From: Oceanispirochaeta sp.
GTDB lineage: Bacteria > Spirochaetota > Spirochaetia > DSM-2461
Length of the DNA stretch: 64,000 nucleotides
Direction of reading: 5' to 3'
NCBI GenBank assembly: GCA_963663385.2
Contig: CAXXXD010000002.1
Location: 1,760,001-1,824,000, forward strand
The notes below the pieces were generated by a model that saw nothing but the letters and a program-made list of their open reading frames with translations, searched no databases and was not told the DNA's origin. Shown here piece by piece: positions 1 through 64,000 of the stretch. The position numbers and the translations under genes were made by a program. How positions within the stretch are numbered: position 1 is the stretch's first letter; each line of letters begins with the position of its first letter.

Positions 1-1
1 C

Positions 2-358
2 GTCTGTTGTGCGGCTCCTATGATGGTCTATAACAGCAATCTCCCGTCCTGTCAGATCCTCCACATTGGAGTTCCCCTTGCAGCCGTCGACAATGATGAT
101 ACGGTCTTCATTAATCAGGTTATACTGTTTCCAGTGGTAGATGGGAATTCTCAGTTCCGATATCATGCGAATAAGAGAGTCCCGCTGGAGCTGCCCGTCG
201 TAGAGAATCTCGCAGGCAATGCCCAGCTGATTCAGCAGATCTTTCAGGCCGAAGGCGCTTGAGATGGCATCGGGGTCGGGAAAGTTGTGGGTCTGAATAA
301 ACAGGCGGCCTTCCTCCTGTTTTATCAGTTCAATCAGTTTTTCGGAAAAGATAAGCAG
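2..358 (-). CDS. DHH-family phosphoesterase, N-terminal part (runs off window start)
   Basis: Not in the ORF track. Manual translation gives ...FIQTHNFPDPDAISSA...IIVVDGCKGNSN...IAVIDHH, with DHH motifs I, II and III. Start codon unclear (in-frame CTG at 358). Confidence 0.8.
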   Translation of the reverse strand, partial: MLIFSEKLIELIKQEEGRLFIQTHNFPDPDAISSAFGLKDLLNQLGIACEILYDGQLQRDSLIRMISELRIPIYHWKQYNLINEDRIIIVDGCKGNSNVEDLTGREIAVIDHHRSRTTD

Positions 359-442
359 CCCCCGATAGTCAAAGTATTCACCTTAGTTTATCATCTTATT
401 CACTGAATTATAAGAATTATAAGCGATTAAGCGAGGATTTTC

Positions 443-1345
443 ATGGCCATACAGTGGTTTCCCGGTCACATGACCAAAACAAAAAAGCTCATTAAAGAGA
501 ACCTGAAAAAGGTGGATATGGTCATAGAGATTGTTGATGCACGGGCGCCCCTGGCCAGTCGGAATCCTCTGCTGGATGAATTGACTGCGGGGAAACCCCG
601 GCTGATTCTATTGAATAAAGCGGATCTGGCTGATCCGAAAACCACTGAAAAATGGCTTCGTTTCATGGAGACGGGCAGTGAGGTACGGGCTATTGCTGTC
701 AATTCCAAAAGCAGTAAAAGTCTGAAGGCTGTTCCCGGTGAATGCAGGAAGTTGTGTAAGGGGAAAAAGTGGATCAACCGCCGTCCGGTCAAAGCCATGG
801 TGGTGGGGATCCCCAATGTGGGTAAATCTACCGTAATCAATACCCTGGCCGGCAGGAAGAAAGCCCAGGCTGCCAACCAGCCGGGAGTGACCAGGGATAT
901 GCAGCGGGTCCCCGTCAGTCGGGAGCTGCAGATTTTCGATACTCCCGGGCTGCTCTGGCATAAATTTGACGACCAGGTGGTTGGGATGAAACTGGCTTCC
1001 CTGGGTTCCATCCGGGATGCTATTCTCCATCTGGACGATATCGCCTTTGCCTGTACGGGGTATTTGAGCCGGGAGTATGGGGAATTGCTGCAGAAACGGT
1101 ACAAACTGGCCTGTATCAGGGATGAGGGAGAGGTTCCCGAACCCCATATTATCATTGAAGAGATTGGAAAAAACCGGGGGTTTCTGCAGGCCGGGGGGGC
1201 TGTGGATTATGAAAGAGCGGCCAAGCTGCTCTTAAAGGAGCTGCGGGACGGTGTGCTGGGGCGGATAACCCTGGAAGCTCCGGATGATCCCGGTAAGTTC
1301 TGGATTGTCATTACTCCGTCAGAAACGGATATCCCGGAAGAGTAG
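443..1345 (+). CDS. rbgA: Ribosome biogenesis GTPase RbgA/YlqF
   Basis: IQWFPGHM N-terminus; circularly permuted G motifs NKADL, GIPNVGKS, PGVT, DTPG. Confidence 0.95.
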   Translation: MAIQWFPGHMTKTKKLIKENLKKVDMVIEIVDARAPLASRNPLLDELTAGKPRLILLNKADLADPKTTEKWLRFMETGSEVRAIAVNSKSSKSLKAVPGECRKLCKGKKWINRRPVKAMVVGIPNVGKSTVINTLAGRKKAQAANQPGVTRDMQRVPVSRELQIFDTPGLLWHKFDDQVVGMKLASLGSIRDAILHLDDIAFACTGYLSREYGELLQKRYKLACIRDEGEVPEPHIIIEEIGKNRGFLQAGGAVDYERAAKLLLKELRDGVLGRITLEAPDDPGKFWIVITPSETDIPEE

Positions 1346-1350
1346 GAGTA

Positions 1351-2991
1351 TCAGTCTACTCCCACGGCTGTTCCGTCCCGTCTTATATCTGCCGCACCCT
1401 GGAATCCTTTACCGTCTGTTTTTCTGATTACAGCCTGAATGCATCCCAGATAAAAAGATCTGCTTCCCCTTCTATCGATCCTGAATCCTTTGTATTCAAG
1501 AAACGGTATGAGACTCTCGGGAAAATTCGTCTCCTCCAGGCTTACCCGCCCCCCGAGGGAGCAGTGGAGTCTGGGGGAAATAACTGCTTCATCCAGAGAC
1601 CTGGATTTTTCGATTAAATTGATAAGAAACAGGGCCAGTGATGAAATTATCCTCTCCGATCCGGGGCTTCCGAAGGCCATCCAGAGATTGTCTCCGTTAA
1701 AAACAAGGGAAGGGGCTACTGTTGCCCAGGGAACCGAGTTGGGACGTAAGTAGAAGGGATGTTCCGGTTGAGTGTATTCAAAATCGGACAGATAATTGTT
1801 ATAGAGAAAACCAAGGCCTCCTGCCGCTGCTTTACTCCCGTAAACTCGCTCAATGGATTGTGTCAGACTGACAGCCATCCCGTTTTTATCAATTACGGAT
1901 AAATGCGTCGTTTCTCCTGTCAGTTCATCTTCCGTCGGAATGGTCGTCAGAATAGTTTTGTCAATATCACATAGTATTTCGAGAAGACACTCTCTTGCAT
2001 ACAGGGGATCGAGCATATTCTGCTCCTGTACCGTCTGATGAAAAAAGTTCGGATCAAACGGTCTGTCTGATCTTTCCAGTAGGACCCTTCTCAGAATGTT
2101 AATAAAAAGAAGGTGCTCTTTCAGTGGATCATTCAGCTCCACCTCTTTGGGAATAAGATCATGCATCTTCAGGACGAATAATAGTGAACGTCCTGATCCA
2201 GGAGGCGGCATTGTGAATATATCCAGATTCCTGAATGTTCCATGGAGAGGTTCCCTTTCAATGGGAAACGGAATCAGGGCAAGGTCGTCCCGTCTTATAA
2301 GTCCTCCGTTTTCTCTCATATCAGCATCTATCTGAAGAGCTGTTTTTCCCCTGTAGAAGTCCTCTATTCCTTTTCGGGACAGACGCTTGAGTAACAGGGC
2401 CAGATCATCCTGCCTGAACAGTTCTCCTTCCGTATAGGGAGTCCCGTTGTGAAAAAAATATCTGATTCCCGATTGGGACTCCACCCGATGAAAATCTTCA
2501 CTTTCCCGTTTAAGAAGTGTTTCCTGAAGTCCGGTAATCGTATACCCGTTCCGGGCAAGAGCGATGGCTGGATCAAGAACCTGCTGCCACTTCAATGAAC
2601 CATACCGGTTATGAATATACCATAGGGTCGCCGGTGTGCTGGGCACGGTAGCCGCTCTGTAACCAACAGATTTATCCTGCTTGTATATGGAACTGACATG
2701 AGCCAGGGAGGGAGCCCGGGAGGAGCCGTCAACAGCGATAACTCTGCCGCCGTAATTGATAAGCATCATTGTCTGTCCGCCCAGACCGCTGGCTTGCGGT
2801 TCTGTTACTGCCAGGGCAAAGGCTGCGGCAATAGCGCTGTCGACTGCATTTCCTCCGGATCTGAGTATGTCCGCTCCGACCTGGCTGGCATAGGATGACT
2901 GGGATGAAACCATGCCGTTTTTAGATGAACTGAACTTCCCGTCATCAGAAGGGTTGAACCTGTTTTCAATCTCTGTTAAATCCGGTCTCAT
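1351..2991 (-). CDS. Gamma-glutamyltransferase family protein (Ntn hydrolase), divergent
   Basis: GGNAVDSAIAAAFALAVTEPQASGLGG; autoprocessing Thr in GETTHLSVID; C-terminal GAADIRRDG. Confidence 0.9.
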   Translation of the reverse strand: MRPDLTEIENRFNPSDDGKFSSSKNGMVSSQSSYASQVGADILRSGGNAVDSAIAAAFALAVTEPQASGLGGQTMMLINYGGRVIAVDGSSRAPSLAHVSSIYKQDKSVGYRAATVPSTPATLWYIHNRYGSLKWQQVLDPAIALARNGYTITGLQETLLKRESEDFHRVESQSGIRYFFHNGTPYTEGELFRQDDLALLLKRLSRKGIEDFYRGKTALQIDADMRENGGLIRRDDLALIPFPIEREPLHGTFRNLDIFTMPPPGSGRSLLFVLKMHDLIPKEVELNDPLKEHLLFINILRRVLLERSDRPFDPNFFHQTVQEQNMLDPLYARECLLEILCDIDKTILTTIPTEDELTGETTHLSVIDKNGMAVSLTQSIERVYGSKAAAGGLGFLYNNYLSDFEYTQPEHPFYLRPNSVPWATVAPSLVFNGDNLWMAFGSPGSERIISSLALFLINLIEKSRSLDEAVISPRLHCSLGGRVSLEETNFPESLIPFLEYKGFRIDRRGSRSFYLGCIQAVIRKTDGKGFQGAADIRRDGTAVGVD

Positions 2992-5141
2992 TCTGATGAT
3001 TCCGTACCGATTTCAATTAAGGTTTTGGTTAATAAAGCCATCCTTTCCGTAAGGCTGTAGGAAAGGATATACTCCGGACTTTTCTGGGGTTTTATTCCTA
3101 TCGGGCCCAGGCCGTCAATAATACAGGGATTCTCTACCTGAGAGATATCGGCGGAACTCCATCTGTGTTCCTCCAGAAGTCTAATATCCAGAGAATCTGC
3201 TATTGCTTTAATTTTCTGGTAAAGATCCTCGCTTTGAGGTGATTTTATCATGGGTGGTCTGCTTAGTCCCCCTTCCAGCCGGATATCAATATCCTTCTTG
3301 TTCTTCCGCTGTGTAATCAGTTTTCTTATCTTCTGGTCAATAAGCTCAAACTGGTTTATAAAATTATAGCGGACACTGATCTCTGCTTCCCCATGGGCAT
3401 AGGGTTCAGTGATGTTTGAGTTATAGCTCAATCTGGAAGGGCTCAGGACATACCCTTCCTCCGGGGCGCTGATTGTAACAATCTCATTCACTATTCTAAT
3501 GAATGATTTCGAGGCCAGTAACACTTTTGACTCATCTGCCGTATTTATCAGATTCATGGAAATATTATAGGATGCCGCACCGGATCTTGAGGTAACAACT
3601 CCGCCGTCAAGGAAGGATCCATGTAAACCCAGAACAGCCTTTGCGTTACCCGTCAGGGATATTATGATGGGTTTTGAGATTTTTCCATGGATAGCATCAT
3701 CGCTTGTCAGAATGACACCGATCTTTATTTTCCGGAGTTTTTTCAGATACCTGAGGGCCTGCAGCGCCCCAATAAGAATGATCAGCCCCCCTTTATGTTC
3801 CCAAATTCCGGAACCAAGTACCTTTGAGCCTGTATTTTTATAATACTGCTGTCTGGAAGGCTGAGTATTATTATCAAGATTCCCTATCAGAATAATTTCG
3901 GGTGATTCATCAGTGTTTTTAAAATAGAGAATGTTGCCGATTTCAACCTGGGGGTATGATTCGCATGTAAAGCGAAGGGAAACCAGCTCCTTTCTTAATA
4001 TATCTCCCAGGGTATTTACTCCTTCCAGGTTTCTGACATAGCTGTTCAGGTTTACCATTTTCTTAAGAATCTTCTCGTAATTATCCTGCCGGCTTCGCAG
4101 ATACCCCCTGATTTTGACACCCTGGGGTAACTCTTTCATCCTTACTTCATCCGGCAAGACAGTATTGGCAAAATATCTTATTGAAGCAGTTTCAAGCATT
4201 TTATTTACAAGGGCCTGGTAATCCAGACCGGCAACCTGAGCAGCATGGTAATAGGAGCCGGTTTTTCCCAGGCTTGCCATGGAATTGATTTCAAGGATAT
4301 GGACATTGTTCATCTCATCAAGCCGGATATCAACTCTTGCAAAATCTCTCAGACCCAATGCCTGAAAAGCCTGCCTGCTCCATTCGATCATCTTTCGAGC
4401 CAGTTCATCCGGGATATCAGCCGGACATATTTTTCTTCTGGGCCGTCTTTTCTTGTTATCCACTGTCTGGATCCCGTCCGGATCACCTTCCAGATCGATT
4501 TCCAGTACGGGAAAGGTTTCAATCGGATTGTTCCCGATAAGACCGACACAGAACTCTCTGCCCCGTATAAACTGTTCTACCAATGCCTGCTGCTGAAATT
4601 CACTGACTATGAATCTTACCGCATCCTTAAGATCATTCCTGTTATAGACCACTTTAAGACCGAATGAAACGGCCTCCATTTTAGGTTTGACAATTACAGG
4701 GTACTCTACCGAATCCATATCCTCTTCGGCATTATTGAATACCCAGAAATTAGGGGTCGGTATGCTGTGTTTCTGCATAACTATTTTTGTTATAACTTTA
4801 TCCAGGGCAAGGGCATGACCGGCAGGTGTTGATCCCACGTATGGTATTCCAAGCATTTCAAGCAAAGACGGCAGGTGGGTGTATCTGCTTTCCCCCTGGA
4901 TTCCATAGGCCATATTGAAGACCATTCCCATCCTTTCGCCTTCAAGTACCTTTGGCATAAAACTCTGAAGCCCTTCAATAACATGCATATCCCCATCGAT
5001 GATGCAGACATTGTGTCCCCCCGCTTCAAGTGCCTCTGCAACCATTTGAACTGTTTTAGGGTTGTACTTTTCCTTATTCTGCATACCGAATGTGTTAATC
5101 ACATTGGAGAAATCCTTGTTGTAGATAATAGCTACTTTCAT
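2988..5141 (-). CDS. Ddl-like ATP-grasp ligase fused to an M20/M25/M40-like peptidase-fold domain
   Basis: N-half LLEMLGIPYVGS, YPVIVKP, VEQFIRGREF, ARVDIRLD, LEINSM. C-half follows M20 motif order with substituted metal ligands. 4-nt overlap with the GGT gene. Confidence 0.85.
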   Translation of the reverse strand: MKVAIIYNKDFSNVINTFGMQNKEKYNPKTVQMVAEALEAGGHNVCIIDGDMHVIEGLQSFMPKVLEGERMGMVFNMAYGIQGESRYTHLPSLLEMLGIPYVGSTPAGHALALDKVITKIVMQKHSIPTPNFWVFNNAEEDMDSVEYPVIVKPKMEAVSFGLKVVYNRNDLKDAVRFIVSEFQQQALVEQFIRGREFCVGLIGNNPIETFPVLEIDLEGDPDGIQTVDNKKRRPRRKICPADIPDELARKMIEWSRQAFQALGLRDFARVDIRLDEMNNVHILEINSMASLGKTGSYYHAAQVAGLDYQALVNKMLETASIRYFANTVLPDEVRMKELPQGVKIRGYLRSRQDNYEKILKKMVNLNSYVRNLEGVNTLGDILRKELVSLRFTCESYPQVEIGNILYFKNTDESPEIILIGNLDNNTQPSRQQYYKNTGSKVLGSGIWEHKGGLIILIGALQALRYLKKLRKIKIGVILTSDDAIHGKISKPIIISLTGNAKAVLGLHGSFLDGGVVTSRSGAASYNISMNLINTADESKVLLASKSFIRIVNEIVTISAPEEGYVLSPSRLSYNSNITEPYAHGEAEISVRYNFINQFELIDQKIRKLITQRKNKKDIDIRLEGGLSRPPMIKSPQSEDLYQKIKAIADSLDIRLLEEHRWSSADISQVENPCIIDGLGPIGIKPQKSPEYILSYSLTERMALLTKTLIEIGTESSE

Positions 5142-5381
5142 AATGCCTCTTCAGAAAAAGAATCTAAAAATATTCTAATCCCTGAGTATTATAATTACCA
5201 AGAAAAAATAACCTGGTAACTATCTGTTATGTATTTGTTAAGTGTTTATGTGGAAAAAGGATGTATTTTTTTTCTGTACTGAATCGCAGCCCGTTTTCAT
5301 TATACCGTATCGGAAAAATCGTTTCCCCGAGGTTGCTGTGCAGGTTGAAATGGAAGTCTTGATGGCAGTTTCCCTTTGAAC

Positions 5382-5403
5382 AGGGGGGGAGCCCCCCCCC
5401 CTT
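5382..5403 (-). terminator. G-run/C-run hairpin after ABC permease
   Basis: Poly-G/poly-C inverted repeat just downstream of the 5407 stop; weak U tract. Confidence 0.45.
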
Positions 5404-5406
5404 GAA

Positions 5407-6276
5407 CTAGCCTTTGGAAGCTCCCAGAGTCAGACCGGAAATAAAATACCTTTGCAGAAAGGGGTACAGAAGCAGCAGAGGGAGGATGGCAATAATAACC
5501 CCGGCCATCTGAGCGTTGTTGGATATCTGTACAGCCGATGATGCCGCATCATTCTCTATGACAAGTTTCTTGAGAGCCTGCTGGAGTGTGTATTTCCGGG
5601 GATCGTTCAGAAACAGGAGCGATTCGGTAAAATGGTTCCATTTCTCTACAAACTGGAACAGGGTAACAGTCGCCAGACCCGGTTTGGCAAGGGGAAAATA
5701 GATTCTCCATAAAACTGTCATTTCAGAGGCGCCATCGATTATGGCTGCTTCCCGGATCGATTCGGGTATCCGTTCAAAAAAGTTCTTCAGGAGGATTACC
5801 GTATATCCGGTGATCATTCCTGTCAGGGTTACCGCCCACAGAGTGTCCAGCAGTTTCAGATCCCGGTAGAGGATATAAAGGGGAATCATGATATTCTGAA
5901 TGGGAATCATCATGGTCAGCATCATAAATGAAATAAACAGTTTCTTCCCCGGAAAGGGGCCACGGGACAGAGCATATCCGGTGAGCATGCAGAAAAGAAC
6001 ATGGAGGAAGGTTCCCCCCAGTGTCACAATACTGTTGTTGATCAGGGGAGTCAGGATCCTGACCTGCTCAAACAGGACTTTGTATCCGTGAATACTGAAC
6101 TGTTTCGGCCAGAGCATTACACCCGGAGTAGAGGATGCCAGATCTGATGAGAAGGAAATGGACAGAGTATTGATCAGCGGTATAATGGTGATTGCCATGG
6201 CAAGGGAAAGAAAGATCCAGTTGAAGATATGAAACGCCGTTCTTCCTTTTTCATTTTTATAGAGATTCTGGTTCAT
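5407..6276 (-). CDS. Carbohydrate ABC transporter permease (LplC/MalG-like)
   Basis: EAA motif IPESIREAAIIDGASE; multiple TM segments. Confidence 0.92.
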   Translation of the reverse strand: MNQNLYKNEKGRTAFHIFNWIFLSLAMAITIIPLINTLSISFSSDLASSTPGVMLWPKQFSIHGYKVLFEQVRILTPLINNSIVTLGGTFLHVLFCMLTGYALSRGPFPGKKLFISFMMLTMMIPIQNIMIPLYILYRDLKLLDTLWAVTLTGMITGYTVILLKNFFERIPESIREAAIIDGASEMTVLWRIYFPLAKPGLATVTLFQFVEKWNHFTESLLFLNDPRKYTLQQALKKLVIENDAASSAVQISNNAQMAGVIIAILPLLLLYPFLQRYFISGLTLGASKG

Positions 6277-7199
6277 TCTCCCTCCCCGGATTTACCGCCG
6301 ACAAGCAGCTGATAGAGACCGGTCAGGCCGGCAATAATGACAAGCATGATAAAAGCTACGGCGGATGCGTAATCCATTCTGAAATTCTGAAGACCTACCT
6401 TATAGGTGTAGGTCATGGCTACTTCTGTTTTATCGATAACCATCGGGTTGGAAAGGATTATCGATTGGGTGAACATACGCAGGGATGCGATAATGTTCAG
6501 CATAAACACTACTTTCATGGTGCTGTAAATCCCGGGAATCGTAATCGCGAAAGTTTGTCTGAACCGGCTGGCTCCGTCGATAGTAGCCGCTTCGTAAAGG
6601 CAGGGATCGATTCCTGTCAGAGCCGCCAGGAAGATGACACAGCCGTATCCTGCAGACCGCCAGGTGTAGAGCAGCCAGAAAATGGGTGTTATGAGCTTTT
6701 CGTTTGTCATAAACATGACCGGTTCCATTCCCGCTGCTTTGAGCAGGGAGTTGGCCAGCCCGTAATCCGGAGAGAGGATGCTGATCCAGATTCCGCCGAT
6801 GGCGACCCAGGAAAACAGGTAGGGGATATAGATAATGGTCTGTACGGATTTTTTGAAGCTTTTGTTTAACACTTCGTTCAGGAGCAGTGCCAGCAGTATC
6901 TGGAAGACAAAGCTTAAACCGATATTCCCGAATCCGATGACCATAGTATTTCTGAAAGACCTCCAGAATTCAATATCCTTCAGAATTACTTTGTAATGGA
7001 ACAATCCGACGAATGTACTGTTTCCTCCAAATCTATAATCCTGCAGACTGATAAATACCCCATTGATCATTGGTATATAATGAAACAGGGCAAAGTAGAC
7101 TGCCGCCGGCAGTAAAAGGGCATAGATATTCTTATGACGCCGAAATCCCTGCCAGACAGCAGAACCTCCGGATCGCCCTTCAAGGGGGATAATCTTCAT
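6273..7199 (-). CDS. Carbohydrate ABC transporter permease (LplB/MalF-like)
   Basis: LYEAATIDGASRF EAA motif; overlaps next permease by 4 nt. Confidence 0.92.
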   Translation of the reverse strand: MKIIPLEGRSGGSAVWQGFRRHKNIYALLLPAAVYFALFHYIPMINGVFISLQDYRFGGNSTFVGLFHYKVILKDIEFWRSFRNTMVIGFGNIGLSFVFQILLALLLNEVLNKSFKKSVQTIIYIPYLFSWVAIGGIWISILSPDYGLANSLLKAAGMEPVMFMTNEKLITPIFWLLYTWRSAGYGCVIFLAALTGIDPCLYEAATIDGASRFRQTFAITIPGIYSTMKVVFMLNIIASLRMFTQSIILSNPMVIDKTEVAMTYTYKVGLQNFRMDYASAVAFIMLVIIAGLTGLYQLLVGGKSGEGE

Positions 7200-7267
7200 G
7201 TACTGATTCCTTTTTGAATAAGAGCAGGAATCCTGTCATAGAGGGGATACCTGCTCCTGATAATGTA

Positions 7268-8674
7268 TTAGTCGATATAATTTTTAGCTGACAGTTCTTT
7301 CTGCATATTCTGTACCGCTTCGGTACCGCTCATGGCGCCCATGATGGCCCGGACACCGTATTTTACGACGATCTCTTTAGCGGAGCTGCTTGTTTCACGC
7401 AGCAGTTCCGGGCGGGAGTATCTGGAAACGATTTCCCTGGACTGTTCGAAGTTCATGGGTGTCTTGACGGGGTTAACCCAGGTCAGATCTATAGGAACAA
7501 CCACACCGTGATCCATAGCATGCTGCTGACCTGTCTCTGTCAGAACGTATCTGCCGTCGGTAACTGTGAAGTCATGGTTTTCAATACCCAGAGTCTGAAG
7601 AATCTGACCTTCTTTTGTATTAAAGAACTCAAGATAGCGGAAGGCATTTTCTTTATTGGTACTCCGTTTCAGCATAACCCATAAACCGTCCTGTCCGTAA
7701 GTCAGCATGGTGTTTCCGTTCTTATCCAGAGGTGGTGCCATTCCCTTGATCTCAAAGCTTGTATTTTCATTGGCGCTTCTGGCTTTCTCATTGAAGAGCC
7801 CCGTCCAGTTGTCCCAGTAAACCATCATACCGGCCCGGTCGCTCAGGATCATCTCCCGGCAATTTGAACTGCCGTTTGTGGGGAAATTGGGATCGATAAG
7901 ACCTTCCTTAAACGCGGCTGCCAGCCAATCGTATACGGCGGCGGCTTCATCGCTTGCCCAGGGGATATACCATTTGCCAGAGCTGTCTTTGGCATATCCG
8001 CCGTCATAGCCACCGCCGATGCCGAAGGCGCTCATAAAGGGCTGAATGTCATAGAGGTTTTTCATGGTCAATCCGTAAGTATCATCCTTGCCGTTTCCAT
8101 CGGGATCGTTGAAGGTAAACCGGCGAAGCATTTCATGGTAGTCTTCCAGAGACACCGGGTCATTCAGTCCAACTGTATTCAGCCAGTCTTTCCTGACCAG
8201 AGGGAGCCTTCCCCCTTCATATTTATTGAACACACCATAGATTTCACCGTCATCCCGGCGAATCCTTTCCCATTCCGCCTGATTAAACCGGGAAGAATCA
8301 CTGAAGATTGAAGAACTCTCAATCCGACTGGTCATAGGCTCGAAAAGATCCATATCATAGAGTTTTTCAAAACTGCTGCTGATCATATAGACAATATCGT
8401 AGTCGGCTCCGGAGGCCAGAGCGGTAGTCAGTTTGGTAACATAGTCGCCGCCGGCAACATAGGTCATTTCCAGAGGTATTCCCGAAAGGCGTCCAGCTTC
8501 CTGCTGCCAGAGATCGTGCTCGTCAGGATCCTTTCCTCCGGTGATTTCCGAAAGTATCCGGACAGGGTTCGTATTCACATCTTCCGATGTGTCCTTTTGT
8601 CCCTCTGCAGAGAGGAATCCGGTAAAAAAAGTCATTAAAACAACGACTCCAGTTAGAAAATTCAGTTTTTTCAC
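7268..8674 (-). CDS. Carbohydrate ABC transporter extracellular solute-binding protein (LplA-like)
   Basis: Signal peptide; VRKDWL...FTFNDPDGNGKDDTYG motif; GTG start with AGGAG RBS. Confidence 0.9.
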   Translation of the reverse strand: MKKLNFLTGVVVLMTFFTGFLSAEGQKDTSEDVNTNPVRILSEITGGKDPDEHDLWQQEAGRLSGIPLEMTYVAGGDYVTKLTTALASGADYDIVYMISSSFEKLYDMDLFEPMTSRIESSSIFSDSSRFNQAEWERIRRDDGEIYGVFNKYEGGRLPLVRKDWLNTVGLNDPVSLEDYHEMLRRFTFNDPDGNGKDDTYGLTMKNLYDIQPFMSAFGIGGGYDGGYAKDSSGKWYIPWASDEAAAVYDWLAAAFKEGLIDPNFPTNGSSNCREMILSDRAGMMVYWDNWTGLFNEKARSANENTSFEIKGMAPPLDKNGNTMLTYGQDGLWVMLKRSTNKENAFRYLEFFNTKEGQILQTLGIENHDFTVTDGRYVLTETGQQHAMDHGVVVPIDLTWVNPVKTPMNFEQSREIVSRYSRPELLRETSSSAKEIVVKYGVRAIMGAMSGTEAVQNMQKELSAKNYID

Positions 8675-8940
8675 TATTGTCTCCTTTATTGAAGATTTTT
8701 AATCAAGCTGCCGATCCCGGGTATTCGGCTTAGCTGATGTTGATCTAATCATATTTCCCCTTTCGGAGGTTTGTAAATCATGGCTTTTATTCCTTTCCAT
8801 CAGATTAGCTTACAATTCTCGATTTTTCAGTTGAAATCAGTATAATTGTAATATTAAGGTTGAGTATCTAAGCGAAAATGATGGTTATGGTTAAAAATCA
8901 TGCTTTTTTTTTCCTCATGTCAATGTACAATAAATCCATT

Positions 8941-10182
8941 ATGAAATTCATTGAAATAAACATGCCCTATGATAAAAGTCTGGAAAAACAATTCCGGTCC
9001 CTGGAGTTTTCTGTTCCCTCGGGAACAGATCAGATGGAGATTTCCTGGTCCGTTGAAGGGGCTGATCCCCGGAACAGTGTCGATCTGGCGATTGAAGACC
9101 CTTTCAGGTTCCGGGGATGGAGCGGATATTCATTCAGGGAAATCCTGCTGGATTCAATACGGGCAACACCGGGATATATACCGGGTCCTCTCCCTGAGGG
9201 ACTGTGGAGGTGCCGCCTGGGGTTCCCTAAAGTTTATTCATCGGGTGTTGTGACTGTGCGTATTAGTTTTCGCAGGGATGAGGAACAATGGTTTCCCGGG
9301 GATTTGCATCTGCATAGTATCCACAGCGGTGACGGTACCTACACGATACCCGAACTGCAGCACTATGCTGAGGAAAGAGGACTGGCCTTTCTGGCTCTGA
9401 CGGATCACAACGCCCAGACCCAGAATGACGATATTCCTCTCAGTTCCAAAGTCCTGATGATTCCTTCTGTGGAGTTAACCACTTATAAAGGACACAGCAA
9501 TTTCTGGAATCTGGATAAAAAACTGGAGCAGATGATCTGCGATAAGGTTCAGAATGTTTCCTCCTGTGTGCAGAAAGCGCGGGAAGAGGGGGCTGTCATC
9601 AGTATGAATCATCCCTTCGCACCGGACAGGTGGGACTGGGGATACGGCTTTCCTTTTGATGCGGTTGAGATATGGAACAGTCTCTGGACCGATTCGGACA
9701 GAAAGGCACTGGCCTGGTGGCATAATCAGCTGTGCCAGGGACGTATCCTCTGTGCTGTCGGAGGGAGCGACACCCATAATGTGGAGAAATCCAACCGTGA
9801 TTTCGGTTTGCCTGTCAACTGGATAAGGGCTGAGAGGCTGGAGAAGAATGCCCTGATGCAGGGAATCCGTTCCCGGCATGTGATTGTATCAGAATCCGTA
9901 AATGCCCCCCGGCCCGAACTGGAAATCGGAGAACTGTCTACCGGTGATAAGGGTCCTTTTACGGATGGCGAGGTACGAGTCAGGATTTTTCAGCCCGCTG
10001 CCGGCAGGCTTCTCCTTTTCTCTGATCAAGGTATGGAAAAGAGTTTTCCTCTAAGCGGATCTGATAAAAATCTTCTTTTTCCCGTAAACAGGGATCGTCA
10101 TTTCTACCGTGTAGAGATACGGAATAATGCCGATGAATTACTGGCGGCGGGAAATCCCATCCTGAACAGCAATTATATTTAA
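8941..10182 (+). CDS. CehA/McbA-family PHP-fold metallohydrolase
   Basis: GDLHLHSIHSGDG, ALTDHN, NHP, VEIWN, GGSDTH motifs. Start taken at MKFIEI; the ORF is open from 8878. Confidence 0.85.
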   Translation: MKFIEINMPYDKSLEKQFRSLEFSVPSGTDQMEISWSVEGADPRNSVDLAIEDPFRFRGWSGYSFREILLDSIRATPGYIPGPLPEGLWRCRLGFPKVYSSGVVTVRISFRRDEEQWFPGDLHLHSIHSGDGTYTIPELQHYAEERGLAFLALTDHNAQTQNDDIPLSSKVLMIPSVELTTYKGHSNFWNLDKKLEQMICDKVQNVSSCVQKAREEGAVISMNHPFAPDRWDWGYGFPFDAVEIWNSLWTDSDRKALAWWHNQLCQGRILCAVGGSDTHNVEKSNRDFGLPVNWIRAERLEKNALMQGIRSRHVIVSESVNAPRPELEIGELSTGDKGPFTDGEVRVRIFQPAAGRLLLFSDQGMEKSFPLSGSDKNLLFPVNRDRHFYRVEIRNNADELLAAGNPILNSNYI

Positions 10183-10191
10183 GGTGGTACT

Positions 10192-12525
10192 ATGGCAGGG
10201 AAATATCTGCAGGGTTTTCACTGGAATCTATTCAATAAACTGTTCTTTACCTATCTCCTGTTCCTGATTCTGCCTGTTATGGGGTTCTCATTTCTGTTTC
10301 AGGTGGTTGTTATGACTCATATGAAACGGGAAATCGAGGAAAACGACCGGCACAGCCTCACCCTGCTGGCCGGTAATTCGGAACATATACTCAAAAGGGC
10401 CTGGACAGATGCGGTAAGCCTTTCGATGGATCCCCGGCTGGATCAGCTGCTGCAGATGCAGGCCCATCTGAACAAAGGTACAAGCCTTGAAGATGAAGCG
10501 GATTACATGTCTGCTGTACTGGACATACTGGTTGTTCTTAAAACCATGAATGATACAGATGAACTTGTTCACTCCTTCTATATCTACAATGAAGAGACCG
10601 GGATGCTCCTGACCTCCCGGGGAGAACTGATGCCTGCTTCCGAGTACATCGATACGGAATGGCTTGACTATTACGAAGAAGATATGAATCAGATCTGTTT
10701 CATCCCTGCCCGTAAACCCATTGATAAAGGGATTCTGGAAGAGGAGGGGCAGTTCCTCGATGTGGCCAGGGATATTTATTCTCCTGTTATTACAATGCTG
10801 TTCCCCCTTGCCTACCATCCCTATCAATCGCTGAACGGTGCCGTAGTTATAAATCTTATGGAGCATAATCTTCTGGTTCAGCCCGAAAAGGGGGAAGGGG
10901 GGATCTATTTTCTTCTGGATCGGGAAGGCCGGCTCCTTTCAAAAGCGGCGGATAAAGAGGAACAACTCCTGATAGAAGAAAAAACAGCGGATATTCTGGC
11001 AGGAGGAGGGCGTCAGGGGGCATTGGATGTGGAACTGCGCGGGAAGCACTATATATTGTCCTATCAGATGTCGGGAGACAGCGGCCTGCTGTTTCTGAAA
11101 CTGACACCCCTGTCGGATTTTTTCGGTATTATCCGGAAACTTCAGTACCTGTTTCTGCTGATCACCCTGGCGGTTCTTGTAGTCGGTTCAATCCTGGCAT
11201 ACCGGTTTACCCGCAGATTCTATAGTCCCATACAGACAGCTTTGTCCGGGCTTAAACGCATAGCCGGAGAGGACAGAGACAAGCGGAGTACCGATGAGTT
11301 GAAGCAGATAAATCAGGCTGTGGAGTACATCCTGAGGCAGAACAGGGAAGTTCATCAATTGCTGGATAAAAACCGGTTGAACCTGAGAGAAGCGGCCGTT
11401 ATGGAATTTATCAGCGGAAATACGGAAAAGGGAAGGGATATTTTTCAGCTGAATACCGGGCTTTTTGTCTGTTTTGTTCTGACCATAGACGGGTACCGTG
11501 GTTTTTCAGAGCGATACTCCAACGGTGAACAGTATACAATCAGGAGTCTGCTGCTGCAGAAAGCGGAGGAATCTCTGCCAAACCGCGGCGGCGGAGGGGT
11601 GCTCTTGAGCAGTGACAAGATTGCTCTGGTGGTTCAGGTAGCCTCTGAGGAAGTTGCTGATGAACTCGCTTCGACTATTCTTGAATCCTGCGACATGGTC
11701 CCGGAAGTCAGTGTCGTACTCTCAAGGGGAGGGGTCTACGAGGGATGGGACTCTCTGCGCTGTTCTTTTCTGGAGGCACAGGAAAATCTCGTTTACAGAA
11801 TCTCCTTTACAAAAAAAGAGCGGTATTTTCATCCAATAGACATAAAGGCGTTTCAGGATATTCCCGATATGGAGACCCATATCCATAAAATTCTGAACCT
11901 GCTCAAAGGCGGGGACGAGGAGTCCCTCAAGGGTGCTGTCCTGAAGATGTTTTCATCCATGTATGATCAGAGGATATTGAGTTATGAGCAGGCACAGGGG
12001 TACCTGTCTCCCCTTGTAGCCGGTACAAACCGTTTTCTGAGGCAGTTGAATATTCCCGACTCCAGGGTTATGGACAAGTACCGTTCTTTATACGAACTGA
12101 TTTCGGGTCAGGAAACCCGTGAGGAGCTGGAAGGGGCGATCACCTCATATTATGAAAGGGCTGTTCAACTGGTCAGGGATCAGTTGAGAGACAGCTCTAC
12201 AGTTCAGCAGCTGCTGGACTATATCCGGCAGAATTCCCGTGACCCGAATCTGGATCTCACCAGTCTTTCCGATGCGTTTGATCTCAGCTACTCCCATACC
12301 AGAAAACTGATCAAGGATGAATCGGGATTGTCCTTTGTGGATTTTCTGAATCGGATTCGAATTGATGAGGCCAGGATACTCCTCAAGGAGAGCAAAGACA
12401 ATCTGAAAGTGATTGCGGCGAAGGTAGGGTATCACAATGATCAGAGTTTTTCCCGGTTTTTTAAAAAGTATGAGGGTATATCGCCCGGTGAGTTCCGGCG
12501 GTATCAGCCAAAGGGCAAGGCTTGA
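10192..12525 (+). CDS. Membrane-anchored sensor-domain AraC-family transcriptional regulator
   Basis: Two TM segments flanking an extracytoplasmic domain; C-terminal AraC HTH (IAAKVGYHNDQSFSRFFKKYEGISPGEFR); divergent from the ABC operon. Confidence 0.88.
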   Translation: MAGKYLQGFHWNLFNKLFFTYLLFLILPVMGFSFLFQVVVMTHMKREIEENDRHSLTLLAGNSEHILKRAWTDAVSLSMDPRLDQLLQMQAHLNKGTSLEDEADYMSAVLDILVVLKTMNDTDELVHSFYIYNEETGMLLTSRGELMPASEYIDTEWLDYYEEDMNQICFIPARKPIDKGILEEEGQFLDVARDIYSPVITMLFPLAYHPYQSLNGAVVINLMEHNLLVQPEKGEGGIYFLLDREGRLLSKAADKEEQLLIEEKTADILAGGGRQGALDVELRGKHYILSYQMSGDSGLLFLKLTPLSDFFGIIRKLQYLFLLITLAVLVVGSILAYRFTRRFYSPIQTALSGLKRIAGEDRDKRSTDELKQINQAVEYILRQNREVHQLLDKNRLNLREAAVMEFISGNTEKGRDIFQLNTGLFVCFVLTIDGYRGFSERYSNGEQYTIRSLLLQKAEESLPNRGGGGVLLSSDKIALVVQVASEEVADELASTILESCDMVPEVSVVLSRGGVYEGWDSLRCSFLEAQENLVYRISFTKKERYFHPIDIKAFQDIPDMETHIHKILNLLKGGDEESLKGAVLKMFSSMYDQRILSYEQAQGYLSPLVAGTNRFLRQLNIPDSRVMDKYRSLYELISGQETREELEGAITSYYERAVQLVRDQLRDSSTVQQLLDYIRQNSRDPNLDLTSLSDAFDLSYSHTRKLIKDESGLSFVDFLNRIRIDEARILLKESKDNLKVIAAKVGYHNDQSFSRFFKKYEGISPGEFRRYQPKGKA

Positions 12526-12651
12526 AAAGAGCAATATGAAAAAGTAAAACCCTGCTTTCTGTCCGGGCATCCATTCTTCAGGCGTATCAGATCCCAATCT
12601 GTTATCGATATAATTTGACCAGCCAGTATAAATATCCAATAATATAGAATT

Positions 12652-14541
12652 ATGAAGGTTGGTGAAAAAAACGGAACCAGGAACCGTATAGATCAATATC
12701 TATCCGCAGAATATGATCCTGAGCTACATAATATAAAAAAGCGGGTTCTGTTATATTTCAGCTGTTTCATGATTACGGTTTATGCTTTTTCTTTTATTAT
12801 CTCCCTTAAAGGAATAGCAGGATTAAGGTCCGGATACTGGTATTACGCATCATTGGTTCGAGTCATTATTCTGGTCATTACCGCTTACTCTCTTGTCTTT
12901 GTTTATAAAGACAAACTGGAAGATTCTGTCAATACACTGATTACCGCTCAGATACTGGCTGCTTTTAATTCTGCCGTATTCGGGAATACCCTGCGGGATT
13001 CATTATCCTATTTTGGAATCATTGTTTCTTTTGTTTTTGCCATTCAGATTATCAATCTTTTTAAAGAGAGCATAATATCACGTATATTTCTTAATTCGTT
13101 TCTTTTCTTGAGTTCAATTACAGTAGGTGTATGGTACCTTATAGGATTGACCGGTTCAGAAAGAGATAAGTTGGTTGTAACTCTCTATATTGTAATAATA
13201 ATGATGCTTGTAATCAGTGTCTCCAGCATTTTAAGTTCAGTAATCAAAACTTATATGGAAAGAGTGATTATAAAGAAAACCCTGTATGACTCTATCACAG
13301 GGCTTCCTAATGAAATAATGCTGGAAAGAGAATTATCTCAACTTCTGGAGAATGTTCACAAACAGGAAAAAAAACTTGCTGTCTTTGGAGTTTACCTTAA
13401 TAAACTGGAACGGATTAATCATAAATACGGCCATCAAACAGGAGATTCGGTATTAAGGGATATTGCCCATAGGGCTGAGCAGCTGAAAGACTATAAAATA
13501 TACCGTTTAAAAGGGGCGTTATTTGTTTTAATTCCGCAATTTGACTGGAATCCTGCCCTTTCAAACCAGTGCAGAAAACAATTATGCCGTTTTGTCAATA
13601 ACCCGGTTCTGATAAAAAATGATCCGCAGGAGTTGAATCTTTTCCTTGTCGGTACGGAATGTCCTAACGATGGCAGAAGCGCACAAAGGCTGCTTTCCAA
13701 TCTCTATAATATTATTTCAAGACAGAACGGCAGGTTTAAAACAAATGATATTGAATGGTTTGATCATGACTCATATCTATTGACTAAACGGCAGTATGTT
13801 ATAGAAGAAGGGTTGAGAAAGATGATAACGAAAAAAGAATTTTCCTTATTGATTCAACCCAAATACAAGTTAAACGATTCTTTGCATGGTGGCGAATTTC
13901 TGGCCAGGTGGCATCATCCGGAACTTGGAACAATATCTCCACTGGATTTTATTCCCCTGTTGGAAGAAAACGGTTTAATGGTGGATTTTACACAGGCCAT
14001 TTCTGAGGATATTGTCAGCTATATTCAACATAATAAAAAAAAGCTGTCTTCTGATCTTGTTATTGCTGTAAATATAAATGCAACTTCAATCCAGAATAAA
14101 AGTTTTGTTGCTGAATTAATAGAAATCGCTGGAAAAATAACGCCTCTGACTCTTGAGATAGAACTGACTGAAGATGTTTTTTTAATGATAGATCCTCTGC
14201 TGCTGTCGCATTTGGATCGAATGAAAGAGCACAATATTCGTATAGCTCTGGATGATTTTGGAACCGGTTTTTCCAATATGAGTTATCTGCAGGATTTAAA
14301 TGTAGATACGATTAAAATAGATAAAAGATTCATCACACCCCTGTCAGAAGAAGGAGCATCGAAGGGCATCGTAAGAGCCCTTATTGATATGGCTCACTCT
14401 TTTAATATTGATGTTGTAGCTGAAGGTGTGGAAGATGATTATCAAAAACAAATTTTAGAGGAACTGGGTTGTGATATTATTCAAGGCTTTTTGTACTCAA
14501 AGCCTGTTGAATTTGATTCTTTCCTCACATTGATCAAGTAG
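12652..14541 (+). CDS. Membrane GGDEF(degenerate)-EAL c-di-GMP phosphodiesterase
   Basis: N-terminal TMs; DSITGLPN; GGDEF site reads RLKGALF; EAL domain EFLARW, IELTE, ALDDFGTGFS, KID, VAEGVE, QGF. Visibly AT-rich. Confidence 0.9.
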   Translation: MKVGEKNGTRNRIDQYLSAEYDPELHNIKKRVLLYFSCFMITVYAFSFIISLKGIAGLRSGYWYYASLVRVIILVITAYSLVFVYKDKLEDSVNTLITAQILAAFNSAVFGNTLRDSLSYFGIIVSFVFAIQIINLFKESIISRIFLNSFLFLSSITVGVWYLIGLTGSERDKLVVTLYIVIIMMLVISVSSILSSVIKTYMERVIIKKTLYDSITGLPNEIMLERELSQLLENVHKQEKKLAVFGVYLNKLERINHKYGHQTGDSVLRDIAHRAEQLKDYKIYRLKGALFVLIPQFDWNPALSNQCRKQLCRFVNNPVLIKNDPQELNLFLVGTECPNDGRSAQRLLSNLYNIISRQNGRFKTNDIEWFDHDSYLLTKRQYVIEEGLRKMITKKEFSLLIQPKYKLNDSLHGGEFLARWHHPELGTISPLDFIPLLEENGLMVDFTQAISEDIVSYIQHNKKKLSSDLVIAVNINATSIQNKSFVAELIEIAGKITPLTLEIELTEDVFLMIDPLLLSHLDRMKEHNIRIALDDFGTGFSNMSYLQDLNVDTIKIDKRFITPLSEEGASKGIVRALIDMAHSFNIDVVAEGVEDDYQKQILEELGCDIIQGFLYSKPVEFDSFLTLIK

Positions 14542-14560
14542 TTTCCAATATATTCACTAC

Positions 14561-14602
14561 AGGGCATTTTCAGGAGCAGTGAATCTGCTCCCGAAGTACC
14601 CT
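14561..14602. terminator. Hairpin between convergent genes
   Basis: GGAGCAG-tgaat-CTGCTCC core with extended imperfect stem. Confidence 0.5.
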
Positions 14603-14641
14603 TTGCTTATGAACCTGTAAAGATGGAGTTTAAAGAAATAC

Positions 14642-15667
14642 TTACTCCGGTATCCCGATAACCTTCCACTCACCCTGCAGATATTTCACCATAAAAACCA
14701 GAGCCTGTTCATCCATAAATCCTGATTTTCCGGGTTTCAGCTCCGATCCCAGAAAAAGGTAGCAATTACCATCGGGATTCCAGCTGCGCTCTGTATCGGC
14801 CCATTCGGGGAACAGGGCAATGTACTCATCGTGTGTATAAATGTGTGTCCGGTAATTGTTTTTATAGTCTCTGATGGAGTAGGTACTCAGATCAGCCGCC
14901 GGGGGGGCAATCCTGTATTTGGATTCACTCAGTCCTGTTGAGAGTATTCTTATCTGATCGTTAAGGGATTTATAGAATCCGGGAAGGTTGCCTTCAATCG
15001 TATATTCCAGAAACTGAAGGGAGAAAGCCAATGCCTGCTCCTTTGTTTTTCCGTCACTTTCAACCTCTGCGGTTGTCCGTGCCGGATCAGGACTCATAAA
15101 AGCAGTAGGGGAGGATAGGGCCATGCGGAATTCCGGCGTTTTTTCACCAGTTTCCATGGAGCCGTCCATAAAGTCCCATGCCTCCAGTTCTATCTTGTAT
15201 ACTTTCCCCGGAGAAGAACTGCGGGGAGGGGCAATCAGCCTGACCGACAGTGTGGCATTTTTATTTAAAAGAGATCCGTCTGCCGAAAAGGGGATAAACC
15301 AGTTGCTGTTCTTCTCCTGCCAGCGGGAACCCATTTCTGTCCAGGGGAGGGTAAAAACGGGGTTGTTCTGATTGTTCTGGCGCAGTTTGATCTGAAGGGT
15401 ACTCTGCCCCTGAGAGGATTCATCAATATAGGTTGATTTAATCCGCCATTTCCTTAATGTCCCCGGAGCCGGGTAGCTTATACTGCCTATCTCCTCCGAG
15501 AAGACCTGGCCTATATCCGTCCACCCTCCATCGCTGTTAATAAAAACAGGCCGGTAGTTCTGGCTGTCGTAGAGAGTGAAACTGCCGCTGAGGGTTCCAT
15601 TTTCCTCCTGGGCAAAGAGAAAAAAGGAAAGACTGGTCAAAACTACTGCAAGAATGATTTTTTTCAA
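14642..15667 (-). CDS. Secreted hypothetical protein
   Basis: TTG start with GGAGG RBS gives signal peptide KKIILAVVLTSLSFFLFAQE; no recognised domain. Confidence 0.7.
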   Translation of the reverse strand: MKKIILAVVLTSLSFFLFAQEENGTLSGSFTLYDSQNYRPVFINSDGGWTDIGQVFSEEIGSISYPAPGTLRKWRIKSTYIDESSQGQSTLQIKLRQNNQNNPVFTLPWTEMGSRWQEKNSNWFIPFSADGSLLNKNATLSVRLIAPPRSSSPGKVYKIELEAWDFMDGSMETGEKTPEFRMALSSPTAFMSPDPARTTAEVESDGKTKEQALAFSLQFLEYTIEGNLPGFYKSLNDQIRILSTGLSESKYRIAPPAADLSTYSIRDYKNNYRTHIYTHDEYIALFPEWADTERSWNPDGNCYLFLGSELKPGKSGFMDEQALVFMVKYLQGEWKVIGIPE

Positions 15668-15826
15668 GTTAATTTGCCTCCCATTATAACAGTCTGACAC
15701 TCTATTCTCGGCATAATTGACAGGAAGCTCAAGGGAAACCAGAGGAAAAAAAAGAAGCCGCTCTACAGGCCTGAATCCATAGAGCGGCTTCAATTGAGAT
15801 AGAAACCGTTAAACTATTCTAATATT

Positions 15827-15858
15827 GGCTTGTCCCTGCTCCATGGAAAGGGCAAGCC
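15827..15858 (-). terminator. Hairpin downstream of ilvN
   Basis: GGCTTGTCC...GGGCAAGCC inverted repeat. Confidence 0.45.
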
Positions 15859-15877
15859 GTTAACCGAAAGATACAAA

Positions 15878-16384
15878 TTACCAGGAAGTCTCTTCCTCTC
15901 CTCTGGCAATCAGAACTTTTCCGGTTCTAACCACTTCCAGAATGCCGAATTTATCCAGCATTTTTCTTACCGCGTCAATCTTCGATGAGCTGCCGGTTAC
16001 CTGAAATGTCATGGTTGTATCACTGATATCCACATTTCGGCATTTGAAGGCATCCGCTATCTGCAGAATCTCGGTGCGGGATTCACTGTCACAGTGCACC
16101 TTAATCAGAGCCAGTTCCTTCTGGATAACATCCTCGTCGGAGTACTCTCTGGCATGGATGACATCAACCAGTCTGTTAAGCTGTTCCAGCATCAGGTGCA
16201 GGGTCCGGGAATCTCCCGTTGCCTCGATGTTTATGCGGGAATAGCGCGGGTCCTGAGAGTGTGAGCCGACAAAACTTTCAATATTGTAGCCTCTGCGGGC
16301 AAATACCAGGGCGATCCGGATGGTAACGCCTGGTTTGTTCTCCACATAAAGGCTGATGTTGTGTTTTCCCTGTACTTGATTCAT
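15878..16384 (-). CDS. ilvN: Acetolactate synthase small (regulatory) subunit
   Basis: ACT domain ISLYVENKPGV..RIALVFARRGYNIES; C-terminal EVVRTG. Confidence 0.95.
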   Translation of the reverse strand: MNQVQGKHNISLYVENKPGVTIRIALVFARRGYNIESFVGSHSQDPRYSRINIEATGDSRTLHLMLEQLNRLVDVIHAREYSDEDVIQKELALIKVHCDSESRTEILQIADAFKCRNVDISDTTMTFQVTGSSSKIDAVRKMLDKFGILEVVRTGKVLIARGEEETSW

Positions 16385-18099
16385 CAGGTTCCTCCCGTCG
16401 GTTTTTCAAGTTTTCTTCGGGGCATGGACAGAAGCATTTTATCCAGAGTAGCTCCGGCCGGAACCATGGGGAATACATTGTCATGCTGTTCTACTTCCGC
16501 ATCAATAATGCAGGGACCGTCATTATAGGCAAGGGCGGCATTCAGAACTTTCCGGACATCTGCGCTCCGCTTTACACGAAACCCTTTCATGCCGTAGGCA
16601 CTGGCCAGTTTGACAAAATCCGGATTCCCTTCCAAATCTACTCCTGAAAGCCTGTTTTCATAGAACATATGCTGCCACTGACGAACCATACCAAGATAAT
16701 TGTTGTTGATAAGAAGTATCTTCAAGGGAAGTTTCTCATTGACTGCCGTAGACAGTTCAGGGAGTGTCATCTGGAACCCGCCGTCACCTACAACTGCCAC
16801 AACCGTCTTTCCCGGGTTGGCCAGCTGAGCGCCAATTGCTGCGGGGAAACCGAATCCCATGGTACCGGCGCCGCCTGAGGAGATCCAGTGACGGCTTTTC
16901 TCTGTTTTAAAAAACTGGGCGGCCCACATCTGATGCTGTCCAACGTCGGTAGTTACAATAGCATCACCGCCTGTCAGTTTATACATTTCCTCGATTACAT
17001 GCTGGGCCCGGAGTTTCCCTTCTTTTTTGTACTTGAGGGGATACTCTCTTTTCAGCCTTTTTATCTGCTTTACCCATCTCTGGGTATTGCCCTTTTTCAG
17101 GTAGCCATAGAGGGACTCCAATACAGTTTTTGCATCGCCCACAACAGAGCAGTCCACCTGAACTGTTTTGTTGATTTCCACCGGATCTATATCGATATGT
17201 ATTTTTCTGGCCTGTGGACAGAACTGTTCGGGATTTCCCGCGATTCTGTCATCCCATCGGGAGCCAACGGATACAATAAGATCACATTCGCACAGAGCCA
17301 TATTCGAGTATGCGGTTCCATGCATGCCGGGCATGCCGAGATTCAGTTCGTGGCTCTCGGGGAAACAACCTTTGCCAAGCATGGTATTAACAACGGGGAT
17401 CTGCATTTTTTCCACTACAGCACGTACTTCCTTCGATGCTCCCGAGATGACAGCCCCGTGTCCGATCAGCAGGAGAGGCCGCTGGGCTTCCGAGATCATG
17501 GCTGCCGCTTCTTTTACATGATCCTGATTAATCTCCTTCACAGGATTATAGCCGGGCAGCGAAAACTCTCCCGATGTATCTTCCGGAATCAAAGCGCTGG
17601 TTATGTTTTTTGGCAGGTCTACAATAACCGGTCCTGGTCTGCCTGTACTGGCGATGTAAAAAGCCTGGTTGATAATGGAAGGCAGTTCTTCCGCATCGTT
17701 AACCAGAAAAGAGTGTTTTACGATAGGATAGGACATTCCTGAAACATCCGCTTCCTGGAAGGTATCCAAGCCCAGGTTGGTCGTTAACTGTTGTCCGCAA
17801 AATACAACAATGGGGACAGAATCCATCATGGCTGTCATTACACCTGTCAGGGTGTTGGTCGCTCCGGGTCCGGACGTAACAACTACAACTCCCGGTTTTC
17901 CCGTAGAACGGGCATAGCCGTCGGCCATATGCGTTGCGCCCTGCTCATGTCTGGTTAATACAAGCTTCATGGAAGATTGAGCCAACGCATCATAGATGGG
18001 GATGGCGCTTCCTCCGGGTAAGCCGAATATGCATTCAACTCCCTGATCCTGCAGTATTTCAATCATTTTTGCGGCGGCAGTACATTGTTTTTTGTTCAT
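16384..18099 (-). CDS. ilvB: Acetolactate synthase large subunit
   Basis: FGLPGG, TRHEQGATHMADGYAR, DVGQHQMWAAQ, TPP motif GDGGFQM...NNNYLGMVRQWQ; start with GGAGG RBS. Confidence 0.96.
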   Translation of the reverse strand: MNKKQCTAAAKMIEILQDQGVECIFGLPGGSAIPIYDALAQSSMKLVLTRHEQGATHMADGYARSTGKPGVVVVTSGPGATNTLTGVMTAMMDSVPIVVFCGQQLTTNLGLDTFQEADVSGMSYPIVKHSFLVNDAEELPSIINQAFYIASTGRPGPVIVDLPKNITSALIPEDTSGEFSLPGYNPVKEINQDHVKEAAAMISEAQRPLLLIGHGAVISGASKEVRAVVEKMQIPVVNTMLGKGCFPESHELNLGMPGMHGTAYSNMALCECDLIVSVGSRWDDRIAGNPEQFCPQARKIHIDIDPVEINKTVQVDCSVVGDAKTVLESLYGYLKKGNTQRWVKQIKRLKREYPLKYKKEGKLRAQHVIEEMYKLTGGDAIVTTDVGQHQMWAAQFFKTEKSRHWISSGGAGTMGFGFPAAIGAQLANPGKTVVAVVGDGGFQMTLPELSTAVNEKLPLKILLINNNYLGMVRQWQHMFYENRLSGVDLEGNPDFVKLASAYGMKGFRVKRSADVRKVLNAALAYNDGPCIIDAEVEQHDNVFPMVPAGATLDKMLLSMPRRKLEKPTGGT

Positions 18100-18231
18100 G
18101 ATGCCTCCAAGATATATTGGTTCTTTCATATTAGTTTATATTTTTTTAGGGGTCAATAAGTATGGAACTTGATTTTTTGAGTATTAATGGTTGATTTTTG
18201 CTTGATGATACAGCTTTGACTATGTTTTTGT

Positions 18232-19539
18232 TTATTTTGCAGTCAAATTTAATGTATTAATTATATCTTTATGCAAATCGTTTTTCATTTCTTCGGTAAT
18301 TTTCATGAAATCAGAAGGCTCTTCCCGGTATAAACCTCTTTCGATCTTGGTGGATATTATGCGAATAAGAGAACTGTTAAGTCTTTCTTCACTGATAATC
18401 CCATTTAAAAAGGCTTCTTTAAGGGATTTTTGTGCTTCCGGTATATTGGCAGGCATTAATATTATATCCGATCCTGCAAGAAATGCGTTCAGGGCGGCTT
18501 CCCCGGGCGTCCAGTACCTGGTTACGGCTCCCATATCCATAGCGTCAGTAATGATAAGTCCTTTAAATCCCAGAGTGTTGCGAAGCAGTTCTGTTTGTAT
18601 CCTGTAGGACATGGAAGCGGGCATATCATTTCCGGTAAGGGCAGGGGCCTGTATATGTGCGGTCATTATAAAATCGACACCGGCCTCAATTCCACTGTAA
18701 AAAGGCAGAAAATCTACCGTTTCGAACTCCTCCCTGTCTGCTCTGGCCTTAACCATGCCATTGTGAGTATCTCCGTTCACATAGCCGTGACCCGGGAAGT
18801 GTTTAAGAACACTGGAAATCCGGTTTTCCTGATAACCCCTGACAGAAGCGGCGACCATCCTGGCTGCTGTTTCCGGGTCCGAACTGAAGGACCGGTTTCC
18901 GATAACATCCGGAGAGACATGGCGGGTAACATCCGCCACAGGGGCCATATTCATATTGAACCCCAAATCCCTCAGATCGGTTGCCAGAACCGCAGATGCT
19001 TTTCTGACAAGTTCCGGATCGCCTCTCCTGCCGAGTTCTTCTGCTGGGGGCAGGGATATGACATTCATGTTCTTCTGTTTTCCCAGGCGGGAAACCTTTC
19101 CCCCCTCTTCATCGGTTGTTATAAAAAGGGGCGTTCCAGTATATTCGTTTAATCCGGCAATCAACTCCCGAGTCTGCTGGGGGGTCTTGAAATTCAGACT
19201 GAAGAGGATTATCCCTCCGGGTTTGTATTTATCAAGGAACTCCTGCAGGTACTCATCCATTTCAAGTGCAGGTTTTCCGTAAGCCGTATGCCGCATGGCC
19301 AGAATAAAAAGCTGGCCGATTTTTTCATCCAGAGTCATTTTGGAAAGGATTTTTCGGGAATCCTGAAGGATTCGTTCTTCCGGGGGCGTTTCATCCTGAT
19401 GGATTGCGGCGGGAACTGCCTGATTCTCTTTTGATTCGTGCTTAAGGCCGCCAGGTACTGCATCGTACCGATTCTCAACGGTACGGCAGGATGACAGGAT
19501 AAAAAGGGATATAAGCAGGAAAGTCAGAATTTTCTTCAA
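18232..19539 (-). CDS. Glycoside hydrolase family 3 (NagZ-like beta-N-acetylhexosaminidase) lipoprotein
   Basis: Lipobox LSSC; DEEGGKVSRL, KHFPGHG..GDTH, ITDAMDM. Confidence 0.88.
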   Translation of the reverse strand: MKKILTFLLISLFILSSCRTVENRYDAVPGGLKHESKENQAVPAAIHQDETPPEERILQDSRKILSKMTLDEKIGQLFILAMRHTAYGKPALEMDEYLQEFLDKYKPGGIILFSLNFKTPQQTRELIAGLNEYTGTPLFITTDEEGGKVSRLGKQKNMNVISLPPAEELGRRGDPELVRKASAVLATDLRDLGFNMNMAPVADVTRHVSPDVIGNRSFSSDPETAARMVAASVRGYQENRISSVLKHFPGHGYVNGDTHNGMVKARADREEFETVDFLPFYSGIEAGVDFIMTAHIQAPALTGNDMPASMSYRIQTELLRNTLGFKGLIITDAMDMGAVTRYWTPGEAALNAFLAGSDIILMPANIPEAQKSLKEAFLNGIISEERLNSSLIRIISTKIERGLYREEPSDFMKITEEMKNDLHKDIINTLNLTAK

Positions 19540-19663
19540 TTATCGCTCCGGGAAACCGACCGGTCAGTCGAACGGTCTTGCTATTTTTAAAGAATTGTAC
19601 CATTTTTATTTCTACTGCCCCTTTCAAATTTTATCAAGAGGCAGGATAGGAGCTATATATATA

Positions 19664-20704
19664 ATGGAAAAACTGAATGATGTTAATATCTCTTCCATTT
19701 TACCTCTGGTTGCGCCTTTTGCACTGAAGGAGAAATTTCCGATTACGGATGAATTGAAGCACTCTATTATTCAGCATCGTAAAGAGATCCGGAATATTCT
19801 GGAAAAAAAAGATCCTAGAATGCTGGCAGTTGTCGGTCCCTGTTCGATTCATGATCCGAAAGCCGCAATGGATTATGCCCGGGAACTGCAGAAGCTGCGG
19901 AAGAAATATGAAGATAAACTATTTATAATTATGCGGGTCTACTTTGAGAAACCCCGTACGGCTCTTGGCTGGAGAGGTCTTATTCTGGATCCCGATCTGG
20001 ATGGCACCTACAAACTGGAAAAAGGACTGAGTCTGGCAAGGGAACTCCTCCTTTCCATAAACAAGCTTGGCCTTCCCGCCGGAACGGAAATTCTTGATCC
20101 CATTGTTCCCCAGTATATTTCCGATCTTATCTCCTGGGCCGCCATAGGGGCCCGTACGACCGAATCTCAAACACATAGAGAGTTGACCAGCGGCCTTTCC
20201 ATGCCTGTCGGTTTTAAAAACGGTACGGACGGGAGCCTGGATGTTGCGGTCAACGGAATTCAGTCTGCCCGTCATCCCCATAGTTTTATAGGGATAGATA
20301 AACAGGGGCAGACCTGTGTGCTCAATACCAGGGGGAATGCTACCGGACATCCTATCCTGAGGGGAGGGAAGCACGGTCCAAACTACTATGAAGAGAACAT
20401 TGAAGAAGCGGAAGAAGCCCTTATAAAGGAGGGGTTGAATCCTGTTGTCGTTATTGACTGCAGTCATGCCAATTCCGGCAAAAAGTATTTTAAACAGGAA
20501 CGGGTGCTCAACTCCATCCTGGATCAGAGAAGCCGCGGACGCGATTCCATAGTCGGGTTTATGCTGGAAAGCAATCTGCATGAAGGGAATCAGAAAATAA
20601 AAGAGAAGCTTTCCGATCTCTCTTACGGTATATCCATTACTGATGCCTGTATTTCCATGGAGACAACTGCTGTTCTTCTGGAGAGAGCTTATAACTCCCT
20701 TTGA
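19664..20704 (+). CDS. DAHP synthase, class I alpha (AroF/G/H type)
   Basis: GPCSIHD, MRVYFEKPRT, IGARTTESQTHR, DCSHANS, SITDAC. Confidence 0.95.
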   Translation: MEKLNDVNISSILPLVAPFALKEKFPITDELKHSIIQHRKEIRNILEKKDPRMLAVVGPCSIHDPKAAMDYARELQKLRKKYEDKLFIIMRVYFEKPRTALGWRGLILDPDLDGTYKLEKGLSLARELLLSINKLGLPAGTEILDPIVPQYISDLISWAAIGARTTESQTHRELTSGLSMPVGFKNGTDGSLDVAVNGIQSARHPHSFIGIDKQGQTCVLNTRGNATGHPILRGGKHGPNYYEENIEEAEEALIKEGLNPVVVIDCSHANSGKKYFKQERVLNSILDQRSRGRDSIVGFMLESNLHEGNQKIKEKLSDLSYGISITDACISMETTAVLLERAYNSL

Positions 20705-20879
20705 TCATTCGGTGAAGATCCCATGAATTTAAATTGTTCTAATAAGGGAAATTCATGGGTAATTCAAAATTATTCTTTTTTTTAACAGGAAATATTTGAA
20801 ATTCCATTATTCCGTGCTTGATGATTGAGGGGAAAAAATTTTATCCTTTTCAGCGCAACAATTCAAGGAATAGGAGTTT

Positions 20880-22349
20880 ATGAATACAACGGAAAATTCC
20901 AGCAGTACAACTTCCGTAGTCGAAAGGGTTTGCCGGACAGCTTTTCATCTTCTGGGGAAGACCCACAGTTTTCATATCAGGAAAACAGATGAAAAACTGT
21001 TAAACGGCGGGACCTGTTCTTATACGCTTTCTCTTTCCGATCTACCCGATCAGAGTATCCTGATCGAAGAGCAAATCATTCCCGAGGGGAGCGAGCATTA
21101 TACTCATCGCCACTGGATTTTTATTCAGGAACATGAGCGGTGGAAGCTTCATAAAGCGGATAAAAACAGTATGGCCCTGGGGACGGATATTATGGATCTG
21201 GAGCTTCTGGATCTTCTGGACCGCCTGGAAGGTGTTCTGCATAATAGTTCTTCCCCCTATGAAATGCCAGTGCCATCTCATAGGGTCAACCGTAACGGTT
21301 TTCAGGATATCCTTCATAGAAAATCTTCAAGGGTTTTTACCCTTGCAGCTGCCGGACTGATAATGGCAGGGCTTTTTCTTACCGTATTTATCAGTACCAT
21401 GCAGTATGGAAGAATGCTGAAAACGGTTTATACTCTCAATCAGTCAATACAGGCTTCTACCGAAATCAGCAGCAGCTCTATTAATAATCTGACCGAAGAA
21501 CTGGCAAGCATCAGCATTGAACTGGATGATTTAAAATCCGAAGTCTTTCACGAAAGAGAAGCTTTTCTATTCAACCGGAAACAGACCGCCATGAACCTTA
21601 GATGGCTGTCTTCACAGTTCCCCCGGTCAAGCAGATCCCGATCCAGAGCGTATCTATACCTGGCAGATAAGGTAGATGCTGCCGAAACATACGGAGAAAT
21701 GGTTTATCAGATGTCCCGTTTGCCCGAAAATAACGATCAGGCGGAAACACTTATGGCAACGGACAAAGACAACTATCTTTCCATGAACCGCTTCAATCCT
21801 GTTTTTTCAGGGATGATTCTGCCTGTTGATACGGGGGTAGTGGAAAACGGAGAAAGCAGCTTTATGATGTCCAGCGGTTATACTGACAGACGCATCTCGC
21901 CTCTCGGTTCCGGCGGAGTCAGGCCCCATCGTGCGGTGGATATTATTAATCTGGACAATATTGTCCGCATCTCCAAGGATAATCACATTATCAGGGATGA
22001 AACGCAGCCCGGGCATGTTATTTCCGCCTATCCGGGAACCATGCTGGATGAAGGATTCGATTATGTGTACGGCTGGCATGCAGAAGTTAGGCATGAGTTG
22101 ACGGAGGAAATCCTGAAGGCTTATCCCGGTGCTGAGTCCTGGTCCACCTACTACGCCCATCTGAAAGATCCGGCCTTGCCGGAGTTGGGCTCCAGTCTGA
22201 ATGCCGGCGCTATTTTGGGTGAGATCGGGAATTCCGGTCGATCTACAGGTCCCCATCTGCATTTCGAAGTACGGATCTATCACTCCGGCGGACTCGAAAC
22301 AAGCCCATTCGGTAATTTTGACAAGATAAATCCCTTCAAGGAATCTTAG
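20880..22349 (+). CDS. Membrane-anchored M23-family metallopeptidase
   Basis: Central TM and coiled coil; HRAVD, YAHL, GNSGRSTGPHLHFEV. Confidence 0.85.
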   Translation: MNTTENSSSTTSVVERVCRTAFHLLGKTHSFHIRKTDEKLLNGGTCSYTLSLSDLPDQSILIEEQIIPEGSEHYTHRHWIFIQEHERWKLHKADKNSMALGTDIMDLELLDLLDRLEGVLHNSSSPYEMPVPSHRVNRNGFQDILHRKSSRVFTLAAAGLIMAGLFLTVFISTMQYGRMLKTVYTLNQSIQASTEISSSSINNLTEELASISIELDDLKSEVFHEREAFLFNRKQTAMNLRWLSSQFPRSSRSRSRAYLYLADKVDAAETYGEMVYQMSRLPENNDQAETLMATDKDNYLSMNRFNPVFSGMILPVDTGVVENGESSFMMSSGYTDRRISPLGSGGVRPHRAVDIINLDNIVRISKDNHIIRDETQPGHVISAYPGTMLDEGFDYVYGWHAEVRHELTEEILKAYPGAESWSTYYAHLKDPALPELGSSLNAGAILGEIGNSGRSTGPHLHFEVRIYHSGGLETSPFGNFDKINPFKES

Positions 22350-22442
22350 GTCCCTTACCTTAATTCCCCTCTCTTGGAGAGGTTAGGGGAGACTTTATTA
22401 ATTGTCTTTCCGGATCCTCAAGCGCAGCCGAGAGGGGGAGGC
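22350..22442. repeat. BoxC/REP-like intergenic element between convergent genes
   Basis: TTCCCCTCTCTTGGAGAGGTTAGGGGAG (22364-22391), similar to 33569-33597. Confidence 0.5.
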
Positions 22443-22934
22443 TTACGGTATCAATTCTTTCATTTTTTCAAAGATAAGATAAACAGCCGGACAGATCAGA
22501 GTATTCTCCAGCATCTGCGGGGTATATTTCCTGAAGGACATATTATCCGTATGGGGGTAATCCCGACAGGCGCCCGGTCTGTTTTCATATACAATGCAGT
22601 AGTTGTCCGCTCCCAGAAAAGGGCAGGGCATTGACTGAAAGACGTAATCTTCATCCTCATCAATCTTAAGGTACTTATCGGTAAAATCTCCCGGTTTTAT
22701 TCTCAGGGCTTTTGCCAGCCGGGAAATATCCCTTTCCCTCAGGAGCGGTCCGGTGCCGCTGCAGCAGTTGGCACAGCCAAGGCAGTCAATTTCCAGAAAA
22801 ACATCATCATGAAGCTGGGCGATAAGGGGATCAATCAGGCCCGGCTTCATTTTTTTCAGTTTCTGAAAGTATTTTTTATTTTCCTTATACCCGGTTTTGG
22901 CCTGGGCAAGGAGTTTCTGATATTCACTGTCCAT
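22443..22934 (-). CDS. YkgJ-family cysteine cluster protein
   Basis: CxxCxxCC, PCPFL, CxVYENRPxxCRxYP. Confidence 0.9.
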   Translation of the reverse strand: MDSEYQKLLAQAKTGYKENKKYFQKLKKMKPGLIDPLIAQLHDDVFLEIDCLGCANCCSGTGPLLRERDISRLAKALRIKPGDFTDKYLKIDEDEDYVFQSMPCPFLGADNYCIVYENRPGACRDYPHTDNMSFRKYTPQMLENTLICPAVYLIFEKMKELIP

Positions 22935-22940
22935 GAGGTC

Positions 22941-23324
22941 TTACTTTTTATATACCTGATCGGGATCAAAAAGGGGTTCGCCCTGAACCTTTAACTCGCC
23001 ATTATCCCAAACCCGGTAATAACAGCTCCTGTGGCCGGTGTGGCAGGCAGCTCCGCCGATCTGCTCCACCTTGTAGATAACAGAGTCATTGTCGCAGTCT
23101 ACCCGGATTTCTTTCAGGATCTGGATATTCCCCGAGGACTCTCCCTTACGCCAGAGTTTCTGCCGGCTCCGCGAAAAATAGACACCTTTCCCGCTGGCAA
23201 CGGACTCATCCCAGGCTTCTCTGTTGATATAAGCCTGCATCAGTATCTCACCGCTCTCATAATCCTGTACGATTACAGGAACAAGGCCTCCGCTTTTCTC
23301 AAAATCCAGGGGGCATTCACTCAT
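22941..23324 (-). CDS. hisI: Phosphoribosyl-AMP cyclohydrolase
   Basis: [32 protein letters not shown]. Confidence 0.95.
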
Positions 23325-23349
23325 TTTTCTATCCTTTCTTAATAGTATA

Positions 23350-24891
23350 TTAACTGTTTTCCCGGGGAATCCATTTCCCTTCTTGCAGATATAAACCGTA
23401 TTCATGTGTCAGAAGATACTCCATACCCTTATGAAGAGAGATTCCCGTCTCTTTCAGGCTTCCGGAACCGGATGATCCCGGAAAGGCCGGATCATCAAGC
23501 TTTAAACCGGATGTCAGCAGGTTTTCCATAAGTATTTTGGCTGCCAGAAACCGTTTAAATTTATCAATGCCGAATATCAGGGGATTTTCGATCAGACCGA
23601 TCACTTCCCAGGTTACCTGTTCCGCCTGGGAGTAGAGGCCGGCATCCTTATTCTGGTCACTGAACCGGAGCGGCAGGTTTGCTATGATCCTGTCAATATT
23701 ATCCAGCAGCCAGGTCAGATCGAAGAGTCCCGTTGCACAGTTGAACAGAATCTTTTCTCCTTTTTTTTCAAGAGCTGCTGCATCATCAGTAGATATTCCG
23801 ACTCCCAGATCGACGCAGTTTAGCCGGTCGTCTTTATCCTTTATCAGGATACCCCCTTTTACATCCACAGGTGTTTTAAAAGAAAAATCAAAACCTGCGG
23901 GATTACCCCTGAGGGCCAGCAGGGCAAGGGACAGGGGATCGGGAGTATATCCCAGGTTGTCAATATTTCCCAGGCTGATAAAACGGATACCCCGGGAATG
24001 AAGGATCTGGAAGGCTTCTTTCAGAACCCGGAAACTCTGGCCGTGTCCTCCGGGAAGCGGCAGAACTCCGGAAGGATCTTCCGATGACGGATGGAATATA
24101 CCTTTCTCTGTTCCCTCCCGGCTGTGGGTGTAGGCAGTAATCATGGGCTGGATCCCTGTCAATCCCTTCCATACGGGATAATCCAGTTCCGCTGCCAGTG
24201 ATTTGAGCCAGGGACTGCTGCTGTACTCCTTCAAGGCATTCTGAACCGTTTCGTCATTGGAAACGCTTGTCATCTGAAAGAAGGGAATCCTGGCAGAACA
24301 GGCCCGGGATTTTAAAAGGACGGCCCGGAGTTTCAACTCCATATAGGAAGGACCAGCCGAACCATCCGGCTGGACAAAGGCAGGTGTGGTCCCTTTTGGC
24401 TGCCCCTTGGCCAGATGCGCCATCTCTTCAAAAGCCTTTTTATACAGTTCAAACAGTTCCGGATTAAACCCTCTGTTTTTCTTTATATCCGCATAGGATG
24501 TGGCGGAACCGCCATTTAAAAAACCATAGGAGTAAAGGGGAAAAAGCCTGTTTCCAATATTTTTCAGTTCATCAACAGTCAGGGATAACACCTTTTCAGG
24601 TGAGGTGAGTTTTTCAAAATCCTCTATGATATCCGGGAAACGTTCAGAAAACTTCAATATTTCGGAGCGGCTGAAACGAAAGATTTCAGGAGTTCTCAAA
24701 TCCAGAATCCTTTTCCCGTCAATAGAGGGGACTCCAACAGGAACAACCGGAGGAGTACGGCCGATTTTGCCGGCATTGTAATCATTCAGTATGGACAGGG
24801 ACAAGTCTACATCAATACCGGTTTTACCCATTAATGCCAGCTCGCGGGGTGAAAGGTTTTCTTTTGTAATCAATTCAGACTCCCGGGTCAA
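23350..24891 (-). CDS. UTP--glucose-1-phosphate uridylyltransferase, UDPGP (eukaryote-like) family
   Basis: [34 protein letters not shown] motifs. Confidence 0.75.
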
Positions 24892-24907
24892 TTATACCCT
24901 GAGTGTA

Positions 24908-25249
24908 TCATGCCTCTTCGAAATGGGCCAACAGTTTCCTCCGCTGCTCTTTCAAATGATTGCCCAGAGTTTTATTCCAGATTCCCGGACCGGAATACTT
25001 CGGACTGGGAGGGAGGCTGTTGAGTATCTCCCCGGGATTATCAACACAGTGAGGAGAGAGCAGTTTGTATAGAGCCCGGTCTTCGCTTTTTGCAATCAGC
25101 TGATAGGCCTGGCGGATTGTATCATTTTTCCGGTGCCCCCTGGAAAGGTTCTTCCAGGCCGTTTCAATCTCCCTGTCATCCGCATCGATACTGACGCCGA
25201 GGAGATCCCAGGGGTTTATGGTAAGGTTTATTATATCTAAGGTATTCAA
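24908..25249 (-). CDS. Small J-domain-like protein lacking HPD
   Basis: NPWDLLGVSIDADDREIETAWKNL...IRQAYQLI...R..Y pattern. Confidence 0.65.
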   Translation of the reverse strand: MNTLDIINLTINPWDLLGVSIDADDREIETAWKNLSRGHRKNDTIRQAYQLIAKSEDRALYKLLSPHCVDNPGEILNSLPPSPKYSGPGIWNKTLGNHLKEQRRKLLAHFEEA

Positions 25250-25260
25250 AACATCTCCTG

Positions 25261-26355
25261 TCAGAAAGCGAACAATTCCAGCTGTACGGGAGCGGAACTG
25301 TTCTGGGTTATCTTTTTATGGGATGAGGCCGGAGTTTTCTCTTTTTCACCCGCCAGGCTTTGAAGAAGTTTCATTACGTTCTCCGGTTCCGGCTGCTCTT
25401 TATTGTCAACATTTACTACCATATCCGGATAAAGATGATTGAGCCCGGCAATAAGAGAAACCGAGTGGGTTGTAATGAGGCTCAGGTATTCGTCGGTCAG
25501 TTCAAATTCCAGTGCTACCGTTTCAGAGACATCCTTGATAATGCGGAGGTAGGCTTTTACTTCCGCCCTGGATGTGCTGTTGCCCTCCAGATAGGCCTGA
25601 AGGGTTAGGAGCCAGTAGACCAGGCTTTTATCCTGATCATAGGATAAAGTTGCAAGAGCCGTTAACCGCAGCCCCTCTGAGTTGCCGAAGAGAAGACGGG
25701 CTTTATCTGCCGCTTTATCAGGGAGAATCTCTTCTTCCTGAATCTGATGGAAGCACCAGATGAGGATCTTTTGAGCTGTTTCCGGGTGCTCCCGCAAGAT
25801 ATCCTTGATAATCATTCCGGCTGTTTCAAGGAGTATATCCTCCATTCCGGCCTGGGCGGCCTCTGTCAGCTGTTCCATTGAGCTGGCCAGTTCCCTGTTA
25901 TCATCAAGAACAGATTCCGCCAGCTCCTTCCACGATTCGGGCATAGCCGTTTTATTTATAACGGCTTTGAAAAAACCTATGTAGGCGTAGGGAGCAGACC
26001 AGTCGGGGATTGCTTCCATCAGGGGAAGAACCTCACTGAAATTCCCCGAATAAAATGTATCTATTCCCTTAATCAGGGGAACCCAGGGCATAAACAGGGA
26101 ATCCTCGCCGATTGTATTCAACTCACCCGAAAGCTCCGCGGAAAACATACCGTTTGTAACCGCTTCAAAGGCATCTGAAATAATCCATGCATCCCTTTTT
26201 AACGGGTGTTCGTGGGGGATAAAATCACATTTCGTTACAAATTGGGGATGGGGAATCTCCATTTCCAGTTCCCGTTTCAATTTGAGCCGCAGTTCTGAAT
26301 CTTCAGACTGTATGTAGTTTTTCAGTTTGTTCTGTAATTGACTGGTAAATGACAA
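25261..26355 (-). CDS. Hypothetical alpha-helical protein
   Basis: Long ORF in operon-like arrangement; start placed at TTG 26355 to avoid overlap with the HD-GYP gene; C-terminus QLELFAF. Confidence 0.65.
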   Translation of the reverse strand: MSFTSQLQNKLKNYIQSEDSELRLKLKRELEMEIPHPQFVTKCDFIPHEHPLKRDAWIISDAFEAVTNGMFSAELSGELNTIGEDSLFMPWVPLIKGIDTFYSGNFSEVLPLMEAIPDWSAPYAYIGFFKAVINKTAMPESWKELAESVLDDNRELASSMEQLTEAAQAGMEDILLETAGMIIKDILREHPETAQKILIWCFHQIQEEEILPDKAADKARLLFGNSEGLRLTALATLSYDQDKSLVYWLLTLQAYLEGNSTSRAEVKAYLRIIKDVSETVALEFELTDEYLSLITTHSVSLIAGLNHLYPDMVVNVDNKEQPEPENVMKLLQSLAGEKEKTPASSHKKITQNSSAPVQLELFAF

Positions 26356-26413
26356 ATTTCTACTCTCTGATGAATTTCTCCGGGAAAAAAATAATACTGC
26401 ATTAGATGTTCTG

Positions 26414-27589
26414 TCAAGAATCCGCAGTCTGTATTTTACCCCGTATTTCAAGAATTTCCCGGTTATTAAGGACCGTTGTAATTTTGAGCCCCTCTTCCTC
26501 CCGGGATTGAATGACCGGCTGTTCCTGCAGCTGGTTGTGATTGGCATCCAGAAGCAGTTTCACCGTAGGATAGCGAAAATCCTCAGAATTTGTATCTACT
26601 ACTACTCCTGTGTAGTTGTTTTCCAGAACCACATAACTCCCGAGAGGGTAGATAGAGAGAAGACTAAGGAGAGCCTTCATTACTTCCTCATCATAATGAG
26701 AGCGCATTTCCTTCAGCATTCCGGTTAAACTGGTATGGGCGTCACGGCTGTTTCTGAAGGGACGGTGGGATATCTGGGCATCGTAGGAACAGGCTACCGC
26801 AATGATTTTTCCGAAACGGGATATTTTAGAAGCATCCAATCCCTGGGGATAGCCGGAACCATCAGTCCTTTCGTGATGTTCCAGTACACCAAGCAGAACA
26901 TCACGGGGCAGTGAGAAGTCTCTGAGAGAACGGAACCCGAGTACCGTATGGGCATTTATCACTTTCTTTTCTGCAGCGGTCAGAGCCCCTTCCTTCTGGT
27001 ATATTTTACTGGGTATCTGCAGCATGCCGATTTCATGAAGCAGGGTGGCTATACCGAGTTCTATCAGTTTAAAGTTGGGCATCTTCATCTTCTCTCCGAT
27101 GGCAAGAGCCAGAACTAGAGAGCGTACAGAGTGAACAATATTATAATCGATGTTTTTCTCGAAATTCAATTCCTGAAAACGAAGGACATATTTTTCATCC
27201 TCCCGGATAATGGAAATGGCTTTTTTTACCTCTTCCGTAATAAAACTGACGTTGAGTATATTATCTTCCTTAAAACGGTTAAGGATTTTTTCTGTAAAGG
27301 GAACCAGTCCATCATAGAACGCCTGAGCCCGTGCCAGACCTTCTCGGTCTTTCACATTCTGATCAAGTGTCGCCCCCTTGGAGGTTGAGGCAGGGGACTT
27401 GGCCGGGGCTTCCCTGCCGACGGGAGAACCTTCTGTCGAAAGATCGTTAAATCCCCATGCTGCAAGATTTCTGATAAGTTCTGCCGAAACAGGTATGTCG
27501 GGTGTAAGCAGTATGTAGTTTTCGCCAAGAAAGACGGAAGATTCAAAATACATTCCCTCTTTCAGGCTCTTTGTCTCGATCCTGTTCAT
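26414..27589 (-). CDS. HD-GYP domain protein (degenerate HD)
   Basis: LLHEIG, HHERTDGSGYP, AVACSYDA; C-terminal IYPLGSYV. Confidence 0.88.
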   Translation of the reverse strand: MNRIETKSLKEGMYFESSVFLGENYILLTPDIPVSAELIRNLAAWGFNDLSTEGSPVGREAPAKSPASTSKGATLDQNVKDREGLARAQAFYDGLVPFTEKILNRFKEDNILNVSFITEEVKKAISIIREDEKYVLRFQELNFEKNIDYNIVHSVRSLVLALAIGEKMKMPNFKLIELGIATLLHEIGMLQIPSKIYQKEGALTAAEKKVINAHTVLGFRSLRDFSLPRDVLLGVLEHHERTDGSGYPQGLDASKISRFGKIIAVACSYDAQISHRPFRNSRDAHTSLTGMLKEMRSHYDEEVMKALLSLLSIYPLGSYVVLENNYTGVVVDTNSEDFRYPTVKLLLDANHNQLQEQPVIQSREEEGLKITTVLNNREILEIRGKIQTADS

Positions 27590-27663
27590 TATTCTCCTAC
27601 TTTCGCTTGGTTGACCCAGTAATGGATATAATCTACACTACTTCCATTATAGGAGCAACTACG

Positions 27664-28479
27664 ATGAAATTTAAAACCATTTTTTTCCTGTTTAATGGAA
27701 TAATACTGTTTTCTTTCCTATTTATCGCTCTTATGCCCCTGTTTGTTCTCGGAGGGGAATACACACTGATTTTCTGGGGAGAAAACTGGTTTCTCGCAGT
27801 TATCTTCCTTCTATTTATATCGGTTCTTGATACCTATTTCATTATCAACTGGAAGATGTTTTCTCTTTTGGAGAAGGAAGACTGGCCCGGTTTAACCGCT
27901 TACCTGGAGCAGCAGATCTACGACAAAAAAAGGATCACCCACAGAAATGTCCGTATGATGGTGAATACATCTCTTACTGTTTCGAATCTGGATAAGATAA
28001 GCCGTCTGGAGAAGGAGATAAGGGAAAAAAAATATGACTGGTTATCCCGTTACGGCACCATGCTTGGTATCCCCTACCTTCTGAGTCAGAATTATAAAGA
28101 AGGAAAGGATTTCTTTCAGGAGTGTCTGAATAAAGCCAAACCGGGGGATACTCCCTGGCTTCAATGGTGTTATGCCTTTATTCTTATCTCAAACCAGGAG
28201 CTGGAAGACGCGTTTCCCTACCTGAAAACCCTGGGAAGCAGTGTAAAGGACCCCGTACTGCAGATGCTCTCTCTCTATTTACAGGACTCTACAAAAGCAG
28301 GAAGTGAAAAAGCGGATGAAATGAATTCGCTGAAAGAGGATTTCCTGAAGCGATTCCCGGATAAAAAAAGTCTGGAACGAATACTGAATAAAACACGCAG
28401 CAATAATATTACAGTACTTCTTCTTTCCAGTATACTGGATGATAGTTTGAAATGGATGTATGGAGAAGCTGATGCGTAA
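27664..28479 (+). CDS. Hypothetical membrane protein
   Basis: Two N-terminal TM segments; AGGAG RBS; overlaps alaA start. Confidence 0.7.
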   Translation: MKFKTIFFLFNGIILFSFLFIALMPLFVLGGEYTLIFWGENWFLAVIFLLFISVLDTYFIINWKMFSLLEKEDWPGLTAYLEQQIYDKKRITHRNVRMMVNTSLTVSNLDKISRLEKEIREKKYDWLSRYGTMLGIPYLLSQNYKEGKDFFQECLNKAKPGDTPWLQWCYAFILISNQELEDAFPYLKTLGSSVKDPVLQMLSLYLQDSTKAGSEKADEMNSLKEDFLKRFPDKKSLERILNKTRSNNITVLLLSSILDDSLKWMYGEADA

Positions 28480-29686
28480 TATTAAAAAGTCCCATAAGCT
28501 GGATAATGTCTGTTACGATATCCGGGGACCCGTCTTGAAAGAGGCTGTCCGTCTGGAAGAAGAGGGTTATCGTATCCTGAAGCTGAATACGGGGAATCCC
28601 GCTGTATTCGGATTCGATGCTCCCGATGAAATACGTCATGATATTATCTGCAACCTTCTGGATGCTCAGGGATACAGTGATTCCAAGGGTGTTTTTTCCG
28701 CCAGAAAAGCTGTAATGCATGAGTGTCAGCGGCTGGGAATCAAAGGGGTGGATATTGAAGATATCTATCTGGGAAACGGTGTGAGCGAGCTGATTTCAAT
28801 AGCCATGCAGGGGCTTCTGGACAATGGAGATGAGATCCTGATCCCCATGCCCGATTATCCACTCTGGACGGCCGCTTCTGTTCTGGCAGGGGGGAGCGCG
28901 GTGCATTACAGGTGTGATGAAGAAGCCGGGTGGATCCCTGATCTGAAGGATATTGAAAGTAAGGTCAGTTCGAAAACAAAGGGTATTGTGGTTATCAACC
29001 CCAATAATCCTACAGGCAGCGTTTATCCCAAAGAGATTCTTGAAGGGATCCTTGCCATTGCCAGAAAACATAGCCTGATTGTTTTTTCCGACGAGATTTA
29101 TGACAAGATTCTCTATGATGACAGTGTTCACTACCCGATGGGATCTCTGGCGGATGATCTGCTTATTATAACATTCAACGGATTGTCCAAATCCTACAGG
29201 GCCGCCGGTTTCAGAGCCGGATGGATGATTTTGAGTGGCGACAAGAGGCATGCCAGAGACTATATCGAAGGTCTTGATATTCTGTCCAATATGCGTCTTT
29301 GCAGTAATGTGCCCGCACAGCTCGGTATCCAGACTGCTCTTGGTGGATATCAGAGCATAAAAGATCTGGTTAAACCGGGAGGCCGTCTGCTGGCACAGCG
29401 GGATTTCTTTTATGAAAAACTGATTTCCATTCCCGGAATCACCTGTGTCAAACCAAAAGGCGCTCTGTATATGTTTCCCAGACTGGATACAAAAAAGTTC
29501 AATATCAGAAATGATGAAAAGCTTATCTACGATATTCTGACGGAGACCAGGACCCTTCTTGTTCAGGGTACAGGTTTCAACTGGGATGCACCCGATCATT
29601 TCAGGATGGTTTTTCTGCCGGATCTGGAAGTTCTCGCTCTGGTAGCGGAACGTCTGGAGAAGTTTTTTGCTTTGTATAAGCAGTAG
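28472..29686 (+). CDS. alaA: Glutamate-pyruvate aminotransferase AlaA (PLP class I/II)
   Basis: YDIRGPV, LNTGNP, INPNNPTG, SDEIYD, FNGLSKSYRAAGFRAGW. Confidence 0.92.
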   Translation: MRNIKKSHKLDNVCYDIRGPVLKEAVRLEEEGYRILKLNTGNPAVFGFDAPDEIRHDIICNLLDAQGYSDSKGVFSARKAVMHECQRLGIKGVDIEDIYLGNGVSELISIAMQGLLDNGDEILIPMPDYPLWTAASVLAGGSAVHYRCDEEAGWIPDLKDIESKVSSKTKGIVVINPNNPTGSVYPKEILEGILAIARKHSLIVFSDEIYDKILYDDSVHYPMGSLADDLLIITFNGLSKSYRAAGFRAGWMILSGDKRHARDYIEGLDILSNMRLCSNVPAQLGIQTALGGYQSIKDLVKPGGRLLAQRDFFYEKLISIPGITCVKPKGALYMFPRLDTKKFNIRNDEKLIYDILTETRTLLVQGTGFNWDAPDHFRMVFLPDLEVLALVAERLEKFFALYKQ

Positions 29687-29821
29687 GAAACCCACCGGGG
29701 AAGGGTGATCTGTATTTATATAAAAAAATCAAATTATCTAAAAAATAAAGTGGAATCTCTTTGTTTCTTCTGCTAATATTTTACACATCACACATAAACC
29801 TTTTCTTTTAAGGAGAACTCA

Positions 29822-30424
29822 ATGAAAAAGACTATATTAATCCTCACAAGCCTGCTGCTGTTCAGCACCAGTGTATTTGCTGCAAGAATAACACCCTTTC
29901 AGGTAGATATTCCCGAAGCTCAGAAAGAAATCGAATCACTTTCCCAGAAAAACAGCGATATGGAAGCTGAAAATGCAACTATGCAGGCGGAAATTGACAA
30001 ACTGGAAACAGAAATCACGGATATGGAAGCTCTGAAAAGAGAAGTTGCTATTACCATGGGCAAGGTAAAAAAACATGCCGGAGAACTCTACAGCCTTTTC
30101 CAGAATGTAAATGACGCCGAACTGAAATCCAAACTGAACGGCCAGATCAGCGAAAACAGAAAACAGCGCTATGCCCTGGAGAAAAAATCCGATGAGCTGT
30201 CGGCGCAGATCAATGATCATCAGAGTGAGATAGAACTGAACCGCCGCTACATCAGCGCCAACAATGTTCAGATTGACAAGAACACCTACAGAATCGATGT
30301 TCTGGATGCCAGCATCAAGTTTACCGAAAGCGAAAGTGTATCTCTGGACTCTACCATTGAACAGTCCCAGACTCTTCAGTCTGAAGTTGACAGCCTGATC
30401 AGCCAGAATCCTGTTTCTGAATAA
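29822..30424 (+). CDS. Secreted coiled-coil protein
   Basis: Signal peptide ending VFA; heptad-rich body; strong RBS; own terminator. Confidence 0.8.
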   Translation: MKKTILILTSLLLFSTSVFAARITPFQVDIPEAQKEIESLSQKNSDMEAENATMQAEIDKLETEITDMEALKREVAITMGKVKKHAGELYSLFQNVNDAELKSKLNGQISENRKQRYALEKKSDELSAQINDHQSEIELNRRYISANNVQIDKNTYRIDVLDASIKFTESESVSLDSTIEQSQTLQSEVDSLISQNPVSE

Positions 30425-30447
30425 TCTTTTGAATCAGATCTGATTTG

Positions 30448-30479
30448 AACCCGTCCGAACCGGACGGGTTTTCTGTTTT
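30448..30479 (+). terminator. Rho-independent terminator
   Basis: AACCCGTCCG-aac-CGGACGGGTT followed by TTCTGTTTT. Confidence 0.8.
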
Positions 30480-30559
30480 ATAAACAGGCCCTCTGGTCAT
30501 TTCGAAGGGAAATGAATATAATCACTTATTAAATTCTGTCAAATCTGAAAGGATATATC

Positions 30560-32035
30560 ATGTCAGTGCGTGTTCGCTACGCTCCGTCCCCCACCGGGCT
30601 GCAGCATATCGGTGGAGTCAGAACGGCGCTTTTCAACTACTTTTATGCCCGGGCCAAAGGCGGCCAGTTTATTCTGAGAATAGAAGATACGGACCGGGAA
30701 CGTTATAACGATGAATCCCTCCAGGATCTGTACGATACCCTGGAATGGCTGGGAATCGATTGGGATGAAGGACCCGGCAAAGGGGATTACGGACCCTATG
30801 TGCAGTCCGAAAGATTCGATCTCTATCAGGAGTATGCCCGGAAGCTTCTGGATGATGGCAAAGCCTACTACTGTTTCTGCACGGCCGAACGGCTTGATGC
30901 TGTTCGTGAGGAGCAGAAAAAGCAGAAATCGAAGAATCAGGGTTACGATCGGCACTGCCGGGATCTTGATCCTGCAGAAGCTCTGAAGAGAAAGGAAGCG
31001 GGAGAACCCTGTGTAATCCGTCTGAAGGTTCCCATGGAAGGGAAAACCACCTTTCACGATGAGATTATGGGAGATATTACCCGGAAAAACAGCGATGTCA
31101 GTCCTGATCCGGTAATTGTTAAAACCGACGGTTTTCCTACTTATCACCTGGCTAATGTCATTGATGATCATATGATGGGGATTACCCATATCATGCGGGC
31201 CCAGGAGTGGATCCCCTCAGGGCCTTTACATGTTCTGCTGTATCAGGCTTTCGGCTGGGAAGCTCCCAGGTACTGTCACCTTCCCCTGGTAATGGGAAAG
31301 GACGGATCCAAGCTCTCCAAGCGTCATGGGGCTACATCCCTTAGGGACTTCAGGCTGGGCGGTTATCTTCCCGAGGCGATAATCAACTATATTTCTTTAT
31401 TGGGGTGGTCTTTCGATGATTCAAGAGAATTTTTTTCCCGGGAAGACCTGGAAAAGCTTTTTACCCTTGAAAAGCTGAACAAGGCTCCTGCCGTTTTTGA
31501 TTACAGAAAACTGGAATGGTTCAACGGGCATTACATCCGTCAGAGAGATCCCGAATCCCTTAAAGCGCTTCTCCTGCCCATTCTTCAGGCTGACGGAGTT
31601 GTTTCCGATCCTGTAACAGATAAGGAAATGGCTATTTTTGACGGAGCTTTTCCCCTGATCAGGGAACGTCTTAAGCTGACGACCCAGGTTTCGGAAATGA
31701 TCCGCTTTCTCTTTAAGGAGATTGAAAGTTATACCACAGCCGATGCGGTTCCCAAAAAAATGGAGGCTTCCGATGTCCCCGGGATTCTGGATTCCTGTGC
31801 GGCTCTTCTGGACGGATTTGAAGCCAGAAGCGATGAAGAGAACGAGAAGCTTTTCTATGATAAAGCGGAGGAGCTGGGAATCAAGATGGGGCAGATTCTG
31901 CAGCCCCTGAGAGTGGCAGTTACAGGAACGAATATTTCCCCGCCCCTGTTCGAATCCATCCGCCTGCTGGGGGCAGAGAAATCAGAAGCCCGTATCCGGG
32001 CGTTGAGTGAACAAATTGCCAAGGAGACATTATAA
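30560..32035 (+). CDS. gltX: Glutamate--tRNA ligase
   Basis: RYAPSPTGLQHIGG (HIGH), KLSKR (KMSKS). Confidence 0.97.
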   Translation: MSVRVRYAPSPTGLQHIGGVRTALFNYFYARAKGGQFILRIEDTDRERYNDESLQDLYDTLEWLGIDWDEGPGKGDYGPYVQSERFDLYQEYARKLLDDGKAYYCFCTAERLDAVREEQKKQKSKNQGYDRHCRDLDPAEALKRKEAGEPCVIRLKVPMEGKTTFHDEIMGDITRKNSDVSPDPVIVKTDGFPTYHLANVIDDHMMGITHIMRAQEWIPSGPLHVLLYQAFGWEAPRYCHLPLVMGKDGSKLSKRHGATSLRDFRLGGYLPEAIINYISLLGWSFDDSREFFSREDLEKLFTLEKLNKAPAVFDYRKLEWFNGHYIRQRDPESLKALLLPILQADGVVSDPVTDKEMAIFDGAFPLIRERLKLTTQVSEMIRFLFKEIESYTTADAVPKKMEASDVPGILDSCAALLDGFEARSDEENEKLFYDKAEELGIKMGQILQPLRVAVTGTNISPPLFESIRLLGAEKSEARIRALSEQIAKETL

Positions 32036-32037
32036 TT

Positions 32038-33423
32038 ATGGCTAAAGAAAAGAAAGCAAATCAGGTTGCCAACGAGTTTGGTGCATCCATGGAAAAAATT
32101 GTATCTCTGGCAAAACGCCGTGGATTTGTATACCCCTCCAGTGAAATATACGGCGGACTGTCCGCTACCTGGGATTACGGTCCCCTCGGTGTAGAACTGA
32201 AAAAAAATATACAGGAGATCTGGTGGCGTGAAATGACCCGTCTGCAGGACAACATCGTAGGTCTGGATGCGGCTATTATGATGCACCCCCGGACATGGGA
32301 AGCTTCCGGTCATGTGGAAAACTTTTCCGATCCCCTGGTTGATTGTAAACAGTGCAAAACCCGTTTTCGGGAGGATAAACTGGCTCCCGAAGTAATCGAA
32401 AGCAAAATATGCCCCGAATGCGGAGGGGAATTGACCGAACCCCGTCAGTTCAACCTGATGTTCAGCACCCACCTCGGTCCTGTCGCCGATTCGGGTTCCA
32501 TTGTTTACCTGCGGCCCGAAACCGCTCAGGGTATCTTTGTAAACTTCAAGAATGTTGTAGATACCAGCCGGGTCCAGATTCCCTTCGGAATTGCCCAGGT
32601 CGGTAAGGCGTTCAGAAATGAGATAACAACCAAGAACTTCATATTCAGGACCTGTGAGTTTGAACAGATGGAGATGCAGTTCTTTGTAAAACCCGGTACC
32701 GATGATAAATGGTTCGAATACTGGAAAGAACAGAGGATGAACTACTATACGGAACAGCTAGGTATCCTGCCTCGGAACCTGCATTTCCATCAGCACGGCG
32801 ATGGCGAACTGGCCCACTATGCCAAAGATGCCTATGATGTGGAATACAAGTACCCATTCGGCTGGGAAGAGCAGGAAGGTATTCATAACAGAACGGATTT
32901 CGACCTGGGCCGTCACGGTGAATACTGCGGCAAGGAGATCAACTACCTCGATCCCCAGACCAATGAACGCTATGTTCCCTATGTCATTGAAACGTCTGCC
33001 GGTCTGACCCGGAGTGTGCTTGTCTGTCTTATGGATGCCTATCACGAGGAAACTATCGGCGAAGATAAAAATGGCAATCCCGATGTGCGGACCGTTCTTC
33101 ACCTTCACCCCAATGTGGCTCCCGTCAAGGCGGCGGTTCTTCCCCTGGTTAAGAAAGACGGTCTGGCCGAACTGGCAAAAGACATTCAGAAAGACCTTTC
33201 TGCCGATTTTAATACCTTCTTTGACCAGTCCGGCGCCATCGGACGCCGTTACAGAAGGCAGGACGAGATTGGGACTCCCTTCTGTATTACTGTGGATTAC
33301 GATACAAAAGAAGACAATACGGTTACCCTTCGGTTCAGGGATTCCATGGAGCAGATCCGTGTGCCCCGCTCCGAGCTTGCCAGCCGTCTGAGAGAAGAGA
33401 TCCGGAATTACAAAAGGGCCTGA
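32038..33423 (+). CDS. glyQS: Glycine--tRNA ligase, alpha2 homodimeric type
   Basis: LRPETAQGIF, FRNEIT, EFEQME, anticodon domain GAIGRRYRRQDEIGTPFC. Confidence 0.95.
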   Translation: MAKEKKANQVANEFGASMEKIVSLAKRRGFVYPSSEIYGGLSATWDYGPLGVELKKNIQEIWWREMTRLQDNIVGLDAAIMMHPRTWEASGHVENFSDPLVDCKQCKTRFREDKLAPEVIESKICPECGGELTEPRQFNLMFSTHLGPVADSGSIVYLRPETAQGIFVNFKNVVDTSRVQIPFGIAQVGKAFRNEITTKNFIFRTCEFEQMEMQFFVKPGTDDKWFEYWKEQRMNYYTEQLGILPRNLHFHQHGDGELAHYAKDAYDVEYKYPFGWEEQEGIHNRTDFDLGRHGEYCGKEINYLDPQTNERYVPYVIETSAGLTRSVLVCLMDAYHEETIGEDKNGNPDVRTVLHLHPNVAPVKAAVLPLVKKDGLAELAKDIQKDLSADFNTFFDQSGAIGRRYRRQDEIGTPFCITVDYDTKEDNTVTLRFRDSMEQIRVPRSELASRLREEIRNYKRA

Positions 33424-33446
33424 TTCTTTTATTCTATGATCCTGAT

Positions 33447-33476
33447 AACCGGAGATTTAATATCTCCGGTTTTTTT
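33447..33476 (+). terminator. Rho-independent terminator of gltX-glyQS
   Basis: AACCGGAGAT-ttaat-ATCTCCGGTT plus T run. Confidence 0.85.
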
Positions 33477-33477
33477 G

Positions 33478-33611
33478 GGCCTCAATCCCTCTCACTCTCC
33501 CCTGGTTGCATGGGCGAGCAGTATACTTGTTTACGACCAGCCCCTCAAGGGGAGAAATCATATTGTTCTTCCCCTCCTTGTGGAGGGGCCCGGGGAGGTT
33601 CGGATCAGGGG
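33478..33611. repeat. BoxC/REP-like intergenic element between convergent genes
   Basis: CCCTCTCACTCTCCCC...GGGGAGA followed by TTCCCCTCCTTGTGGAGGGGCCCGGGGAG. Confidence 0.55.
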
Positions 33612-35399
33612 TTATTTAAGAAGGACTTCCACCACATCCGCATCGGGGTAATCCGAACTTAAACCGATGTGGTAGCGGCCGGTCATATCCGTTACGTATT
33701 CTGTAAAATAGAATATTCCTGCCGGTATATTACTTATTTCTTTTTCCTGGGCAGTTGTATAGACATAAGGTTCTGTATAAACCGATCCGGTGGAATCCGT
33801 ATAACTGTACGCGAAGAAATTGAGTGAGTTCAGTTTATAAGGATGACCGTTTAAGGTATACTTAAACCAGCCATCAATGTTAAAACGCATATATTCTTCT
33901 ACATCAGTCCGTTGTGAGAGCAGAACAGCTGCATTGAGGAGCGGTATGGTTATTTCCGCTTTGGCTACACTATTATTTCCAAAACTGAGAGCTGCCGGTA
34001 GATCAGTTGCTCCTGTAGCTTCATGTTGAAGGTTCTGCAGAACTTCCGGTCCCCCGAAATTGCGCATAAGATAAGCGCCATATACATACATAAGAGAATA
34101 ACTAAACAGAGCATAATCCCCGCTGGCCCAGAAATTGAATGGAAAATCAGGCCAGTATATGTATAGGGGGATCCTTCCAGTAGTAATATTGCTGCCGGTG
34201 TTTAAACTTTTTCCATCGATGCCTGTAAAGCCTTTAGGGCCATCTGTATTAAGTTTATCAGGATCCGATAGCAGATCTTCTGTTGCCATGGACAGCAGTT
34301 CGTTAAGCCACGTTTCAGGTTCGTTGCCTCTTATCACAGAAGCCTGATAAAAGTTGATCATATGCTGAAATTCATGGGCCAGGGTGGAGAGGGTATCTTT
34401 AGCATAATAACCTTGATTACTCCATGTATCTCCCGCTTCTGTATAAGCCAGGTAGTTTGCTTCTATATAGAAAACAATCCTTTGGTTTGAAATATCTGTT
34501 TCACTGACAGTCTCATCTGTTTCACTAGTAATTTTGCAATTATCCTTTGCCCAAAAGTAACCAACTACTCCATCTTCCATATCATCATTCATAATATCTG
34601 CAAAAACAATATTAATCTCATCGTAATCACCGATCAGATCATCCGTGTAATTGTGAACTCCCCATTCTTCTCCATAAATATTTGTCACCCAATCGTATAT
34701 ATCATTAAAAGTGCCTTCTGTTAGAAAATTCTCACCAATAAAATCAATCATTTCAGGTGTTATTAAATAATTTTCATTTCCATTTATATGCCAACATGTA
34801 TCTTCAACCCATATTTTTAACGTTTTATCACCAACAGTTGTGATTTTTTGCAGTGTTGATTCATAATCATATCTTTTAATTGAATCTATGTAGCCATCTC
34901 TATTACTATCTACTAATTCTCCATCTTTAAATGTTATTTTTGTTCCTTCAACTTCTGACGAATAAGGGTTTTCTATTGTCTGAGTTCGATTCCAGGATTT
35001 TTCAGTATTGATAACTCTATTTGCAAGTCGGGAATTATTATCCTGTATCCTTTCTATTCTGGAACTGATTTCTGTTTGGTCTGGGAGAAATTTTCTGCTG
35101 TCGAATTCACTCACCTCGATTTCCGGATTTGTTATTGAAGTTGTACCTGAGTTGTAGACCCCAACATAAAGATCTTTGGCATCCGACTGGACTTCGGCAA
35201 ATATATCGTATTCCTTTTCGGCATTGTCCACTATCAGGACGCCGTAGGGAGTTGACTCATCTGTATAGACATATTTTTCAGGAGATTCATCCCATTTCAG
35301 ACCGGATCCGGATGACCCTTCCTTGCAGGAGAGCAGGGTAAGAGCCGTAAGCAGCAGGATTGTGATGAATCTTCCTGTAATGATTCTTTTTTTATTCAT
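33612..35399 (-). CDS. Zinc metallopeptidase lipoprotein (M30/hyicolysin-like)
   Basis: Lipobox LLSC; GYFWAKD, TLAHEFQHMIN (HExxH), WLNELLS. Confidence 0.8.
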   Translation of the reverse strand: MNKKRIITGRFITILLLTALTLLSCKEGSSGSGLKWDESPEKYVYTDESTPYGVLIVDNAEKEYDIFAEVQSDAKDLYVGVYNSGTTSITNPEIEVSEFDSRKFLPDQTEISSRIERIQDNNSRLANRVINTEKSWNRTQTIENPYSSEVEGTKITFKDGELVDSNRDGYIDSIKRYDYESTLQKITTVGDKTLKIWVEDTCWHINGNENYLITPEMIDFIGENFLTEGTFNDIYDWVTNIYGEEWGVHNYTDDLIGDYDEINIVFADIMNDDMEDGVVGYFWAKDNCKITSETDETVSETDISNQRIVFYIEANYLAYTEAGDTWSNQGYYAKDTLSTLAHEFQHMINFYQASVIRGNEPETWLNELLSMATEDLLSDPDKLNTDGPKGFTGIDGKSLNTGSNITTGRIPLYIYWPDFPFNFWASGDYALFSYSLMYVYGAYLMRNFGGPEVLQNLQHEATGATDLPAALSFGNNSVAKAEITIPLLNAAVLLSQRTDVEEYMRFNIDGWFKYTLNGHPYKLNSLNFFAYSYTDSTGSVYTEPYVYTTAQEKEISNIPAGIFYFTEYVTDMTGRYHIGLSSDYPDADVVEVLLK

Positions 35400-35474
35400 T
35401 GTATATATCCTAATGATCAGTGTAGATGTATTCAATCTTATCACTAGGTTTACTGAATAAACACCCTTATTGCA

Positions 35475-36167
35475 TCAAAACTGGAGGGATAATACCCTCC
35501 GTCTGTTATTGGTAAACACCCCGTCCACTCCCATTTCCTGCATGGCAGCAAGTTCTTCGGGCAGGTTAACCGTATAAACGAGAACCTTCAGCCCTCTTGA
35601 ATGGGCATCCTCCACTATCTCCCGGCTGATATTCTCCCTGTTCATGTTAAGAGACCAGGCTCCCATGCCATCCGTCAGGGAGGCCAGTCCCAGAGGCAGG
35701 CTGCCGATAATGGGCGAAACCCGTACTTCAGGTCGCAATTCTTTAAAACGCATCAGTTCAAAGTGATCAAAGGAAGAAACCAGAAAATTCTCCCAACTGC
35801 GTCCTTTGCGGTTAATTTCCTCATCTAGGATATGGGAGACTTTAAGGGCTGATCCGTTTCCTTTAATTTCAATATTCAGGGGGCAGCGGCTGTCAATCAG
35901 ATCAATGATTTCCTGCAGGGTCGGAACCTGTTCTCCTTCGCCTGCATCCAGTGCCCTGATTTCCTTAAAAGTCAGGTTCCTTATGAAACCGCTGCCGTTC
36001 GTCGTGGTATCGACTTTATCATCATGCATGACTACGACTTCACCGGTTTTGCAGATAGCCACATCAATCTCTATCATATCAACGGAATCCTTCAGAGCCT
36101 GTCTGATGGATTTCAGTGTATTCTCAGGAGCCAGCTCCGAGGCGCCCCTGTGTCCGATTATCAGCAT
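35475..36167 (-). CDS. Glycerophosphodiester phosphodiesterase (GlpQ/UgpQ family)
   Basis: IGHRGAS..PENT, IEIDV, VVMHD, NIEIK, YTVN, GVDGVFTN. Confidence 0.93.
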   Translation of the reverse strand: MLIIGHRGASELAPENTLKSIRQALKDSVDMIEIDVAICKTGEVVVMHDDKVDTTTNGSGFIRNLTFKEIRALDAGEGEQVPTLQEIIDLIDSRCPLNIEIKGNGSALKVSHILDEEINRKGRSWENFLVSSFDHFELMRFKELRPEVRVSPIIGSLPLGLASLTDGMGAWSLNMNRENISREIVEDAHSRGLKVLVYTVNLPEELAAMQEMGVDGVFTNNRRRVLSLQF

Positions 36168-36226
36168 TAATATCTCCTATAAAAAGTCAATCATAAGCCT
36201 ATTAACAAGCTTACAATTGAACCGGA

Positions 36227-37339
36227 TTACCCAGTTTTTACGGCATTGAATGCAGCCGCCTGCATCTTCAAGTACTTATCATCCGGAACCATCTTCAACG
36301 GATCAAAGGGTTCACGGGTTTTCAATATGGAGTACACTACCGTACTCATCTTTCTTGCAGAGGCGATAATACTCGTGCCGCTGCCCTTGTTCTTCTTCAT
36401 CGCTCTGTACTTCGTCATGATACGGTAATTGCCAGTCGTTTTCCGAGTTCTAACCATTCCCATAACACACTGAACAAATGCCGTTCTCAGTTCTACAGCC
36501 CCTCTCTTTGTTATATGCCCATGATGAATCGTCTCATTGGAGTTCTGCACCCATGGTACAAGACCGGCATAAGCCGAATACTTCTTGGCACTGGCGTACC
36601 GCTTGATATCATCCGTATAGGCCCTAATAGTCGATGCCGTTATCAATCCGACTCCCGGGATCGTCTGCAATAACTGTACATCCTCATCTTCCTTTACAAG
36701 TTCCAGCAGGACTTTCTCTAACTGCTTGACCTGGTTCGAAACCTGATCTATCGTAGAAAGCAGCGGTTCTATCGCTTTGGCAGCGCTTCCGAAACTCCTA
36801 TGGTCCACGAGACCGATGAGGATGCGCTGCCTTTCTTTTTTACTCTGCAGCGCAGCTCTTTTTGTTTCAATTCCATACCCTAGAAGCAGTCCGTGAACCT
36901 GATTCTTCAAAGATACGACTGATTTAACAAGGATAGTTCTGGATTTAAGAACTCTACGGATATCCTCACTCTCCTGAGAACAAAGCTGTGATTCGGGAAG
37001 CATATCTTTTTCCAAGAACTCTGCTAGAGTTCTGGCATCATGCTTATCCGTCTTTTTCACTGATTCATTTACAACTTTGAATTTCAGTGTATTCACAACC
37101 ACCACCTCAATCCCTGCTAGCAATAGCTTGTTACGGAAGAACCGGGCATTTCCTGTTGATTCCACTGCAGCCCTAACATCAAGGCCCTCTTCTGTATAGG
37201 ACACTGCTTTCTCAAGAAATGCTCTGTAACCGTCCTCAGAGGTCGGATACATTCCTGATTCACAAATGCTTCTATCATCACTCAGGAAACAGACTGTTAA
37301 CTGGGATTTGTGCAGATCCACTCCGATACTCATCTTCAT
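36227..37339 (-). CDS. IS110-family DEDD recombinase/transposase (370 aa)
   Basis: GVDLHK, VESTG, KTDKHDA (DEDD RuvC fold); IPGVG; YAGLVP..QNSNE (putative catalytic Ser); ITKRG. Start at MKMSIG with AGGAG RBS. Confidence 0.95.
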   Translation of the reverse strand: MKMSIGVDLHKSQLTVCFLSDDRSICESGMYPTSEDGYRAFLEKAVSYTEEGLDVRAAVESTGNARFFRNKLLLAGIEVVVVNTLKFKVVNESVKKTDKHDARTLAEFLEKDMLPESQLCSQESEDIRRVLKSRTILVKSVVSLKNQVHGLLLGYGIETKRAALQSKKERQRILIGLVDHRSFGSAAKAIEPLLSTIDQVSNQVKQLEKVLLELVKEDEDVQLLQTIPGVGLITASTIRAYTDDIKRYASAKKYSAYAGLVPWVQNSNETIHHGHITKRGAVELRTAFVQCVMGMVRTRKTTGNYRIMTKYRAMKKNKGSGTSIIASARKMSTVVYSILKTREPFDPLKMVPDDKYLKMQAAAFNAVKTG

Positions 37340-37344
37340 ACCTT

Positions 37345-37535
37345 CGCTCCTATTGCCTAAAACAGCGCCTGTACGGTGAATTGATTCCATTCTCCTATCC
37401 GGTCTCGAAGACCATTGAATGTTTCGGTCACGGCTCTTCATTCTCCTGTACGGTCTCGGAGACCAGTAAAAATGGCGAACAGTAACCTGGCTGTTCTAAA
37501 CGATGTTTAGAACATTGTATCAATCCACAAGCCTA
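37345..37535 (-). ncRNA. Putative bridge/seek RNA in the upstream non-coding end of the IS110
   Basis: 5' hairpin TGTTCTAAAC/GTTTAGAACA (37492-37514), then two homologous stem-loop units (37439-37474, 37388-37421) whose variable parts match target and donor junctions. Ends approximate. Confidence 0.7.
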
Positions 37536-37562
37536 TGAAGACTTTTTATCATTCCTCCTGTG

Positions 37563-38567
37563 CTAAGTTGTTTCACGTATTTTTAAATCTGTTGGCATAA
37601 TCATCTCTACGGGGGGAGAATCGGGATCATCCAGAAGCTGAAGCAGTCTAATGGCAGCCAGCTCTCCCATTTTATCAATATGAATATGAGTCGTTGTCAG
37701 GGGGAGGTAGGACATGGATGCCCAGGGAATATCGTCAAATCCGGCAATCCCCAGCGTGGAAGGTACTTTTATCCCCTCCTGTCTGGCACGATTCAATAAT
37801 CCGATTGCCATGGCATCGTTTACGGCAAATACGGCGGTTCCTTCTGCTATCTCATCTTTTATTTCGTCAAAAATCATTTCGCCTGTCTGAAGGGTTGTAT
37901 CTTCCTTATTTAATATAAACGGGGTAAGCCCCGCTTTTTCCATGGACTCTTTATATCCCTGAATGCGCTCCCTGTTGTTGTACCATTCAACAGGCCCTGT
38001 TATATGGATTATTTTCCTGTAGTTCCGGTTTATCAGATGCTCGGTAATGTTGAAAGCGCCAATACGGTCATCACAGATTACCGTATTGGCACGGGTTTCG
38101 GGCAGTTTGTTTTCAAGGAGTACTACCGGTTTTCCCAGTGCCATGATCTCCATAATAAAGCGCGGGCTGAGGCTCTGCCCGCGCAGGATGAATGCATCGC
38201 AGCTGTCGGACTGAATGGCAGGGATCTTTGACGGGTTATTAAAATCTTCCAGTTCTACCGGGATAACCAGACTCTGGTAGCCTCTTTTGCGGAAGGTTTC
38301 ATCAAAAGCCAGGGTGGAATGATGGAAATAGACGGAATCATACTGTCCCATTCTCTGACGGCCGATTATACCGATAAATCTGCCGGTAGACGGCATGGCT
38401 GTCTGAATGATCGGCGAGAAATCATCTTTATGCTGTTTCAATTCGTTCAGTACAAGATCTCTGGTCTTCTGGCTGATACCGGGTTTATCGTTTAATACCC
38501 TTGAAACTGTGGAAAGGGATATTCCCAGTTTATCTGCAATACTTTTAAGTCTGACTCGCTTATCCAT
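37563..38567 (-). CDS. LacI-family transcriptional regulator
   Basis: HTH LKSIADKLGISLSTVSRVLN; FAVNDAMAIG, AGFDD, PLTT. Confidence 0.95.
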   Translation of the reverse strand: MDKRVRLKSIADKLGISLSTVSRVLNDKPGISQKTRDLVLNELKQHKDDFSPIIQTAMPSTGRFIGIIGRQRMGQYDSVYFHHSTLAFDETFRKRGYQSLVIPVELEDFNNPSKIPAIQSDSCDAFILRGQSLSPRFIMEIMALGKPVVLLENKLPETRANTVICDDRIGAFNITEHLINRNYRKIIHITGPVEWYNNRERIQGYKESMEKAGLTPFILNKEDTTLQTGEMIFDEIKDEIAEGTAVFAVNDAMAIGLLNRARQEGIKVPSTLGIAGFDDIPWASMSYLPLTTTHIHIDKMGELAAIRLLQLLDDPDSPPVEMIMPTDLKIRETT

Positions 38568-38576
38568 ATTTATACC

Positions 38577-38658
38577 TTGACATTTCTCAAATCTAATGTA
38601 AAGTAATCATATACCCAATGCAAATGTATTGCAATAAGTTTCGAACGATTTGCGAAAA
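38577..38658 (+). promoter_or_regulatory. Sigma70-like promoter and candidate LacI operator(s) for the ABC operon
   Basis: TTGACA (38577-82) N16 TAAAGT; palindrome TGCAA-atgta-TTGCA (38619-33); weaker TTTCG-N9-CGAAA. Confidence 0.5.
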
Positions 38659-38670
38659 AAGGAGAAATGT

Positions 38671-40056
38671 ATGAAAAAAATCATTGCAACTCTATTGTTG
38701 GCATTATTGACGCTTCCGATTATGGCGTCCGGATCACAGGAAAACGCCGGCGGACCGGAGACTGTCAAACTGTCAGTCTGGACAAGAGAAGGCGGAATTA
38801 ATCATTGGAGAGCAGATTTGGCTGCAGAGGCAGCCAGGGAACTGAATGCCCAGCTTAAGGCGGAAGGAAGCGAGATTACAGTTGAAGTGGATCCCTATCT
38901 GGATGAGGGAGACTGGGGGAACTTTAAAAAGAAATATTCCCTGGCTGCCGATGCCGGTGAAGCTCCTGCCATTATCTGTTCAGGACATGAGGATATTCCC
39001 GTCTGGAGCCGGGCCGGTTATATTGTTCCGCTGGCAGACTCTGTCAGTGATATGAAAGCGCTGGCTCCCCAGTTTGACGATGTTATCGAAAGTCTGTGGA
39101 ACTCTTCCACCTGGCAGAATAAAGTCTGGGGTGTTCCTCAGGATACGGAAGCCAGACCCATGTATTTCAGTAAAACAAACCTGAAGAAACTGGGATGGGA
39201 TGATGCGCGCATTGCCTCTCTGCCTGCTGATATGGCAGAAGGACGTTTTACCCTTGACGATGTAATTGCCACGGCAAAAGAAGCTGTAGAGAAGGGTGTT
39301 GTTGAACCCGGATACGGTTACTGGCACAGACCCCGCAAGGGCGGAGATTTTGTACAGTTCTATAAAGCATACGGCGGTGACCTTTATGATGCGGCTCAGG
39401 ATAAACTGATTATCGACAGGGATGCTCTTGTCAAATTCTATGATTTCCAGAGACGGACCGTTACCGAAGGAGTTACTCCAGCCAAATACATCGGTACGGA
39501 ATGGAAAATCTGGCACGATGTTGTTTCCAACAATAAAGCCCTTTTCTGGAACGGCGGAACATGGATGTGGGCTGACTGGGCCAAGAATTATGCGGTTGGC
39601 GGAGAGGATACACTCTGGGCGAATGTCGGTTTTGGCTATGAACCCTCCGGGATCAGGGGAGAAAAGGGTGTAACCCTCTCTCATCCTCTTGTCTATCTGG
39701 TATCCAGTAAAGACGCTTCCGGAAACAAGCATCAGGATCTTGCTATTCGTCTGATTGCCCTGATGTCTGAAACAGAGCGGAATACCCGTCATGCTGTTGA
39801 AAGCGGACACCTGGGAATCCTGAAATCCCAGAATGATTTTGCAGACTATAAAGAGAGCAAATTCCTGGCCGATGTCACGTATCTGCTGGATAATAATTTC
39901 TATCAGCCCAACCATGTAATGTACGGACTGTGGTTTGATGCTTTCTGGGATGGAATGGTAGCGGCGGAACAGGGAGATAAAACACCTGAAGAAGCAGCAG
40001 ATGATACTATAAAGGTTATGAAAGTGGAAATTGATGATCAACTGATCATCCGCTGA
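38671..40056 (+). CDS. Sugar/sugar-phosphate ABC transporter solute-binding protein
   Basis: Signal peptide ..IMASGSQE; VWGVPQDTEARPMYF; AGGAG RBS. Confidence 0.9.
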   Translation: MKKIIATLLLALLTLPIMASGSQENAGGPETVKLSVWTREGGINHWRADLAAEAARELNAQLKAEGSEITVEVDPYLDEGDWGNFKKKYSLAADAGEAPAIICSGHEDIPVWSRAGYIVPLADSVSDMKALAPQFDDVIESLWNSSTWQNKVWGVPQDTEARPMYFSKTNLKKLGWDDARIASLPADMAEGRFTLDDVIATAKEAVEKGVVEPGYGYWHRPRKGGDFVQFYKAYGGDLYDAAQDKLIIDRDALVKFYDFQRRTVTEGVTPAKYIGTEWKIWHDVVSNNKALFWNGGTWMWADWAKNYAVGGEDTLWANVGFGYEPSGIRGEKGVTLSHPLVYLVSSKDASGNKHQDLAIRLIALMSETERNTRHAVESGHLGILKSQNDFADYKESKFLADVTYLLDNNFYQPNHVMYGLWFDAFWDGMVAAEQGDKTPEEAADDTIKVMKVEIDDQLIIR

Positions 40057-40078
40057 ATTATCACTGATTAAACATCTT

Positions 40079-40112
40079 AACCCTCCTGATTCAAACGGAT
40101 CGGGAGGGTTTT
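40079..40112 (+). terminator. Intercistronic hairpin after the SBP gene (stabiliser or partial terminator)
   Basis: AACCCTCCTGAT...ATCGGGAGGGTT-TT. Confidence 0.6.
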
Positions 40113-40171
40113 CCCCTGCCTGATTTCACTCAGGTTCGAGTATAAAAAAATATAATACAAAGGAGGTCTGA

Positions 40172-41086
40172 ATGGAAAAGGAAAAGCGAAACTTAACAGG
40201 TATCTGGTTTATGCTTCCCGCTATAGTGCTGGTCATTGTGTTTTTCTTTATACCCGTTATCATGACCATTGGAATTTCTACAACGGACATGAGCTCCGTA
40301 ACAGGCTTTTCCGCCTGGAAGTGGATCGGTCTGAAAAACTATCAGAAAATTGCCCAGCACCCCGATACACTTACCAACTTCATTGCTACTTTGAAGTATG
40401 TGTCTCTTACCCTGATCTTTTTTAATGTGGGATTGGGGCTGCTTATTGCCATTATTACAAATCATCTCAAAAAAACAGTGGGCGGGTTTTTCAGAGCGGC
40501 CTGGCTGCTTCCCCGTATTACTCCTCCGGTTGTATACGTTCTCATGTGGTCCATGCTGGCGGCTGATGCCCCCTATGGTGTCATTAATCAGCTTTTCAGA
40601 ATCCCCTTCGGACTATCTACGACAAACTGGGTTCCCGAGTATGCCTTTCTGTTTATCATTCTGGTAAACGGTTATATCGGGGCTTCATTCGGTATGATTA
40701 TTTTTTCCTCGGCAATTGAAGCGATTCCCCGGGATATCATGGTGTCCTCCCTTGTGGACGGGGCATCCTACATGCAGAGGATCAAACATATTATTATTCC
40801 CCAGCTGCGATGGCCTCTGCTTTTTGTAGTTACCTACCAGACACTCTCTCTTCTTACATCGTTTGAATACATCATGATCCTGACTGACGGGAATTTCAGC
40901 ACGGAAGTCTGGTCCCTCTGGTCCTATCATAAGGCCCTGAACAATTACTGGGGGAATTTCCAGTATGGATTCGGCGCTGCCCTGGCAGCTGTTCTGGTTC
41001 TGGTAGGTACTGTTATGGGTGTTATCTATATGAAATATTTTAAATTCGACGCGCTTGTTCAAGAGCCGAAAATCGACGAATTGTAA
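40172..41086 (+). CDS. Sugar ABC transporter permease
   Basis: TM segments; EAA-like AIPRDIMVSSLVDGAS. Confidence 0.9.
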   Translation: MEKEKRNLTGIWFMLPAIVLVIVFFFIPVIMTIGISTTDMSSVTGFSAWKWIGLKNYQKIAQHPDTLTNFIATLKYVSLTLIFFNVGLGLLIAIITNHLKKTVGGFFRAAWLLPRITPPVVYVLMWSMLAADAPYGVINQLFRIPFGLSTTNWVPEYAFLFIILVNGYIGASFGMIIFSSAIEAIPRDIMVSSLVDGASYMQRIKHIIIPQLRWPLLFVVTYQTLSLLTSFEYIMILTDGNFSTEVWSLWSYHKALNNYWGNFQYGFGAALAAVLVLVGTVMGVIYMKYFKFDALVQEPKIDEL

Positions 41087-41096
41087 GGAAGGTGAG

Positions 41097-41966
41097 ATGA
41101 AAGTAAAAAGAGATAATTTTACATGGCTCTCCATTGTGATCCTTATTGTAGTAACAGCGCCGATAATTTTAGGTTATCTGTGGCTGTTTATTTCTACCTT
41201 CTCGGAACGGACTTACGGGCTGAAACCGGTGGATATAGATGGTAATCTGGGCGGGTTAACCCTGAAAAACTGGGCATTCCTGGCGGAGCCGGATATCTGG
41301 TTGATAACCATGAATACCTTTCTGCTGGCTTCATTTCTGACTCTGGGGGTTCTGCTGATTTCATCCCTGGCCGGTTATGCTTTGTCCCGTGTGAATTTCA
41401 GAGGAAGAAAGACATTTCTGTCCATGACGCTCATTCTGCATGCTTTTCCCAGCGTCACCCTTCTGATAGCTATCTATTTTGTGCTTCGTTTTATATCGGG
41501 CGTTCCCCTTCTCGGTTTTTTGTTCGGGTATAACACAATCGGAGGAGTCGTACTGGTCAGTATCGCCCTGCAGCTTCCCCTCGGGATCTGGCTGATGAAA
41601 GGATTCTTTGACGGTGTTTCATGGGATCTGGAAAGAGCGGCCCTGATTGACGGCTGTTCCCGCTGGAGATGCTGGTGGCAGATCATGATGCCCCAGATCA
41701 AACCCGGTTTGGCAGCGCTGTCCATTTTTTCGTTTATGACGGGATGGAGCTCGTTTCTGATTCCTTATACTTTTCTTACAAAAGGGAATAAAGCGGTACT
41801 GTCTACCTATCTGAATGCCATGATGAGCAGCGATACCGTATCTATTCAGTATGGGGTCCTGGCGGCGATCGGCCTCTTTCAGTTGATTCCCATACTGCTT
41901 TTCTACTCATTTACTCAAAAATATCTAATGAAAATTTTCAGCGGCGGCAGCCATGGCGGCGTTTAA
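41097..41966 (+). CDS. Sugar ABC transporter permease
   Basis: DLERAALIDGCSR EAA motif. Confidence 0.9.
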   Translation: MKVKRDNFTWLSIVILIVVTAPIILGYLWLFISTFSERTYGLKPVDIDGNLGGLTLKNWAFLAEPDIWLITMNTFLLASFLTLGVLLISSLAGYALSRVNFRGRKTFLSMTLILHAFPSVTLLIAIYFVLRFISGVPLLGFLFGYNTIGGVVLVSIALQLPLGIWLMKGFFDGVSWDLERAALIDGCSRWRCWWQIMMPQIKPGLAALSIFSFMTGWSSFLIPYTFLTKGNKAVLSTYLNAMMSSDTVSIQYGVLAAIGLFQLIPILLFYSFTQKYLMKIFSGGSHGGV

Positions 41967-41978
41967 GGAGCGACAGAA

Positions 41979-43055
41979 ATGGATGTAAAACTTAAAAATC
42001 TGACAAAAAAATTCGGCAATGATACAGCCGTTGATAAGATGAATCTTGATATAAAAGATGGTGAGTTTGTCGCTTTCCTGGGGCCTTCCGGCTGCGGTAA
42101 AACAACAACTCTTTTAATGACAGCCGGTATTTATAGACCCGACGGCGGTGAAATCTACTTTGGTGACCGTCTGGTAAATAAACTCCAGCCCAAGGACAGG
42201 AATATTGGAATGGTTTTTCAGAGTTATGCACTTTATCCCCATATGTCCGTTTTTGATAACATCGTTTTTTCAATGAAACTACAGAAAAAGCCTAAAAAAG
42301 AGATGATTCAGGAGGCGGATCGTGTGGCCGGTCTCCTGGGAATCGGTCATCTGCTTAAAAGGAAACCCGGGCAGCTATCGGGGGGGCAGCAGCAGCGTGT
42401 TGCTCTGGGACGCGCCCTGATAAAAAAGCCGGAACTCCTTCTTTTTGATGAACCCCTGTCGAATCTGGATGCCCGTTTGAGAATCACCATGCGGAGTGAA
42501 ATCAAACGCCTGCAGAGGGATCTCGGGATTACCAGTATTTATGTGACCCATGATCAGGTGGAAGCCATGACGATGGCAGACCGGGTTGCTGTTATGAAAG
42601 ACGGCAGGCTGCAGGCTTTTATGCCCCCACTGGAACTTCATGAAAGACCGAGAACCCGATTTATAGCCCAGTTTGTGGGTAACCCGCCTATGAACTTCTT
42701 TAATATCGAACTAAAAGGGGAAGGTGACAGTCTGAAAGCCGTTCATCCCGGTTTTTCAATTGATGTGGATGCCGGACGTAAGCCGGAAAAGGGCGGCAGA
42801 TCTGTTCTACTGGGGATACGTCCGGAAGATATAACAATTAACCCGGCCTCGGAAATAAAGGCGGAAATCCTTATTGTTGAGCCTCTGGGCAGGGATGACC
42901 TTCTGCAGTGTCGTATCGGCGATATGGATATTTCCATTCTGGCTGATCCGAAAGAAAAACACAGAAGCGGTGATATTATCGGTCTGGATCTGGATAATAA
43001 AGCTTTTCAGTTTTTTGATCCTGAAACAGATAAGTCCCTTTTATGGTTCGATTAA
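41979..43055 (+). CDS. Sugar ABC transporter ATP-binding protein (MalK/UgpC-like)
   Basis: GPSGCGKT, MVFQSYALYPH, LSGGQQQR, LFDEPLSNLD, VTHDQ. Confidence 0.95.
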   Translation: MDVKLKNLTKKFGNDTAVDKMNLDIKDGEFVAFLGPSGCGKTTTLLMTAGIYRPDGGEIYFGDRLVNKLQPKDRNIGMVFQSYALYPHMSVFDNIVFSMKLQKKPKKEMIQEADRVAGLLGIGHLLKRKPGQLSGGQQQRVALGRALIKKPELLLFDEPLSNLDARLRITMRSEIKRLQRDLGITSIYVTHDQVEAMTMADRVAVMKDGRLQAFMPPLELHERPRTRFIAQFVGNPPMNFFNIELKGEGDSLKAVHPGFSIDVDAGRKPEKGGRSVLLGIRPEDITINPASEIKAEILIVEPLGRDDLLQCRIGDMDISILADPKEKHRSGDIIGLDLDNKAFQFFDPETDKSLLWFD

Positions 43056-43076
43056 GTCAGGCTGTTCAATTCTGAT

Positions 43077-43132
43077 AAATCCCCTGTTTTCCTGTTGCAG
43101 GCCTGTGGAGGTCTAGGATAGCGGGGGATTTT
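43077..43132. terminator. Hairpin between convergent genes
   Basis: AAATCCCC...GGGGATTT inverted repeat. Confidence 0.45.
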
Positions 43133-43137
43133 TCTGC

Positions 43138-44919
43138 CTATATTTCCTTGTACTGATTATATACTTCTCTTATCTCATCCATGGAAGAATCAAGGCATTC
43201 CAACACAGCAGGGTCAAAGTGCCCTTCCATCTCATCATTCATAATTCTCAGTGTTTCTTCAATGGAATAGGCTTCCTTGTAGGGGCGTTTGGAACTGAGG
43301 GCATCAAAAACATCTGCGGCAGCCACAATCCGGCCTGCCAGGGGAATCTCCTCTCCTTTCAGGCTGCCCGGATATCCTGTCCCGTTAAATTTTTCATGGT
43401 GTCCTGTGATGATTTCGATAGCTGTCTTCATGACAGGTTCGGAAAAATAGGATGAAAGATTCCGGTTTATATCCTGGATTACGTTTACACCAATCAGAAC
43501 ATGTTCCTGCATTTTTGCCATTTCCTGATCAGTAAGATTACGGGGCTTCATAAGGATACTGTCGGGGATGCCTATCTTTCCGATATCGTGGAGAGGTGAG
43601 TACCAGAGGATTTCCCGTACATAACGCGGTGTAATTTCCTTATGGAGCCTGGCGTAGTTTTTGGCAATAATGCTGGAATAAAGGGACATCCTTTTTATAT
43701 GGCTGGAAGTCTCGTTATCCTTTTCATTCATCAGAGTGACGAATGAATGGGCTATCTCGGCAATTATATCCTGAATTGTGTATTCCAGATACAGTTTGTT
43801 TTTAACCTGAGAAAAGATCCTTTTGGCATAAAGAGCCGACGTTTCATCGTAGGCATTTTTATTTTTGCAGGATATGAAAAGGAATCCCACACAGCGATGG
43901 TTGATATAGAAAGGTATGGTCAGGCTGGATTTAATTCCCTCCCTGAGAATCTTCAATGTGGATTTTGAAGCTTCCTGACGGGAGTGGTTTTTTTTACAGC
44001 TGGTGTACTTTTCCAGATCCGCAATAATCCGTACATCCTTGGATTTGGCAAGTTCTTCGAGGCTTGTACTAGTAATCGGTTCCGAGTAACCCGGTTCCAG
44101 CTGAAGATTATTGTATTCTGTGTAGGCGGTTTCGGCAGTTATCTCTCCATTGTCGCCAATAAAGGCAAGAGCAACCCTGTCGCAGCAGATTTTTCTGTTT
44201 AATATATAATACAGATCTTTCAGAACCCCATCCAGGTTACCGTATACATCGATATCCTGCAGGCTTCTGTCAAAACTGATATCCTCAACAATTTTACCGA
44301 CATCCAGTAAAAACTGCCTGGATTCGATTACAGAGGCATCTTCCGGAGAAATCAGGTAGATATCGTTGAATTTAAGAATATTATCAACAGAGTCAACCCC
44401 GCTCTTTATTTCCTTTAAAAACTGGTTTTGTTTCTTTTTCCAGTAGAGAAGGTTGATCAGGGCTATAATCGTAATAAGAAGGATTATTACTACAATTATA
44501 CGGATGGTATTTCCTGTACTATTTTGAATATCCGCTCTATTCCTCCTGATCTGAGAGGCAAAATCCCGAATCTTTGTAATATAAAACTGATACAGGAATT
44601 CTCTGTCTGAAGTTTCTGACGGTTCTTCAACCATCAAATCAATATTTTTGATAAGTTTTGGGTTCAAGCGGGAGAATTCCTCTATCAGTTCTCTGTATAG
44701 AATTCGTATTTCTTTATAATCTTTTATGTCCCTGGTATTATTCAGGGCTAAGGCAATACTGTTTATATGTGAAACGGTTTTATTGAATTCCATTTCTGAA
44801 TTGTTATTGGAATACAATCGAAGGAATATAAACAAAGTAAAACCGCTGATTAATATTATATTGAAAAGCAACAGGTAAAAATGCCTGTTGGTTATTTTTT
44901 TTATACTATCTTTTTTCAT
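43138..44919 (-). CDS. Membrane GAF + HD-GYP c-di-GMP phosphodiesterase
   Basis: Two TMs; GAF-like segment; ETSSHIKR, LHDIGK, HHEKFNGTGYP, ADVFDALSSKRPYK. Confidence 0.9.
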   Translation of the reverse strand: MKKDSIKKITNRHFYLLLFNIILISGFTLFIFLRLYSNNNSEMEFNKTVSHINSIALALNNTRDIKDYKEIRILYRELIEEFSRLNPKLIKNIDLMVEEPSETSDREFLYQFYITKIRDFASQIRRNRADIQNSTGNTIRIIVVIILLITIIALINLLYWKKKQNQFLKEIKSGVDSVDNILKFNDIYLISPEDASVIESRQFLLDVGKIVEDISFDRSLQDIDVYGNLDGVLKDLYYILNRKICCDRVALAFIGDNGEITAETAYTEYNNLQLEPGYSEPITSTSLEELAKSKDVRIIADLEKYTSCKKNHSRQEASKSTLKILREGIKSSLTIPFYINHRCVGFLFISCKNKNAYDETSALYAKRIFSQVKNKLYLEYTIQDIIAEIAHSFVTLMNEKDNETSSHIKRMSLYSSIIAKNYARLHKEITPRYVREILWYSPLHDIGKIGIPDSILMKPRNLTDQEMAKMQEHVLIGVNVIQDINRNLSSYFSEPVMKTAIEIITGHHEKFNGTGYPGSLKGEEIPLAGRIVAAADVFDALSSKRPYKEAYSIEETLRIMNDEMEGHFDPAVLECLDSSMDEIREVYNQYKEI

Positions 44920-45131
44920 AATTATGTAAAATTTTTATAGTTAGAAATACATTGTTTGTCAAACCCTTTTGTTAATATACATATATAATACATAAATAAT
45001 CAGCAATAAATATAAAAATCACCAGTAGAGAGGACCTGCCTAAAGGAGTAAAAAAATGGTAGACGGCTTGGATATAAGGTGTATCCGGAGTATAAATATA
45101 GCCAGTTTTTACATCAGGGAGAGTCTTTTTT

Positions 45132-45854
45132 ATGCACGAAGTTGATTTGCACAGTCACAGTTTTTTCAGTCGATGCGGAGTTCACTCTGTAATAGAACTG
45201 CTGGAGGCTGCCAGGAGAAAAGGACTGAAAGCTCAGGCTGTTACAGACCATGGTCCCGCCAAGGTTGATCGTATTAATACAACATTTTTCACGCGACTGC
45301 AGGATCCCGTGGAGGGGATACATCTGCTTAAAGGGATGGAGTGTAATCTTACAGACAAAGCAGGTCATCTTGATATGGATCCGGAGATGATACCCCATTG
45401 TGATGTACTGCTGGCCGGTCTTCATGACAATATCCGGGACGAGTGGAGTGATGAAGAAGCTACCGAAGCTCTTATCGCCGCCATGAGAGGGAATCCCTGG
45501 CTGGATGTTATCACCCATCCTCTTTGCGGCGAGTATAAAATAGATCTGCGAAAGTGTGCACGTGTTGCGAAAGAGACGGGGAAGGCCCTGGAATTCAATA
45601 ATTCAAAAATACGCCTGGGGTCAATATCGCCGGAACAGCAGAAGCACTTTATCCGTATCTGCCGGGAAGAGGGCTGTCTGGTTGCGGTTAATACGGATGC
45701 CCATACGGTAAACGAACTGGGAGATACCAGAGCAATGGATGCCCTTCTGAAGGAAGAGGGATTTCCCGCAGACAGGATTGTCAATAGAACCTATGAGGGG
45801 TTGATGAAATGGCTGGAGGAACGGCGGAATTTTAAAAAGGAATTACCGGTTTAA
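45132..45854 (+). CDS. PHP-domain phosphatase (YcdX-like)
   Basis: DLHSHS, VTDHGP, GMECN, ITHP, NTDAH. Confidence 0.88.
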   Translation: MHEVDLHSHSFFSRCGVHSVIELLEAARRKGLKAQAVTDHGPAKVDRINTTFFTRLQDPVEGIHLLKGMECNLTDKAGHLDMDPEMIPHCDVLLAGLHDNIRDEWSDEEATEALIAAMRGNPWLDVITHPLCGEYKIDLRKCARVAKETGKALEFNNSKIRLGSISPEQQKHFIRICREEGCLVAVNTDAHTVNELGDTRAMDALLKEEGFPADRIVNRTYEGLMKWLEERRNFKKELPV

Positions 45855-46717
45855 GTGGATACATAACCGTATTCGGATAGTTTTCCCATTTCCAGTCCCA
45901 TTTCGTACCCGGCCATAAGCCTGGTTTTATCTTTGGTCGTACGTCCCACATCAAACCCTTCCGAAGGAGCTATGACTCTGATTTTGCAGTCTGCCGGCGG
46001 GTTTTCTATAAAGTCTATGGATTTGTTGTATAGGGATGCCCGATTGCTCATACAGGATCGAAGGGCCGGGTAGGACCTAAGCATATAATTCATAAGGGGA
46101 GAGTTGTTTTTCTCCTTTTTACGGTATCCTCGGGGACGGGACAGAATCACTGTTATATCCCGGGCTCCCATTTTGTAGGCTTCTATTACGGGGATTGAAT
46201 CGGCCACTCCTCCGTCAGACATGGGTACCCCGTTATATTCCGGGTAGCCTCTGTAGAATACGGGCAGGGCACTGGAAGCTTTCAGAAGCTGCTCCAGTCC
46301 TTCTGGTTCCGCTTTGATATACTCTGCTTTACCGCACAGAGCATTGGTTGTAACTACGTAAAGGGTTGTCTTCTGCTTTCTGAACTGTTCAAGATCCAGT
46401 CTGATCTCTTTAATTGTAATATCCCACAGCCAATCCAGATCCAGTGCATGGCCGCCTTTCAGAAATTTCCTGAAGGAGATGAATTGGGGACGGCAGGAGT
46501 AATCCATATAGACTTTCAGGTTTCTTTCTTTCTGTCTGCAAAGCCAGGCTGCCAGATTGGTTGCACCGGCGGAAACACCAATGCAGAAATCGAAGGGATT
46601 GTAGTTTTCAGATAAAAATCTGTCCAGTACGCCTGTGGCGAATACGCCTCTCATAGCGCCGCCTTCTACAACTAAAGCTTTTTTTAATTCCATGTTCTGA
46701 TCTGCTGTTTCCGGCAT
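45851..46717 (-). CDS. Patatin-family phospholipase (YjjU-like)
   Basis: VEGGAMRG, GVSAG, SSALP, DGG. Confidence 0.9.
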   Translation of the reverse strand: MPETADQNMELKKALVVEGGAMRGVFATGVLDRFLSENYNPFDFCIGVSAGATNLAAWLCRQKERNLKVYMDYSCRPQFISFRKFLKGGHALDLDWLWDITIKEIRLDLEQFRKQKTTLYVVTTNALCGKAEYIKAEPEGLEQLLKASSALPVFYRGYPEYNGVPMSDGGVADSIPVIEAYKMGARDITVILSRPRGYRKKEKNNSPLMNYMLRSYPALRSCMSNRASLYNKSIDFIENPPADCKIRVIAPSEGFDVGRTTKDKTRLMAGYEMGLEMGKLSEYGYVST

Positions 46718-46812
46718 AAAAAATCCCACTCCTTATGCTCTATTTTATAGAAAAAAGGAATGGGCAGCTATAGTTCACAAAGGCTTAATAAGTGTAAATA
46801 CGTATAATCAAA

Positions 46813-46971
46813 CTATCTGAGGTTGCTTAAAAGAGCTGTCAGTATAATTCCCACACTGATCCATAAACTAATTTTGGCAGCCGCTTTTCCGCTGATATGG
46901 AATGATGTGGTTATATCAAAGCCAGCTTGATTTCTACTGTCTTCGGGGGTAATCAGATACGGTAATTTCAT
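46813..46971 (-). pseudogene. 52-codon remnant, possibly the N-terminus of a LysE/RhtB exporter
   Basis: Strong GGAGGAGAG RBS plus ATG; MKLPYLITPEDSRNQAGFDITTSFHISGKAAAKISLWISVGIILTALLSNLR*; divergent from LysR. Confidence 0.4.
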
Positions 46972-47072
46972 ATTAATCTCTCCTCCGGCGTATTAATATT
47001 CTAATTGTATTATAGAATTGTCTATAGTATAAGTATAGTTATATTAAATTGATTATAGGTTAAGTTATACTT

Positions 47073-48023
47073 ATGTTGCAGAATCTGGACCGTTTGAAAA
47101 CCTTTTATTATGTCTTTTCCCGTCAGAGCATTGTGGCTGCTGCTAATACCCTTCATGTGAGTCAGTCGGCTGTCAGTCAGTCCCTGCAGAAGCTGGAACA
47201 GGAGATAAAATCCCCCTTGTTTACAAGGCTCCATAAAAAACTGATTCCCACAGCCGCCGGGATTGAGCTGTTCCGTATAGTGGAAGTATTTATGTCCGAG
47301 CTGGATGCCTATTTGAATGAACTGAACCTGTCGAAGGATACACCCATTGGCGAGCTTAGGATCGGAGCGCCATAGGAGTTCGGAAAGGTTTACCTCTCTA
47401 TTGTTGTAGCCGAGTTCCGGGAGATGTATCCGGATGTCAGGTTCTTTCTGGAATTCGGTCACCCGGACAAACTGCTCCCTATGCTGAGGGAGGGGCGGAT
47501 AGATTTTATCCTGCTGGATGAGTTTCTCGCCAAAAGTCCCTACAGCGGCAGTCTTGAAGAATTCCTCTTTGAACCTGTTGTTGAAGAGGAAGTGATTCTG
47601 GCCTGCTCCCGGGAGTACTATCAGACGCATATTAAAGGTGAGATTTCCTACTCATCTCTGTCAAGGCAGAACTTTATAAGCTACACCATGGACAGGCAAT
47701 TTTTGAATGAGTGGTGCAAGGCTCACTTTTCGCGGTCATTTACTAATGTAAACAGTGTTATGACTGTGGATAACCACGAAGCAGTGGTTTCGGCCATTAT
47801 GCATAATATCGGGATGGGTATTGTAACGACTCACAGGGTCATGGAGGAACTGGATTCGGGGGTCATGATAAAAATCGAGACTTCCCGGCCGGATATTATC
47901 AATACCATCTCCCTTGTTCAGATTCTGAATAAAACTCCCACCCTTGCAGAAAAGCTTTTTTCCAAGTTTCTGATTGAAAGGATCCAATCACTGACCGCTC
48001 AAAGCGGTCAGGATTCCCCTTGA
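47073..48023 (+). pseudogene. LysR-family regulator interrupted by in-frame TAG
   Basis: HTH AANTLHVSQSAVSQSLQKLE; TAG at 47373-75; the same frame continues EFGKVYL...YPDV through the substrate-binding domain. Confidence 0.85.
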
Positions 48024-48180
48024 GCATTGATCTTCCATAATTTCAGAAAGGATTCCTCCGGAACGGTGGGGGAACTGTATGCCAGGGGTGAGCCGTCAAA
48101 CCGTTCTTAGTCTTCTTGTATATAACCCCTCAATCCGTTACAATCCTCTAACAAAATATTAAATATGGAGGTATACGTAT

Positions 48181-49425
48181 ATGAACGCGGCATTGGCCAC
48201 CCTGAAAGAACGGGGATTTTTCAAACAGTGTACAGATGAAGATTTACTGAACAAAAAACTAGATGAAGGACCCGTACGGATTTATGTAGGCGTAGATCCC
48301 ACAGGACCTTCCATGCATGTCGGGCATATGGTTCCTCTTTTTGCTATGCATCATCTGCAGCAGGCAGGACACCTGCCAATCGTTCTGGTCGGCGGTGGTA
48401 CCGCACGGATCGGCGACCCATCCGGTAAAACGGATATGCGGAAGATGCTGACCATAGATCAGATTAAATCCAATGCTGAAAATCTGAAAAAGCAGATTGC
48501 CAATTTTATTGAATTTGACGGAGACAAGGCCAAGCTGGTGGATAACGCTGATTGGCTGGCGGACCTGAACTATATTGATTTTCTGAGAGACATCGGACGG
48601 CACTTTTCCGTTAACAGAATGCTGACCTTCGAAGCCTATAAAAAACGTCTGGAGAAGGGACTCTCCTTTATCGAGTTCAACTACCAGCTGCTGCAGTCCT
48701 ACGACTTTCTGGAGCTGTACAGACGGGAAAACTGTATTCTCCAGATCGGCGGTGACGATCAGTGGGGAAATATTGTAGCCGGTATGGAGCTGATACGCCG
48801 GATGGAAGGGGGCGAGGCAATCGGTCTGACCTTTCCTCTGGTAACACGGTCTGACGGTAAAAAGATGGGGAAAACCGAAAAGGGCGCCATCTTTCTGGAT
48901 CCGGAACTGACCAGTATCTACGACTTTTTTCAGTACTGGAGAAATGTGGCCGATGCGGATGTGGAAAAATTCCTGCTCCTCTATACGTTCCTTCCCGCCG
49001 ATGAGTGCAGAAGACTGGGAGCCCTGAAGGATCAGGAAATTAACAAAGCCAAGGAAGTTCTGGCTTATGAGCTTACCAAGATTATTCATGGGGAAGCGGA
49101 AGCCAATAAAGCCATGGAAGGCGCCAGAGCGGCTTTCAAAGCCGGAGGAACCCAGGATAAATCCGGTATGCCTTCAGCCGGGATGACCGTATCCGAGTTG
49201 GAAGCGGGTATCAATGTTATGGATCTCTTTGTTCAGTCCGGACTCTGCTCTTCCAAAAGTGATGCCCGACGTCTTGTAAGCCAGAACGGAGCTTCCATCA
49301 ATGGTGAAAAATACTCGGATGTGGATGCCATAATCGGTGTCGAGGCTATTAACGAAGAGGGCGGAGAAAAAGAGATCGTTCTGAAAGCAGGTAAGAAACG
49401 GTTCTTCCGATTTATTGTAAAATAG
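48181..49425 (+). CDS. tyrS: Tyrosine--tRNA ligase
   Basis: GVDPTGPSMHVGH, QIGGDDQWGNI, KMGKT, C-terminal S4-like domain. Confidence 0.97.
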   Translation: MNAALATLKERGFFKQCTDEDLLNKKLDEGPVRIYVGVDPTGPSMHVGHMVPLFAMHHLQQAGHLPIVLVGGGTARIGDPSGKTDMRKMLTIDQIKSNAENLKKQIANFIEFDGDKAKLVDNADWLADLNYIDFLRDIGRHFSVNRMLTFEAYKKRLEKGLSFIEFNYQLLQSYDFLELYRRENCILQIGGDDQWGNIVAGMELIRRMEGGEAIGLTFPLVTRSDGKKMGKTEKGAIFLDPELTSIYDFFQYWRNVADADVEKFLLLYTFLPADECRRLGALKDQEINKAKEVLAYELTKIIHGEAEANKAMEGARAAFKAGGTQDKSGMPSAGMTVSELEAGINVMDLFVQSGLCSSKSDARRLVSQNGASINGEKYSDVDAIIGVEAINEEGGEKEIVLKAGKKRFFRFIVK

Positions 49426-49470
49426 GACTCTATACCGTCTTTGCCATACAAAGGAATTAAGGTTAAAAAA

Positions 49471-49504
49471 AGACCCGCGAGATTTATCCGCGGGTCTGTT
49501 TTTT
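49471..49504 (+). terminator. Rho-independent terminator
   Basis: AGACCCGCG...CGCGGGTCT plus T run. Confidence 0.8.
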
Positions 49505-49895
49505 AAATAGAATTTTTTATTGCCGACTTTTTTCTTATCTTTTATGTTTCTACAAATTCTTTAACTGACAGGATTTTTCTTCCTGAATACAGTCTGACTA
49601 TAAATCCATATCTATTTCGGCGTCAACAATCAGGACTGTATCCAGGCTTTTCTCTACACAGACTCTACATTCTACACAATGTGTTTATATAATCTCCATC
49701 CAGTTAATAATTGTTTAATCCGCAAGTTACTTAATAACTATTTAGTAAAAAAATATCAATAACAGACGAAAATGATTTTTTTTGAATGAAATTTGACTGA
49801 TGCAAGTGTGTAACATTAAAATTTACAAAGAAAAATAAACCAATGAGGTAAGAGTTAACAAAAAAAAGCTTTAGTAGATAAAAAGGGAGGCATTA

Positions 49896-50432
49896 ATGGA
49901 ATTGAAATCGAATAAAATCCCGGAGGAATTCAGGACCGTGATACCAAGAGGTCTGCGACTGGTACACAGGAATGAGCAGGACTTTTTACTGGTCGAGTCA
50001 ATCTTTTGTCCCCGCGGGCATAATCTCCTGGTAGACAGTGTTCATATACACGGAGAACCGTCTATCAAACTGGAGCTTGAAATAAACGGACGAAAAGGAC
50101 TTGCCTTTATTGATGCGTTCTGGGGCAGTCATGCCAAACTTTTCAGTTTTCTGCCGGAGTGCGGAGAAGGGACCATGCTTGAGGGGTTCTGTCCCTACTG
50201 CCATGCTCCCCTGATAGAGGAGTATCACTGCCATGAAGAAGGCTGCGGTTCCCATACGGGACTGGCCCTGCATCTGCCCAACGGAGCCGGACGAGTTATG
50301 GTCTGTGCCAGCCTGGGCTGTCCGGGTCATCTGCTTGATGTCAATTCCCTGTCTCATGAGTTGAGCGAGTCTCTGAGCGGAATTAATTTCTTTGGCGAGG
50401 GAACAGAAGATCTGTTCGGAGGTCTGGGATGA
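49896..50432 (+). CDS. Cys/His-rich hypothetical protein heading the oxidoreductase operon
   Basis: CPRGH, CPYCH, CHEEGC, CASLGCPGH; strong RBS; overlaps the ferredoxin start. Confidence 0.8.
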   Translation: MELKSNKIPEEFRTVIPRGLRLVHRNEQDFLLVESIFCPRGHNLLVDSVHIHGEPSIKLELEINGRKGLAFIDAFWGSHAKLFSFLPECGEGTMLEGFCPYCHAPLIEEYHCHEEGCGSHTGLALHLPNGAGRVMVCASLGCPGHLLDVNSLSHELSESLSGINFFGEGTEDLFGGLG

Positions 50433-50650
50433 ATCGATCTGTAATCACTCCCGATCTGTGCAAGGGATGCCGGGTCTGTGTTAATTCCTGTCCTAATCAT
50501 TGTTTATCCATAGGATCCGAAATAAATAAGCTGGGATATCAGTTTGCCGTTTCCAAATCCAAGGGCTGTACCGCCTGCGGTATCTGCTTCTATGTCTGCC
50601 CCGAGCCGGGGGCGATTACTGTATATAAAGGGGAGGCGCCGGATGTCTGA
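50429..50650 (+). CDS. 2x[4Fe-4S] ferredoxin (oxidoreductase delta subunit)
   Basis: CKGCRVCVNSCP and CTACGICFYVCPE. Confidence 0.92.
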   Translation: MNRSVITPDLCKGCRVCVNSCPNHCLSIGSEINKLGYQFAVSKSKGCTACGICFYVCPEPGAITVYKGEAPDV

Positions 50651-51710
50651 GAAAACCAAAAGATTAATGAAGGGAAACGAAGCTGTTATCCATGGAGCCC
50701 TTATGGGCGGAGCTACCCATTTCTTTGGTTACCCCATTACGCCCGCCAGTGAGATTGCCCATGCGGCAGCCCTGTATTTTACGACTACCGGCAGGCATTT
50801 CCTTCAGGCCGAATCGGAAGTGTCTGTGGTAAATATGCTTTATGGGGCCGCCGGAGCGGGAGCCCGGGTTATGACCGCATCTTCCGGTCCGGGAATGTCC
50901 CTGATGGCCGAAGGGCTTTCCTATATTGCCGGTGCGGAACTGCCCTGTGTTGTGGTTGATGTGCAGCGGGCCGGCCCGGGACTGGGGAATATCTGGCCGG
51001 AGCAGAGTGACTACAATATTACAGTCAAAGGGGGAGGTCACGGGAATTACCGGAATCTTGTACTGGCACCGAACTCTGTTCAGGAGATGTGTGATTTAAC
51101 CTATATGGCTTTTGACCTGGCGGATAAATACAGGACGGCTGTTATCGTACTGGCAGATGCCTATATAGGACAGATGATGGAACCTGTTGAACTCCCCGAT
51201 GAGATTCACCATGGGGAACGGAAAGACTGGGCCTTATACGGAGATAAGGAGAGCCGCGGGAATCTTGTTACTTCCATATTGATGGATCCGGTACTGCAGA
51301 GTGATCATAACTGGAAGCTCCAGAAAAAATATGAACGTATGGCAGAGGAGTGCTGTCTGTGGGAGGAGATTGACTGCGATGATGCGGAAGTTGTAATAAC
51401 TGCCTATGGTATTACGGCCAGAGTCTGTCTGTCTGCGGTTCAGATGCTCCGGCAGAAGGGTGTCAAAGCCGGACTGTTCAGACCAAAGACCCTTTTTCCT
51501 TTTCCCGAAACGCGTCTGAAGGAACTGGCGGGAAAAACCCGGATGATAGTATCGGCTGAGCTTGCTAATGGTCAGCTGTCGGATGATGTGGAAAGGCTTG
51601 CTGCCGGAAAGGTTCCTGTATTGCGCTATCTATGGCTGGGAGGAATTATCCCGTCTGTTCAGGAAGTGACCGAAAAGGTTCTGAAGGATCTGGAAGGAGG
51701 CCGGCAGTGA
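50643..51710 (+). CDS. 2-oxoacid (2-ketoisovalerate-type):ferredoxin oxidoreductase alpha subunit, VorB-like
   Basis: GNEA, FGYPITPASE, QAESE, TASSGPG, QRAGPGLG. Confidence 0.88.
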   Translation: MSEKTKRLMKGNEAVIHGALMGGATHFFGYPITPASEIAHAAALYFTTTGRHFLQAESEVSVVNMLYGAAGAGARVMTASSGPGMSLMAEGLSYIAGAELPCVVVDVQRAGPGLGNIWPEQSDYNITVKGGGHGNYRNLVLAPNSVQEMCDLTYMAFDLADKYRTAVIVLADAYIGQMMEPVELPDEIHHGERKDWALYGDKESRGNLVTSILMDPVLQSDHNWKLQKKYERMAEECCLWEEIDCDDAEVVITAYGITARVCLSAVQMLRQKGVKAGLFRPKTLFPFPETRLKELAGKTRMIVSAELANGQLSDDVERLAAGKVPVLRYLWLGGIIPSVQEVTEKVLKDLEGGRQ

Positions 51711-53128
51711 TTGTTCACGAAAAACCAAAAGCATTCTATGATACATTTGAGCGGAAAGGAGCAGGGCAGCAGGTAACCCATTACTGTCCCGGCTGCGGTC
51801 ATGGCACAGCCCACAAACTGATTGCCGAACTTCTGGTGGATATGGGGATTCAGGATCGCACCATCTTCCTGTCTCCTGTAGGCTGTTCCGTATTTGCCTA
51901 TTACTATATGGATACGGGAAATATACAGTGCGCTCATGGCAGGGCCCCAGCTGTGGGAACCGGTATCCGACGGACTCATAAGGAAGCCATCCTTATCTCT
52001 TACCAGGGAGACGGGGATCTGGCAGCCATCGGCACGGCTGAAATCATTCATGCCGCCAACCGCGGTGAAAATCTGACTGTTTTTTTCATTAACAATGCAA
52101 TTTATGGTATGACAGGAGGGCAGATGGCCCCCACAACCCTGGAAGGCCAGAAAACCCTGACCACACCCCTTGGGCGTTCCGGCGGCAGGGACGGGCACCC
52201 CATCGGAATGGCCGAGGTTATGTCGGCTCTGAAAACTCCGGTTTTTATCGAACGTGTAAGCCTTTCCACACCGGGCAAGGTTCTGAAAGCCCGCAAGGTA
52301 TTCCGCAAAGCCATTCAGAATCAGATTGACAAAAAAGGATTCTCCTTTGTGGAAGTCCTTTCTCCCTGTCCCATTAACTGGAAGATGGATCCTGTACAGG
52401 CCCGTAAGTGGATGCAGGATTATCTGGAACCCCTTTATCCTGTAAAGAACTTCAGGGATGACAGTGAAAAACCGGCGCCTCCTGACGACTCCCTTCCCTG
52501 GCTGGATGATAATGAACTGAAAAAAACACTGCAGCAGGGCGGTTCCCTTCCCAATGTTCACAGGGATACGTATTTTGAAGAGCAGAGGGTTAAAATTGCC
52601 GGATTCGGTGGTCAGGGGGTTCTGTCTGCGGGTACACTCCTGGCGAATATTGCCATTGCAGAAGGACTTAATGCCACATGGCTGCCCTCCTATGGGCCTG
52701 AGATGAGGGGCGGAAAGGCTAATGCCAGCGTTATTGTATCCCGTGATGTGATCGGTTCTCCAGTTGTGGACTATCCCAATGTTCTTATTGCCCTGAACAC
52801 GCCGTCACTTCTTTCTTTTGAAAAAAATGTGATGCCGGGAGGGCTGATTCTGGTTAATTCATCTCTTGTAAATCACAAGGTTGAAAGAGACGATGTACGG
52901 ACTTTTTACATCCCCGCATCTGATATGGCCAAGGAGAGCGGAATTCTGGCCACAGCCAATATCATTCTTCTTACCATTTATCTGAAAATTACAGGTGTAG
53001 CTGATCATGAGGTTCTGAAAAAAGTCCTTCCGGGAAGTGTGAAAAGGAAAGATACGGTTCAACTGAATCTTAAAATGGTGGAAAAGGCATTGGAATACTT
53101 TGAGAAGGAAATTAAAGGGAATGTCTGA
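51707..53128 (+). CDS. 2-oxoacid:ferredoxin oxidoreductase fused beta-gamma subunit
   Basis: YCPGCGHG, TPP motif GDGD...NNAIYGMTGGQ; gamma domain AGFGGQG, PSYGPEMRGG; GTG start overlaps the previous stop. Confidence 0.9.
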   Translation: MIVHEKPKAFYDTFERKGAGQQVTHYCPGCGHGTAHKLIAELLVDMGIQDRTIFLSPVGCSVFAYYYMDTGNIQCAHGRAPAVGTGIRRTHKEAILISYQGDGDLAAIGTAEIIHAANRGENLTVFFINNAIYGMTGGQMAPTTLEGQKTLTTPLGRSGGRDGHPIGMAEVMSALKTPVFIERVSLSTPGKVLKARKVFRKAIQNQIDKKGFSFVEVLSPCPINWKMDPVQARKWMQDYLEPLYPVKNFRDDSEKPAPPDDSLPWLDDNELKKTLQQGGSLPNVHRDTYFEEQRVKIAGFGGQGVLSAGTLLANIAIAEGLNATWLPSYGPEMRGGKANASVIVSRDVIGSPVVDYPNVLIALNTPSLLSFEKNVMPGGLILVNSSLVNHKVERDDVRTFYIPASDMAKESGILATANIILLTIYLKITGVADHEVLKKVLPGSVKRKDTVQLNLKMVEKALEYFEKEIKGNV

Positions 53129-54215
53129 GACATATAGAATTCTGGCTATTAATCCCGGGTCAACTTCGACCAAGCTGGCCCTGTTTGAGGATGAAAATGA
53201 GATCCATTCCCTGAATATTACCCATCTGGACGATGAACTGGATCTGTTTCCCCTGGTGTCGGATCAGGAAGAGTATCGTTTTAACCTTATCCGTACCATG
53301 ATGGATAAAACGAATGATAAAGGTTTTGACCGGCTGGACGCCGTAATCGGCAGAGGAGGGCTGCTGCATCCCATGGAAGGGGGTGTCTACCATGTTAACG
53401 AAGCTATGCTGGAGGATTTAAGGGAGGCCCGCTATGGTGAACATGCCTGTAATCTGGGGGCTGTGCTTGCCCGGAGAATCGGGGACGAACAGAAGGCTAA
53501 AGGGAATGTCTGTGAAGTGCTTATTGCCGATCCCGTAGTAGTTGATGAACTCTGCCCGGAAGCCCGCTGTTCCGGCCTGCCCGGTCTGGAACGAAAAAGT
53601 GTTTTTCATGCGCTGAATCAGAAATCAGTTGCCCGAAATGTGGCGGGACAATTGGGTAAACCCTATGAAGAGCTGAACCTGATTGTCGCCCATATGGGGG
53701 GGGGCATCTCGGTGGGAGCTCATAAAAAGGGGAGGGTTGTCGATGTGAATAATGCTCTGGATGGAGACGGTCCCTTCTCTCCCGAGCGGAGCGGCGGACT
53801 TCCGGCGGGGCAGCTGGTAAAACTCGCTCTGTCCGGGCAGTACAGTCTGGAAGAGCTGAAAAAGATGATTACAGGGCAGGGCGGAGTAATTGCCTATTGC
53901 GGAACGAAAGACATGAGGATGATTGAGGAGCGGATCAGGGCAGGAGATACAAGCGCCCGGTTGGTTTTTAATGCCATGTCCTACCAGATATCCCAGGAAA
54001 TTGCCCGACACGGGGCTACCCTGGAAGGAGATGTAGACGGAATCATTCTGACGGGAGGTCAGGCAAGAAGCGAGGATCTGGTAGAGGCAATAAAAAAACG
54101 TGTATCCTTTCTGGCACCGATCTATGTCATTCCGGGAGAACGGGAGATGGCTTCTCTGTCCGGTAATGCTCTGGATGCCCTCAGGGGTCTTCAACCTGTT
54201 AAGGAGTACGAATGA
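53121..54215 (+). CDS. buk: Butyrate/branched-chain fatty acid kinase
   Basis: INPGSTSTK, GRGG, HACNLG, DPVVVDE, FHALN, HMGGGIS. Confidence 0.95.
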   Translation: MSETYRILAINPGSTSTKLALFEDENEIHSLNITHLDDELDLFPLVSDQEEYRFNLIRTMMDKTNDKGFDRLDAVIGRGGLLHPMEGGVYHVNEAMLEDLREARYGEHACNLGAVLARRIGDEQKAKGNVCEVLIADPVVVDELCPEARCSGLPGLERKSVFHALNQKSVARNVAGQLGKPYEELNLIVAHMGGGISVGAHKKGRVVDVNNALDGDGPFSPERSGGLPAGQLVKLALSGQYSLEELKKMITGQGGVIAYCGTKDMRMIEERIRAGDTSARLVFNAMSYQISQEIARHGATLEGDVDGIILTGGQARSEDLVEAIKKRVSFLAPIYVIPGEREMASLSGNALDALRGLQPVKEYE

Positions 54216-55096
54216 AAAATCTTGATGAGATGCTGAGAAGCGATAAAACCGGCCGTGTAGCAATTGTTCAGGCGGATCATGAAGACTCTCTCCGGGCGAT
54301 GGCAGATGCCCTGCAGAAAAGGATGGCGGATTTCATCCTCATAGGGGATTCCGAACGAATACGCCTCAAGGCGGACGAACTTGAAATATCACTGGACGGG
54401 GTGGAAATAAGGGAAGCGGAGAGCGATGAAGAGGCTTCGAACCTGGCTGCTTCTCTGGCCGAAAAAGGTGAAATCGATGTGGTTATGAAAGGTCTGGTTC
54501 ATACCTCGGTTTTCACAAGGGCTCTTTTGAATAAAGAGAGAAAGCTGATTTCTCCCGGCGGATTGATCAGTCATACGGGTTTGTTTGATCTTCCGGGATT
54601 CCCTCATCCTTTTCTTTTAAGCGATGCCGCCATAAATATTCTACCGGACTTCAAACAGAAGGTGGAGATATTAAAAAATGCTATCGGAATCAGCAGGACT
54701 CTGGGAGTTAATGCGCCAAAAACGGCCTGTATTGCTCCTGTTGAAAAGATCAACCCCAAGATTCTCAGTACCGTAGATGCGGATGCCCTGAGGCAGATGG
54801 ACTTCGGGCATGCAATTGTTGATGGTCCCATGGCGCTTGATGTGGCGCTCTCCGCTGAAGCAGCCCGGATTAAAGGGATAGAAAGTCCTGTCGCCGGGGA
54901 TCCGGATATCCTGCTCTTCCCCGAACTCAATTCGGCCAACGGTGTATATAAAGCCCTGTCCTTTATCCCCGGGTGCAGGCATGCGGGGATTCTGGCTGGT
55001 TTGAAGGTTCCCGTTGTGCTTACTTCCCGCTCCGATTCGGAGGAGACCCGGATGCTGTCCTTAAGGATGGCTTTGAGAAGCAGTACGGGAGAATAG
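54212..55096 (+). CDS. ptb: Phosphate butyryltransferase / branched-chain acyltransferase
   Basis: MKGLVHT, SDAAIN, DGPMALD, VAGDPDILL, LTSRSDS. Confidence 0.88.
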   Translation: MKNLDEMLRSDKTGRVAIVQADHEDSLRAMADALQKRMADFILIGDSERIRLKADELEISLDGVEIREAESDEEASNLAASLAEKGEIDVVMKGLVHTSVFTRALLNKERKLISPGGLISHTGLFDLPGFPHPFLLSDAAINILPDFKQKVEILKNAIGISRTLGVNAPKTACIAPVEKINPKILSTVDADALRQMDFGHAIVDGPMALDVALSAEAARIKGIESPVAGDPDILLFPELNSANGVYKALSFIPGCRHAGILAGLKVPVVLTSRSDSEETRMLSLRMALRSSTGE

Positions 55097-55167
55097 AACG
55101 GATTTCTTTATATTTCATAAAATTTATGGAATTGGCGTCAATTGGGGAAAAAGATATAATTAATACT

Positions 55168-56703
55168 ATGAATACAAAATATCAAAACAAATTTAATTAT
55201 CAGATCCTGTTCTTCCTGATTTCGGTAGTGATCATATTCACCTCATTATTAATTACCATTGATCGACGTTATATCAATGAGATGATTCTACAGGATTTCA
55301 ACCACGAACTTGAAAAAACTGCCAGCTCAATAAATTACGACATCAAGTTAAAATCTGAGCATGTAAAAGCAATGTCAAGTCGGACAATGATTCGACAGGA
55401 ATTGAATAGATGGTATAACAGGGATATCTCGTTAGAGGCTGTTCAGAACTTTACAAGGGATAAATACCGGGATGGTGCGGTAGTTTACGATGATATTATA
55501 TATGCAGTTCGTTACGATCTTACAGGACAGTATATTAGTAGTTTTTCAATAGCAGACTCAACGGAAATAAAACCTGTAACAGAACAAGCTTTGGATATTC
55601 AAAAAAATGGAAATGATTTCCTTTTGTATCTGGAAAATGAAATTGTACATAGTGGGGTTCATATCGGATACGATTGCGCTGCTTTTAAAATACCTTTAAA
55701 TACTTTTGATAGTACTTTTCTTAAAAATGTAAATTTTATAAAAAATCCTGTTCCTCAAGAGTATGAAAAGATCAGTATGATTGAAATCGGATGCACAGGT
55801 TTTTTTCTCACAGCGGAGATCGATGACACAATCAAAACCGGTAGAATCAACCAGCATTATTTTATGATATTGAAATGGATGATTCTTTTTTTTGTTTTAC
55901 TACTGATTGTTTCGCATATTACCATTTTTCATTTCAGCAGAGAACTCATTTCTGTTATTGAAAAACTGCATAATCGGGATGTTCGAAATGAACGGTATTC
56001 TGCTATCGCCCAGGTAGGTGCCGGTTTAGCTCATGATCTGAATAACAAGTTTAATATTATTATAGGGTACACAGAAATATTATTGAAAGGGGATATCTCG
56101 GAAGAAATTCAGAAACCTCTTGAAATTATCCATAAAACCAGCTGGGAAGCTACATCAGTAATAAATAAACTGCATCATTTTACTAGCGGCAGATTCAGTG
56201 ATATGAGTGATGTCAATGCTGTTAAGTTTTTTAATAGTATCAATAATAAAATCAATTCGGATTTTGATTTAAAACTGAATACGGACTACCGTATTTCCCA
56301 TGAACTTGTCCTGCATATTGATACCGATCAGCTGGAAGGTGCAATCCATACCCTTGTACAGAACTCATCCGAAGCCAGTGCTTCTATTGTGAATGTCACT
56401 CTGGTTCAGAAACGTATAGAAGATGATTCAACCTGTATGATCTGCAATAGGCTGATGAAAGGGGATTGGCTGTGTATCAGGATTGAGGATAACGGGGATG
56501 GGTTTTGTGAAGATATTGATAACCACCGACTACTGGAGCCTTTCTATACAACAAAAGGAGTCCGGCATGCCGGTTTGGGGCTCTCTCTGGTATATGGTGT
56601 CGTTCATCAGCATAAGGGGCATATTGTTATAAACCGGGTCGTTCCCGCAGGACTGGCTATTGAATTGTTTCTGCCTTTGGGTGGAATGGGTGTAGAAAAG
56701 TAG
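55168..56703 (+). CDS. Membrane sensor histidine kinase (orphan)
   Basis: Two TMs; H-box AHDLNN; N-box; IEDNGDG, PFYTTK, GLGL. Confidence 0.9.
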   Translation: MNTKYQNKFNYQILFFLISVVIIFTSLLITIDRRYINEMILQDFNHELEKTASSINYDIKLKSEHVKAMSSRTMIRQELNRWYNRDISLEAVQNFTRDKYRDGAVVYDDIIYAVRYDLTGQYISSFSIADSTEIKPVTEQALDIQKNGNDFLLYLENEIVHSGVHIGYDCAAFKIPLNTFDSTFLKNVNFIKNPVPQEYEKISMIEIGCTGFFLTAEIDDTIKTGRINQHYFMILKWMILFFVLLLIVSHITIFHFSRELISVIEKLHNRDVRNERYSAIAQVGAGLAHDLNNKFNIIIGYTEILLKGDISEEIQKPLEIIHKTSWEATSVINKLHHFTSGRFSDMSDVNAVKFFNSINNKINSDFDLKLNTDYRISHELVLHIDTDQLEGAIHTLVQNSSEASASIVNVTLVQKRIEDDSTCMICNRLMKGDWLCIRIEDNGDGFCEDIDNHRLLEPFYTTKGVRHAGLGLSLVYGVVHQHKGHIVINRVVPAGLAIELFLPLGGMGVEK

Positions 56704-56866
56704 ATATATTCGGATATGCATTTTGTTTTTAAAAGAAGATCGGGATGTAGATTTCCTTCTATTGTCTCAATATGCGCGTTTTATCAAAAAATCAATACAT
56801 GCATAATCAGTCTTAAAGCATTATGTATCAAGACTGATTAGTATTTGTTATTAAGGAAATTGTGAA

Positions 56867-57280
56867 TTATATAATTGATGATAGTTTTTCTATTCTATAA
56901 TAGAAAACTCTGAAGCTAATTCTTTTAAAAGCATCTGTTACGGTCCAGTAAAATGAAATGCTTTTGTTTCCTGAAAAATCAAAAAAATCAATAATGTAAC
57001 CTCGCTTTTTTTCATTTTCGGTCCACTCAAATAGAATAGGGATACATTTTGGCAGATTTTTTATATGCCCATGTCCCTTCGAATATTTCTGCTTCTCTTT
57101 TAATAAGCAAAGTTCCATCTTCTTTAAATGTAATGAGCTTCCTGCTGAATCGTTAATACCTACCAGTTCTTTATTCTGTATCATGTCAAAATCGATCAGG
57201 TTTGAATTCGACTTTGTACTCATACAACCGGTTAAAAAGAGGCAGTAAAATCAGTGATAAAAATAATTTCCTGTATGACT
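56867..57280 (-). pseudogene. Decayed small lipoprotein gene
   Basis: 118-aa ORF preceded in frame by LTGC lipobox; the hydrophobic signal RKLFLSLILLPL lies in another frame; AGGAG upstream but no start codon. Confidence 0.45.
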
Positions 57281-57789
57281 TTTTTTCTCCTTGCCTGTTG
57301 ATACAAGGATATTTTTAAGACTGCTTTAAATAATTTTTAATTTTAACTTCAGGTAGATAATGGAAATTATCGCTTACGGTTCCGGGAAGTTTTCTTCATG
57401 GATATTCATAATGTTTGAAAAATATGGGGTTTTAAAAGAAAATTTAAGATCTTTCTAAAGCATATACCTAAAGAAAAAAGCTTCAGGGTATTTACTGTTG
57501 AGGTCCTGTAATATTTGGTTTGCATCATCAGTATTACCGAAACGCTTCTTAATTATTTAAAACCAGAAGAATCTACTCATTTATATTTCGTATGTCTGTT
57601 CTGTGTCCGGAATAATTCGTCAATTCGGGAAAAATACTGTTTTGAATTAATATTCTGGTAAGAAAACTATAACTTTTCCTTTTCTTCTCTATTTTTTTAA
57701 TGAAGCCATACATTTGAGTCTATATCACCCATGATTTTGAACTGGTTATTCCGGGTAATTAGTTTTGCAATATTACGATTATGGAAATG

Positions 57790-58740
57790 TTATTCTGCGT
57801 TTCTAACTAGGCGGATTCCTGTAGAAAAAATATTCATTGGTCTATAAGTTCCCCTTATAGAGGTTTCAATAGGACCTCCATACCATGATCCACCTCTTAT
57901 TACTTTAAAATCATGACCGTATCTTGATTTCTGTTTTACATCTTCAGCATGATCAATTGATGGATTTTCTATTGGTAGCCATTCAAACATTATTTCATCA
58001 TACCAATCCCAGCACCACTCACTTGCATTTCCACCCATATCATAAATATCTAATTCATTAGGTATATACTCTCCTACAGGATAAGAGCTTTTAAACTCTT
58101 TACCGAAACGTGCAATTTCATTGGGATCATCACTGCCAGGATATTTAAATCCTTTAGATTGGCGTCCACCTCGTGCTGCATATTCCCATTCGGCATCGGT
58201 AGGTAATCTATAACCATTTGCGGTTTTGTCCCATTTGACAGATATTTCGGTAAATTCTTCATCAGGTAGCTCAGTGATTATATAAGCTGGATTAAATCCA
58301 TCCTTTAAGCTTGCCCAATTGCAAAAAATTATGGCATAGTACCAATTCAATCCTTGAGCTGGACAGTCATCAGTTGGAATAGTTTCATAAAAAGGCCCAT
58401 ATCCATCTATATTCCAATCCCATGTAAATTTAAGCTTTACATCATTTAAAAAAAGTTTCCATTCATCAACAGTAACCATATAGGAAGACATAAAAAATGA
58501 AGAAAGATCTACTCTATGGGGCTGATTGGTTTTTATATCAGGATTTCCCATAATAAATTCGCCGCCATCAACGAGTACCATTTCAGGTTGATAATACCCT
58601 TCTGAAATATTAAAAAGAGGTGTAGTTGTAGTTTCAGATTCGATCACAGGTTCAGGCTCTTTTTTTTTATCTTCACTCTTTTGGCAAGAAAATGTACAAA
58701 TAAATAACAGTACTATAAATACATTCTTAAATATTTTCAT
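57790..58740 (-). CDS. FGE-sulfatase/SUMF1-fold lipoprotein
   Basis: Lipobox TFSC; MVLVDGGEFIMG, YRLPTDAEWEYAARGG, PNELDIYDMGGNASEWCWDWY, RGGSW, GIRLVR; starts 10 nt after the giant ORF stop. Confidence 0.9.
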   Translation of the reverse strand: MKIFKNVFIVLLFICTFSCQKSEDKKKEPEPVIESETTTTPLFNISEGYYQPEMVLVDGGEFIMGNPDIKTNQPHRVDLSSFFMSSYMVTVDEWKLFLNDVKLKFTWDWNIDGYGPFYETIPTDDCPAQGLNWYYAIIFCNWASLKDGFNPAYIITELPDEEFTEISVKWDKTANGYRLPTDAEWEYAARGGRQSKGFKYPGSDDPNEIARFGKEFKSSYPVGEYIPNELDIYDMGGNASEWCWDWYDEIMFEWLPIENPSIDHAEDVKQKSRYGHDFKVIRGGSWYGGPIETSIRGTYRPMNIFSTGIRLVRNAE

Positions 58741-58750
58741 TTTGATTCCC

Positions 58751-61700
58751 TCAGAATTTAGGTTTAAAACTATAATAATTCGAGTTAAATGCAGCAGCAT
58801 TTTCCCACCACTTATATTCTTGATATGTTGTATATGGATCATCATAGACACCATTAGACCAACTTGCAAAATGAGTATGTTCAGAATCATTCACATCAAT
58901 ATACTTCTCCATATATGAATTAATATCCGCGTTTTGAAGTGCTTCATAGCTTTCATACGTTGTTTCAAATAAAGGATAATTATCAATGCCAAGCTTATCA
59001 CCAATCATAGCATTCAGACCGTTATAGGAAAGAACTTCACTATCATTATTAAACATTTCTCCCTGAGCATTTCGAAGTACATCTATCAGCTCATCAGGCC
59101 CTAGACTTACACCATATTTTTCCTGAAAGTAATTATTCGCATATTCAGCAGAAGCTGTAATTGCACAAGCACTGTGTTCATCCAGGCCTAATGCTTCTTC
59201 TACCATTTCCTGAGAGATATCTGTTTCGCTGTTCCGACCGAGATTATCCAGATAACTGTAGTTTCCGTTTCTTATGGCTAGATAGATCGGATCATATCCA
59301 GAACCATGATATTTTGCAATTTCTGTCTCAGAATACCAACCGCCTTTATCTTTATTATAATCAAGTCCAGACTTCATCATGATACTGTTGATATCCGATT
59401 TTGATTGCTTGTCATTACCAGTCTGAAAACCAGCGGTAATCGCCGCAATCTGACCTGACAGCGATCCATTAGCTCTTCTAATAGTCTGGGTTTCACCATT
59501 TTCATCCACAAAGATTAAGGTTTGCTTATCTCCATCATCAAGGACTTGCTGAACTTTTCCGTTTTCATCCAGTACAACACGCCAGTAGTCGGCACTTGAA
59601 TCATAAGCCCCATCCACATAGTTATTCCCGCCGGTTTTATAGGATACATAATCTTTCAGAAGCTCATCATTTCCATTAAAAATAGCGCTCCCATAATCAC
59701 CCATCAGCTTATCCAGAGTTGTGATATGCCCCTTCACAGCCTGCCGGGTTTCCATTTTCTGAGAATAATCACTGCTGATGTCTCCATCTCTGTGCGCTTC
59801 GTGGTTTAAAGTAACAAGCGTATCTACAACACTGGCCATATCATTCATATTAACGCCATTATTCAAAAATACAACCCTGTTCCCGTTTTCCAGTACGGTT
59901 TCTGCCTTTCCATCCACATCCTGATCAAATCTCAGCTCCGTATCCAGATGCATCATACTGGCAGCCTGTCTCTTGGCGGCAATATTGCCGTAGGCCCTCT
60001 GCATACGGTTCAATCTGGCCATATCTTCTGCAGTCTGTTTATCCGCAGCATATTTGTTCACGTTATCCGTAAAGGCTTCCACATTTTTCTGAATGCTTCG
60101 CTCGGAACCCAATACATACATTCCCTCCACAAAAGAGGCAAAGGTAGAGTAATCGGCTTTGATACCGCCGCTCCCTATTCTGGATGATAGCCCGTTATTT
60201 CCCAGATTGAGCTCCAAAAGTCCGCCATGATAAGCCGCATTATCAGAGTTTTTCAATCCGAACATGGAAAAGTCCAGAACATTGACAGTGGTATTCCCCG
60301 TCATGGCGTATTCGGTCAGCCCTCTGGTTACGGAACCGGCCATATTGCCGATGGCTCCCACATTGTAGGCCATACTCCCCCAGCCGCTGTCTTTTAGTGC
60401 TGTCTGATTTTTCATGGTGAAAGCATTACCTAATACTCCTGTCTGAAAGCTGGTTCTTGCGAAGTGTTCTGCCGTTCCAGCAATAACACCAGTCCAGGCA
60501 TCGGTTCCCTCAAAGCTTTTGCAGAAACCCTTCTGATTGAAATCCAGACCATTATCCCACTCAATGGCATTTATCCCGTTTGAAACAGCCATATTTGCTG
60601 TCAATTCAACGGCTTTCAGCCCTGTTGAGGCAAAAACTGAATTCTGGATAAACGGGTTATTCTGAAGCCCCTTGAACTCACCTCCGAAACCGGTATTAAA
60701 CGAGCTTCCAATGACCGAAGTCGCCAGGCTTGTTGCGCCTTTCCTGGCAAAACCGCTCCAGGCATCTCCAGCTTCCATCTGTCCGTTCTGTACATCAAGA
60801 GCCGTAAACAGCGCATCATCCACCATATTGGCCGCTGTGGACATCAACGCTGCAGCCAGAACATTCCCGGCCCCGGGAGCCATAGCCGTAAAGGCAATAT
60901 TTAACGCTATATCCGTCAAACTTCTGATAGTCGGAGCTGCCAGAAGGCTGTCGGAACTCCCGTCATTATCCGCATCATCATCCCATATTTTCTGGCTGTA
61001 GGCGGGCAGGTCCACCGTGGCAAATCCCCTCTGCATCCGGGCCTGCTGAATCAGGTAGTCTTTATAGATACGGCCCATCTCGCCGTAACCTTCGGTCTCC
61101 ACATCTTCCGGATCATCTTCTTCCATCTCCGGAGCATAACCCACATGGAAGTAAAACAGACCGGAAGTTGTTGTATGCTTTCCTGTCTCCTGCCAAATAT
61201 CATTCTCATCATAATACCCTGTATTGTATTGGGCAGAGTTTTCAAAAGCTTCTTGCTGCGCTTCCAGATGAGCCAGAAACTCATTGTCCAGGCCGTCGGT
61301 TTCCGCTTCATCCTGGCCGAAGACCAGACCAATATAATTTTCCAGATTTTCCTGAGCCTTTTTCACCTTCACATTGATCAATGTGCTGTTCAGTTTTTCC
61401 AGGCTTGCCTGGGACAGATCCACGCCGTGGTCAAAATCGGGGGCGATAAAGTCGTTGTAGACCCCTACCTCCTGGGTTTCCGACTCCGGGCCTCCCATCA
61501 GGGACGAATCGATAATGGTCCGTCTGGTATAGGTGTCGCCGTACCGGACGTAACCGGCATTATTCATGGTATTGGTCACGCTGTCGTCCACGCCCTTGTT
61601 GGCATCGTCAATGCTGTCGTCGATACCTTCTTCCATCTCGTCAATCAGCTCCGCCATCTGGAGGGCCTGAGCCGTAGCGAGGGCCTTCTGCAGGTCCTCT

Positions 61701-64000
61701 TTCAAATCCGCCTGTTTTTCCCGAAGATTGGCAATGTCGCTGGTTTTATCCGGGATGTGGGGGAGGGCGGCGGCCAGGATCATATCGTGTCCGCCGGACC
61801 GGGAGGTAAGGCTTTTCACACTGTCCATCATCTGTTTCAGGGTGGTGCCTTCCAGGGCGTCGGACACGATCTCCTGTACCGAACCCGCTTCCGTGGTCAT
61901 ATCCGGAATCAGGGCGAAATTGACCTGGCCGATCAGCCTGTCCGCTTCAAACCCCATATCACAGGCTAGGGATTCGGCCCCGGTGGATACGGCCGCTCTT
62001 GAACTCCTGTCCACCCATTCGTTCTTGTTGTATACCAGCTGCTGGTACCGGGCCTGCCAGAGAATCTCCTTTTTTTCGTACTCCCTCTGAAAGTCTCCCC
62101 GCCATTTCTCCCTTTTGCCTATCAGGCGTTCCATGGAGTTCTGCCACTGGGTTGTTCCCTCGGCTATCAGCTCGTCGGTCCGGTTCCGCCAGTAACTCTC
62201 CTGCCGGGAAATCTCCAGCAGACTGTTGTTAAGCTGATCGTAGCGCTCTTTTTTAACCACTTCCATCCGGCTGCTGAAGGCAGCCAGAAGGCTCTGGGCG
62301 TAATAGTTCAGATTATGGGCCTTCCCCTGAGCGGAGTAGGAGGCTGTTCCCGTATAGGCGTCCATCAGGCGGGAACTGTAATCTTCTGACGTGTACGCCG
62401 GGTTCTTATAGAGCTTTTCCGCCAGGGCTTTGTAAGCCGCCGCATCAAACTCGTCCGCATTCAAGCTGACCAGAAGTTTGTCGTAATCCGCAGCTCTGTC
62501 AGTCTCCAGATTTGCCTCGCGCACTGTGACAGTCTGTTCATTTGCGGCATTCAGGTTCCGCAGGTGGAGGAGCAGGCCGTCCAGAATCGTTGCATTACTG
62601 CCCTTAAAATTGCCGGCCATTGTATTGTAACTGCTGGTTAACAGGCTCTGTTCCGCCGTGTTCAGGGGGCGGCCGATCAGTTTTCCTATCAGATCGCCTG
62701 TGGTTGCCCCTGACAGGTTTCCGGAGCCGAGGTTTTCATTCAACTCGCTTTTGATCTGATCAATCTCTTTTTTCAGACTGTCCACTTCTATCAGGGCCAG
62801 AAGCTCTTCCGTAATATAAACGCCTCCCACATAGCCCTCTGCCGTTTCTTTCAGATTATGCCGCTCCTCTTTTATATACTTTCCTGTGGGAGTGTAGTTT
62901 CCGAAAATATCTTTATGCCTATTCTGCTCTTTTTTGGCAGCCTTGTTAAACTCTTCCCAGGCCAGATAGGAGAGATCCATGGACAGGGTTGTTTTAAAGT
63001 GACTATTCAATACTCCCGCCTGCATCATAAACTTGTAAAAATCATACATCTTTTTCTTTTGGGCATCTGATACAATGGCATTATAGTCGGCGGCTGTTTC
63101 CTCTTTCAGCCACTCTTCAGGAGTCAGAAGAACCTTTTTGATCGTGCCATTACTGTTGTAAAGTACTTCGACTTTTTCCGTATAGCCACCAGCCAGGTAT
63201 TTATCAATATCCCCCTTATACCCGATATGGCAGCTTCTAAAGAAATCCCCTTGCTTATCCAGCAGGTGAATATGCTGCCTATTCTCAAAAAGGGCGACCG
63301 TGTACCGGGAATCCCGGCTTTCGGGGGATAAATACTGAAAGGCCTCATGGTAGAGGGCGAAGGAGAAACTTTTCAGCAGTTCTGCCGTATTACCTCCGTA
63401 ACTCTGAAGGCTCTGTGCCCAGAGTATCATATCCCGGGAGCAAATCTCTTCAGAATTCTCCTGTGAGAAATAGTTGTTAATTTGAGTGTTCTGCTCCTCT
63501 TCTGTCATAGCGCGGAAATTGCTTATACCGGAAAAATCACTCATCCCCTGATTCACAAAGCTGTCATCCCAGGTCAGTTTGTTTCCAATCCTGGACAGAT
63601 CGAAAATAGTATTAAGCTGATCCTCCATCTCATCGGTGGATTTGCTGATCAAACCTTCCTGCCTGTCCAGCAGCCTTTGCAGCTCCGTCTGGGCGCTGAT
63701 TACCATATTCTGCAGGTTCCTGTGCTTTGCAGAGGCATTGACCGCGTTCTGCCAGGCTGTATCACGCTGGGATTCTGTGGCGCCTGTTGCCTTTATATTT
63801 TCCAGAACCTCAAGGGCTTTTGTCACATTGTCATAGGCCTCTTTTCTTTCGTCCCGGATACTGTATATATCCAGGGTTTCAGGTCTGTAGGCGCACTGGG
63901 CGTAGTCCAGAATCTCTTTTGCTGTCTGCAGCTTGTTCTGTTTATCCTTATACAGGGCAAAAGAGGTGTCCAGGTTGTTCTGGGCCGTTCTGTAGGCATT
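58751..64000 (-). CDS. Giant protein, C-terminal >=1749 aa (5' end outside window), with putative papain-like C-terminal domain
   Basis: Frame stays open to base 64000; helical/coiled-coil region, Gly/Ala-rich segment, LNHEAHRDG, terminal C...H...DP pattern. Confidence 0.85.
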   Translation of the reverse strand, partial: NAYRTAQNNLDTSFALYKDKQNKLQTAKEILDYAQCAYRPETLDIYSIRDERKEAYDNVTKALEVLENIKATGATESQRDTAWQNAVNASAKHRNLQNMVISAQTELQRLLDRQEGLISKSTDEMEDQLNTIFDLSRIGNKLTWDDSFVNQGMSDFSGISNFRAMTEEEQNTQINNYFSQENSEEICSRDMILWAQSLQSYGGNTAELLKSFSFALYHEAFQYLSPESRDSRYTVALFENRQHIHLLDKQGDFFRSCHIGYKGDIDKYLAGGYTEKVEVLYNSNGTIKKVLLTPEEWLKEETAADYNAIVSDAQKKKMYDFYKFMMQAGVLNSHFKTTLSMDLSYLAWEEFNKAAKKEQNRHKDIFGNYTPTGKYIKEERHNLKETAEGYVGGVYITEELLALIEVDSLKKEIDQIKSELNENLGSGNLSGATTGDLIGKLIGRPLNTAEQSLLTSSYNTMAGNFKGSNATILDGLLLHLRNLNAANEQTVTVREANLETDRAADYDKLLVSLNADEFDAAAYKALAEKLYKNPAYTSEDYSSRLMDAYTGTASYSAQGKAHNLNYYAQSLLAAFSSRMEVVKKERYDQLNNSLLEISRQESYWRNRTDELIAEGTTQWQNSMERLIGKREKWRGDFQREYEKKEILWQARYQQLVYNKNEWVDRSSRAAVSTGAESLACDMGFEADRLIGQVNFALIPDMTTEAGSVQEIVSDALEGTTLKQMMDSVKSLTSRSGGHDMILAAALPHIPDKTSDIANLREKQADLKEDLQKALATAQALQMAELIDEMEEGIDDSIDDANKGVDDSVTNTMNNAGYVRYGDTYTRRTIIDSSLMGGPESETQEVGVYNDFIAPDFDHGVDLSQASLEKLNSTLINVKVKKAQENLENYIGLVFGQDEAETDGLDNEFLAHLEAQQEAFENSAQYNTGYYDENDIWQETGKHTTTSGLFYFHVGYAPEMEEDDPEDVETEGYGEMGRIYKDYLIQQARMQRGFATVDLPAYSQKIWDDDADNDGSSDSLLAAPTIRSLTDIALNIAFTAMAPGAGNVLAAALMSTAANMVDDALFTALDVQNGQMEAGDAWSGFARKGATSLATSVIGSSFNTGFGGEFKGLQNNPFIQNSVFASTGLKAVELTANMAVSNGINAIEWDNGLDFNQKGFCKSFEGTDAWTGVIAGTAEHFARTSFQTGVLGNAFTMKNQTALKDSGWGSMAYNVGAIGNMAGSVTRGLTEYAMTGNTTVNVLDFSMFGLKNSDNAAYHGGLLELNLGNNGLSSRIGSGGIKADYSTFASFVEGMYVLGSERSIQKNVEAFTDNVNKYAADKQTAEDMARLNRMQRAYGNIAAKRQAASMMHLDTELRFDQDVDGKAETVLENGNRVVFLNNGVNMNDMASVVDTLVTLNHEAHRDGDISSDYSQKMETRQAVKGHITTLDKLMGDYGSAIFNGNDELLKDYVSYKTGGNNYVDGAYDSSADYWRVVLDENGKVQQVLDDGDKQTLIFVDENGETQTIRRANGSLSGQIAAITAGFQTGNDKQSKSDINSIMMKSGLDYNKDKGGWYSETEIAKYHGSGYDPIYLAIRNGNYSYLDNLGRNSETDISQEMVEEALGLDEHSACAITASAEYANNYFQEKYGVSLGPDELIDVLRNAQGEMFNNDSEVLSYNGLNAMIGDKLGIDNYPLFETTYESYEALQNADINSYMEKYIDVNDSEHTHFASWSNGVYDDPYTTYQEYKWWENAAAFNSNYYSFKPKF

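Follow-up and report, generated by a model that had tools for sequence, protein, structure and literature searches.

How does a mobile element come to lie exactly within a Shine-Dalgarno sequence, with a complete copy of that sequence on either side of it? In the window (the whole 64,000-nt stretch of DNA that was analysed), a 1,381-bp element of the IS110 family lies on the minus strand, between a gene for a LacI-family regulator (37563–38567, minus strand, from the ORF list; Pfam LacI, Peripla_BP_1, and Peripla_BP_3) and a GDPD-family (glpQ-like) gene (35475–36167, minus strand; Pfam GDPD, E = 9.4e-44, from residue 6), with AGGAG on each side. All of the features that we describe at this locus are on the minus strand and are read in that direction. 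The upstream ORF ends with TAG (37563–37565) and then CAC, and these are followed by AGGAG (37555–37559), 1,376 nt of element (36179–37554), a second AGGAG (36174–36178), ATATTA (36168–36173), and the ATG of the GDPD-family ORF (36165–36167). The left junction (37555–37562) contains the left half of the target, CAC-AGG plus a core AG (37555–37556), and this is the original Shine-Dalgarno sequence of the glpQ-like gene, whose ribosome-binding site is the target. The right junction (36165–36175) contains the core AG again (36174–36175), the spacer, and the start codon; together with the AGG at the tip of the element, it reads AGGAG-N6-ATG.

A preliminary description of this DNA had proposed that the element inserted into a Shine-Dalgarno sequence and regenerated it, and both junctions bear this out. 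If the element is taken out together with one of the two AGGAG copies, the sequence becomes TAG-cac-AGGAG-atatta-ATG, with the 14-nt spacer given in that description. It had also suggested looking for the empty allele. In three related genomes, all of the same genus, glpQ orthologues lie directly after lacI and the orthologous site is empty: a short spacer after the stop codon of lacI leads to (C)AGGAG, which is followed by 6–8 nt and the glpQ ATG. Within the species, contigs from four sequencing runs break at the repeat; none of them joined the sequences on the two sides of the element, contained a circle junction, or had the site empty, and no RNA run was found to contain the element.

The genome contains 10 copies of the element, eight of them identical and two with one mismatch, and all have the same junctions: AGGAG, the element, and AGGAG-N6-8-ATG of a real gene in the same orientation. 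(The downstream ORFs encode 98–689 amino acids and all have Pfam domains.) The recombinase gene is co-oriented with the host gene in 10/10 copies, and the core AG (CT on the other strand) is at both junctions of each copy, in one orientation. The left flank is (T)ACAGGAG at eight of the 10 copies and AAAGGAG or GCAGGAG at the other two. The idea that such a site never breaks an ORF holds for 8/10 copies; in the other two, the upstream ORF loses its stop along with the last 0–1 codons, and GAA-TGA is supplied by the element.

Related elements behave in the same way. Our set of relatives has 76 loci, of which 46 copies had a left flank and 43 had a right flank. The left flank ends in AGGAG in 42/46 copies, and the right flank has a start codon and an ORF of at least 50 amino acids in 38/43; all 38 starts are ATG. 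So the AGGAG-N-ATG flank of a co-oriented gene, which was expected from the one copy, is found across the family. Family-wide, AGGAG is present at 52/56 left junctions and 52/53 right junctions, and even a group with 33% identity, in a Lentisphaeria genome, shows the same target behavior. The genomes that carry relatives are labelled as Spirochaetia, Desulfobacterales, Lentisphaeria, Treponema, Leptospira, and candidate phyla, so this is a widespread clade.

The recombinase gene (36227–37339) encodes 370 amino acids and has its own Shine-Dalgarno sequence (AGGAG-N7-ATG). Its product is a DEDD/Ser recombinase of the IS110 family, with DEDD_Tnp_IS110 (PF01548, E = 1.1e-20) and Transposase_20 (PF02371, E = 5.2e-19) domains, and it scores 228 bits against NF033542 (cut-off 140). 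In a phmmer alignment to IS621 (chain 8wt6_A, E = 9.2e-16), AVESTG aligns with IEATG, KTDKHDA with KTDTVDA, and GLVPWVQNS with GLTPRRYES, and there are matches at E60, D102, D105, and S241 of IS621. The first catalytic aspartate (D11 of IS621) lies outside the printed alignment and is probably present, as the Pfam match starts at profile position 1. Upstream of the gene is a non-coding left end of 215 nt (37340–37554), and downstream is a right end of 51 nt (36176–36226). The ends carry perfect 10-bp subterminal inverted repeats, ATAAAAAGTC on the left (37540–37549) and GACTTTTTAT on the right (36179–36188), which are kept in relatives. At the left repeat, GATAAAAA is conserved across the family alignment. 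The right end contains a hairpin (36187–36220) followed by CUUUUUAU, a −35-like TTGACT (36185–36190), and a terminal AGG (36176–36178). Each copy has this AGG, which rebuilds the Shine-Dalgarno sequence, and the right tip TTGAC-TTTTTAT-AGG is present in relatives.

The left end has the properties expected of a gene for a bridge or seek RNA. Its minimum free energy is −68.8 kcal/mol, as compared to −51.6 ± 4.7 for shuffled sequences (z = −3.68), and a consensus fold of 29 relatives has 26 pairs, of which 11 show compensatory changes. (The minimum-energy fold of the single sequence pairs the two loops with each other, and we adopted the consensus fold for the anatomy.) A scan of positions 35000–39000 against Rfam, with E values up to 1, gave no match, so no curated family covers this RNA. 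The two strings that the preliminary description had placed in the first loop are both there, GCCAUUUUUAC at 37466–37476 and GUACAGGAG at 37443–37451, on either side of the hairpin GGUCUC-C-GAGACC. This inner hairpin of the target loop (37452–37464) belongs to the consensus fold, and its pairs 112/136 and 114/134 have compensatory changes in five and seven sequences, respectively.

The 3' side of the target loop (37439–37451) reads G-UACAGG-AG and then AAUG; the first of these is identical to the left flank plus the core, that is, to the Shine-Dalgarno side of the target. This match covaries across relatives. Guide and left flank agree at 0.95 of cases at position −6 and 0.78 at −7, and the mean agreement is 2.00 of 3, as compared to 1.25 for permuted pairings; 0/20,000 permutations reached the observed value. 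The donor loop also covaries with what it matches. On its 5' side (37414–37422), A-CAUUC-AAU contains CAUUC, which is complementary to the first five bases of the element, GAATG; among the 29 relatives, with seven types of left end, 23 have a perfect donor guide for their own left tip and 26 do if wobble pairs are allowed (P = 0.0002). The inner hairpin and the 3' side of this loop occupy 37387–37413: the hairpin is at 37401–37413, and GGAUAGG-AG (37392–37400), which repeats the sequence of the element's right tip and the core, is followed by AAUGG. AUAGGAG is found here in 29/29 aligned RNAs, and AGGAG is invariant in both loops of the RNA.

These results bear on a conventional explanation, in which a protein-guided transposase that loosely prefers purine-rich sites made AGGAG (CTCCT on the other strand) as an ordinary target-site duplication of 5 bp, and the RNA-like hairpins are incidental. 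The element is indeed flanked by a 5-bp direct repeat. But the repeat is the same AGGAG at all of this genome's sites and at nearly all junctions in the family, so it is not an arbitrary duplicated sequence. Its AGG belongs to the element's conserved right tip, the element encodes a DEDD/Ser enzyme of the IS110 family, and one loop covaries with the flank while the other covaries with the ends of the element. We consider this explanation to be extremely improbable.

The harder question is whether the RNA reads beyond the Shine-Dalgarno sequence. The 5' side of the target loop (37465–37475) reads C-CAU-UUUUA-CU, which is complementary to AG-TAAAA-ATG-G on the coding strand, that is, to the spacer and the start codon, and the CAU is kept in 28/29 aligned RNAs. 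The preliminary description had concluded that the target guide spells a ribosome-binding site plus ATG. The ribosome-binding half is backed by the covariation of guide and flank, but the ATG half is only partly shown. As observed, this side of the loop (CAU-N5-NU) fits an A-rich spacer and an ATG only loosely, and the register is off by one: if the pairing is anchored at the core, a spacer of 5 nt is predicted, as seen at 7/48 sites, while 28/48 sites have 6 nt. Also, the base that faces the second position of the core differs among relatives. If we anchor at the core and compare the five variable bases of the guide to the first five bases of the spacer, the mean match is 2.07, as compared to 1.85 for cross pairings. 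This was too weak, so we dropped it in favor of a register that is anchored at the ATG. In that register, the five guide bases beside CAU match the five bases before the ATG at 2.51 positions, as compared to 1.92 when permuted (P = 0.00055, 17 types of guide).

It might be that the RNA reads only the Shine-Dalgarno half (NN-AGG-AG), and that the restriction to start sites, the A-rich spacers, and the ATG reflect purifying selection that removes insertions at other places, along with the usual make-up of strong ribosome-binding sites. In that case the CAU could be conserved for structural reasons, because the consensus fold has its CA paired with a UG that is itself invariant. The shift in register relative to the modal spacing would fit, as would the match of the spacer-side guide in the core-anchored register, which averages just 3.9 of 7. 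The spacings of 6, 7, and 8 nt at this genome's own sites also resemble the genome's background, where their frequencies are 0.27, 0.19, and 0.17. On the other hand, ACAGGAG occurs 1,462 times in the genome and is RBS-like at only 120 of these sites (plus 56 with GTG or TTG); about 88% of the sites are not RBS-like, yet 0/10 copies are found there, and the placement of the copies goes beyond chance. All 48 of the 48 downstream starts are ATG, as compared to 80% of the starts at AGGAG ribosome-binding sites in this genome, although most of the 48 sites are from other genomes, and the backgrounds for ATG use and spacing are from this genome only. Occupied spacers are also closer to the guide than ordinary ones are: of the 5 nt before the ATG, 3.2 match the predicted TAAAA at occupied sites and 1.69 do at 855 background sites with ATG (P = 3.8e-5), and the A+T content of the spacer is 0.89 as compared to 0.68 (P = 4.5e-4). 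Given these differences and the ATG-anchored covariation, it seems unlikely that only the Shine-Dalgarno half is read. We consider it likely, but not proven because of the shift in register, that the guide spells the ATG.

Our main reading, to which we would give a probability of roughly 0.8, is that this is an active RNA-guided element of the IS110 family (in the broad sense), whose predicted left-end RNA targets the region from the Shine-Dalgarno sequence through the spacer, and probably the ATG, and that the Shine-Dalgarno sequence is rebuilt. By analogy with IS621 and the IS1111-type RNAs, the 3' strand of the target loop would present the Shine-Dalgarno core between two variable bases on one side and a crossover core of 2 nt on the other (AG in the coding strand, CT in its complement, as in IS621), and the 5' strand would lie over the A-rich spacer and probably the ATG. 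The donor loop would read the circle where its ends are joined, from the right tip ending in TTTTTATAGG through the core AG to the left tip GAATG. By recombining at the core, the element would enter between the Shine-Dalgarno sequence and the spacer, with the same orientation as the host gene every time. The original Shine-Dalgarno sequence stays at the left junction. Since the right tip carries AGG, the downstream gene again has AGGAG-N-ATG, and insertion may be harmless. The preliminary description had inferred an element that is RNA-programmed to hit translation initiation regions; the co-oriented, regenerated sites of all 10 copies and of the family, along with the covariation of guide and flank, argue for that view.

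If so, transcription from the host should continue into the element and cover both its RNA gene and its recombinase gene. Joining the ends in a circle should also rebuild a promoter, with the TTGACT of the right end (36185–36190), a spacing of 9 + 2 + 6 = 17 nt, and the −10-like TAAAAA (37543–37548) that lies within the left repeat. We considered a 10-codon mini-ORF at the left junction (AGGAG-GA-ATG) and rejected it as non-functional, as its spacing is too short and its ATG is not conserved in relatives of the GCACG type. Similarly, the AAUG that follows AGGAG in the target loop could be taken for a guide to the left tip, but it stays constant in relatives whose left tip is GCACG or GTATG instead of GAATG, so this reading is not supported beyond its position.

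The cost to the host is a separate question. The conserved hairpin and CUUUUUAU stand directly before the rebuilt Shine-Dalgarno sequence. They could act as a transcription terminator, in which case the downstream gene might be silenced despite its Shine-Dalgarno sequence. Also, the right tip ATAGG resembles the Shine-Dalgarno half of the element's own target (NNAGG), so each junction stays a near-full match for one whole loop of the RNA. For IS621, inefficient excision has been attributed to junctions that are half-mismatched (Durrant 2024, Hiraizumi 2024). It is conceivable, but we doubt it, that excision is as easy here as insertion, that the 5' guide reads the start codon, and that the family, with its conserved hairpin and U-tract, is a precisely reversible RNA-guided cassette, a mobile on-off switch for start sites. 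Such a cassette would cut a gene off from its promoter and leave the translation signals intact.

The preliminary description knew of no report of such a targeting strategy, but insertion between the Shine-Dalgarno sequence and the start codon has been in print since 1997 for IS110-family elements of Mycobacterium avium, IS900 and IS901 (Doran 1997, Inglis 2003). Their motif, CATGNNNNNNTCTCCTT, is given as the reverse complement of SD-N-ATG (PMC8141618, PMC2942039). Compared by description, our element shares their one-orientation insertion between these signals (10/10 copies and 38/43 relatives). Because the motif is a reverse complement in the orientation of the transposase, IS900 has its transposase gene antisense to that of the host, and the host's signals serve a second ORF, hed (PMC8141618, PMC2942039); here, by contrast, recombinase gene and host gene share one orientation, and there is no need for a hed-type ORF. 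The passages concerned in these two articles give no explanation at the level of RNA. Our literature searches (IS110 or IS900 with Shine-Dalgarno or RBS targeting) found no paper that ties a bridge or seek RNA to targeting of Shine-Dalgarno sequences, and none that reports co-orientation with the host gene or the mixed architecture described below; the supplementary target tables of the 2024 papers and a 2026 preprint were outside the scope of these searches. What is added here is a link between the landing site reported in 1997 and the bridge/seek-RNA mechanism of 2024. The natural guide would be aimed at a generic functional signal, with about a thousand instances per genome, rather than at a repeat, and it offers a natural test of how much mismatch and slippage of register one guide strand tolerates.

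As described for IS621 and IS110-type bridge recombinases (Durrant 2024, Hiraizumi 2024), the element encodes a DEDD/Ser recombinase and, in the left end that precedes the recombinase gene, a guide RNA (here a predicted one). It also shares with IS621 two internal loops (a target loop and a loop for the joined ends), each around a hairpin; a core of 2 nt that reads CT on one strand and is covered by both guides; bases in the handshake-guide position, which follow the core-binding AG in the 3' strands; and the expected promoter across the circle junction. A long non-coding region upstream of the recombinase gene (215 nt on the left as compared to 51 nt on the right) is typical of the IS110-type subgroup. 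The order of the guide strands relative to the gene is reversed, however. In both loops here, complementarity to the coding (top) strand lies in the 5' strand and complementarity to the bottom strand in the 3' strand, while IS621 and ISEc21 have the opposite arrangement, in which the bottom strand is paired by the 5' strand and the top strand by the 3' strand (Durrant 2024, Siddiquee 2024). Further differences from IS621 are that the target and the donor share AGG beyond the core, that the natural target is an SD-ATG region instead of a REP-type repeat, and that the 5'-strand guide tolerates many mismatches. IS110-type elements are also described as having no inverted repeats or ones of 2–3 bp, unlike the 10-bp repeats here.

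In its repeats and guide order the element resembles the IS1111-type seekRNA elements ISEc11, ISKpn4, and ISPa11, as described by Siddiquee 2024. Its inverted repeats are subterminal, and the left one has an extension of 7 bp beyond it if the core is assigned to the left end (AG + GAATG). In the RNA, the match to the top strand comes 5' of the match to the bottom strand. As in those elements, specificity for site and orientation is strict and there is no duplication. But in IS1111-type elements the non-coding region is almost always downstream of the recombinase gene (ISMtsp17 is an exception), and here it is upstream. Ends and guide order of the IS1111 type with an RNA position of the IS110 type bear on how the two groups diverged. 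We also note that the recombinase has the C-terminal motif GLVPWVQNSN, to be compared with GL-P----S(t)G as quoted by Siddiquee 2024.

The element lies on the minus strand, between a LacI-family gene and a GDPD-family (glpQ-like) gene, and an AGGAG is present at both of its junctions. Reading along that strand, the LacI-family gene (37563-38567) ends in TAG, which is followed by CAC and by the first AGGAG (37555-37559, the left junction). Then come 1,376 nt of foreign DNA (36179-37554), the second AGGAG (36174-36178, the right junction), ATATTA, and the ATG of the GDPD-family gene (36165-36167). When we re-read the sequence, this junction layout and the two RNA strings were as the preliminary description had them; the strings flank a 13-nt hairpin, one at 37466-37476 and the other at 37443-37451. 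The element encodes a 370-aa protein that has DEDD_Tnp_IS110 and Transposase_20 domains (Pfam) and scores 228 bits against the NCBIfam model "IS110 family RNA-guided transposase" (cut-off 140). It aligns with the solved recombinase of IS621, and E60, D102, D105, and S241 (as named in the IS621 papers) are matched.

In three genomes of the same genus, the orthologs of lacI and glpQ are directly adjacent (65-74% DNA identity), and the junction reads lacI stop, short spacer, (C)AGGAG, 6-8 nt, ATG. So the proposed empty allele is matched in kind, albeit in other species. In contigs from four public sequencing runs, the element forms a single contig of 1,386-1,389 nt that ends exactly at both AGGAGs, and loose contig ends lead into other RBS flanks; we saw no contig that spans an empty site in these runs. 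In run X2, the depth of the element's contig is about 9 times that of its flanks. A contig from run X6, which is labelled as another organism, has the same insertion (compared with 35600-36202 and 37532-38100 of the window). Of the 603 bases compared next to glpQ, 27 are different, versus 1 of 569 next to lacI, which makes its divergence mosaic across the element.

The source genome (5.3 Mb in 4 contigs, 46.5% G+C) contains 10 copies, of which 8 are identical and 2 have one mismatch, and the junctions are alike at all 10. The left flank is ACAGGAG at 8 copies (with a T before it in 6 of those) and AAAGGAG or GCAGGAG at the other two, while the right flank is always AGGAG, 6-8 nt, and ATG. The downstream ORFs are 98-689 aa long and all have a Pfam domain (MCP, H+-pyrophosphatase, malonate decarboxylase ACP, URO-D, DUF6588, GNAT, Zn-ADH, GFO/IDH/MocA oxidoreductase, alpha/beta hydrolase, and GDPD). 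ACAGGAG occurs 1,462 times in this genome, yet only 120 occurrences are RBS-like in that a start codon and an ORF of 60 aa or more follow; another 56 qualify with GTG or TTG. Two of the copies, at 58413-59788 (minus strand) and 65100-66475 (plus strand) of contig C3, are 5.3 kb apart in opposite orientations with their left ends facing each other, and bridge recombinases could invert the segment between them.

A scan of species-representative genomes gave 76 related loci. Fifteen copies (79% protein identity) are in one Spirochaetia genome and many are in Marispirochaeta, and there are single copies in genomes labelled as Desulfobacterales, Treponema, Leptospira, Dysgonamonadaceae, Dehalococcoidales, and candidate phyla. 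AGGAG closes the left flank at 42 of 46 relatives and forms the right junction at 52 of 53 loci (counting the copies in the source genome). Fifty loci have a recognizable right tip, and 7 of these are cut by a contig end. At 38 of the remaining 43, there is a start codon 3-14 nt downstream, where we counted a start only if its ORF reaches 50 aa or runs off the locus. The start is ATG in all 38 cases, and the spacer is 6 nt (23 loci), 5 nt (7), 7 nt (4), or another length (4). The other five (L028, L034, L060, L061, and L066) have no qualifying ORF downstream. At another relative, L039, the right tip is partly doubled: ...TTTTTATAGGAG is followed by about 17 nt of right-end sequence, TTTTTATAGGAG again, and the host's ATG. 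This would be expected if the right junction can itself be a target, or after an imprecise event. A more distant group from Lentisphaeria (L072-L085, in CP091727.1; only 33% protein identity) has 9 intact copies in one genome and two more whose left end is truncated. Their sites are of the form (A/G)AAGGAG, IS, ...TCATAGGAG-N5-8-ATG. The ends of these copies differ from the element's (ATGGTATGATAAATAG ... TTTTATCATAGGAG), and their RNA has GGAAAGGAG and GUAUAGGAG strands.

How are these sites recognized? The 215 nt at the left end fold better than shuffled sequences (z = -3.68), and the consensus fold of 29 relatives has 26 pairs, 11 of them with compensatory changes. It comprises a long-range closing stem, an 11-bp stem that closes the first loop, and two inner hairpins. 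The RNA is predicted to begin near 37536 and to be about 165 nt long. The sequence of the first loop is 5' C-CAU-UUUUA-CU [hairpin] G-UACAGG-AG-AAUG, and that of the second is 5' A-CAUUC-AAU [hairpin] GGAUAGG-AG-AAUGG. The second is the predicted donor loop. Its CAUUC complements the element's first five bases, and across relatives this guide varies along with the type of left tip (GAATG, GCACG, GCATG, GTATG, and three less common ones): the match is perfect in 23 of 29 and holds in 26 of 29 if wobble is allowed (permutation P = 0.0002). Also, the AUAGGAG of this loop corresponds to the right tip plus core in all 29.

The first loop is the predicted target loop. The bases that precede AGGAG in its 3' strand match the left flank at positions -6 (0.95) and -7 (0.78), and not at -8 (0.27). 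The overall score for this side is 2.00 of 3, versus 1.25 when permuted, and none of 20,000 permutations scored as high. Because of this covariation at -6 and -7, we infer that the RNA specifies the SD half of the target, which bears out the original suggestion of RNA-programmed targeting for that half. AGGAG is a fixed part of both loops across the family. The recombinase's own RBS (37337-37353, minus strand) is ATAGGAG-N7-ATG, which mismatches the ACAGGAG of the target guide at -6, the most discriminating position; the 79%-identical relative has the guide UUUAGGAG, but its recombinase's RBS is TTGGAG. These mismatches may reflect avoidance of self-insertion.

It was also proposed that the guide spells out the ATG, and here the evidence is mixed. 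On the one hand, CAU is conserved in 28 of the 29 RNAs in the alignment, and all 48 sites found have ATG as the start codon, versus 80% of 1,073 AGGAG RBSs in the source genome (by chance, 0.8^48 or about 2e-5, although most sites lie in genomes other than the one that provides this background). The bases before the ATG match the guide's prediction of TAAAA at 3.2 of 5 positions in occupied sites and at 1.69 in ordinary AGGAG RBSs (P = 3.8e-5), and the A+T content of the spacer is 0.89 versus 0.68 (P = 4.5e-4). For the 17 guide types, the variable stretch of five guide bases matches the five bases before the ATG at 2.51 positions, versus 1.92 when permuted (P = 0.00055). On the other hand, a guide anchored on the core predicts a 5-nt spacer, while 6 nt is the commonest spacer observed (28 of 48; in the background of the source genome, 6 nt has a frequency of 0.27 and 5 nt one of 0.15). 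Furthermore, the base-for-base fit of the 5' strand is poor (3.9 of 7), the base opposite the second core position is variable, and in the consensus fold the CA of CAU is paired to a UG that does not vary. Despite the one-base offset, we think that the 5' strand gives a loose, A/U-rich recognition that is probably anchored on the ATG (probability of roughly 0.6).

The geometry resembles that of known elements only in part. In both loops of the element, the 5' strand is the complement of the coding strand, and the 3' strand has the coding strand's own sequence. In IS621, both guides cover the CT core and the left junction is LT-RD. If the element is turned by 180 degrees, it has the geometry of IS621 with a CT core, but the genes for the recombinase and the RNA are then on the other strand. 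A guide order reversed in exactly this way is reported by Siddiquee et al. for the seekRNAs of IS1111-type elements. The element also has 10-bp subterminal inverted repeats (37540-37549 and 36179-36188) and, provided that the core is taken as part of the left end, a 7-bp left extension, which are hallmarks of IS1111. Its long non-coding region is upstream, however, which is an IS110-type trait that Siddiquee et al. report only as rare exceptions among IS1111-type elements. Because of this mixture, we assign it to the IS110 family sensu lato and to neither subgroup.

Both the class of element and the class of target are already known. The preliminary description was unaware of any such targeting strategy, but IS900 and IS901 have already been reported to insert in the interval from the SD to the start codon (PMC2942039, with reference to Doran 1997 and Inglis 2003). 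The IS900 motif is given as CATGNNNNNNTCTCCTT, with the hed ORF on the complementary strand (PMC8141618). The transposase of IS900 is antisense to the host gene, whereas the element's recombinase is sense. In the literature that we searched, we found no paper that links bridge or seek RNAs with SD targeting. What appears to be new is the explicit link at the RNA level between this class of element and the SD, the invariant AGGAG in both loops, the AGG carried by the IS, the shared orientation of recombinase and host gene, and the mixture of IS1111 and IS110 architecture.

What does insertion do to the host? In essentially all relatives, the last bases of the right tip are AGG, which restores AGGAG-N-ATG. 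This likeness of donor and target beyond the core is a feature of the element and is not seen in the IS621 sequences that are quoted in the papers we consulted. It could reflect selection to spare the host's translation. It could also make both junctions near-full matches to the loops and so ease excision, which in IS621 is reported to be much less efficient than insertion; the two readings are compatible. The claim that insertion never breaks an ORF needs a small correction. A co-oriented open frame ends 0-70 nt upstream at 6 of the 10 sites in the source genome, and at two of them (65100 on contig C3 and 363212 on contig C1) it reaches the junction, as the upstream ORF overlapped the SD before insertion. 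At these two sites, the last 0-1 codons and the natural stop are lost, and the element's first bases (37549-37554, minus strand) supply GAA-TGA as a replacement.

Just upstream of the rebuilt SD is a conserved hairpin followed by CUUUUUAU (36187-36220, minus strand; 15 pairs), which looks like an intrinsic terminator in the predicted fold. Most of 15 folded relatives have an equivalent hairpin whose stem sequence differs while the structure is kept; L011, L025, L033, L036, L037, L042, L044, and L048 are among those with both the hairpin and CUUUUUAU. If the hairpin terminates transcription, then the downstream gene would be separated from its promoter despite having an intact SD, so the harmlessness of the insertion is only putative. 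The hairpin also overlaps a -35-like TTGAC. Across the junction of a circle, the TTGACT in this region would lie 17 nt from a TAAAAA in the left end, and by analogy with the junction promoters of IS621 and ISEc21, we predict that these form a promoter. Once inserted, the element would always lie, sense-oriented, within a leader or operon that is transcribed, so read-through from the host could supply both RNA and recombinase, as has been reported for IS621. Within 36000-37800, there are 8 promoter-like matches (3.2 +/- 1.7 expected from shuffles), all on the plus strand, antisense to the element, and one of them (37524-37552) is directed out of the left end towards lacI.

Follow-up and report, generated by a model that had tools for sequence, protein, structure and literature searches.

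A probable bridge RNA in the leader of an IS110-family insertion sequence located at ribosome-binding sites in front of genes

The 64,000-nucleotide stretch of Oceanispirochaeta DNA that was analyzed here (the window) carries on its minus strand an IS110-family element, the body of which occupies positions 36179..37554 and measures 1376 bp, or 1381 bp with one shared pentamer. Ten copies of this ∼1.38-kb element, with 100% identity, are present in the window's genome. Identity among the copies spans 36174 to ∼37559-37561 with divergence beyond, and CTCCT lies at both sides in 10/10 copies; these boundaries show that the element ends assumed in the original prediction were right. A unitig covering 36174-37559 (or 36173-37561) was present in the assembly graphs of 4 DNA runs, at a depth relative to the flanks of ∼8-9x in three runs and ∼3-4x in the fourth. 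At this locus, no empty site, circle joint or variant was present among the contigs of the four runs, which contained only the repeat unitig and, from a ∼4% diverged strain, this insertion again.

At the right junction, AGGAG on the minus strand (36174..36178; CTCCT on the plus strand) is followed by ATATTA and the ATG of an open reading frame, for which it forms the Shine-Dalgarno sequence. This target gene (35475..36167, minus strand, start codon at 36165-36167) is intact and encodes a glycerophosphodiester phosphodiesterase (GDPD), the 230-residue product read from the ATG matching the Pfam GDPD profile over positions 1-241 of 244 with an E value of 9.4e-44. The left junction (37555..37563, minus strand), delineated from sequence, open reading frames and comparison of copies, has AGGAG at 37559-37555 with flanking CAC before it. 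The TAG at 37565-37563 is the stop codon of an upstream LacI-type gene, which ends 3 nt before AGGAG, and the G at 37563 is both the last base of this codon and the first base of the 9-nt target-arm match described below.

The left tip of the element, GAATG (37554-37550), and the left repeat arm that follows it, ATAAAAAGTC (37549-37540), together occupy 37540..37554 on the minus strand; in an alignment of 29 sequences, columns G1, G5, A6, T7 and A9-A11 of this tip are invariant. The right arm of the subterminal inverted repeat (36179..36188, assigned to no strand; GACTTTTTAT on the minus strand) is the reverse complement of 37540-37549, the repeat measuring 10 bp in the window copy and 8 bp across the clade. 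GAC-TTTTTAT is retained in relatives for which a right end was found, a pattern that the search itself required. The right end comprises 48 nt, and its sole content is a terminator-like hairpin of 15 pairs followed by CUUUUUAU (36187..36220, minus strand; consensus scan). A hairpin stopping 0-10 nt before a U-run was found in 20/20 folded elements, with differing stem sequences. The proposal that insertion is benign by virtue of read-through was dropped because of this conserved terminator-like hairpin.

The recombinase gene (36227..37336, minus strand) encodes 369 amino acids from a start, ATGAAGATG, that is common to relatives. The product contains DEDD/RuvC-like and Tnp domains (PF01548, 8.6e-21; PF02371, 4.6e-19) and scored 228.2 bits against NF033542, “IS110 family RNA-guided transposase,” for which the cut-off is 140. 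Alignment with IS621 chain 8wt6_A gave an E value of 9.3e-16 and placed the E, D-x-x-D and Ser positions opposite each other; with the Pfam match beginning at residue 4, the first catalytic D also appears to be present. Similarity to the IS621 protein was significant only over the C-terminal half in this single-sequence search, and IS621 and ISCro4 scored alike. The names given by PGAP to plasmid relatives are only “IS110 family” or, at 30% identity, “ISLin1.” The clade comprises 76 loci in reference genomes and at least 258 metagenome relatives from several phyla.

Upstream of the recombinase gene, the left end of the element consists of 219 nt of noncoding DNA. It is here that the original prediction had placed twin, bridge RNA-like loops, and all strings and coordinates that it quoted are present in the sequence. 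The loops, written on the plus strand as CATTCTCCT-GTA-CGGTCTCGGAGACCA-GTAAA-AATG (37439-37474) and CATTCTCCT-ATC-CGGTCTCGAAGACCA-TTG-AATG (37388-37421), were returned by a repeat search as a 32-nt direct repeat, 84% identical with a spacing of 51. The same search returned the predicted perfect 10-bp hairpin at 37492-37501/37505-37514.

Read from the minus strand, in the sense of the transposase gene, these segments are modules of one fold. A core of 153 nt (37376..37528, minus strand) is bounded by a basal stem (37528-37519/37386-37376) that encloses all modules in the order 5′ hairpin, target loop and donor loop. The predicted minus-strand fold has a z score of −4.1, and none of 200 shuffled sequences folded as well. 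The 5′ stem-loop (37492..37514, minus strand) has 10 bp and a 3-nt loop, as given by both the fold and the repeat search. Each of the two larger loops presents two single-stranded arms around a GGUCU/AGACC hairpin. A search of 35500-38500 against Rfam with E values up to 10 yielded four chance-level matches (E 5.9-8.7), none of them within 37336-37560.

Conservation of this fold was assessed in a covariation alignment of 29 relatives, in which 11 of 26 consensus pairs show compensatory changes. Pairing was observed in 96.8% of cells across the 29 sequences, compared with 20-45% when partners were slid by 1-3 columns. Changes on both sides of a pair were counted in 72 cells, against 23.8 in shuffles, and 0/500 shuffles reached the observed value. 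A hairpin is found at the position of the 5′ stem-loop in every relative but was left out of these counts because MAFFT does not align it.

The target-binding loop (37426..37487, minus strand) is closed by GGUUAC (37487-37482) and GUGACC (37431-37426) and contains an inner hairpin at 37464-37452. Its helices, 2 and 3, are paired in 96.5% and 97.2% of cells, with 3 and 2 pairs changed on both sides, respectively. In the 5′ target arm, CAUUUUUACU (37465..37474, minus strand), CAU together with the 3 nt after it reads the sense-strand sequence NNN-ATG, and the terminal CU is the probable core binder. The 3′ target arm, GUACAGGAG (37443..37451, minus strand), includes ACAGGAG, which equals the upstream flank plus the Shine-Dalgarno sequence and, from its sequence, would pair with the antisense strand of the target. 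This is the match noticed originally on the plus strand between CTCCTGTAC (37443-37451) and the flank CTCCTGTGC (37555-37563), and the 8/9 agreement given for it is correct.

In the donor loop, the arms flank an inner hairpin at 37413-37401 (minus strand). The 5′ arm, CAUUC (37417..37421, minus strand), is the complement of GAATG (37554-37550), the 5 nt with which the element begins. The 3′ arm, GGAUAGGAG (37392..37400, minus strand), includes AUAGGAG, which has the sequence formed by the end of the element and the pentamer (TATAGGAG). The agreements proposed for this loop, 7/9 between CTCCTATCC (37392-37400) and the element end CTCCTATAA (36174-36182) and 6/7 between AACAUUC and ATCATTC (37548-37554), were likewise recovered.

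If the arms are guides, they should vary together with the DNA that they read, a check that had been suggested for relatives of the element; three of the four arms do so. The donor 5′ arm forms 137/145 Watson-Crick pairs with the left tip in the 29 sequences, a value reached in 0/20000 permutations, and the compensatory sets are GTATG/CATAC, GCACG/CGTGC and GCATG/CATGC. The 3′ target arm was tested on 72 sites with 22 variants of the guide. Agreement with the flank was seen in fractions of 0.78 (position −2) and 0.88 (position −1) of families, compared with 0.29 and 0.50 after permutation (0/5000 permutations each); in the first data set the corresponding figure was 0/20000. Positions −3 and −4 gave no covariation signal with the same 22 variants and 72 sites, and one 16-copy Spirochaetia family counts against the correspondence, its flank being mostly A at −2 where the guide has U. 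The donor 3′ arm offers a match without a covariation test because its sequence never varies: ATAGGAG is invariant in 29/29 aligned RNAs, and the right tip is TATAGGAG in elements for which a right tip was found.

The 5′ target arm covaries with DNA when the comparison is anchored on the ATG of the downstream gene (34 variants, 87 sites), the three positions of the diagonal giving z values of 2.6, 4.0 and 3.0 and a summed value reached in 0/1500 permutations. At offsets of ±1 and ±2, the ATG-anchored comparison was not significant, and the confinement of the signal to a single diagonal argues against a mere effect of composition. The four core-proximal positions of this arm showed no covariation in either the AGGAG or the ATG frame. 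An anchoring of this arm on the core was replaced by the ATG anchoring: the matrix of the larger set has no clean diagonal in the core frame, and the corresponding values were reached by 471/5000 permutations in register 0, 159/5000 in register +1 and 3/5000 for the best of three registers.

Inspection of the insertion sites themselves was consistent with this arrangement. All 10 copies in the genome have an open reading frame of at least 98 amino acids downstream, with ATG 6-8 nt after AGGAG, and across the clade ATG lies 3-11 nt after AGGAG in 89/97 distinct sites. Given the covariation of the guide arms with the flanks, it follows that the clade inserts at Shine-Dalgarno/start-codon sites, co-oriented with the gene and with AGGAG left at both junctions; the target is thus a ribosome-binding site and not an arbitrary sequence. 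A Lentisphaeria family that is just 33% identical has the same insertion habit.

Measured against the 13-mer formed from both target arms, the 10 occupied sites have 0, 0, 1, 2, 3, 3, 3, 4, 4 and 4 mismatches, and 2 of the 3 exact 13-mer sites in the window's genome are occupied. AAA precedes ATG at 4/10 occupied sites compared with 95/1963 unoccupied sites, and the match to the 5′ arm is 6.0/8 at occupied sites against 3.75/8 at 193 unoccupied ACAGGAG-ATG sites (p = 1e-5). The window copy has a perfect ACAGGAG and 4/13 mismatches to the ideal site, all in the 5′-arm half. The second target arm, which had been described as fitting this site poorly, is anchored on the start codon of the downstream gene, with slack in its distance to the core. 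Contiguous pairing of the 5′ arm to the core needs a 5-nt spacer, which is found at 16/97 sites, whereas the commonest spacer, of 6 nt, is found at 48/97.

Taken with the intact recombinase gene, the fold and the covarying arms agree with the proposed bispecific IS110 RNA having a target loop followed by a donor loop. With high confidence, positions 37376-37528 of the minus strand encode a bridge (guide) RNA, and the IS110-family insertion sequence to which it belongs is intact and has been active recently. It had further been called potentially reprogrammable; what the clade displays in this respect is natural variation only, at 2 target positions, ∼3 start codon-proximal positions and 3 donor positions.

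An alternative that accepts the bridge RNA holds that only the 3′ target arm (ACAGGAG) reads DNA, so that targeting is by half a match, with A-rich spacers reflecting easy melting of DNA or a preference of the protein. Here CAU could be structural because RNAalifold pairs its conserved CA, as C-G and A-U pairs, with the UG that follows the 3′ arm, an arrangement invariant in 28/29 sequences. The weakness of the AGGAG-anchored covariation (471/5000 in register 0) and the window copy itself, which is perfect at ACAGGAG and matches at just 2/6 spacer positions, are in keeping with this view, and a preprint reports the use of half-matched substrates by IS621. Nevertheless, a purely structural CAU does not account for ATG-anchored covariation on exactly one diagonal or for the occupation of two of the three exact 13-mer sites, and a 6-nt spacer is twice as frequent at the 97 insertions as at gene starts in the genome (24% of 1166 AGGAG-ATG starts). 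We therefore regard half-match targeting as unlikely, although it is the best of the alternatives.

Considerably less probable is that the leader is a mere cis-regulatory 5′ untranslated region of the transposase mRNA, acting as an attenuator or in translational control. The AGGAG strings would then be decoy or sequestered ribosome-binding sites, and their likeness to the flanks a by-product of insertion nearby. The region does lie directly upstream of the transposase start, AGGAG is present in both loops, and a search of RNA-seq runs for the element sequence returned no run containing it. However, a leader with no guide role would not be expected to covary with the bases preceding AGGAG and ATG in the target or with the first five bases of the element, and the layout fits the architecture published for bridge RNAs (PMC11208160 and PMC11208158). 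It is very improbable that the RNA instead acts from the plus strand, as an antisense of the transposase leader: the loop strings were first noticed on that strand, where they are indeed present and where the Watson-Crick hairpins form too, but 23/200 shuffled sequences fold as well as the plus strand does (z = −1.2), conserved U-G pairs (columns 114-141 in 28/29 sequences and 100-158 in 15) become A-C mismatches, and the geometry of arm pairing would be the mirror image of that of IS621 as far as it is described in PMC11208160 and PMC11208158.

The bridge RNA reading can be extended to the following minimal scheme. After excision, the ends of the element would be joined and read by the donor arms, CAUUC pairing with GAATG and AUAGGAG corresponding to the right tip TATAGGAG. 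The target arms would read a translation start, ACAGGAG representing two flank bases plus AGGAG, and CAU with three further bases pairing with NNN-ATG; a spacer of 6 nt between the two target words would be preferred, with slack. Recombination would take place inside the AGGAG common to donor and target, probably at its final AG (CT on the other strand), and would thereby set the element, always in the direction of the gene, between the 5′ untranslated region and the coding sequence. We infer that the recombinase binds the RNA and that the intermediate is circular, and likewise the exact point of crossover.

Because donor and target have CTCCT (5 bp) in common, the crossover is hidden and the exact core is not provable. 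The CT core originally considered probable is compatible with the data, the probable core being AG (= CT) at 36174-36175. The 3′ arms of both loops end in AG, and the 5′ target arm ends in CU here and in AU, UU or GU in relatives, the final U being invariant in 29/29 sequences.

Transcription of the RNA would start either at an upstream promoter of the host or at one reassembled when the element circularizes. In the integrated copy, no σ70-type promoter was found on the RNA strand by the consensus scan, and TGATAAAAA (37551-37543) is a possible extended −10 box. Across the joined ends, TTGACT-17 nt-TAAAAA is readable with TG upstream; the −10 element lacks its final T and the scan gave no site on the RNA strand, so that a circle-junction promoter of this form is only a possibility.

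The element resembles IS621 in several respects, judged on the published descriptions (Durrant et al. 2024, PMC11208160; Hiraizumi et al. 2024, PMC11208158): the RNA is encoded by the long left end, ahead of a gene for a DEDD/Tnp recombinase, its modules run from 5′ stem-loop to target loop to donor loop, and each loop has two arms for opposite strands flanking a short core. The 3′ arm of ∼7 nt that includes the core and the U at the core-binding end of the 5′ arm are also as described there. In contrast, the same papers describe 5′ arms of IS621 that match the upstream flank and the right end in RNA sense, whereas the 5′ arms of the present element pair with the RNA-sense strand, at the downstream flank and the left end. 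By comparison with that description, guide polarity is therefore reversed. Further differences from the published account are a subterminal inverted repeat of 8-10 bp rather than 2-3 bp, a basal stem that encloses all three modules, and 5 bp rather than 2 in common between donor and target. The 5′ target arm, moreover, covaries here only beside the fixed CAU, 5-8 nt from the core. Polarity and repeat length thus set the element apart from the strict IS110 group (IS621-like) as that group appears in the published text. Handshake guides of the IS621 type would need a 1-nt bulge to pair with positions 6-7 of the other DNA, given the bases that follow the 3′ arms (AA, AU, AC or AG), and inspection of the alignments revealed no covariation at these positions.

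Several features are instead those of the IS1111 seekRNAs of ISEc11, ISKpn4, ISPa11 and ISPst6, as set out by Siddiquee et al. (2024; PMC11187229). The RNA begins with the segment complementary to the top (transposase-sense) strand, the element has subterminal inverted repeats (here 36179-36188/37540-37549), and the extensions beyond the repeats total 10 bp, which would conform to the 7-left/3-right rule if crossover occurs at AGG|AG. According to the same source, however, the RNA of IS1111 elements lies downstream of the transposase gene, ISMtsp17 and a few others with upstream RNA being listed as exceptions, and their inverted repeats measure 11-13 bp, compared with 8-10 bp here. The RNA of the present element lies in the left end, its right end being only 48 nt, a position different from that of the IS1111 group. 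On sequence grounds, the element appears to join the gene order of the IS110 type to two traits of the IS1111 type, its guide polarity and its long subterminal repeats.

A two-word gene-start target, NN-AGGAG/NNN-ATG, combined with a layout intermediate between IS110 and IS1111, is a more tentative reading, which we consider somewhat short of an even chance. The two words would lie on opposite strands, the 3′ arm reading NN-AGGAG and the start codon-anchored 5′ arm reading NNN-ATG, and the intermediate layout might survive from the transfer of the bridge RNA that has been proposed from one element end to the other. If so, an RNA-guided recombinase would be programmed for a functional class of site, translation starts, rather than for one sequence. 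Each insertion would lie downstream of a host promoter, oriented for transcription of guide RNA and recombinase gene, and the right-end terminator would close the element's own transcription unit.

Elements of the IS900/IS901/IS902 type from Mycobacterium avium insert in one orientation between a ribosome-binding site and a start codon, at a consensus of the type CATG-N4-6-insertion-CNCCTT, which is the same class of target. In IS900, the transposase gene is opposite to the target gene. The present element differs from this type in that crossover would fall within the Shine-Dalgarno sequence, a copy of which remains on either side, in that its transposase gene has the same direction as the target gene, and in its hosts, which are Spirochaetia and other phyla rather than actinobacteria. 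The system is of a known kind, this version being programmed for a ribosome-binding site before a start codon. Searches of full-text papers returned neither an account of bridge RNAs directed to Shine-Dalgarno sites nor text on how IS900 chooses its target. The clade may already be represented in the covariation tables of Durrant et al.

Programmable tools for DNA insertion are under development from bridge RNAs. To our knowledge, almost all that is understood of their mechanism comes from IS621 and ISCro4, and the clade provides a naturally functioning design in which the 3′ target arm dominates. From the sequence comparisons, binding by the 5′ target arm appears to take place at a distance from the core, with slack in its spacing; if it does, the synaptic complex allows a wider range of geometries than would be expected from the IS621 structures. 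Homing in sense orientation to one motif that every bacterial gene has may explain the spread of the clade across phyla, and the mixed IS110/IS1111 layout bears on how both groups diverged. For annotation of the genome, the reading explains 10 identical repeats, each located exactly before a gene.

Judged from its sequence, the segment 37376-37528 (minus strand) does encode a bridge RNA, as originally predicted, and the IS110-family element to which it belongs is intact and multicopy. This reading draws on the domains of a 369-aa open reading frame, the fold of the RNA and covariation between guides and DNA. The kind of system is known; the novelty here, of moderate interest, lies in a variant layout and in the targeting of gene starts. 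The recombinase encoded at 36227-37336 (minus strand) matched the Pfam domains DEDD_Tnp_IS110 (8.6e-21) and Transposase_20 (4.6e-19), the NCBIfam model NF033542, "IS110 family RNA-guided transposase" (228 bits; cut-off 140), and the solved structures of IS621 (8wt6_A, E 9.3e-16) and ISCro4 (9t56_A, E 1.3e-15). It aligns with IS621 at the E, D-x-x-D and Ser positions.

Flank alignment set the limits of the element at 36179-37554, and each of the 10 copies is bordered by CTCCT on either side. All 10 copies in the genome are 100% identical, and an eleventh match comprises flank only. In the assembly graphs of four DNA runs, 36174-37559 (or 36173-37561) collapsed to one unitig, the depth of which relative to the flanks was ∼8-9x in three runs and ∼3-4x in the fourth; the DNA-run assemblies also contained the same insertion in a strain with ∼4% flank divergence. 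The subterminal inverted repeat (36179-88/37540-49) measures 10 bp in the window copy and 8 bp in the clade as a whole. Thiospirochaeta perfilievii has a recombinase gene of 74.8% identity on a plasmid of 32.8 kb (plasmid-search match H1; NZ_CP035808.1, 31089-32183), which may be one way in which the clade spreads.

The strings and coordinates of the original prediction are all present in the sequence: the twin units, 51 nt apart, occupy 37388-37421 and 37439-37474 and constitute a direct repeat of 32 nt with 84% identity, and the 10-bp hairpin lies at 37492-37501/37505-37514. The loops are real, but the RNA is the minus strand and not the plus strand on which they were quoted. For the 220 nt upstream of the transposase gene, the minus strand folded at -68.8 kcal/mol (z = -4.1; 0/200 shuffles as good) and the plus strand at -49.5 kcal/mol (z = -1.2; 23/200 shuffles as good). 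Alignment of 29 distinct leader sequences with MAFFT yielded 26 consensus pairs distributed over four helices, namely the basal stem, the stem that closes loop 1 together with its extension, and the inner hairpins of loops 1 and 2. Compensatory changes were present in 11 of these pairs; 96.8% of cells were paired, compared with 20-45% when partners were slid by 1-3 columns, and both sides had changed in 72 cells versus 23.8 in shuffles (0/500 reached this value). The functional strand is fixed by the conservation of U-G pairs. A 5' hairpin was found in every leader sequence but was excluded from the pair count because MAFFT leaves it unaligned. No Rfam family matched over the RNA region, and a search for RNA-seq runs containing the element found none. 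The string CCTGTACGGT occurs twice, at 37445-37454, where it spans inner hairpin and 3' target arm, and at 37368-37377, just past the basal stem. In relatives, the second position holds a conserved CCGnAYAGG motif independent of the guide, so the identity is seemingly coincidental, or the motif is part of a downstream hairpin.

The matches first noted between the loops and DNA (8/9 with the flank, 7/9 and 6/7 with the element ends) are correct, whereas the arm polarity had to be revised: the partner of the 5' arms is the RNA-sense strand of the right halves, that is, the downstream flank and the left end. In the donor loop (loop 2), complementarity between the 5' arm CAUUC and the element's five leading bases, GAATG, held at 137/145 positions, with compensatory left tip/arm sets GTATG/CATAC, GCACG/CGTGC and GCATG/CATGC; the observed value was reached by 0/20000 permutations. 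The 3' arm of this loop, GGAUAGGAG, carries the right-tip sequence TATAGGAG, which is a match without a covariation test because arm and right tip are both invariant.

On the transposase strand, every copy has the layout flank-AGGAG / GAATGATAAAAAG ... TTGACTTTTTAT-AGGAG / N6-8 ATG. Given AGGAG at both junctions and an ATG 6-8 nt downstream, the insertion point coincides precisely with a Shine-Dalgarno sequence, and element and gene have the same orientation. All 10 ATGs after the right junction open reading frames of at least 98 aa, that of the window copy belonging to an intact GDPD gene. A same-strand open reading frame ends at most 65 nt upstream in 4/10 copies, and in the window the stop codon of a LacI-type gene lies 3 nt before AGGAG. 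The LacI-type regulator (37563-38567) and GDPD phosphodiesterase (35475-36167) genes form an apparent two-gene unit split by the insertion, with an original intergenic gap of ∼17 nt.

Relatives comprised 76 loci in reference genomes (32-79% identity), mostly from Spirochaetia with other records labelled deltaproteobacterial, Patescibacteria-like, Bacteroidota and Lentisphaeria, and 258 in metagenomes, of which 80 were kept. An ATG lay 3-11 nt past AGGAG at 89/97 distinct sites and 0-2 nt past it at 3, with none within 14 nt at 5; the spacer was 6 nt at 48/97 sites, compared with 24% of 1166 AGGAG-ATG gene starts in the window's genome. A Lentisphaeria family only 33% identical showed ..AAGGAG before the left end and a right end ..TATCATAGGAG followed by N5-9 ATG; the ATG was at most 9 nt away in 10/11 copies, and AGGAG preceded the left end in 6/8 copies with a left junction (9 anchored). 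Ribosome-binding sites are also insertion targets of the IS900 group. No account of a bridge RNA aimed at a Shine-Dalgarno site turned up in a full-text literature search, and the supplements of the 2024 papers may include this clade.

The proposal that guides covary with flanks in relatives was borne out for both arms of the target loop (loop 1). The guide-DNA pool held 166 loci, of which 123 fitted the loop 1 pattern, 105 had a left flank and 102 a right flank; the other 43, which belong to divergent families or are truncated or interrupted by contig ends, were left out. For the 3' arm, GUACAGGAG, the base at -1 before AGGAG matched in 0.88 of families versus 0.50 permuted, and that at -2 in 0.78 versus 0.29 (22 variants, 72 sites; 0/5000 permutations each, and 0/20000 in a smaller first set). 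No covariation was detected at -3 and -4 in this set. The 5' arm, CAUUUUUACU, had been described as fitting the site poorly, and with AGGAG as anchor its covariation was indeed weak and off-register. Anchored on the ATG, by contrast, it covaries as a guide would: the 3 bases beside an invariant CAU covaried with the 3 bases preceding ATG (34 variants, 87 sites; z = 2.6, 4.0 and 3.0; summed value reached by 0/1500 permutations). Offsets of ±1 and ±2 were not significant, and the four core-nearer bases of this arm showed no covariation. This core-proximal part and the handshake positions are unexplained by the bridge-RNA reading. A structural role for the CAU itself is conceivable, since RNAalifold pairs its CA with UG.

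Within the window's genome, AC preceded AGGAG at 8/10 occupied versus 193/1963 unoccupied NNAGGAG-N4-9-ATG sites, and AAA preceded ATG at 4/10 versus 95/1963. The 5' arm matched occupied sites at 6.0 of 8 positions versus 3.75 at the 193 unoccupied sites with AC before AGGAG (p = 1e-5). The 13-mer predicted from both target arms was exact at 2 occupied sites and only one other place (∼0.2 expected by composition); the window's own site has 4/13 mismatches, all on the 5'-arm side. In a 16-copy Spirochaetia family, most sites have A at -2, the guide has U, and the sites resemble the element's own right tip. At these loci (L012-L025 and L030, from one Spirochaetia MAG), the upstream flank is TTAT-AGGAG at 8/14 distinct sites, a copy of the right tip; its fit to the target arm (guide GUUU) is poorer than that to the donor arm. 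These insertions may reflect use of pseudo-donor sites or "half-match" recombination.

Judged against published descriptions rather than the IS621 sequence, the 5'-arm polarity here corresponds to the IS1111-type seekRNA order, in which, as described by Siddiquee et al. (PMC11187229), the top-strand complement comes first, the reverse holding for the IS110 type. The inverted repeat is likewise IS1111-like, that of the IS110 group being described as 2-3 bp in the IS621 accounts (PMC11208160, PMC11208158). Despite these features, the RNA shares with the IS110 group its position upstream of the gene; rare upstream-RNA exceptions are mentioned in the seekRNA paper (PMC11187229). As far as the published IS621 description extends, this RNA also differs in the basal stem around all modules and in a 5' target arm anchored away from the core.

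By analogy with IS621 as outlined in those accounts (PMC11208160, PMC11208158), the RNA would bring together a translation start, bound by loop 1, and the joined ends of an excised circle, bound by loop 2, with recombination inside the AGGAG common to donor and target. Three features point to the final AG (CT on the other strand) as a candidate crossover: the 5' arm ends in CU, both 3' arms end in AG, and the inverted repeat would then have terminal extensions of 7 and 3 bp, in line with the rule given for IS1111-type elements (PMC11187229). Transcription may start from the host promoter, downstream of which an integrated copy lies by construction, or, in the circle, from a candidate, off-consensus junction promoter (TTGACT, 17 nt, TAAAAA with upstream TG). 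A promoter scan called no site on the RNA strand. Right after the transposase stop codon, a 15-pair hairpin is followed by the U-run CUUUUUAU (36187-36220, minus strand), which lies within the subterminal inverted repeat; a hairpin occupied this place in 20/20 elements folded, with differing stem sequences. It looks like an intrinsic terminator closing the element's transcription unit, and insertions are therefore predicted to be potentially polar on the downstream gene.

Several relatives depart from this organization. A Leptospira MAG locus (L062, 1256-1500 and 2600-2700) has altered arms, the 3' arm reading ..UUGAGAG and the 5' arm having no CAU; its left flank is ..TTTTTAGAG, no ATG follows the right end, and a second GTTTTTAGAGG lies ∼90 nt downstream. 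This relative has possibly been retargeted. In a truncated copy (L072, 1501-1945 plus ∼130 nt upstream), the bridge RNA gene is absent as far as the AGGAG in the 3' target arm, where unrelated DNA ending ..AAAAATAGGAG is joined; it looks as if guide-encoding DNA itself served as a recombination site. Past the right end of another locus (L040, ∼2646-2670), the right tip TTTTTATAGGAG is followed after 6 nt by a partial second right end, CTCACGGTTGACTTTTTAT, which could be a tandem or nested remnant. In a fourth (L065, 1264-1500), the target-loop part GAGACCGTGAAGGAG is tandemly duplicated, giving two 3' arms.
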